Positions 1-27,338 of a stretch of 27,338 bases of DNA are shown here, one piece after another (the stretch's first letter is position 1; every line of letters begins with the position of its first letter). The stretch covers positions 1-27,338 of the forward strand of contig JBBSVU010000015.1 of NCBI GenBank assembly GCA_038046645.1, written 5' to 3'. The DNA is from an archaeon. GTDB taxonomy: Archaea > Iainarchaeota > Iainarchaeia > Iainarchaeales > 0-14-0-20-34-12. The notes under the pieces are model-generated. The model saw nothing but the letters and a program-made list of their open reading frames with translations. It was not told the DNA's origin and did no database searches. Made by a program: the position numbers and the translations under genes.

Positions 1-17
1 TAATGTCGTTGAAGGAT

Positions 18-40
18 AAAAAGGTTTCTGGAAACAGAAA
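18..40 (-). terminator. Possible terminator downstream of tRNA-Glu (6-bp hairpin plus T tract)
   Basis: TTTCTG-GAAA-CAGAAA at 25-40; on the minus strand it is followed by CCTTTTT. Confidence 0.3.
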
Positions 41-44
41 ATTG

Positions 45-117
45 TGCCCCGAACGGGACTCGAACCCGTGTTACCGCCTTGAAAGGGCAGAGTGCTTGGC
101 CGCTACACTATCGGGGC
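45..117 (-). tRNA. tRNA-Glu (anticodon TTC), no intron, CCA not encoded
   Basis: Reverse complement GCCCCGATAGTGTAGCGGCCAAGCACTCTGCCCTTTCAAGGCGGTAACACGGGTTCGAGTCCCGTTCGGGGCA folds as a cloverleaf: acceptor GCCCCGA/TCGGGGC, anticodon loop CT-TTC-AA, T-arm ACGGG-TTCGAGT-CCCGT. Confidence 0.97.
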
Positions 118-123
118 TCCGCC

Positions 124-185
124 TTTTCTTTTTTCTCTTATTAAGAGAAAAAAGAAAATGTAGGTTGCCAAAAGAAAAAAGAGAA
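124..185. repeat. Perfect 17-bp inverted repeat (124-140/142-158) plus a 16-nt mirror copy (170-185)
   Basis: TTTTCTTTTTTCTCTTA-T-TAAGAGAAAAAAGAAAA, then an 11-nt spacer, then AAAAGAAAAAAGAGAA (exact reverse of 143-158). Confidence 0.9.
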
Positions 186-296
186 ATTATTTTTCTATAG
201 CAATCCTAAAAATTTAACTTAACAAAGGTTCTGTAAAATGGTTTTTAAACCTAATCCTTAATTACTAAGTATAATTAAATTGAAAAAGGACTGATT

Positions 297-461
297 ATGG
301 CAACTAATGAAGCAATTGATAGGCTTTTTAATAATGTTTGGATTTGCATGCGATGCAATGCAAAGAATAGGGTCGGGGCGGGAAAAAAGCCAACTACTTG
401 CAGGAAATGCAACAGCAACAGACTAAGGTTAAAGAATAAGGTAAAGAAGGCAAAGGCGTAA
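297..461 (+). CDS. rpl40e: 50S ribosomal protein L40e (54 aa; absent from the ORF track)
   Basis: Manual translation MATNEAIDRLFNNVWICMRCNAKNRVGAGKKPTTCRKCNSNRLRLKNKVKKAKA; ICMRCNAxN...CRKC...LRxK zinc-ribbon signature. Confidence 0.93.
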   Translation: MATNEAIDRLFNNVWICMRCNAKNRVGAGKKPTTCRKCNSNRLRLKNKVKKAKA

Positions 462-510
462 AATAAGCCAACCTTCATCTATTTATTATTCTTATATTAT
501 ACTTTTATTA

Positions 511-1335
511 GTGATATCTTTGTTGAAGCCATATTTGGATTTAATCCGTGTAGGAAATTGTTTAATTGCGGCATTCGGTGTTTTAATTGGCTATCTTGTT
601 GCAATGCATTCGTTTGTCTTTAATCTGCAGATTCTGCTCGCAATGATTTCTGCATTTTTAATCTGCGGGGCAGGGCAATCAATAAATGATTACTTTGATT
701 TAGAGGTTGATCGCAAGAAAAAAATTAAAAAACCCATTTTGGAATTTAATCTAAATCCGAAAACTGTTTTTATGTTTTCAATCGCACTTTTTGTGCTAGG
801 TTCTGTAATAGCTTTCTTTACTAACACAATTACTTTCGCAATTGCAGTTGCATTTTCAATCCTTTTAATTGTTTATTCTGCCTTCTTTTCCAAAATTAAA
901 TATTTAGGCAATTGGATTGTTGCACTTGGAACATCTTTTACTTTAATTTATGGCGCTTCTTTGGTTGGAAATTATTCTGTTGTACTGTGGTTTGCCTTGC
1001 TTGCGCTGTTTGCGAATGTTTACCGTGAGCTTGTGAAAGATATGGAAGATTTGGATGCAGATAAAGGCATCAAAAAAACAATGCCTATGCTAGTTGGCAT
1101 AAAAAACACAAAATATTTATCAGTCTTCATTCTGCTTTTGGCATTTGTCTTTTCATATGTGCCATTTTTGCAGAATTTGACAAATTTCTATTATTTGCTT
1201 GCTGTAACCTTTGCGAATTTGATTTTCATCTATTCAATTTTGCAAATGGGAAATAATAATTTCAAGAAAGCTCAGCAGCTTTCAAAAATAGCGATGCTCT
1301 TTGGTTTAATAAGCTTTTTAGTTTCAATAATTTAG
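511..1335 (+). CDS. UbiA-family prenyltransferase, probable digeranylgeranylglyceryl phosphate synthase
   Basis: Multi-TM protein with Asp-rich motifs NDYFDLEVD and KDMEDLDAD; GTG start. Confidence 0.85.
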   Translation: MISLLKPYLDLIRVGNCLIAAFGVLIGYLVAMHSFVFNLQILLAMISAFLICGAGQSINDYFDLEVDRKKKIKKPILEFNLNPKTVFMFSIALFVLGSVIAFFTNTITFAIAVAFSILLIVYSAFFSKIKYLGNWIVALGTSFTLIYGASLVGNYSVVLWFALLALFANVYRELVKDMEDLDADKGIKKTMPMLVGIKNTKYLSVFILLLAFVFSYVPFLQNLTNFYYLLAVTFANLIFIYSILQMGNNNFKKAQQLSKIAMLFGLISFLVSII

Positions 1336-1339
1336 ATAA

Positions 1340-2008
1340 ATGATGAATTTTTCAAATGTTTTTGCTGAAAAAAGAAAATTGCTTATTGAATCAATGCTTT
1401 TAAGCGGTGCAATAAAATCTTCTTCAGTAAAGAAAGCCTTTTTGTCAGTAAATCGCGAGGAATTTTTCCCAAAAGACATTTTAGAATATTCTTATGCCGA
1501 TTCTGCCTTTTCAATTGGCTATAACCAGACAATCTCCCAGCCAAGCACGATTGCGATGATGCTTGAATTGCTTGCAGTTGAAAAAAATCAGAATGTTTTA
1601 GAAATTGGGGCAGGTTCAGGCTATGTTCTTGCACTTTTGGCCGAGATTGTTGGCAAAAAAGGCAAGGTTTATGGTATAGATATTGTGCCTGAATTAGCAA
1701 TGAATGCCCGCACAACGCTTGCAAAGCTTGGTTATGAAAATATTGAAATATATCACAGCGATGGAACCCTTGGATTGAAAGATTTTTCGCCATTTGACCG
1801 CATTTTGTTTTCTGCAGCATGCCCTGAAATTCCAAAGCCAGTGATAAATCAGCTTAATAAAAATGGGATTATTGTTGCACCCGTGGGTAAATACCAGCAA
1901 TGGATGCATATTCTGAAGAAAGATTCAGAAGGAAAGATTTCAGGAGAAGTTTCAGATTTAGGGCCATTTGTTTTCGTGCCGTTGAAAGGGAAGTATGGTT
2001 TTGACTGA
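1340..2008 (+). CDS. pcm: Protein-L-isoaspartate O-methyltransferase
   Basis: QTISQP, VLEIGAGSGY, PFDRI, VAPVG and C-terminal FVPL motifs. Confidence 0.93.
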   Translation: MMNFSNVFAEKRKLLIESMLLSGAIKSSSVKKAFLSVNREEFFPKDILEYSYADSAFSIGYNQTISQPSTIAMMLELLAVEKNQNVLEIGAGSGYVLALLAEIVGKKGKVYGIDIVPELAMNARTTLAKLGYENIEIYHSDGTLGLKDFSPFDRILFSAACPEIPKPVINQLNKNGIIVAPVGKYQQWMHILKKDSEGKISGEVSDLGPFVFVPLKGKYGFD

Positions 2009-2021
2009 TTAATCTGCTTTT

Positions 2022-2978
2022 TTAATAAAAAGTCGTCAAAGTTCTGTGATATGGCTCATCCTGGTGTGTTCTTTTCTGTCCCATCAGCCACAAATAATCA
2101 TTTACCTGAATTGAATCTATTTTCAGATTGTTTTTCCTGAGCTCTTTCTTAATTAATTCGCAAGCCATAATTGTATTGGCCCTTATTTCAATTTCTTCTT
2201 CACTGCCTTTTTTAATTTGGATTTTATTATCTATCTTATTTGCAAGTTCTGTTGAATAAGACATAACCCTAAATCTTCTCAATACCCATGGAAGTTTATA
2301 ATCTGCGCAGGCAGTTATCTTTTCCATATTTTTTAATCTGCCATATCCTTTTCCATTAAATAATTGGTAAATATCTGAAACCAGCAGCTGAGCCCTTTTG
2401 TAAAAATAAACATTCTTTCCTGCATATCTTGAAAAATCATTGAATGAAGCAAAGTTTGAAACAATCAAATTCAGCAACTTAATTCCATCACCGTTAGCTT
2501 CATTCACCAAATTGCTGAAATTTCCATTAAATTTTTTGTTTAATGCAGTTCCAATTTCATTTAATATTTTGCAGCGTTCTGCTAGCAATGGAATTTCTAC
2601 ATTACCCTTTAAAATGCTGCCCAATTCCTCTTCCGAAATAGCTGCCAGAAATTTTGGATTTAGGATATCTTTGCCTTCATCCAATGCCCTTACCAAAGAA
2701 GCAATCATTGCCCATGAACCATCATATTTTTTGTCTTTGTATTCGACAGCCCATTTCGGTTCGCCCCAGTAGCAGAAGCTTATGGAATTGAAAACAAGCA
2801 GGAAGTTTAATTTTTCTTCATCAGTTTCCCTTGAAAGATTCAAAGGGCATGCCCTGATCCAATGGCGCATTTCATTAAAGTCAAAATCCTTGCAAAATTT
2901 TGGAATTCTTTCCCTGTTTATGCGCACATGTTTTGAATTGTCAGCAACAAATTTTATATTTTCCAGAATCTGAGGCAT
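2022..2978 (-). CDS. Queuosine salvage protein family (DUF2419 / QNG1, queuosine 5'-phosphate N-glycosylase homolog)
   Basis: NSISFCYW, IPLLAER, FYKRAQLLVSD, ADYKLP, EEEIEIRA, NDYLW and C-terminal YHRTLTTFY match the family pattern as recalled. Confidence 0.88.
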   Translation of the reverse strand: MPQILENIKFVADNSKHVRINRERIPKFCKDFDFNEMRHWIRACPLNLSRETDEEKLNFLLVFNSISFCYWGEPKWAVEYKDKKYDGSWAMIASLVRALDEGKDILNPKFLAAISEEELGSILKGNVEIPLLAERCKILNEIGTALNKKFNGNFSNLVNEANGDGIKLLNLIVSNFASFNDFSRYAGKNVYFYKRAQLLVSDIYQLFNGKGYGRLKNMEKITACADYKLPWVLRRFRVMSYSTELANKIDNKIQIKKGSEEEIEIRANTIMACELIKKELRKNNLKIDSIQVNDYLWLMGQKRTHQDEPYHRTLTTFY

Positions 2979-2988
2979 ATTATCATAA

Positions 2989-4584
2989 TTAGCTTTCTAA
3001 TAATCTTTTCTTTACCCTTTCCTTTCCCAATGCAAAAATTAAAGTGCCAATCTTCGGTCCGAATTGCTTTCCAATCAAGGCAGAATAAAGTGCTTGGAAC
3101 ATTTCCTTTGGTGCTATATTTTTGCTTTTTGTCAGTTCATAGATTTTTGTCTGAAGTTCATCTGCATCCTTTGCATTGTCAATTATTGGGGCAATTTCCT
3201 TGAACAATTCTTTTACATTTGCAGAAATATTTGCGGAAGAAGCATCTTCCAGGAATTTTATCTTGTAATTATCTGGCGCAAATTTATCAATCCAGTTTTT
3301 TGTCCTTTTCAATTGCAATTGCACTGTTTTCTCCTCATCCTTATTTAATTTTCTTTCAATATGCGAAGTGTTTAGCATTAATTCTTCAACATCTGCAATA
3401 TTCTTTTCTGCATCAAACAATTGTGACAATAAAATTGAGAAGGAATAGGAAATTCTTTGCGGGATTTCTTTTGCCGGCTTTTTGATTAATGAGAGCTCAT
3501 AGCTTCTTGCTATTCTTTTGTCCAATTTTCCGCTTTGTGCGTGTTCCTTTCCATAGAAAATCCTTTCTGCCCTTTCAAATTCTTCCATTGCTATCAAAAA
3601 TGAATTATCCCTCAGATTTAATTCTATTACGCCATTCGGTTTTCTGGAAAAATTTAAGTATCTGAATGATTCAGGGTTTGCAACTGAAACCCAATCTTTT
3701 AGTGTAAACAAATTTCCGCGAGAGCCCGACATTTTTTCCTTCCCAAGCTGAATGAATTCTGTAGGGGTTTGGAAAGGCGGTTCAATTCCAAAGACTTCTC
3801 TTGCTATTGCTTGGCTTACATCAACGCTTCCGCCTTTTGAAAAATGGTCTTTTCCTGCAGATTCAAAATCAACACTATAAAGCTGCCAGTGTGCAGGCCA
3901 ATGAACCCTCCAGTGTAATTTTACCTTGCCTTTTTCAGGTTTTACCATTGCTTCATGGTTACAAGCCGAACATTTATAGCCAACAAGTTTTCCATCCCAG
4001 GAAATTGCATCTGTGAAATGTATTTTTTTGCATTGCTCGCAGACAACCTTTACTGGCAGGAAATTTTTCTGCTTGTCGCTTCCTGCTATTTTATTCCAGG
4101 TAGTGACAATTTGCACTGATTTATTCAATGCTTCAATAATTATCTTGTCAAATTTGCCCTCTTTGTAGGTTTCATAAGCAGAATAAAAAATAGGCTTTAC
4201 CCCATAATCATCAATGACTGATTTGACATCATAAACAAAGGCTTCTGCCCAGGTTTTGAAACCAGGAATTGGGCTCGGGGCTGTTGCGCATGAATATCCA
4301 ATAAACTGTTCCTTATCCTCTTCTTTGACATTTAATCCTTCAGGCACTTTATCAACAGCATCAAAATCATCCAAGATAAAATGCTGCTCAGCTTTATGCC
4401 CTAAATTCTCAAGGGCATGTGCGACAGAATAAGGTGTAAATATTTCAGGCCTTGAATTGCCTAAATGGAAAAATCCGCTTGGGGTCCACATTCCGTGGCA
4501 GATATATTTTGATTTTTTCTTTTTTTCAACCATCTGCTCGGCAACAATATCTGCCCAAGTCCTTACCTCATTATCTTCTTCCAT
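2989..4584 (-). CDS. lysS: Lysyl-tRNA synthetase, class I (start at 4584, or 4599 as in the ORF track)
   Basis: WAD, TPSGFFHLGN (HIGH-like), CEQC/CSAC Zn motifs, KLHWRVHWPAHW, FESAGKDH, KMSGSRGN, GPKIG. Confidence 0.95.
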   Translation of the reverse strand: MEEDNEVRTWADIVAEQMVEKKKKSKYICHGMWTPSGFFHLGNSRPEIFTPYSVAHALENLGHKAEQHFILDDFDAVDKVPEGLNVKEEDKEQFIGYSCATAPSPIPGFKTWAEAFVYDVKSVIDDYGVKPIFYSAYETYKEGKFDKIIIEALNKSVQIVTTWNKIAGSDKQKNFLPVKVVCEQCKKIHFTDAISWDGKLVGYKCSACNHEAMVKPEKGKVKLHWRVHWPAHWQLYSVDFESAGKDHFSKGGSVDVSQAIAREVFGIEPPFQTPTEFIQLGKEKMSGSRGNLFTLKDWVSVANPESFRYLNFSRKPNGVIELNLRDNSFLIAMEEFERAERIFYGKEHAQSGKLDKRIARSYELSLIKKPAKEIPQRISYSFSILLSQLFDAEKNIADVEELMLNTSHIERKLNKDEEKTVQLQLKRTKNWIDKFAPDNYKIKFLEDASSANISANVKELFKEIAPIIDNAKDADELQTKIYELTKSKNIAPKEMFQALYSALIGKQFGPKIGTLIFALGKERVKKRLLES

Positions 4585-4681
4585 ATCATCACTTCGCATT
4601 ATGCCAAATATAAAGTATATTATAAATGTTATATTATAAAAGAAATAAAATTAATTATAAATCAATCAGTTTATGCTGAAA

Positions 4682-5716
4682 TTATCCTTTTCCAAACCAT
4701 GAGCTTATTGAAGCCTGTTTTCCCCGTTCCTTTGCTTTTTCAGATATTTTTTCAATTACTTTTTTCACCCTTTCCTCGGAAAAAGCCCTTTCTTTGCAAA
4801 GGAATTGCATAATCCCATTTTCATCAGGTTCTTTGAATTCCAAATTATAATCTTCAGTGTACATAGGATTCATGAAGATTTCTTCAATCTCTTTGTAATC
4901 AAATTCGGGTTCGAATTTTGTCTCTTTTATTATATCTTCAAATGAATTATTCCCGTGTACAAGTTTTATTGCTTTTTTCGGGCCAATGTTCGGGAATTTT
5001 TCGCTGAAATCAGTTCCAAGCAAAATTCCAAGCCAGATTAATTTCTTGCGGTCAATCTGCAATTCTTTCATCACATTTTCAAGCTTGATCATTGTCGGCT
5101 TGATTTCATAATAAACGTCTCTTCCAGGCAGTTTTCTCTTTCCGCTTATTGTAACATTCTTTAGCAAAATCGGAGAGCCAAATAAAAGTGCATCATAATC
5201 CTGGCTTAAGGTGGCATATATTTTCCCTTCAGAGCACATCTTTGCCAATTGTGCCTCACCTTCACTTGGTGCCTGTACTACCGGCAGGCCCATTAATTCA
5301 ACCAATTTTTTTGATTCATCAATCATTTCAGAAGTCAAGCGAACTGCCCGTTGCGCATATTTTTTTGCTTCATCCATTTTTCCTTCCTTTTTTGCCTGAA
5401 GCATTTTTTCTTCAGCTTCTTCCCTTATCAATCTTCGTTCCTGCTGGGTTTTTTGCTTTAATTTGTGCGCCTTGCCGTCAAAAATAAATGCTGGTTTAAT
5501 GCCTGCTTCAATTAGATTAGTTGTTCTGTAAAGCAATCCTGATAAATGTGAAGTAATTCTTCCGGAAGAGTCCCTTAAAGGCGAGCCATCATAGCCAATT
5601 ATGCTTGATAAAAATTGGTAAAGCACATTGAATGAATCAATGCCGACAATTTTGCCTTGCAGACTCTCCAATTCAAACTCTTCACCTTTAACCAAATCCC
5701 CTAAATTGATGCCCAT
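4682..5716 (-). CDS. fen: Flap endonuclease 1
   Basis: YQFLSSI, TSHLSG, FDG, APSEGEAQ, SQDYDALLFG, GTDF, IGPK; C-terminal PIP box QASISSWF. Confidence 0.97.
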   Translation of the reverse strand: MGINLGDLVKGEEFELESLQGKIVGIDSFNVLYQFLSSIIGYDGSPLRDSSGRITSHLSGLLYRTTNLIEAGIKPAFIFDGKAHKLKQKTQQERRLIREEAEEKMLQAKKEGKMDEAKKYAQRAVRLTSEMIDESKKLVELMGLPVVQAPSEGEAQLAKMCSEGKIYATLSQDYDALLFGSPILLKNVTISGKRKLPGRDVYYEIKPTMIKLENVMKELQIDRKKLIWLGILLGTDFSEKFPNIGPKKAIKLVHGNNSFEDIIKETKFEPEFDYKEIEEIFMNPMYTEDYNLEFKEPDENGIMQFLCKERAFSEERVKKVIEKISEKAKERGKQASISSWFGKG

Positions 5717-5799
5717 ATTGCTTATGATAATTGAAACATTTATTAAGCTTTTATTGTGTTATATTTAATAGTAAGAGAGTTATTGGTTAGGTGATCTTG

Positions 5800-6180
5800 A
5801 TGGAGTGTGAACTCTGTGGAAAGGATTCTGCAAATTTAAAATCCGTAACCGTGGAAAGTTCTATTTTGATGGTTTGTTTTGATTGCAAAGCACACGGTAT
5901 TGAGAATAAGGTGTATCTGCCTAAAAAATCACAGCCAGAGTATTTTGCTTCAGGCAGCATGCCAATTGCAACCAATTTAGATTTAGCAGATAATTATGGC
6001 ATTCTAATCAAAAAGGCCAGGGAAAGTAAAAAATGGACTATGGATGATTTGGCAAAAAAAATCTCAATAAAGAATTCAACAATGCAAAAGATAGAGAATC
6101 AGTCATTAAAGCCTGAGGATAAATATATTCCTAGGCTAGAATCTTTGCTTAGGATAAAACTTAAAAGGACAGAGCAGTAA
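5800..6180 (+). CDS. mbf1: Archaeal multiprotein bridging factor 1 (Zn ribbon + XRE HTH)
   Basis: MECELCGK...VCFDC ribbon and IKKARE...DDLAKK...KIE HTH; GGTGA Shine-Dalgarno (SD) at 5790 favours ATG 5800. Confidence 0.85.
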   Translation: MECELCGKDSANLKSVTVESSILMVCFDCKAHGIENKVYLPKKSQPEYFASGSMPIATNLDLADNYGILIKKARESKKWTMDDLAKKISIKNSTMQKIENQSLKPEDKYIPRLESLLRIKLKRTEQ

Positions 6181-6191
6181 CAAATTGTTAA

Positions 6192-7604
6192 ATGATTGAT
6201 ATTGTTCTTCAGATAATTGCAGTACTTGCTATTTTTATTATTGCTACCCATTTTATCAGCAAAAGGAAAAATGTCCAGACTTACTGGCACATTGTTTCAA
6301 TGATAAAAAGCAAGAGATTTATTCCCTTACTTGACAGGTTTGTTGTTTTCAAAAAAGCATTGAGTTTTTTTGCTACTTTGGGCTTAATTTCTGGTTTCGG
6401 AATTATCGCTATTGATTTTTTATATGCGAAGAAAGCAAAAACAAAATTGAAAAGAATCGCTATCTTAATTTTTAGCTTTTTGGTTTTGTATCTTTTATTT
6501 TATTTCGGGGTTTCAGCAATGTTTGAAAATCCCCTGACTAATAGCCCTAGGGAATTAATGTCAGCATTCTTTGCCATTGGTGGGTTTGCTTTATTCACAT
6601 TTTATTTCTTGGCAGACCATGCATTTTATGTTATCTCAAGGATTCTGATAGGAGAAAAATCCTGCGCAGGCGTTGCTCCAGTAATCCCCGGAGTTCAATT
6701 GCCAAATGTGCCAATTTCTGTGCCATTGTATGCATGGATTCCACTTTTCTTTATTTTGATAATTCATGAAGGATTCCACGGAATTCTTGCAAGAAGGCAT
6801 AAAATTCCTATTAAGTCTGCGGGAGTTCTGCTGTTTGGCCTTCTGCCTATCGGCGCATTTGTTGAGCCTGATGATAAATACATGAAAAAAGTGTCGGAAC
6901 GCAAAAAACTGGAGGTATTTTCCGCAGGCCCTACCTCTAACCTTGTTTCTGCAGTGATATTTTTGCTTGCTATGTCTTTGGTGATGTTGCCTTTATTTTC
7001 CTCGCTTAATGATAACCTTGCAGGCATAAAAAAACAATCAATAACTGAATTGCAGATAGCTGATGTTAATCAAACAATTTCTTTTTGCAATCAGGAATTT
7101 AAATCTTCAGCATATGGGGTTATGCAGAAAGGCATGGTTTTGGAAAAGGTAAATGATGTTGATGTAAATATCTATGAGGATGTTGCTGAACAGCTTTCAA
7201 AAACATGGAAAAAACCCACAAGCTTTGAATTGCTTGACAAAAATTCCGGAAAAATTACCAAAGTAACATTGCAGAGCAATGAGTTAGGGAAATTCGGCTT
7301 TGATATTAATGAGGTTGTTGACCCTAATTATAAATTCCCTGAGAATTATGAATTGATTTTATTGTTAAGGGCAATCTTTTTTGGCATTTTGATTTGGTTC
7401 TTCATGCTGAGCTTAGCAGCAGGCATGCTAAACTTCATGCCGATTGAGCCGTTTGACGGCGGCAAGATTGCAAAAATAATGTTTGTCCCTTATTTGAGCT
7501 TTATGAAAAAGACAGTAAAGGAAAAAGAGCTTTGGATCCAGGGCTTTTTGTGGAAAATCTTCCTTGTTCTTTTGTTCCTGAACATTTTGCCGATGTTCTT
7601 GTGA
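6192..7604 (+). CDS. Site-2 protease (M50) membrane metalloprotease with PDZ-like insert
   Basis: HEGFH, GAFVEP, AGPTSN, NFMPIEPFDGG; multiple TM segments. Confidence 0.92.
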   Translation: MIDIVLQIIAVLAIFIIATHFISKRKNVQTYWHIVSMIKSKRFIPLLDRFVVFKKALSFFATLGLISGFGIIAIDFLYAKKAKTKLKRIAILIFSFLVLYLLFYFGVSAMFENPLTNSPRELMSAFFAIGGFALFTFYFLADHAFYVISRILIGEKSCAGVAPVIPGVQLPNVPISVPLYAWIPLFFILIIHEGFHGILARRHKIPIKSAGVLLFGLLPIGAFVEPDDKYMKKVSERKKLEVFSAGPTSNLVSAVIFLLAMSLVMLPLFSSLNDNLAGIKKQSITELQIADVNQTISFCNQEFKSSAYGVMQKGMVLEKVNDVDVNIYEDVAEQLSKTWKKPTSFELLDKNSGKITKVTLQSNELGKFGFDINEVVDPNYKFPENYELILLLRAIFFGILIWFFMLSLAAGMLNFMPIEPFDGGKIAKIMFVPYLSFMKKTVKEKELWIQGFLWKIFLVLLFLNILPMFL

Positions 7605-7664
7605 CTCACAACGTCTGGCTTGCGGAAGCTTTGTGACAAAAATTGCTGCTTTTTTTAGATATAT

Positions 7665-7720
7665 AAAAAACATACAAAAAACATATATTTAAAAAACAGA
7701 GTAAAGATAGTTTTTGTATG
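7665..7720 (+). promoter_or_regulatory. Putative antitoxin operator region
   Basis: Three copies of AAAAAACA(T/G)A at 7665, 7676, 7691 and inverted pair CATACAAAAA (7671-7680)/TTTTTGTATG (7711-7720) overlapping the start codon. Confidence 0.4.
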
Positions 7721-7993
7721 AAGATGCTGGTTGAAATAAGTGGCATTCCTGAAAGCATAATGGATGATCTAATCAAGAATGGGATTTTTAAAACAAAGTC
7801 TGAAGTTATTAGAGCCGGAATAATGAAACTAGGCAATGAATATGATCCCCTCATAGTTAAGCCAATAACTGACAAGAGGGCTTTAAAGAAAATAAAGCAG
7901 ATTGAAAAGGACATAAAATCCGGGAAAATAAAAACAATAGGCGAAAAGGAAATACTAAAAAAATATGGTTATTTGTTAAAAGAAGGCAAATAA
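7718..7993 (+). CDS. Ribbon-helix-helix (CopG/ParD-like) antitoxin
   Basis: MDDLIKNGIFKTKSEVIRAGI RHH signature; small gene upstream of a RelE-like gene. Confidence 0.75.
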   Translation: MKMLVEISGIPESIMDDLIKNGIFKTKSEVIRAGIMKLGNEYDPLIVKPITDKRALKKIKQIEKDIKSGKIKTIGEKEILKKYGYLLKEGK

Positions 7994-8038
7994 AAAATAT
8001 TGCCCTTATAATTTTCATTAGCTGAGAGAGTTGGAAAG

Positions 8039-8308
8039 ATGCCGTTAGAATACTTAGTTGAATTTACGCCAATTTCAGAAGGGCAATTTAAGAAATTGCC
8101 TAAGTGCATAAAGAAAAGGATTTTGAAAAAAATAATTAAATTAAAGCAGGAAATATGTTATAGGCACTTGAATAGGAATACTTGTTTTGTTGCAGAGGTC
8201 GGGCAGTATAGAATTGCTTTTTTAAAAGATGATATTATACTTATAAAAACAATAACTTTTATCGGCAATCATAAGCAGTATGAAAAATGGCTTGGCTTGA
8301 GGAAATAG
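8039..8308 (+). CDS. RelE/ParE-superfamily toxin
   Basis: YLVEFT...FKKLPK.IKKRILKKI...VGQYRIAF...FIGNHKQY; basic, 89 aa. Confidence 0.75.
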   Translation: MPLEYLVEFTPISEGQFKKLPKCIKKRILKKIIKLKQEICYRHLNRNTCFVAEVGQYRIAFLKDDIILIKTITFIGNHKQYEKWLGLRK

Positions 8309-8324
8309 GCTAAGGCAATTTATT

Positions 8325-10754
8325 TTAGGTTAATTTTATCTTAAGTAAAGATTCTCCTCTTGTAGAAGCATATAGCATATTGTTTTTTTCATCATATGCC
8401 AAACCACTAATGCTGCTTTTTTCAGTTCCTTTGCCAAATAGCTGCCAACTATTGCCATCATTTGTAGAATACCAAACGCCATTTATTATGTTTTTTTGTA
8501 ATTCATACCAGTTGCTTTGTATAGGGTAGCTAACTGATTGCAACCCAACAAACAATCTGCCGTATTTATCTTTTACAATATTAGATGCAGTTGCCCCAGG
8601 GAAGAATGAACTCCAATTTTGACCTGCATCATTGCTTATAAATAATCCACCATCCCCGGTTTCAAATGTTAATGCAATAAAAGGCAGGTTTATGTAAGAT
8701 ATAGTTTTCCAGCCTATTTCGTTTATAAGCGGAACAGAAATTTTATTTTCCTGCAAATTATTTAAATTTTTGCTGTACCACAACAAAGAGTCTTTGTTTC
8801 TTATTAGCCAAAATGTAGAATTATTGTCAATATAAAAATTAAATTGATCTGGGTTAGTGTATATAAGTTCATATTCGTTAAAAGATTCATTTATTCTTTC
8901 AACTATCCGACCAGATGGACTCCATCCTTGTATATACCACCAACCATTGCTATAAATTGGGAGCGTATGTGCTGATACTTGGATTGTACTAAGTGGACTA
9001 TTGTTCCACATAAATTCAGATTTAGCATCATCTGCTTTTGGGCCTGTTGTCACAAATCCAGTTGACCACACTACTGTTTCATTGCAAACTTCATCTTTAT
9101 CAAATACCCCCCCGCCAGCATTCTCAGCAGTCAATAACATTGTTATTTCCCCATTTGGATTAATAAAATAAGACCCAACATGCCATAACCCAGTATAAAT
9201 CCGTGGGCATTTACTTACAGTAAGTCTTAATGAGTCCCCTAAATATAGGTCTTTGGCAATGTTCTTAATTTTGCCCAAACTGTAATCATATAAAAATAAC
9301 CCCTGATCTGTTGGCAATAAAACATTTATTTTTTGAGTAGCCATTAGTGACCCCGGTTCTTCCAGCTCTAATATTTTCATGTGCCCATATCTTAAATCTT
9401 GAGGCAATATTGATCTATATTTAGCAAAATTTTGTGGCCCTATTGTAAATGGCTCAATACAATCAACACAACTATCACTAAAATCGCTCACGTTATTAAA
9501 ATTCTCTCCTTCATTAAAAGATTCAAATAAGCCTTCCATATAGTAGAATACTGCTATATATTGTTCGTCTTTTTCTGATAGAACAACATCTTGGGGGTAA
9601 CCATCAATGTTTGTATAATTTAATGCCTTGGGTGAATTGGTTTGCCAAGTAAGTCCACTATCCAAGCTTTTTACAAGATTTAACTCATTACCCATTTTTT
9701 TAGTACTACCCATTACCACAATTCTTTTTCCATTCTCAGATATATCAAAGACTATCTTCTCTGAACCTATTCCCGAAAACGATTTAAGCTGTGTCCAATT
9801 TTTACCCCAATTACTAGAAAAAAATAAGTTATAATCAATATTTTCAACCCCTTCCTCTTGCTGTTCATTTGAAGATGCAAATAAGGCTATTCCTGATGGT
9901 TTAATTTTAAAATAACTTGTCTTTAAGGGCAAGGGATACTCATTCCAGCTTAATCCATCGTTCTCTGATAGGACTAAATCGTCACCACGTTTGATTAGGA
10001 TATGGGCATTATCCCACAGAATATCTGTTGCGTTGTTCTTGACGAATTTATATTCTGGGTAATTATATACTAATTCCCAATTTTTTCCTGAGTCTTTTGA
10101 TCCAAATATCTCGCCAAGATTAGTCATAACTAGGTAGCGTTTATCATTTAAAGGATCTATTGCAACTATTTGAATATAATTGCTTGGAAAATTTATTTTT
10201 TCCCATTTTTTGCCAAAATTATAACTCTTGTATAGCCCAGACCCTTCTGTACCTAACAGCAAATGATCATTGTTTTGTTTTGAATAATCAACGCTTGTTA
10301 CCACCCCAGTACCTTTAATTCCAAAATGTTCCCATGTCTTTGTTAAATTAGCATACATTTTGGTGGTAGCTATCTTGCTTTTTTTAACATCTTTTACAAT
10401 AGGAAAAGGAAATATCTTAATTAAGGCTTTTTCTTCCCATTCCTTGCCTTTCCTGAATTCTTTTGGCGGCCAATGTGTTCTAATCTGCACATATTTATAG
10501 TTAGTACTAACAAGTTTTTTTATGGAAGATATAGAATCTATTGAAACTAGTTTTGATGCTTTTAGGGAGTTTGTTTTTGCAGCACTTGTAACTATTTTAT
10601 TTTCAGATGCTTTTTGCTTTGCGCTGCTTAAAGAAACTAAACCAGTTTCTTTATTTGTTGGTGAATCTGGTGAATAAAATAAAAATATTGTTAAAAAACT
10701 TGATAAGAGAATTAGGCAGAAAATTGACAAATAAACTAAGTTATCATTCTTCAT
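8325..10754 (-). CDS. Membrane-anchored Asp-box (BNR) beta-propeller protein, VPS10/GH74/sialidase-like fold
   Basis: N-terminal TM; about eight SxDxGxxW-type boxes (SYNFGKKW, SKDSGKNW, SENDGLSW, SSNWGKNW, SLDSGLTW, SFNEGENF, SNDAGQNW, STNDGNSW). Confidence 0.8.
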   Translation of the reverse strand: MKNDNLVYLSIFCLILLSSFLTIFLFYSPDSPTNKETGLVSLSSAKQKASENKIVTSAAKTNSLKASKLVSIDSISSIKKLVSTNYKYVQIRTHWPPKEFRKGKEWEEKALIKIFPFPIVKDVKKSKIATTKMYANLTKTWEHFGIKGTGVVTSVDYSKQNNDHLLLGTEGSGLYKSYNFGKKWEKINFPSNYIQIVAIDPLNDKRYLVMTNLGEIFGSKDSGKNWELVYNYPEYKFVKNNATDILWDNAHILIKRGDDLVLSENDGLSWNEYPLPLKTSYFKIKPSGIALFASSNEQQEEGVENIDYNLFFSSNWGKNWTQLKSFSGIGSEKIVFDISENGKRIVVMGSTKKMGNELNLVKSLDSGLTWQTNSPKALNYTNIDGYPQDVVLSEKDEQYIAVFYYMEGLFESFNEGENFNNVSDFSDSCVDCIEPFTIGPQNFAKYRSILPQDLRYGHMKILELEEPGSLMATQKINVLLPTDQGLFLYDYSLGKIKNIAKDLYLGDSLRLTVSKCPRIYTGLWHVGSYFINPNGEITMLLTAENAGGGVFDKDEVCNETVVWSTGFVTTGPKADDAKSEFMWNNSPLSTIQVSAHTLPIYSNGWWYIQGWSPSGRIVERINESFNEYELIYTNPDQFNFYIDNNSTFWLIRNKDSLLWYSKNLNNLQENKISVPLINEIGWKTISYINLPFIALTFETGDGGLFISNDAGQNWSSFFPGATASNIVKDKYGRLFVGLQSVSYPIQSNWYELQKNIINGVWYSTNDGNSWQLFGKGTEKSSISGLAYDEKNNMLYASTRGESLLKIKLT

Positions 10755-10777
10755 ATATGTAAAATAGTGCTATTTGA

Positions 10778-11452
10778 TTATTTAATATTAATGTTATTTT
10801 CTTTCCCACATTCTTCAAAATAGGCGCAGGACGCGCACATCCAGCCTTTTCTGTCATTCATCTTTGCTTCTGCCGGCGGCATCTGATCCTGTTTCAAGTA
10901 AAAATCCATTGCCCTGAATCTGTCAAGTATTTCATTTACCTTATTTTCATCATATTGCACTTCAAAAATCCTGCTCTGTAATGTGTTTTTTTCAATATAA
11001 AGCACATAGCCCAAAGTCATTTTCTTTGCATATAAATACAATTGCAACTGCATCACATGGCTGTCCTGCGGTTCTTTCACATAATCTAATCTGGATGTTG
11101 ATTTTACCTCTAGCAGGGCTTTTTGGTTGTCAACTGTTACAAGAATAATATCATCTATTCTGCCAGAAATTATGAAATTATCAACATTCAGCAAAAAAGG
11201 GCTTTCAGCCTCAATCAGTTCCACATGCGGATTTTTCTCGCTGTTTAAGACATCAACCACAAAATTGTGAACAATATTCCCCATTTCAAAAATCTTTACT
11301 GTTTCAATGTCTGTTTCTTTTGGTTTTTTGTAGGAGTACCAACTTTTCCTCAAGCAATAGCCTACTTCACTTGGATAATACCTGCCAATTGTTTTTGGCC
11401 TTAGCTCCCTTTTGAGGTGGTTTGAAATCATTTCGTTAAAGTCTAAAGGCAT
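10778..11452 (-). CDS. Stand-alone Cas4-like PD-(D/E)XK exonuclease with 4Fe-4S ligands
   Basis: YCLRK, GNIVH, GRID, EVKS, QLQLY and C-terminal CASCAYFEEC. Confidence 0.88.
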   Translation of the reverse strand: MPLDFNEMISNHLKRELRPKTIGRYYPSEVGYCLRKSWYSYKKPKETDIETVKIFEMGNIVHNFVVDVLNSEKNPHVELIEAESPFLLNVDNFIISGRIDDIILVTVDNQKALLEVKSTSRLDYVKEPQDSHVMQLQLYLYAKKMTLGYVLYIEKNTLQSRIFEVQYDENKVNEILDRFRAMDFYLKQDQMPPAEAKMNDRKGWMCASCAYFEECGKENNINIK

Positions 11453-11609
11453 GGCAATCTACCAGAGAATTGTGAAATCTATTTAAGTAGGTTTTGCAGG
11501 TGGATTTCCCCTGAATAGGACCTTTGCTTTATTCAGACATAACTCTCATAGAATTAAAAAATGCCCCAAATTTTTTTCACAGTATTTCTTTATTTTCTCA
11601 CTGCCCGTG

Positions 11610-12017
11610 TTATATGATTTTCTTTTTTGTCACATAAGATATTATCATCCATGTGCCTATTGTAACTGCCATAACAAGCAGGCTGCCATAGGTAAATCTG
11701 TCTATCATATAATTGATATCTTTTCCGTAGAAAAGGAATCTTATTGTAATCTTTAATCCATGTATTGCTATTGCAAACAAGGCCCCATTAAACAAAACCT
11801 GTTTTAGGTTAAAATTATTTTTTATGATTTGATAAGATAAGGCAAGCGCAACAGCCAATTCCCAAAGCCATTGGCTTATATTTACTAAAATAGGGTATTT
11901 GTCATTAAGGGGAAGCACAATAGCATATTGTGAGATTACAACCAATATGCATGCGATGAAATAATATTTTATTGGAAGAATATATTCTTTTAGTGGTTTT
12001 TCAAAAATTCTAATCAT
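11610..12017 (-). CDS. Small multi-TM membrane protein of unknown function (135 aa)
   Basis: About four hydrophobic segments; ATG 12017 overlaps the TrmB stop (ATGA), preferred over the ORF-track start. Confidence 0.7.
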   Translation of the reverse strand: MIRIFEKPLKEYILPIKYYFIACILVVISQYAIVLPLNDKYPILVNISQWLWELAVALALSYQIIKNNFNLKQVLFNGALFAIAIHGLKITIRFLFYGKDINYMIDRFTYGSLLVMAVTIGTWMIISYVTKKKII

Positions 12018-12775
12018 AAAGTAACTACCCTGGCTTTTTTCCACATCAGATTGAAATAATCCATATGTGTTTTCACAATTTCCCTGTTTTTTATTGCTGT
12101 GCATATTTGTTCTTCATCAGTCACAATAATTGTTCCGACAAAATCTTTGAAAATATATAAAAAAGTAGGGCTATTTTGCCCTTCAGGAAATACTCTATAT
12201 TCAATGAGCTTTCTTTTTTCCCTTTTTTTGTACTGCCAGGAATCAAAATTATAAATTGATCTGCAGAAAATGCCTTTCTCTGCCCTTCTCCTGTGAAAAT
12301 CCTTAAAATAATTATTAAACAAACGGCTTATTTCTTTTGACACCCCTAAAGTGTACATGGTTTCGCCTTTTTTCATTTCCCTTAGCCCTAATTCAAAAAA
12401 TGCCTTTATCCCATTTATCCCTCTGTAGATTTCAACCCTTTCCTCTTCCTTAATTAATCCTTTTTTCTTTTCTAGATGTGGAATTAATTCCTGAAGTTTT
12501 TTTTCAGTTTCTTTTATTTTATTTTCCCGTTCTTCAACCATTTTTAATAAATATTTTGGTTCTGCTGGCAAGAATCTTTTAACCTTGCCTTCAATTGATG
12601 CAGTTGCTAAGCCCTTTTCAACAAGCCTTTCCAAAATGTGATAAATTTTTGATGGTGAAACCTTTGATTGTTCAATCAATGGCCCGACAGATGTTTTTCC
12701 TAATCCCAAAAGCGCAATATATGTTCTTATTTCCCCTTCAGTCAAACCGATTTCACTTAATGCTGAATAATCCAT
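12014..12775 (-). CDS. TrmB-family transcriptional regulator
   Basis: LSEIGLTEGEIRTYIALL...SKIYHILERLVEKGL wHTH; EIYRGINGIK linker; C-terminal effector domain ending FNLMWK. Confidence 0.9.
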   Translation of the reverse strand: MDYSALSEIGLTEGEIRTYIALLGLGKTSVGPLIEQSKVSPSKIYHILERLVEKGLATASIEGKVKRFLPAEPKYLLKMVEERENKIKETEKKLQELIPHLEKKKGLIKEEERVEIYRGINGIKAFFELGLREMKKGETMYTLGVSKEISRLFNNYFKDFHRRRAEKGIFCRSIYNFDSWQYKKREKRKLIEYRVFPEGQNSPTFLYIFKDFVGTIIVTDEEQICTAIKNREIVKTHMDYFNLMWKKARVVTL

Positions 12776-12815
12776 ATCATAATATTGCCTTAAACCCTTA
12801 TATATCTTTTGTTTA

Positions 12816-12834
12816 TTACCCCCCTAGGGGGTGG
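12816..12834. promoter_or_regulatory. Candidate TrmB operator in the divergent promoter
   Basis: Perfect CCCCCTAGGGGG palindrome (12820-12831) in an AT-rich intergenic region between TATA-like elements. Confidence 0.55.
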
Positions 12835-12882
12835 TTAAAGTATTAATACACTTAAGGCCATTATGTCTTAGAGGCAAAAAAT

Positions 12883-13416
12883 ATGTTTCATCACTATGTT
12901 GGAAAAAAATTATCAAGAAGCGAGAAAATTGAAAAGCTTGTGCTCGAAGAAATATTAAACCCGAAAATTCCCGAAGCTGAAAGGGAAAATTCTGTTGCCT
13001 GGGAGCTTAAACACAGCTCTGGTATGATTCAGATTGCAAAATTGCTTGCAATCAAGCGCTCCTTAGATGCCGAAAAAGCAATTGTTGCTGCAGCTTTGCA
13101 TGATATTTCCGCCATACAAACCGGAAAATATGAAAAACATGCAGTAAGAGGCGCGGAACTCGCCAAAGAAATTTTGCAAAATAATGGATTTTCAAAAAAA
13201 GAAATAAAGGATATATGTGATGCAATTGCTTTGCACAGCGAAAAGGAGAAATATTCTAAAAACAAATTGGCAGAACTGTTGAAAGATGCAGATCTGCTTG
13301 ATTGCCTGCTTTATGACACAAATATTTATTCTGAAAAGCCAAAAAATATCCAGCAAGCGATAAAAAAACGGTTTAGAAAGGTTTGTAAGGAGCTTGGGCT
13401 GAGGTGTTTTATATGA
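12883..13416 (+). CDS. HD-domain metal-dependent phosphohydrolase
   Basis: H...ALHDIS...HAVRGA...LHS...DADLLD. Confidence 0.88.
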   Translation: MFHHYVGKKLSRSEKIEKLVLEEILNPKIPEAERENSVAWELKHSSGMIQIAKLLAIKRSLDAEKAIVAAALHDISAIQTGKYEKHAVRGAELAKEILQNNGFSKKEIKDICDAIALHSEKEKYSKNKLAELLKDADLLDCLLYDTNIYSEKPKNIQQAIKKRFRKVCKELGLRCFI

Positions 13417-14777
13417 ACTGGCAGAAATATTATTCAAGGGAATATGGCGTGCAGTATTCTGAAGTAGCATTATGGATGCAGTTTGTGAATGATAAAAACA
13501 TCACGCTTAAACCAATTAAAAATCAGGCGTTTGTTCCGGAAAATAACAACGAATGTTACTATGCAAAAGCAGATGAATGGGCTGATCTCGAATTATTTTT
13601 GTCTGAAACCTATGGCTCAAACCCTGTGATCGTGGAAAAATTCATAAATGATTATTTTGATTTGGGAAACAAATATGTTGAAGAATCCAAAAAAATATCG
13701 GGCATGAAATATGCGAATAATAAGGAAATTTTGAATGCTTATGGAAAATATTGGATTGTCTGGACACAATATTCTGCTGCACTTTTAGCTGCATTTATAC
13801 TGAATGATTATTATGCGCATTTGGCGCACGAAAAAATCCAGAAATATATCGAAAAAATAACTGATGAAAAATTAGTGAAGGAATACGAGGCAGAACTTTT
13901 AAGGCCATCGAGAAGAGCAGCGCTTTTGCAGCTGAATGATGAAACAAAAAATAAAAAATTTGATGAATTGTTTGAAGAATATCGTTGGCTTTCTTGCTTG
14001 GATATCCATAACCGGCCATTTTCAAAAGAAAAATTTAAGGAATTTTTAGAACATTTGGGCGGTAACGCAAAAAATCAGCACAGCTTTGAAGAAATTGCCT
14101 TGAAATTGAATATTTCACAGTATGATTTGGAATTAATAAAAATTGCAAAGGATCTTGCATACTTAAAAGATGTTCGGGATGATTTTAGGAGAAAGGGCAT
14201 TTTTTATTCACAGCCATTCTTCGAATTAATCGCGAAAAAAATGAATTTGGCGCTTGAAGATTTCTCTTATGTGCTGAAAAATGAGATTATTGAATTCTTA
14301 AGAAGCGGAAAATTGGTTGAAAAAGAATTGGTTGAAGAAAGGAGAAAAGGATTTTTGATTTTTATTGAAAATGAAAAAACAGTTTGTGTTTCCGGCGAGG
14401 ATATAGGCAAAGCGCTTTCAGAAAAATTGCATTTCACAACATCTGAAGCAAAAAGCACGCTTATTCTTGAAGGTTTGGCGGCAAGCAAGGGAATTGCTGA
14501 AGGGCCTGCAAGAATAGTGAAAGGGATTGATGATATGAAAAATGTGCAGAAAGGAGATATTTTAATTGCTGTTACGACCCATCCTGATTATGTTGTTGCA
14601 ATGAATAAAGCTATAGCAATTGTTACTGATGAAGGCGGAATGTTGTGCCATGCGGCAATTGTTTCAAGGGAAATGAAAAAGCCTTGCGTTACAGGCACAA
14701 AGGATGCAACAAAAATCTTCAGCAATGGCCAGAAAGTTATTGTTGATGGCTATAAAGGGATTGTTAAATCGGCCTAA
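13413..14777 (+). CDS. PEP-utilising enzyme phosphohistidine (mobile/swivel) domain protein, without ATP-grasp domain
   Basis: C-terminal LEGLAASKG...GDILIA...TDEGGMLCHAAIVSREMKKPCV...VDGYKG; ATGA overlap with the HD stop and GAGGTG SD. Confidence 0.85.
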   Translation: MNWQKYYSREYGVQYSEVALWMQFVNDKNITLKPIKNQAFVPENNNECYYAKADEWADLELFLSETYGSNPVIVEKFINDYFDLGNKYVEESKKISGMKYANNKEILNAYGKYWIVWTQYSAALLAAFILNDYYAHLAHEKIQKYIEKITDEKLVKEYEAELLRPSRRAALLQLNDETKNKKFDELFEEYRWLSCLDIHNRPFSKEKFKEFLEHLGGNAKNQHSFEEIALKLNISQYDLELIKIAKDLAYLKDVRDDFRRKGIFYSQPFFELIAKKMNLALEDFSYVLKNEIIEFLRSGKLVEKELVEERRKGFLIFIENEKTVCVSGEDIGKALSEKLHFTTSEAKSTLILEGLAASKGIAEGPARIVKGIDDMKNVQKGDILIAVTTHPDYVVAMNKAIAIVTDEGGMLCHAAIVSREMKKPCVTGTKDATKIFSNGQKVIVDGYKGIVKSA

Positions 14778-14880
14778 TTGTGTGTTTCAACACCCTGAAA
14801 AAGCTGCGCAATCTTTTTATATTCAAACCACTTATTACTATTATTCTCTATATTTACATAGATTGATTTTTGGTGATGGG

Positions 14881-16407
14881 ATGATTAATGGTCATTATAC
14901 TAAGCAATTGAGGGCAAAGCATGTCGCTTTGGATGCGGGAAAATATATTGCTATTTTGAATGAAATTGATGGAAAAGAATTGGGAATACATGCGCTTGAC
15001 AGGATTGAATTGCGCAATCCAAAAACCAACAAATCAATTGTAACTGTTGTTGACCTTACTAATAAATTGGTTGCACCAGGGGAAGTAGGTGTATTTGAGA
15101 GTGTTGTGCAGGCAATAGGAATTGATGATTCAAGCATGCTTGATGTAAAAGCTGTTTCAGCACCAAGAAGCCTTGAGTTTATAAAAAAGAAAATGGAAGG
15201 CAAGGAACTGAGCAAGGAAGAGATATTTGAAATTGTGCGTGATTTGGACATAAATAGAATAAGTGAGATTGAGGCATCCGCATTTGTTTCTTCTGTTTTT
15301 ATTAGGGGCTATACTCAGGATGAAACTACCTTTATGACGCAGGCTTTAGTGGAAAATGGGAATAGATTAAGCATAAATGCAGCGCCAGTTGTAGACAAGC
15401 ATTCAATTGGCGGGTTAAATGGAAGGGCAACCATGATTATTGTGCCAATTGTAGCAGCAGCAGGATTATTCTGCCCGAAAACATCATCTCGAAGCATTAC
15501 ATCAGCAGCAGGCACAGCAGATTCCATGGAAGTATTGGCAAATGTTTCCCTGCCTGTTGAAAAAATAAAAGAGATTACTGAAAATATTGGCGCAGTAATT
15601 GTTTGGGGCGGTTCTTTAGATTTAGCGCCTGTTGATGATAAGATAATTAAAATTGAACATCCTTTATCCTTAGATCCTCCGGGGCAGATTGTTGCGAGTG
15701 TCCTTGCAAAGAAAGCCTCTGTAGGTGCACATTATGTTGTAATAGATATTCCTGTCGGTCCTGCAATGAAAGTAAAGGATATTCAAAATGCTGAAAAATT
15801 GGCAAATATGTTTATTGGGGTTGGGAAAAAAATTGGGCTAACAGTTGAATCAGTGTTAACTGATGGAACACAACCATCAGGAAAGGCATTTGGCCCTGCA
15901 CTGGAAGCAAAGTATGCTATGGAAGTTTTAGAAGGGAAAATATTTGATGAATTGGCACAAAAAAGCTGTGAATTGGCTGGCGTAATTTTTGAATTGGTTG
16001 GAAAGGCAAAGCCAGGCTTAGGCACAGACATGGCAAAAGAGATTTTGAAATCAGGGAAAGCGCTTGAAAAGATGAAGCAAATAATTAAGGCGCAGGGCGC
16101 AAAAGCACTGTCTTCAGCAGAAGTTAAGCTTAGTGACAAATTTGTTGAAATTAAATCAATGAAAGATGGAGAAATAAGCTCATTTGACATTAAAGAATTA
16201 ATTAAAATAGCAAGAATAGCCGGAGCTCCAGCAGATTCGCAGGCCGGGATATTGTTAAGTGTAGAGCTTGGTGAAAAGGTAAAAGAAAACACAGTCTTAT
16301 TCAAGATTTACGGAAACAATGATACAAAGCTTGAATTGGCAAGGAAATATGCTAATCAGCATACTGTCATAAATTTAGAAAGCATGATTTTGGGAAAATA
16401 TACTTAA
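14881..16407 (+). CDS. AMP phosphorylase (thymidine phosphorylase family, archaeal type)
   Basis: DKHSIGG, PKTSSRSITSAAGTAD, APVDDKII, IDIPVG, GPALEA; N-terminal extension typical of AMP phosphorylases; GGTGA SD before ATG 14881. Confidence 0.92.
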   Translation: MINGHYTKQLRAKHVALDAGKYIAILNEIDGKELGIHALDRIELRNPKTNKSIVTVVDLTNKLVAPGEVGVFESVVQAIGIDDSSMLDVKAVSAPRSLEFIKKKMEGKELSKEEIFEIVRDLDINRISEIEASAFVSSVFIRGYTQDETTFMTQALVENGNRLSINAAPVVDKHSIGGLNGRATMIIVPIVAAAGLFCPKTSSRSITSAAGTADSMEVLANVSLPVEKIKEITENIGAVIVWGGSLDLAPVDDKIIKIEHPLSLDPPGQIVASVLAKKASVGAHYVVIDIPVGPAMKVKDIQNAEKLANMFIGVGKKIGLTVESVLTDGTQPSGKAFGPALEAKYAMEVLEGKIFDELAQKSCELAGVIFELVGKAKPGLGTDMAKEILKSGKALEKMKQIIKAQGAKALSSAEVKLSDKFVEIKSMKDGEISSFDIKELIKIARIAGAPADSQAGILLSVELGEKVKENTVLFKIYGNNDTKLELARKYANQHTVINLESMILGKYT

Positions 16408-16420
16408 TTTTTATTATAGG

Positions 16421-16771
16421 TTATGTCCCAAGTTTTATTTCAATCGAACTGAACCTTGGCTTTAAATAAACCATTTGCCTTTCCTTTGCTTTTTTTAGCA
16501 TTTGATGCTTTGCCAGCAATTTAACGTCCCTGCTCACAGATTCCTGCTTCCTATTAAGCTCTTCTGCAAGCTCTGACAATGTTTTTTTCTCAAACCGCTC
16601 TTTAGTTAATTTTATCAAAAGTTCTAGCTTCTTAGGGGACAAAATATGCGGCAGTTCTTCAACACTTTTTAGATAAACAGTATGTGTGCCTGGTTTTGCC
16701 TTTGAAGGATCTTCAAATACTTCTTTCATATCTTTTTCCATATTTCCGCCGATCTTTATAATAAGTCTCAT
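16421..16771 (-). CDS. Small wHTH regulator / putative antitoxin (COG4190 / HVO_A0114-like), paralog 1
   Basis: YLKSVEELPHILSPKKLELL...SELAEELNRKQESVSRDVKLL; clearly homologous to 19902..20279. Confidence 0.75.
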   Translation of the reverse strand: MRLIIKIGGNMEKDMKEVFEDPSKAKPGTHTVYLKSVEELPHILSPKKLELLIKLTKERFEKKTLSELAEELNRKQESVSRDVKLLAKHQMLKKAKERQMVYLKPRFSSIEIKLGT

Positions 16772-16790
16772 ATGTGTTCACGCTAAAGTA

Positions 16791-16811
16791 ATATAACCTA
16801 CTATGTTATAT
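16791..16811. promoter_or_regulatory. Palindromic operator ATATAAC-N7-GTTATAT overlapping a TATA box upstream of paralog 1
   Basis: Arms at 16791-16797 and 16805-16811; minus-strand TTTATATA at 16814-16807; identical arms recur at 20301-20320. Confidence 0.65.
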
Positions 16812-17149
16812 AAATATATCTTTATCCTCAATAAATCTTGCCCTGTATCTCTGCCAATTTTTGCGGATAATTTCCATAAGCTCATGCATAGTGTTAAAGC
16901 TTTTCTCTTTATCCAAATATTTTTTTTCAATAGGGTGCAAAAGAAATAATGGACATTTAATTTCTCAATCTTGCTGCAGTCATATTTTACTATTTCAAAT
17001 GTTACGCCATTAATCTCAGCCAAGTAAATAATTGCAAATTCTTCTATTGATTTAAAATCTGAAGCAAATATGTACCTCGAAAATAGCCTATTCATATTCT
17101 CTTTGTCAAGAGCTTCACTCCAGCACTGTTCTCTTTCTTTTCCTGACAT
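16806..17149 (-). pseudogene. Frameshifted putative toxin gene (DUF6516/TumE-like or related family)
   Basis: MSGKERE...FEIVKYD...VHYF continues in the -1 frame as ..KKYLDKEKSFNTMHELMEIIRKNWQRYRARFIEDKDIFI*, whose IRKNWQRYR matches IKENWEKYK of the paralog at 20342; shift lies near 16920-16945 (A8 run). Confidence 0.6.
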
Positions 17150-17247
17150 TACCAACCCTTTAGCACAGAAATTAGGTTACGATTGCTTTAAAAATCTGAA
17201 TTTCAAATTAGTAAACTTAGTGGTTGATTTTTATTAAACTGATTTTA

Positions 17248-18060
17248 TCAAAAAATAGTGTTGAAAATCTTTTCCAAATCCTCAACTTCAAGCAGATATA
17301 CCTTATTGTCCTTAACTTTTATTTCGCCAATTTTCCCCCTTAGCTTTTCTTCGTTCAGTTTCTTATCCTTTCTGCACATTTCCTTGATGCATAGCCCTAA
17401 TGCTTTTGTTAAATCCTTGTTCTTGAACCTGAAGATTGTTTTTAAGAAGTCATAAAACAAGTCATGCTGTTTTTCTTCTATCCTTACCCTCTTTTTTGCT
17501 GTTAATTTAATCATTACATATTGGTCCTGCGGTTTTGGGAAGAATACCTCGGAATTTATTTTCATTTTTACTTCGACATTGCAGTATGTCTGCACCAATA
17601 CCGGCAATTGCGTATAATTTGTCAATCCTGGAAATGCAGTCAACCTGTCTGACAAAGATAATGGCACGATCAAAATGCCTGTTTTGAATTTTGTTTTTAA
17701 TAATTCAGCAATAAATTCATTTTCAATGTTTTTTAAAATCAGAATTCTGTCAAAACTTTGCCCTTTAGTTTCTTTAATGTCTTTAATCAGGGTAAGATTT
17801 CTGATATTCTCTGCGGTTATCAAATCCTGCAGGTTTTCTTCCTCCTCAAAAACAAAAATTTCTTTTGCATTATGCAAGCTGCGCATAAGGAACGGGTTTG
17901 TTCCAACTATTAAAACAGAATCCTTCTTAGAAACATTTAATTCTTCGGCAATATTCCTGATTAATTCAGAATCAATAATGAAAAACTGCCGATTTTCATA
18001 ATGTGAAATATGGAATCTGTTAATTAAATCAGTTAATTCTTTGAACAATTCACTCTTCAT
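17248..18060 (-). CDS. RsmA/KsgA-like rRNA dimethyltransferase homolog with degenerate motifs
   Basis: QFFIID, DRLTAFPG..NY..L.V..Q, FFPKP, IFRFKNK and position after DUF655; motif I reads LIVGTNPF. Confidence 0.75.
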   Translation of the reverse strand: MKSELFKELTDLINRFHISHYENRQFFIIDSELIRNIAEELNVSKKDSVLIVGTNPFLMRSLHNAKEIFVFEEEENLQDLITAENIRNLTLIKDIKETKGQSFDRILILKNIENEFIAELLKTKFKTGILIVPLSLSDRLTAFPGLTNYTQLPVLVQTYCNVEVKMKINSEVFFPKPQDQYVMIKLTAKKRVRIEEKQHDLFYDFLKTIFRFKNKDLTKALGLCIKEMCRKDKKLNEEKLRGKIGEIKVKDNKVYLLEVEDLEKIFNTIF

Positions 18061-18676
18061 CTTCTTCCTTTCTTTGGTTAAATCTTGAATTATTCCGGTT
18101 ATACCCCTGCCTGTAATCTTTTTTAAACTCTGGCGCTACAGGTTTTCTTGTAAAAATATAATATTTTTCCTCTTCCTGCAATTCATTTACTATTCTTTTT
18201 ACCAAGGCTTTTATTGGATCAGGCATTAAAGATACCCTTTTTGTTATGTCTTCAAATGAAGCAAATAATCCTTTTTCTCTTTCATCAAGAATGTTCAATA
18301 CATGCTTCTTTCCAATGCCAGGCAATAGCTCAAGTTGGTGCATCTTTAGGGTTAATGAGCTTGATTTATTGAAAAAATCAAGGAATTTTGTGGGATTCCC
18401 GCTTATTATTTCTTCAATCGCAGCAGGTATTTCCAGTTCTGCATTTGAAGTTAATTCTTTGTAAGAAATTCTTCGCTTAATTAGTGAAATCTTTTCCCTT
18501 TTGTCTTGCCCGATGTAAACCTTTTCCAATTGTTTAACATCCGCAACCTTAGGTACAGCCTCAAGTAATGTAAAAAATTCTGTTCCGATTAGCTGTACTA
18601 ACGGCTGTTCTTTAAAATCGTTTCCTTTTCCCCTAGGGAGATAGTCCAGAACAAGTGCATAATCCTCAGATGGCAT
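18050..18676 (-). CDS. DUF655 putative RNA-binding protein (HhH)
   Basis: EDYALVLDYLPRG, IGTEFFTLLE, MHQLELLPGIGKK, FASFEDI. Confidence 0.93.
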   Translation of the reverse strand: MPSEDYALVLDYLPRGKGNDFKEQPLVQLIGTEFFTLLEAVPKVADVKQLEKVYIGQDKREKISLIKRRISYKELTSNAELEIPAAIEEIISGNPTKFLDFFNKSSSLTLKMHQLELLPGIGKKHVLNILDEREKGLFASFEDITKRVSLMPDPIKALVKRIVNELQEEEKYYIFTRKPVAPEFKKDYRQGYNRNNSRFNQRKEEDEE

Positions 18677-18729
18677 AAGTCTCCCTCCATTATTTTCCCA
18701 ATTTATTTTTAAGTAAAATCTTTAAATTT

Positions 18730-19068
18730 TTACTTTAAATATTTTTCAGTTAGTTCAAGAATCTTATTAACGTTATCATCGCTAATAGTTTCTCCTTTTT
18801 TCATTATTGCTTTTACCACTTCTTTATCCTTAGGCAATATATCCACAACCTTTATTGCTAATTCCTGTGTCATGCCTTCTAGTTTCATTAATTCTTCAAT
18901 TAATTTGTCAGCCTGTTTGTCTGTTATTTTGGCAAACTGCTTTGCATATTTTGTGCTCCCTGCCTGTTCATATGTCGGTTCTTTATCTTCCACTTTTCTG
19001 TCTTTTAATAACTCTTTTACCTGAGGAAGACAAACAAACTTTTCTTCAAGAATCTTTTCTCCAATCAT
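18730..19068 (-). CDS. rpo4: DNA-directed RNA polymerase subunit Rpo4 (RpoF)
   Basis: MIGEKILEEKFV, YEQ, YAKQF, AIKVVDILP; located between rpl21e and DUF655. Confidence 0.92.
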   Translation of the reverse strand: MIGEKILEEKFVCLPQVKELLKDRKVEDKEPTYEQAGSTKYAKQFAKITDKQADKLIEELMKLEGMTQELAIKVVDILPKDKEVVKAIMKKGETISDDNVNKILELTEKYLK

Positions 19069-19093
19069 AATATCACGCAATTTTTAGTATAAG

Positions 19094-19507
19094 TTATTTT
19101 TTAACTGCAACTTTTACTATTTCTTTTTTTTCTGTTGTTTTTACAGCTTCCTTTTTCTCAACTGCTTTTACTGCTGTTTTCGTTTCTGCTTTTGCAGCCT
19201 CCTTTGCTGCCTTAACCTTCTTTACATTTAATGGCTTCAAATGCACTGGGTGCACAATCAAAAGTTTCGGCTTGTTTCCTGACATCAATGCAAGCTCGCA
19301 GCAATTTCCCCTCATTTTTTTCACTGTTGCTACTTTTCCATGGTATCTCCTAAACGGCAATCCCCTATGGAATGAGCTATCAGTATCTATTTGTACCTTA
19401 GTTCCTGGCTCATATTTTACCAATATTTTATTTACTGTCAGGATACCTTTCTTCCTCCTGAACTTCTTCCTTGTCTTTGCCATCGGTCCTTTTGCTTTTC
19501 CTGCCAC
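19094..19507 (-). CDS. rpl21e: 50S ribosomal protein L21e with Lys/Ala-rich C-terminal extension
   Basis: KG...KTRKK, HRGLPFRRYHGK, VHPVHLK; GGTGA SD favours GTG at 19507. Confidence 0.95.
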   Translation of the reverse strand: MAGKAKGPMAKTRKKFRRKKGILTVNKILVKYEPGTKVQIDTDSSFHRGLPFRRYHGKVATVKKMRGNCCELALMSGNKPKLLIVHPVHLKPLNVKKVKAAKEAAKAETKTAVKAVEKKEAVKTTEKKEIVKVAVKK

Positions 19508-19720
19508 GCTATTCACCTTTCAAATTTAAAAATAAATCTCATTCATTAATACTTTAATATACTAATATAACGACTTACGTATAATTGAATTATAGTAGTA
19601 TAATTAGGAGAATAATAGAAAGAAAGATATTTAAAGCATCGCGCTGCCTGCTTTAAACATCAGAAAAGCCCATTAAGAAAGAAATAAATATGTGAAAATA
19701 CTTATTTGGGAAGTGATATT

Positions 19721-19891
19721 ATGGCAAAATCCTACAAAAGAAGAAAGATTAAAGGCTTAAAGAAGCAAAGGGCTAAGTTTAAAACAAGCACAAAGACCTA
19801 CAAGAAGTTAAGTGCAGCCATATCGAGGAAGAGAAGTGCAAAGCCAAAAAAGAAAAAGCCTGCATTTGTCTGGTCCTTTAATTTGAAATAA
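19721..19891 (+). CDS. Small, very basic protein of unknown function (56 aa)
   Basis: GAAGTGA SD before ATG 19721; 23 K/R, no D/E. Confidence 0.6.
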   Translation: MAKSYKRRKIKGLKKQRAKFKTSTKTYKKLSAAISRKRSAKPKKKKPAFVWSFNLK

Positions 19892-19901
19892 TTCTCGGTA
19901 A

Positions 19902-20279
19902 TTAACAAATCTTTATATCAATTGAGGCATATTTTGGGCAGGCATATGTTTTCTGCCCCTCTTTTTTCAGTTCAATAAGTTCAAGCTTTTTCAAATGTGA
20001 AATGTCACGGCTTATTGCTTCCTGCTTTCTTTCTAAACCTTCCGCTACTTGTGATATTGTTTTTGGAATCTTTTTCTGCGGGACATCCATCAGGTAAAGC
20101 AGCAAATCAAGCCTTTTAGGGGAAAGCAATTCATGCAACTGCTCAAATGATTTCAGGTAAAGGGCATTCTTTGGGATTTTAATATCCTTTGATTTTTTTC
20201 CCTTAAAAAGTTCATCAAGATCCTTGTCTGAATCCCTTCCAACATAAATAGTCAAACTATACTCTTTGTGTTCGCTCAT
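19902..20279 (-). CDS. Small wHTH regulator / putative antitoxin, paralog 2
   Basis: YLKSFEQLHELLSPKRLDLL...SQVAEGLERKQEAISRDISHL. Confidence 0.75.
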   Translation of the reverse strand: MSEHKEYSLTIYVGRDSDKDLDELFKGKKSKDIKIPKNALYLKSFEQLHELLSPKRLDLLLYLMDVPQKKIPKTISQVAEGLERKQEAISRDISHLKKLELIELKKEGQKTYACPKYASIDIKIC

Positions 20280-20300
20280 GATTTATCCCTTATTATTATA

Positions 20301-20320
20301 ATATAACTCTAAGGTTATAT
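20301..20320. promoter_or_regulatory. Palindromic operator ATATAAC-N6-GTTATAT upstream of paralog 2
   Basis: Same arms and nearly the same distance to the start codon as 16791-16811. Confidence 0.65.
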
Positions 20321-20341
20321 ATTAATCCTCCCTTTACTTAT

Positions 20342-20678
20342 CTATTTAGTCAAACCTTCCAAGTACCATCTCTTGTACTTTTCCCAGTTTTCTTTTATAT
20401 CCTTTTTAAATGCAATAATGGCTTTCTTGCTTATTTCAAAATTTTCAATTCTTTCAGTTTTGTAATCTGTACTTTTGTAGTAACGGTGTATATGACAGTA
20501 ACCATGTGTTGCATCATACTTTATTATTTAGTAAGAGTTACTCCCATATTTGCAAACTTGGATTACGCAAAAAGAAATTACTTTGTGTGTCTTGCCGTTC
20601 TTATTAATCAATAAGACTAGTGAGTCCTGCAGGCTTGATCCTAAGGTTGTTTTTCTTCTTTAATTGTGTAATTGTCAT
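20342..20678 (-). pseudogene. Disrupted putative toxin gene (YDxxHGxxHxH family); absent from the ORF track
   Basis: MTITQLKKK, frameshift near 20650, TTLGSSLQDSLVLLINKNGKTHKVISFCVIQVCKYGSNSY, in-frame TAA at 20528-20530, IIKYDATHGYCHIHRYYKSTD...IKENWEKYKRWYLEGLTK*. Confidence 0.7.
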
Positions 20679-20786
20679 TCTTAAGTAGATTGCATTAAGT
20701 GAAATAAATAGTTGCGGTTGATTTTAAAACAATTCAAGAGTTACTTTAATTTTTAATTTGTGGCAAAAACAACTTACTAATTAGTA

Positions 20787-21581
20787 TTATGGTTGATGAA
20801 CTGCTACGATTAATTGGATGTTATTATTTGGTTCGTTACTATCCATTCGTGTAGCCCGGTTTATTATTGTTTTAAAACCTAACTTGCGTAATGTTGATTG
20901 AATTTCTTGTGGGGAAATTGGATTGCTTGGATAATTTGGGCGATAAACAATAACAATTCCCCCACCTGGCTTAATTTTAGAAGCCATGTGCTGAAGTGCC
21001 TTCTCTGCATCAGCGGAATGATGGAATGCTTCATTTGTAATAATTGCATCTACAGAACCTGCCGGAATGCTTGGTGCGCTTTCAAATGTTCCTTCCGTAT
21101 TTTTAATTTGCTTGTTTCGTAAACCTAAAATATTTCTGGTTGTCCTTAAAGCGCGGTCACGCATTTCTTTAAGTGGTTCAACCCCGATTATTGAGGCAAT
21201 TTGGGGAAATTCTTTAACTAAAAAACCTTCATGGTGCATATCCCCTGCCCCAAAACTTGCAACTATTGCATTGCGCGGAAGTTTTAATCCGGTCAAGCCC
21301 TCCTTAAGGGCATTATGGTCTAAAATATTATCTTCCGGCCCATAAATTTTGGAATAGTGTCTTACCATATATCTGAATCTTTTTTCAGCTATTTTCTCAT
21401 TTCCAGATAGTTCTCTTAATTTTTGCCTTACTTTAGGACTTAATCTGAAATAATGATCCACATATTGATCGAAAGACATTCTAAAACTTGGTTTGAACCA
21501 CAGAATAAACTGCCTAAACCTTGATGGATTCTGATTTACTCTTCTAACTGGTTTGCCCGATTTAATCGGTTTCTTAGCCAT
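20787..21581 (-). CDS. Class I SAM-dependent methyltransferase with basic N-terminal leader
   Basis: VASFGAGD (motif I variant), GVEP, SVDAII...AFHH, KIKPGG; start at 21581 or 21590. Confidence 0.8.
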   Translation of the reverse strand: MAKKPIKSGKPVRRVNQNPSRFRQFILWFKPSFRMSFDQYVDHYFRLSPKVRQKLRELSGNEKIAEKRFRYMVRHYSKIYGPEDNILDHNALKEGLTGLKLPRNAIVASFGAGDMHHEGFLVKEFPQIASIIGVEPLKEMRDRALRTTRNILGLRNKQIKNTEGTFESAPSIPAGSVDAIITNEAFHHSADAEKALQHMASKIKPGGGIVIVYRPNYPSNPISPQEIQSTLRKLGFKTIINRATRMDSNEPNNNIQLIVAVHQP

Positions 21582-21743
21582 AGTGTGCATAGTTCCTACT
21601 TTTTATTCTTATATGAAAAAAAGAGTGTTAACTATTTTTAAACTTTATGTTATTTTCAATAAAACTTTTTGAAAAATTAGTACTTATTTAAATTAGGGTT
21701 TATCTGGATTGATTATTTATACTGTTAGCACTTTAATGAAACC

Positions 21744-23435
21744 ATGAAATTGCCATCTTTGTTAGCTTTGCTTATTATATTTCTTCTTCTTTTAAGCGGC
21801 TGCACAAAGGTTAAGCAGCAGGATCAGGAAGATGGAAAGGACGATCTGAAGGATTCCTCTAGTGCAACTGCAAATTCTAGCGACAATCAGCAAGCTAATG
21901 AAGATACTCAAGCTGATACTAATATTTCTGCAACCGATTCTGGGAAAGAAGACCCCGGTAACAATGCGCAATCTGAAATCCCAAATACTGTTCAAAAAAA
22001 GGAAATTTTGATTGGTGTAGAATATGCAATGCCCGGCATAGCAAAAGAATTCAGCAAATTAGGGATTAAGGCAGTAAAATATTACCCGGATGCAATTGCT
22101 TGGGACAATATGCAACCTTTTGAAGATTCTGAGATTAATTTTAAAGTGCTTGATGGTTTTGTGACAGAATTTCAGGAAGCCAGCTTTACTGATTTAGTAG
22201 TTGCATTAAAATCAAGAAGCAAATGGGCATCTAAAGGTCTCTTTAATCCAACGCCAAAAAAAGAATTTGTTAATGCTTATAAAAAATGGGTAAACTCTGT
22301 TGTTGAACGCTATGATAAAGACGGCATTGAAGATATGCCTTCCCTGAAATACCCAGTAAAATATTATGAAATAGGAACAGAATTTTCATCATATGAGCCA
22401 GAAACAGCGGAAGAATATCTTGAAATGCTTGGTGATGCATACAAAGCAGCACATAGTGCTTCAGATACTGCCATAGTTTTGCATGCTGCCTTTTTGGTTA
22501 CAACTGCGTTCAAGGATAATCCATCATTAGAACAATATGAATCTGCATTCAATACAGTGGATACAAGGATTATGAAGCATTCTTATTCAGATATTAAAAA
22601 AATCTTGGATAAGCCTGAATTTTTTGATGCAATCAATTTCCATAGCTTAGGTTATCCATATGAAACAGAGGATACTATAAAGTGGCTTAATTATGAAATG
22701 GAAAAACGCAGCTATAAAAAACCAGTTATAATCTCGGATACTTTAGTTAATGGATTTATTGGCTGGGGCATAGCAACAAAATGCACTGGTACAGGGTATG
22801 GCATACTTATTAAGCCAGCAATAAATTCAGACAGGTGCAGGTTAGCTACATATTTCAAGAATCTTATTGCTGAAGATAAAGAAATTCTTGGCTGGACATA
22901 TAAATATCATGCTTCTGACATTGTGAAAAGGGTAATAATTGCTGCTGAACAGGGCATTGAACTTATCAATATTGCTTCAACCGAGGATTTAGATATTCTT
23001 AAAACACAGCTTATGCAAGCAAGCGCTGGAAGTACAGCATGGTCTGGCATGGCTGATGTTACTATCAATATTGCCACAGGGGAAAGGGCTGTAAATAGTT
23101 TAAGGCCGTCATTCTTTGCATTGCAGCAGCTTGCTTCTTCAATAAAAGGCTATTCAAATATTGAAAAAATTCCTGTTTATGATAATCCTGAAATCAAATT
23201 GTACAAATTTACAATAAATAACAAACCTTTATGGATTGCCTGGCTTGAAACCGGAAAGCTTATTCTTCCAGAAGATGCAATTCCAGAAACAACCTTTGCC
23301 TTAGGTGCATCAAAAACAGTCAAGGTTGAACAAATGCAGACTTCTTCATCAAAAGATACAGAACAGATTAGCCCTAAGGACGGCAAGATTTCAATTAAGC
23401 TTACGCCTTATCCTGTTTATGTGTGGGAAGATTGA
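21744..23435 (+). CDS. Lipoprotein with clan GH-A-like (GH39/GH5-like) TIM-barrel domain
   Basis: Lipobox LLSGC, acidic low-complexity linker, VERYDKDG, YYEIGTE, FDAINFHS, KPVIISD. Confidence 0.7.
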   Translation: MKLPSLLALLIIFLLLLSGCTKVKQQDQEDGKDDLKDSSSATANSSDNQQANEDTQADTNISATDSGKEDPGNNAQSEIPNTVQKKEILIGVEYAMPGIAKEFSKLGIKAVKYYPDAIAWDNMQPFEDSEINFKVLDGFVTEFQEASFTDLVVALKSRSKWASKGLFNPTPKKEFVNAYKKWVNSVVERYDKDGIEDMPSLKYPVKYYEIGTEFSSYEPETAEEYLEMLGDAYKAAHSASDTAIVLHAAFLVTTAFKDNPSLEQYESAFNTVDTRIMKHSYSDIKKILDKPEFFDAINFHSLGYPYETEDTIKWLNYEMEKRSYKKPVIISDTLVNGFIGWGIATKCTGTGYGILIKPAINSDRCRLATYFKNLIAEDKEILGWTYKYHASDIVKRVIIAAEQGIELINIASTEDLDILKTQLMQASAGSTAWSGMADVTINIATGERAVNSLRPSFFALQQLASSIKGYSNIEKIPVYDNPEIKLYKFTINNKPLWIAWLETGKLILPEDAIPETTFALGASKTVKVEQMQTSSSKDTEQISPKDGKISIKLTPYPVYVWED

Positions 23436-23458
23436 GTCGGCATATTTGCCCAGCAAAT

Positions 23459-23512
23459 TCAATAATTAAATCTTCTTTCATAGTCTTTATGCTTTAGCCA
23501 TTCAATTAGTAA
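23459..23512 (-). pseudogene. 3' remnant of a small RelE/HigB-like toxin gene
   Basis: Frame overlapping the end of the upstream gene reads LLIEWLKHKDYERRFNY*, which resembles (from memory) the C-terminus of small DPANN toxin-like proteins that follow YPRLDTVLM-type genes. Confidence 0.45.
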
Positions 23513-23786
23513 CCACCAAATTCTTTTTCCTTATTTCTTCAATGTCTTTGGGTGACCAGATCCAGATCACGTGCTTTTTTTCATCAATTAGTATTTTGCC
23601 TGAGTATTCAAGGTAATCCAAAGCAGAGGAATAGGTTTGCCACATTACTTTCTTTGGCAATTTCATCCAAAGCTGCCTTGCAGTCAAATCTCCCTTTGCC
23701 TTTCTTGCTTCTTCCTCTATCATTAGTACGGTGTCTAATCTAGGATACCGCATTACCTCTTTCTTGAATACTTTCGATAATTTCAT
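23502..23786 (-). CDS. Small winged-helix protein (YPRLDTVLM-type), putative antitoxin/regulator (94 aa)
   Basis: YPRLDTVLMIEE...QLWMKLPKKVMWQT...LDYLEYSGKI; ATG 23786 with GTGA SD. Confidence 0.7.
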   Translation of the reverse strand: MKLSKVFKKEVMRYPRLDTVLMIEEEARKAKGDLTARQLWMKLPKKVMWQTYSSALDYLEYSGKILIDEKKHVIWIWSPKDIEEIRKKNLVVTN

Positions 23787-23796
23787 CAATTGTTCA

Positions 23797-23818
23797 CTAT
23801 ATATCAATTGATATATAG
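23797..23818. promoter_or_regulatory. Perfect 22-bp palindrome, candidate autoregulatory operator
   Basis: CTATATATCAATTGATATATAG, 10 nt upstream of ATG 23786. Confidence 0.65.
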
Positions 23819-24073
23819 AGTTTTTAAAGCCTTTTTCTTCTGCATTTTGATATAAACTCAGCCAAGAAGACATTACAGAAATAGCGCAAAACTGAGTTAT
23901 ATATTTATGGTTTATTTTTTGTAAACTCTGGAGTTGATAAATCAAATAAGTTTACTTGCTTTGTTTATGTGGCATAAAAAGTTTTATTAAGCAGTTAAGA
24001 GTTATTAACATGCAATAGCTTGCCCAGTAATATTATAAATAAATGCAATAAAAGAAAAAAGATTGGTGGTTGT

Positions 24074-25717
24074 TTGATTCATAATATCCCGATTAAGACA
24101 ATTGTTTCAATTGTATTGGTATTGGTTGCTCTTGGAAGCATTTATCTGTTTTTTACCTCTCCTGCAAGTGGAAGCCAAGGACAACCAAAACTTTCTTACA
24201 AGATTCTGGCGCCAGAACATATCCTTTCCGGAGCCTACAAGGTTTATGGTAAAGAAAATCTCGGATTATGGGCCGCAAAATTGATTATTACCAATAACGG
24301 GGCAGCTCCGGCATATGGTTTGAAACCTGAATACAAGATTGAGGGTTATTCTGAATGGGCTGAAGGAAAAAGCTATCCAATCTTATTGCCTGGCAGCACT
24401 GTTGTTGATTTATATTACCCTTTGCTTTCTGATACAGTTACAAAATTAAGTACTACCACCCCCTCAAAAGTGAAAATAAAAATAAACTATTCTGAAAAAA
24501 AAGATGGTGTTCTGAAAGAAATAGCTGAAGACAAATCAATTACTGTTTTAGGGGGGCATGATTTCATTTTTAGCAGTATTGTCCCTGAAAAAAGCACAGG
24601 CAGTTTTTATGATGTTTTTTCAAATTATCCCTTTGTTGCGGCTTGGGTTACTCCGACTGATCCTGTGTTAATGAAATTTGCAGATGCGGGAAACAAGGTT
24701 GCAGGCGGCGCTGCCGCTGGATTATCTGATGAGGCAGCTATTAAGAGTTTAGAAGGTATGTGGTTGCTTTCAGTTGCAAATGGCATTGCTTATAAAACCG
24801 AACCAGAGGCTTTCTGGACTGGAAAGTTTTCACAGTATTTAAAATATCCAAGGGATGTTTTAAAGGATAAGGCAGGAACATGTATTGACACTGCGATATT
24901 TTTTGCATCACTTGCAATCTCTCAAGGATTGGATGCTTATGTTATATTAATGACCGGCCATGCATTTCCTGTAATTAAATTGCCGAAAAGTGGAAATATT
25001 ATCCCGATTGAATCTACAGAATTGAATAATAAAGCAACCTTTGAGGAAGCAGTGAAATCCGGTGAAGAAACATTCAATAAAGCAAAGGAAGGCCCTAACA
25101 TTATTATTGATGTCAAGACCTTGCAGATTTCAGGAATTACTCCGCCACAGCTAGAGGAATTGCCACAGGATATTTTCAAGCAGTGGAATATAAAAGAAAC
25201 CCTTGGCGGGGCTGTTACAGAAGAAACTGACACAGCAACCGGAACTGAGGGCGATTATGCCACAGATATTATTGGATCTGATGTAAAGGTTTATTCAAAC
25301 ACAACAGTTCCTGAATGGGCAATTACTTACCCAAGCAACTGGTCACTGAAAAAAAATGGGTCAACAGAAATTATAATTACTTCCCCAGACACAAAGAGTG
25401 AGGTATTAGTCAGCTGGCTTCCGAATGAAACAAAGGAAAATATGCGGACCTATATTGAAGCCGCAATCTTAACAATAGGTTCTTTTACTGCCACTAGTAT
25501 TACACAGCAAAAGATTTCAAATACTTATGATGCTGATGTCGTAACATATAATACAAATGTTTATTCAACAGGTGAAACAGGAAGGGCTGTCGGGAAATAT
25601 TTTTCCACAGGCACTTATGCGTTTGCATTTTTTTATGATACTTTGAATCCGAATGTGCAGGCATCAATGAATGAATTGAATGATATTGCAGCAACTTTTG
25701 TTGTAGGGGGTAATTGA
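24074..25717 (+). CDS. Membrane-anchored transglutaminase-like cysteine protease with C-terminal PsbP/Mog1-like domain
   Basis: N-terminal TM; YPRDVL...GTCID (Cys), GHAF (His), IEST (acid); WAITYPSNW begins the C-domain; TTG 24074 after GGTGG. Confidence 0.72.
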   Translation: MIHNIPIKTIVSIVLVLVALGSIYLFFTSPASGSQGQPKLSYKILAPEHILSGAYKVYGKENLGLWAAKLIITNNGAAPAYGLKPEYKIEGYSEWAEGKSYPILLPGSTVVDLYYPLLSDTVTKLSTTTPSKVKIKINYSEKKDGVLKEIAEDKSITVLGGHDFIFSSIVPEKSTGSFYDVFSNYPFVAAWVTPTDPVLMKFADAGNKVAGGAAAGLSDEAAIKSLEGMWLLSVANGIAYKTEPEAFWTGKFSQYLKYPRDVLKDKAGTCIDTAIFFASLAISQGLDAYVILMTGHAFPVIKLPKSGNIIPIESTELNNKATFEEAVKSGEETFNKAKEGPNIIIDVKTLQISGITPPQLEELPQDIFKQWNIKETLGGAVTEETDTATGTEGDYATDIIGSDVKVYSNTTVPEWAITYPSNWSLKKNGSTEIIITSPDTKSEVLVSWLPNETKENMRTYIEAAILTIGSFTATSITQQKISNTYDADVVTYNTNVYSTGETGRAVGKYFSTGTYAFAFFYDTLNPNVQASMNELNDIAATFVVGGN

Positions 25718-25718
25718 A

Positions 25719-26384
25719 ATGAACTCAAAAGTCTTTGGATTGAAATTTTTGGCATATCGTTTACTGTTTTTTTCTTTAATTCTATTAATGTTTAGTGCGA
25801 GTGTTTTTTCTGCAGAAACAGCCCCGCTTGCAGTAATCGAAATGAATGAAACCTCTACAATGACTATTCTGCCAAATGGTGACGCACAGGTAAAGGAAGA
25901 TATTGCACTGACTGCAACAGCCTTTGCAGCATTTAAGCAGCAGTATCCTGCCCTTAGCATGTTTGCCCGTGTCTTTGAACCTAAGAATATGCCCCTGCTG
26001 CTTGAAAACCTTGATGTAAAGGTTGATGAATTTAACAACAAAATAACAGCTTCTTACCTAGTAAAAGGAATGTCAGTGAACAAGGACAGCCATTGGGAGA
26101 TTGTTGTTGCTGCTGAATCAATAAAACCAACGCTTTCAGCGCAGACAGCCAATGCATTGGTTTTTACATATGCTGACCAGGGCAGTGACTACAAAAAAAT
26201 GATAACAACAACCATTAACCTGCCAGATGGCGTAAGCAATATCTCTTTTGATGCTGAATCAAACAAGGTAAAATATGAGCTGCCATATTCTGAAGGTTTT
26301 TCAATGGGAAATATTCTCTTCCTGATTATTGCCGTGCTTGCAATTGCTGCCGCAATATACAACCAGACAAAGCTGAATTACTGA
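25719..26384 (+). CDS. Exported protein with signal peptide and C-terminal TM anchor, unknown function
   Basis: Hydrophobic N-terminus ending VFSA, beta-rich body, C-terminal ILFLIIAVLAIAAAIY; 1 bp from the upstream gene. Confidence 0.75.
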   Translation: MNSKVFGLKFLAYRLLFFSLILLMFSASVFSAETAPLAVIEMNETSTMTILPNGDAQVKEDIALTATAFAAFKQQYPALSMFARVFEPKNMPLLLENLDVKVDEFNNKITASYLVKGMSVNKDSHWEIVVAAESIKPTLSAQTANALVFTYADQGSDYKKMITTTINLPDGVSNISFDAESNKVKYELPYSEGFSMGNILFLIIAVLAIAAAIYNQTKLNY

Positions 26385-26440
26385 AAAAGTTTATTCTGTG
26401 GCAAAAGCAACTCAGCAATTTTGGGCAACTGTATTCCAGC

Positions 26441-26563
26441 TTAACATCCCGGCGGCATTGGCCAAGGCCCTTGCGGTGGGCAAATCTTAAAAATTATCAG
26501 TAACGCCACAAGAACAATCAGAATTCCTAAAACAATGAATGTAATTTTTGTTATTTTTTCCAT
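26441..26563 (-). CDS. 40-aa membrane peptide or truncated gene ending CPPQGPWPMPPGC; absent from the ORF track
   Basis: Manual translation MEKITKITFIVLGILIVLVALLIIFKICPPQGPWPMPPGC*. Confidence 0.55.
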   Translation of the reverse strand: MEKITKITFIVLGILIVLVALLIIFKICPPQGPWPMPPGC

Positions 26564-26687
26564 GACAGAACAATTAGAGCATATTATTTAAAAAACTGCT
26601 TGTTAATGTTGCCGAGGCAGCGGAATTATAAAAAGGCTTCTTTTAGCAATAGCAACTCAGTAGTTACTTCAACTTTAAATTTTAGAT

Positions 26688-27338
26688 TTATTGCAGTGAT
26701 TTATACCACTGGCTTAACACTTCTTCAGCAGGTTTGCCGCGAATGTTGTATTCTTTGGTCAGCGGAAATTCATCCGGCCAGTAAGTAAAAGGATAAACTC
26801 CGGTAATATAAGAGGACTGGGAAACCGCATTCATTATTGCCTCAAAACCCATTGCCTGTTCCTCTAAATCAAGTTTGTATTTGTCAGAATAAGGTTCCCA
26901 AACAGCGGTTGCCGCGTCATCAACTCCCGCGCCCATCAATCCTCCGTCAACGCTCGGATAAGCAACCTGTTGAAAAATAATCGGTTTTTTGTATTTTTCA
27001 TATAATGGCTTTAATCTTAAATCAAAAATTATTTTAACATTGGCATTTAATTCTTCCTGCGTTGGATTGTTTTTGTCAGTAAGGCCAGCCCACCAGTTAA
27101 TGCCAAAGAAATCGGCCTGTCCCATAAATGGCATACTATCCGTGTTTGACCAAATATCCGGGATATTACTTCCAATCATCTCTCCGCCCATATTAAGACC
27201 GCGACCGAGCTTTCCCTTATAAGCGGATTTTGCCTTGCTGTAAATTGCTTCCAATCTTTCTTTGTAATCCGCCGGTCTTTTGTCAGGCGGTGCCCCCACC
27301 ACTATCGAGTCGCCGGTGATAACCAAATATTCAACATT
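26688..27338 (-). CDS. C-terminal part of a GH113 / GTA-TIM-barrel-like protein (5' end outside the window)
   Basis: Frame open to the window edge; DFFGINWW, KPIIFQQVAYPSVDG, DLEEQA, GKPAEEVLSQWY. Confidence 0.72.
   Translation of the reverse strand, partial: NVEYLVITGDSIVVGAPPDKRPADYKERLEAIYSKAKSAYKGKLGRGLNMGGEMIGSNIPDIWSNTDSMPFMGQADFFGINWWAGLTDKNNPTQEELNANVKIIFDLRLKPLYEKYKKPIIFQQVAYPSVDGGLMGAGVDDAATAVWEPYSDKYKLDLEEQAMGFEAIMNAVSQSSYITGVYPFTYWPDEFPLTKEYNIRGKPAEEVLSQWYKSLQ

Follow-up and report, generated by a model that had tools for sequence, protein, structure and literature searches.

Triple-helical RNA stability elements are listed in the available part of PMC7583470 from eukaryotes, their viruses and their transposons only, and the word 'archaea' is absent from that part; the available part of PMC13541005 mentions archaea only in connection with riboswitches and H/ACA RNPs. 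No ENE-type or tRNA-leader triple helix from archaea was described in the literature searched. According to the available text of PMC7583470, MALAT1 and MEN-beta carry two U-rich tracts and a genomically encoded A-rich tract, followed by a cloverleaf that is cut by RNase P; one U-rich strand is the Hoogsteen and the other the Watson-Crick partner, and G/C interruptions set the register. The same text states that two or more consecutive C.G-C triples destabilize triple helices in cells. Natural RNA triple helices contain at most six consecutive triples, as given in the available part of PMC7102945. RNase P RNP proteins are encoded by all archaeal genomes examined in PMC6380272, as far as its available part goes.

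Triplex-capable sequences are a described class in prokaryotic DNA. The intrastrand triplex motifs PIT, BoxC and TMECO, described with a database that covered bacterial and archaeal genomes (Holder et al. 2015, PMC4666352, available part), are intergenic and consist of three consecutive blocks on one strand, from which an intramolecular triplex is possible. TMECO is a G/C-rich purine motif with 9-nt stems, 3-6-nt loops and many copies, and the ITxF search was limited to stems of 6-15 nt and loops of 1-6 nt (PMC4666352, same part). This text also states that the pyrimidine-type triplex can form in RNA, whereas the purine-type cannot.

We analyzed a 27,338-nt stretch of archaeal DNA (the window), in which a 68-nt element (118-185) immediately precedes a tRNA-Glu gene. 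On the minus strand, which is the tRNA-sense strand, the order is a first pyrimidine tract (Y1), a linker, a second pyrimidine tract (Y2), a loop, a purine tract (R), the hexamer GGCGGA and tRNA-Glu(UUC). Y1 (UUCUCUUUUUUCUUUU, 16 nt, 185-170) is the candidate Hoogsteen strand and is followed by an 11-nt linker (GGCAACCUACA, 169-159). Y2 (UUUUCUUUUUUCUCUU, 158-143) is the Watson-Crick partner of R, from which it is separated by the 3-nt loop AAU (142-140) at the palindrome center. R (AAGAGAAAAAAGAAAA, 139-124) is the proposed central strand of a triplex and the 3' arm of the Y2/R hairpin (hairpin B), and the GGCGGA spacer (123-118) leads to position +1 of the tRNA. The tRNA gene (117-44, minus strand, anticodon UUC) was identified by ARAGORN and by the Rfam family RF00005 with 63 bits; it does not encode CCA, and the T-runs of its trailer are T4 and T5 only. 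The divergent gene upstream of the leader is rpl40e, so that both genes read away from the element, and the surrounding region is A/T-rich and of low complexity. Our best reading, which we hold tentatively, is that the element is a transcribed and structured 5' leader of about 70 nt in pre-tRNA-Glu.

The initial annotation of this DNA had reported that Y2 pairs perfectly with the A-rich tract and that Y1 matches the same tract in parallel orientation; its coordinates and tract sequences were matched exactly on re-examination, and both statements held. Y2 and R are 100% complementary (16/16 Watson-Crick matches) and at the DNA level form a slightly longer perfect palindrome of 35 bp (17+1+17, 124-158). 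Y1 and R share 16/16 parallel matches, which would permit 13 U.A-U and three isolated C+.G-C triples, no two C residues of Y1 being adjacent. The order and orientation of the tracts fit a pyrimidine-motif triplex, and it is the tRNA-sense strand that carries the Y-Y-R order, as a pyrimidine-type RNA triplex would have it. The stretches 143-158 and 170-185 also constitute a perfect 16-nt mirror repeat with an 11-bp spacer, purine-only on the plus strand. Since the 10-nt core of the tract (AGAAAAAAGA) is its own mirror image, only two positions distinguish a mirror repeat from a direct repeat with two mismatches for Y1 and Y2. To our knowledge, no ordinary duplication or inversion produces a mirror repeat.

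The whole window was searched on both strands with a scanner for Y1-linker-Y2-loop-R arrangements with lengths of 8 to 16 nt, and the sole arrangement of at least 8 nt was this site. A composition-preserving shuffle had been suggested in the initial annotation as a control; among 300 windows shuffled with preservation of dinucleotides, one contained an arrangement of at least 8 nt and none reached 10 nt, as compared with the observed 16 nt. The perfect parallel match corresponds to one of the 560 possible placements of C in a 16-nt pyrimidine tract with three C residues. The three-way relationship of the tracts is exact and is not a product of chance. Judged from the sequence, an intrastrand pyrimidine-motif triplex would explain all three tracts together with their order and orientation. 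With only a hairpin, Y1 would have no explanation, and with only H-DNA the third arm would have none.

The conservation of the element was assessed in a single related locus (L001, 3,032 nt, from a Diapherotrites MAG), the only one returned by one genome scan with a pattern of 26 specified bases over the tRNA D-arm and anticodon loop, which was too strict. L001 differs from the window at 107 of 379 third codon positions (28%). Only two of the 68 element positions differ, both of them in the loop (141-142), and all 65 non-loop positions, comprising the three tracts, the linker and GGCGGA, are identical. At the rate of third codon positions, two or fewer differences in 68 would have a probability of 6e-8. 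The loop AAU is replaced by UCU, which changes the palindrome center from TTAATAAG to TTTCTAAG; that both changes hit the 3-nt loop has P = 0.0013 for independent changes and P = 0.044 for a single event. The alignment of upstream regions that the initial annotation had called for thus shows all three tracts kept in this one close relative. The three-way covariation that it had proposed to look for is absent between the window and L001: the tracts contain zero substitutions, so RNA constraint is indistinguishable from DNA constraint.

The tRNA-Glu gene itself aligns to L001 with 73 identities, no mismatches and one gap at its 3' edge. The region downstream of it (1-43) gives 13 identities, 3 mismatches and 16 gaps, with 1-11 unaligned; unlike the element, this flank has diverged past easy alignment. 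On the other side of the element, positions 186-190 are not conserved (substitutions and a 3-nt indel), 200-228 are identical, and L001 carries an insertion of about 80 nt at 232/233. A BLAST search for copies of this insertion in the window found none, the best match being 17 nt.

These comparisons bear on whether the element is functionless low-complexity sequence, that is, a template-switch palindrome that lies beside a similar purine run by coincidence and was kept because the two genomes are close. Its surroundings suit such an origin: the region is A/T-rich, the window contains eight other purine or pyrimidine runs of at least 16 nt (all inside ORFs taken as genes), and a near self-mirror tract needs only two positions for its mirror match. 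The conservation of the element is also unexceptional when set beside other intergenic stretches of the promoter type, which come close to it (12 mismatches in 156 nt); at their rate, the two differences in 68 have P = 0.097. However, shuffled windows do not produce even 10 nt of the arrangement, the match is drawn from 560 placements, and the 65 identical non-loop positions stand against a diverged downstream flank. We consider an absence of function quite improbable.

The initial annotation had likened the locus to MALAT1, and this analogy stands for the layout, in which two U-rich tracts and an A-rich tract precede a unit that RNase P would cut. It does not extend to the clamp and the upstream RNA body, neither of which is present, or to the 3' end, which here would carry a tail. 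The A-rich tract is encoded and matches both U-rich strands with register-setting G/C positions (16/16 and 16/16). In place of the U-rich internal loop that ENEs hold between lower and upper stems, Y2 joins R through a 3-nt loop, and the U-rich strands are connected by an 11-nt linker into a simple fold-back, whereas those of MALAT1 and MEN-beta form an internal loop clamped by stems. The linker offers at most a 2-bp GG/CC contact, and the RNA folds contain no lower stem that closes Y1 against Y2. The 16 triples of the element would be uninterrupted, in difference to MALAT1 and MEN-beta. The host is an archaeon, and what stands downstream is a true tRNA-Glu, not a tRNA-like mascRNA; as it follows after the 6 nt GGCGGA, a cut by RNase P would leave a 6-nt 3' tail, as opposed to the blunt end in MALAT1 and MEN-beta. 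A long upstream RNA body is also missing, since the predicted starts lie 2-5 nt or about 35 nt before Y1, depending on the promoter, and there is essentially no upstream RNA to stabilize.

The element itself has no similarity to Rfam families. Among 13 matches at E<=1 in a scan of positions 1-600, only the tRNA passes the gathering score; the mascRNA-menRNA match reaches 18.5 bits against a gathering score of 42.5 and covers the tRNA, not the element. The scan of the 27,338-nt window gave nothing but tRNA at the gathering score, and that of the 3,032 nt of L001 (E<=0.1) gave the tRNA and one sub-threshold match only. The element is outside the ENE/MALAT1 family.

With the prokaryotic intrastrand motifs the element shares a sequence of three consecutive blocks, for which up to one mismatch is allowed; here 16/16 triples occur without any mismatch. 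It differs from TMECO in that it is a pyrimidine motif rich in A/T, its stems measure 16 nt and its loops 11 and 3 nt, it directly precedes a tRNA on the sense strand, and it is present once in the 27-kb window and once in L001; nor does it follow the TMECO consensus. Its 16-nt stems and 11-nt loop also exceed the ITxF limits, which its other loop of 3 nt respects. With H-DNA and cruciform promoter motifs it shares a perfect 16-nt mirror repeat and a 35-bp palindrome between divergent genes, the homopurine-homopyrimidine tract with mirror symmetry that H-DNA requires being provided by 143-158/170-185. The mirror repeat and the palindrome share the arm 143-158 and therefore exclude each other as duplex-DNA structures; they combine as one triplex of a single strand.

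The element could accordingly act as DNA in the divergent tRNA/rpl40e control region, either through a non-B structure or as three regulator sites with the core AGAAAAAAGA, and modulate promoter activity or the passage of polymerase. The non-B versions are a cruciform of the 35-bp palindrome (124-158), H-DNA formed by 143-158/170-185, and an intrastrand triplex formed while the DNA is transiently single-stranded, a proposal made for bacterial PIT/BoxC. Such a role would draw on the perfect palindrome and the perfect homopurine-homopyrimidine mirror repeat, on a DNA hairpin that folds on both strands (z = -4.5 to -4.6) and on the existence of intrastrand triplex motifs as a class in prokaryotic DNA (PMC4666352, available part). 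The T-rich tracts, which make productive transcription through the element awkward, point the same way. A second inverted repeat (161-179/190-208) adjoins the element, and paired palindromes are typical of operator regions; conserved arms around a free center would also suit a dimeric DNA-binding protein. However, H-DNA needs the mirror repeat only and a cruciform the palindrome only, so that the match of all three tracts on one strand is left unexplained. Beyond the 10-nt core, a protein would not read a mirror-image site as the same sequence, yet the mirror symmetry of the flanks is exact as well. In addition, the only box that resembles the other promoters of this genome sits upstream of the element and points through it. 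We regard an action at the DNA level as rather unlikely; if the element does work as DNA, an archaeal promoter region would supply a clear example of a conserved sequence that is capable of both triplex and cruciform formation.

The box in question, P1, is a BRE/TATA-like sequence, AAG+TTAAATTTTTA (220-207, minus strand, directed towards the tRNA), within the 200-228 stretch that is identical in L001. From the geometry of AAG boxes, transcription would start in the zone 186-190 on the minus strand. P1 predicts a start at about 187-190, which is 2-5 nt before Y1 and would make the element a pre-tRNA leader of about 70 nt. An unbiased Gibbs motif search in 20 upstream regions yielded no consistent promoter motif; its A/T-rich ...AAGC at scattered positions from -16 to -68 was rejected as a promoter model, and the explicit pattern AAG+W8 was adopted instead. 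This pattern is found 28-57 nt upstream of seven start codons in the window in the correct orientation. The distance from the G of AAG to the start codon is 28 nt at rpl40e and 31 nt at TrmB, and both genes look leaderless. The pattern is loose, with 57 occurrences in the window, of which 41 are inside ORFs, and the predicted start at 187-190 rests on it. A sigma-70/hairpin-terminator scan was discarded as a bacterial model that is uninformative for an archaeon; the 'terminator' on the plus strand at 113-125 is the tRNA acceptor stem plus a T-rich tract.

The initial annotation had proposed another promoter for the tRNA, the TTTAAAAA box at 249-242. It forms part of P0 (AGG+TTTAAAAA, 250-240, minus strand) and is conserved in L001, but there the insertion of about 80 nt separates it from the element, whereas P1 stays on the tRNA side of the insertion, which makes P0 the weaker candidate. 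P0 may be an alternative tRNA promoter, with a start at about 219-222 some 35 nt upstream of Y1, or it may belong to rpl40e on the other strand.

As a caveat, the initial annotation had also considered the palindrome center TTAATAAG as the TATA box of the tRNA. The center lies at -29 to -22 from tRNA +1 and would be the core promoter of a leaderless or near-leaderless tRNA, with the element untranscribed and its A/T-rich homopolymer tracts acting as rigid, histone-excluding or UP-like flanks. Such an arrangement would let the T6 runs escape transcription, and the FEN1 gene has a very similar TTAATAAA at about -31 to -24 relative to its start codon. The DPANN archaeon Nanoarchaeum equitans, a member of the same group as the present host, reportedly has fixed-distance tRNA promoters and leaderless tRNAs, its leaders being short or absent; the A/T-rich octamer here is centered about 25 nt upstream of tRNA +1. 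This is near the usual archaeal TATA-to-start distance of about 28 nt (PMC8553660, available part). The caveat is nevertheless weakened by L001, which retains the tRNA and both arms unaltered but reads TTTCTAAG at the center. Unlike the N. equitans promoters, the octamer lacks an A-rich BRE: its 5' flank is a pyrimidine tract rather than the A-rich ...AAG that precedes the TATA-like boxes of other genes. A core promoter at the palindrome center would also leave the exact match of the three tracts without explanation, and we judge it improbable.

Oligo-T is a termination signal in archaea, and in the window T5-T7 runs come after the ends of genes. The element contains T4CT6 runs on both strands, and on each strand of the palindrome the T-rich run comes first. 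It could thus be viewed as a bidirectional oligo-T terminator or insulator that blocks stray transcription into the tRNA gene or the rpl40e promoter. However, no gene converges on the element, as rpl40e and the tRNA read away from it and the next gene past the tRNA in L001 lies on the same strand as the tRNA. A terminator would furthermore place the tRNA promoter within 143-118, where none is conserved, and termination has no need for exact palindromic or mirror symmetry. We find this role highly improbable. The same T-runs count against the leader reading: the predicted leader contains two T6 and two T4 runs, oligo-T terminates transcription in archaea, and the tRNA trailer does not go beyond T4 and T5. 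In 24.7 kb of ORFs, the sense strand contains 25 runs of T6 or longer, as compared with 99 A6 or longer runs, near the expectation from base composition. These 25 sense-strand runs partly offset the objection; taken as a depletion test, the count neither strengthens it nor disposes of it.

In the preferred reading, a transcript would start at about 187-190 from the conserved box at 220-207 and contain in order Y1, the linker, Y2, the loop, R, GGCGGA and the tRNA. Provided that the region is transcribed, Y2 and R would form a 16-bp hairpin, whose RNA fold has an energy of -18.4 kcal/mol (z = -3.06); the L001 hairpin is equally stable (-18.4 kcal/mol). These folds were obtained with ViennaRNA, in which base triples are outside the model. 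Y1, which the 11-nt linker joins to the 5' end of Y2, could then occupy the major groove as the Hoogsteen strand, running parallel to R, with up to 13 U.A-U and three non-adjacent C+.G-C triples in a geometry that the sequence allows. A cut by RNase P at tRNA +1 would release a compact leader with its A-rich 3' end buried except for the 6-nt tail. The need of the three C+.G-C triples for protonation counts against the triplex. A run of 16 consecutive triples would also be longer than that of any RNA triple helix in nature, where at most six occur (PMC7102945, available part). That a full triple helix forms and matters in vivo is, in our estimate, unlikely.

Because there is almost no RNA upstream of Y1, protection of a long RNA as in MALAT1 is impossible. 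The function would have to be that of a nuclease-resistant leader by-product or small RNA, or of a fold that acts in cis to tune either transcription across the U-rich start region or the 5' maturation of tRNA-Glu. A further version, in which the leader of about 70 nt is wholly folded as a fold-back RNA triplex of 16 triples, is released by RNase P and serves as a nuclease-resistant small RNA or as a pH/Mg-sensitive gate on tRNA-Glu maturation, is slightly less probable than a full triple helix that forms and matters in vivo. If it were true, Archaea would gain their first triple-helical RNA 3'-end structure, no natural RNA triplex would be longer, and the arrangement of A-rich tract and RNase P site known from vertebrate MALAT1 would have been invented independently. 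A leader that forms the triplex would extend the design of a triple helix beside an RNase P site to Archaea and to a genuine tRNA gene, and would offer a natural model of minimal size (70 nt) for long RNA triplexes. Leader-trailer pairing, C/D-box and coding readings of the element were inspected by eye and found no support.

A competing fold involves inverted repeat A, whose 5' arm (190-208, minus strand) pairs with 179-161, that is, with the linker and the 3' half of Y1 (19 nt, 74% complementary); the linker is thus also part of the 3' arm of this hairpin. Competition between hairpin A and the triplex is expected only for transcripts that begin upstream of about 208. If the start were set by the box at 250-240, 208-190 would pair with the linker and the 3' half of Y1 at the expense of the triplex. 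The fold of inverted repeat A also forms in L001.

The DNA is archaeal, with a G+C content of about 34%, and encodes class I LysRS, FEN1, AMP phosphorylase, a UbiA prenyltransferase and L40e, the last called from an NCBIfam match (E = 4e-13) whose 48.7 bits lie slightly below the 54-bit cutoff. The tRNA-Glu(UUC) gene (117-44, minus strand) is the only tRNA found by ARAGORN in the window, and Rfam concurs. Read on the minus strand, the element directly upstream consists of a pyrimidine tract, Y1 (185-170), an 11-nt linker (169-159), a second pyrimidine tract, Y2 (158-143), an AAU loop (142-140), a purine tract, R (139-124), and GGCGGA (123-118) before tRNA +1, in exact agreement with the order and positions of the initial annotation. 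The position-by-position match described there also holds: read in parallel, Y1 reproduces R exactly as a pyrimidine image, and the segments 143-158 and 170-185 therefore constitute a perfect homopurine-homopyrimidine mirror repeat. In the DNA, Y2 and R make up a perfect 17+1+17 palindrome (124-158). The order Hoogsteen pyrimidine tract, linker, Watson-Crick pyrimidine tract, loop and purine tract is the only topology for a one-strand fold-back triplex of the pyrimidine motif; by our own reasoning the 11-nt linker is long enough, since the helix level at which Y1 ends (3') is also that at which Y2 begins (5').

Scanned for such arrangements, the window gave one site at each length from 8 to 16 nt. 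The proposed shuffle test, run as 300 dinucleotide-preserving shuffles of the window, returned arrangements of at least 8 nt in one shuffle and of at least 10 nt in none. Of the 560 ways to place three C in a 16-nt pyrimidine tract, one gives the perfect parallel match. As a caution, extended purine/pyrimidine runs are frequent in the window, which has eight others of at least 16 nt, all within ORFs taken as genes. The Y1-Y2-R arrangement upstream of tRNA-Glu is confirmed, and chance is not its cause. Because the tract has a 10-nt core that mirrors itself, only two positions distinguish a mirror repeat from a direct repeat with two mismatches. We consider functionless low-complexity sequence a very unlikely account.

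A single genome scan with a tRNA-derived pattern, which was too strict, returned one related locus, L001, from a Candidatus Diapherotrites MAG. It is not identical to the window; 107 of 379 third codon positions in rpl40e, UbiA and PCMT differ. The tRNA (44-117) is identical, and the element (118-185) has 66 identities and two mismatches, both within the hairpin loop, where L001 has UCU for AAU; all 65 non-loop positions, comprising the three tracts, linker and GGCGGA, are unchanged. The remaining alignable intergenic stretches have 12 mismatches in 156 nt. Conservation of the element is extreme when tested at the third-position rate (P = 6e-8) and unexceptional against the other alignable intergenic stretches (P = 0.097), so its constraint roughly equals that of neighbouring promoter-type regions. 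The alignment of related genomes suggested earlier, made here with this one relative, showed the three tracts to be kept, but without substitutions they offer no covariation separating RNA from DNA constraint. A non-B structure or protein site at the DNA level is in our judgement a possible though rather unlikely explanation.

Aligned with L001, the rpl40e-UbiA spacer (462-510) has 48 identities and one mismatch, whereas the genes on either side differ at 18-31% of third codon positions. Spacers of this short, promoter-type kind appear to be under strong constraint in this lineage. Downstream of the tRNA (1-43), the comparable part of the trailer is short and strongly diverged, with 13 identities, 3 mismatches and 16 gaps, and 1-11 unaligned. 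About 55-185 nt 3' of the tRNA in L001, beyond the end of the window, lies a non-coding region (1618-1752, plus strand) with a long closing stem (-40.7 kcal/mol, z = -3.26; one of 200 shuffles as stable); Rfam yields nothing for it at E <=0.1, and it may be an unclassified small RNA.

An A-rich sequence ending in AAG and followed by an A/T octamer (AAG+W8) precedes the start codons of many window genes. Correctly oriented copies lie 28-57 nt upstream of seven of them (rpl40e 28, TrmB 31, u565 39, HD 43, u116 49, u267 53 and DUF655 57 nt), the pattern being a loose one with 57 occurrences in the window, 41 of them within ORFs. An unbiased Gibbs motif search gave no usable promoter model. AAG+TTAAATTTTTA at 220-207 (minus strand, oriented toward the tRNA) fits AAG+W8 and belongs to a segment (200-228) that shows no difference in L001. 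With the 28-31-nt geometry of rpl40e and TrmB, two apparently leaderless genes, transcription would begin at about 187-190, placing the start 2-5 nt ahead of Y1 and giving a leader of ~70 nt. The initial annotation had pointed to a TTTAAAAA box (249-242); in L001 an ~80-nt insertion parts that box from the element and leaves the 220-207 box on the tRNA side. Located at about 1296-1376 in the tRNA/rpl40e intergenic region, between the equivalents of window positions 233 and 232, this insertion has imperfect terminal inverted repeats of ~13 nt with one mismatch and folds into a hairpin (-18.5 kcal/mol). BLAST found no further copies in the window or the rest of L001. It resembles a miniature mobile element or what is left of one; alternatively, the window has a deletion at this place.

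The palindrome centre had been suspected to be the tRNA TATA box, which would leave the element untranscribed. The loop change in L001, from the TATA-like TTAATAAG to TTTCTAAG with both arms intact, argues against this, and we regard a core promoter at the centre as quite improbable. We tentatively favour, at somewhat less than even odds, a conserved and probably transcribed pre-tRNA-Glu leader of ~70 nt, containing a long hairpin and a third strand positioned so that a pyrimidine-motif triplex could form. Oligo-T is the archaeal termination signal, and the main objection to a transcribed leader is that its predicted sequence contains two T6 and two T4 runs, the tRNA trailer having only T4/T5. 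The 24.7 kb of ORFs contain 25 sense-strand runs of T6 or longer, near the composition expectation, so T6 is no absolute stop in this organism. That the T runs serve as an oligo-T insulator seems highly improbable.

As a transcript, Y2 and R would form a 16-bp hairpin of -18.4 kcal/mol in both genomes (z-score -3.06 in the window, -1.91 in L001). Y1 would be unpaired if transcription starts near 188; with a start farther upstream, 208-190 would pair with the linker together with the 3' half of Y1, in competition with a triplex. This pairing belongs to a second, imperfect inverted repeat (161-179/190-208; 19 nt, 74% complementary) that adjoins the palindrome and whose 190-208 arm is the sequence immediately downstream of the TATA-like box; it is kept in both genomes, the purine arm being longer in L001. 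None of the three C in Y1 are adjacent, which suits a neutral-pH triplex, because two or more consecutive C.G-C triples are described as destabilising the triple helices of MALAT1 and telomerase in cells (PMC7583470). A run of 16 triples would be longer than in known natural RNA triplexes, for which PMC7102945 gives six or fewer, with 11 in its own crystal structure. That the triplex itself forms and matters in vivo is, in our view, unlikely.

The MALAT1 likeness drawn initially stands as a picture of the layout and not as a classification. An ENE-type element, as described in PMC7583470, is a stem-loop whose U-rich internal loop clamps an A-rich 3' tract, and MALAT1 and MEN-beta are peculiar in their genomic A-rich tract, RNase P-cut tRNA-like unit and blunt end. 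The element shares the A-rich tract and downstream cloverleaf, but it lacks the clamp architecture, cleavage of its leader would leave a 6-nt tail, and there is practically no upstream RNA to protect. It matches no Rfam family and does not belong to the ENE/MALAT1 family; it may nevertheless work like a fold-back triplex. The literature searched contained no triple helix of ENE-like or tRNA-leader type from archaea. Among classes described for DNA, the closest is that of the potential intrastrand triplex motifs (PIT/BoxC/TMECO) in the survey of Holder et al. (PMC4666352). As characterized there, these are mostly G/C-rich, purine-motif and multi-copy with loops of <=6 nt, whereas the element has an A/T-rich pyrimidine motif, an 11-nt loop and, apparently, a single copy. 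According to the same survey, intrastrand triplexes in RNA are possible for the pyrimidine type and impossible for the purine type, so the sense-strand orientation of the element is the RNA-compatible one.

Elsewhere in the window, a stretch of ~500 nt (20280-20786) lacks ORFs of at least 45 aa on both strands as well as Rfam matches that reach the gathering score, and is unusually long for a compact genome with a non-coding total of only 2,571 nt in the window. The divergent pairs FEN1/HTH protein and TrmB/HD protein have common control regions of 74 nt (5717-5790) and 107 nt (12776-12882), respectively; TATA-like boxes can be read on both strands of each, and the TrmB/HD region also carries the G/C palindrome CCCCCCTAGGGGGG.
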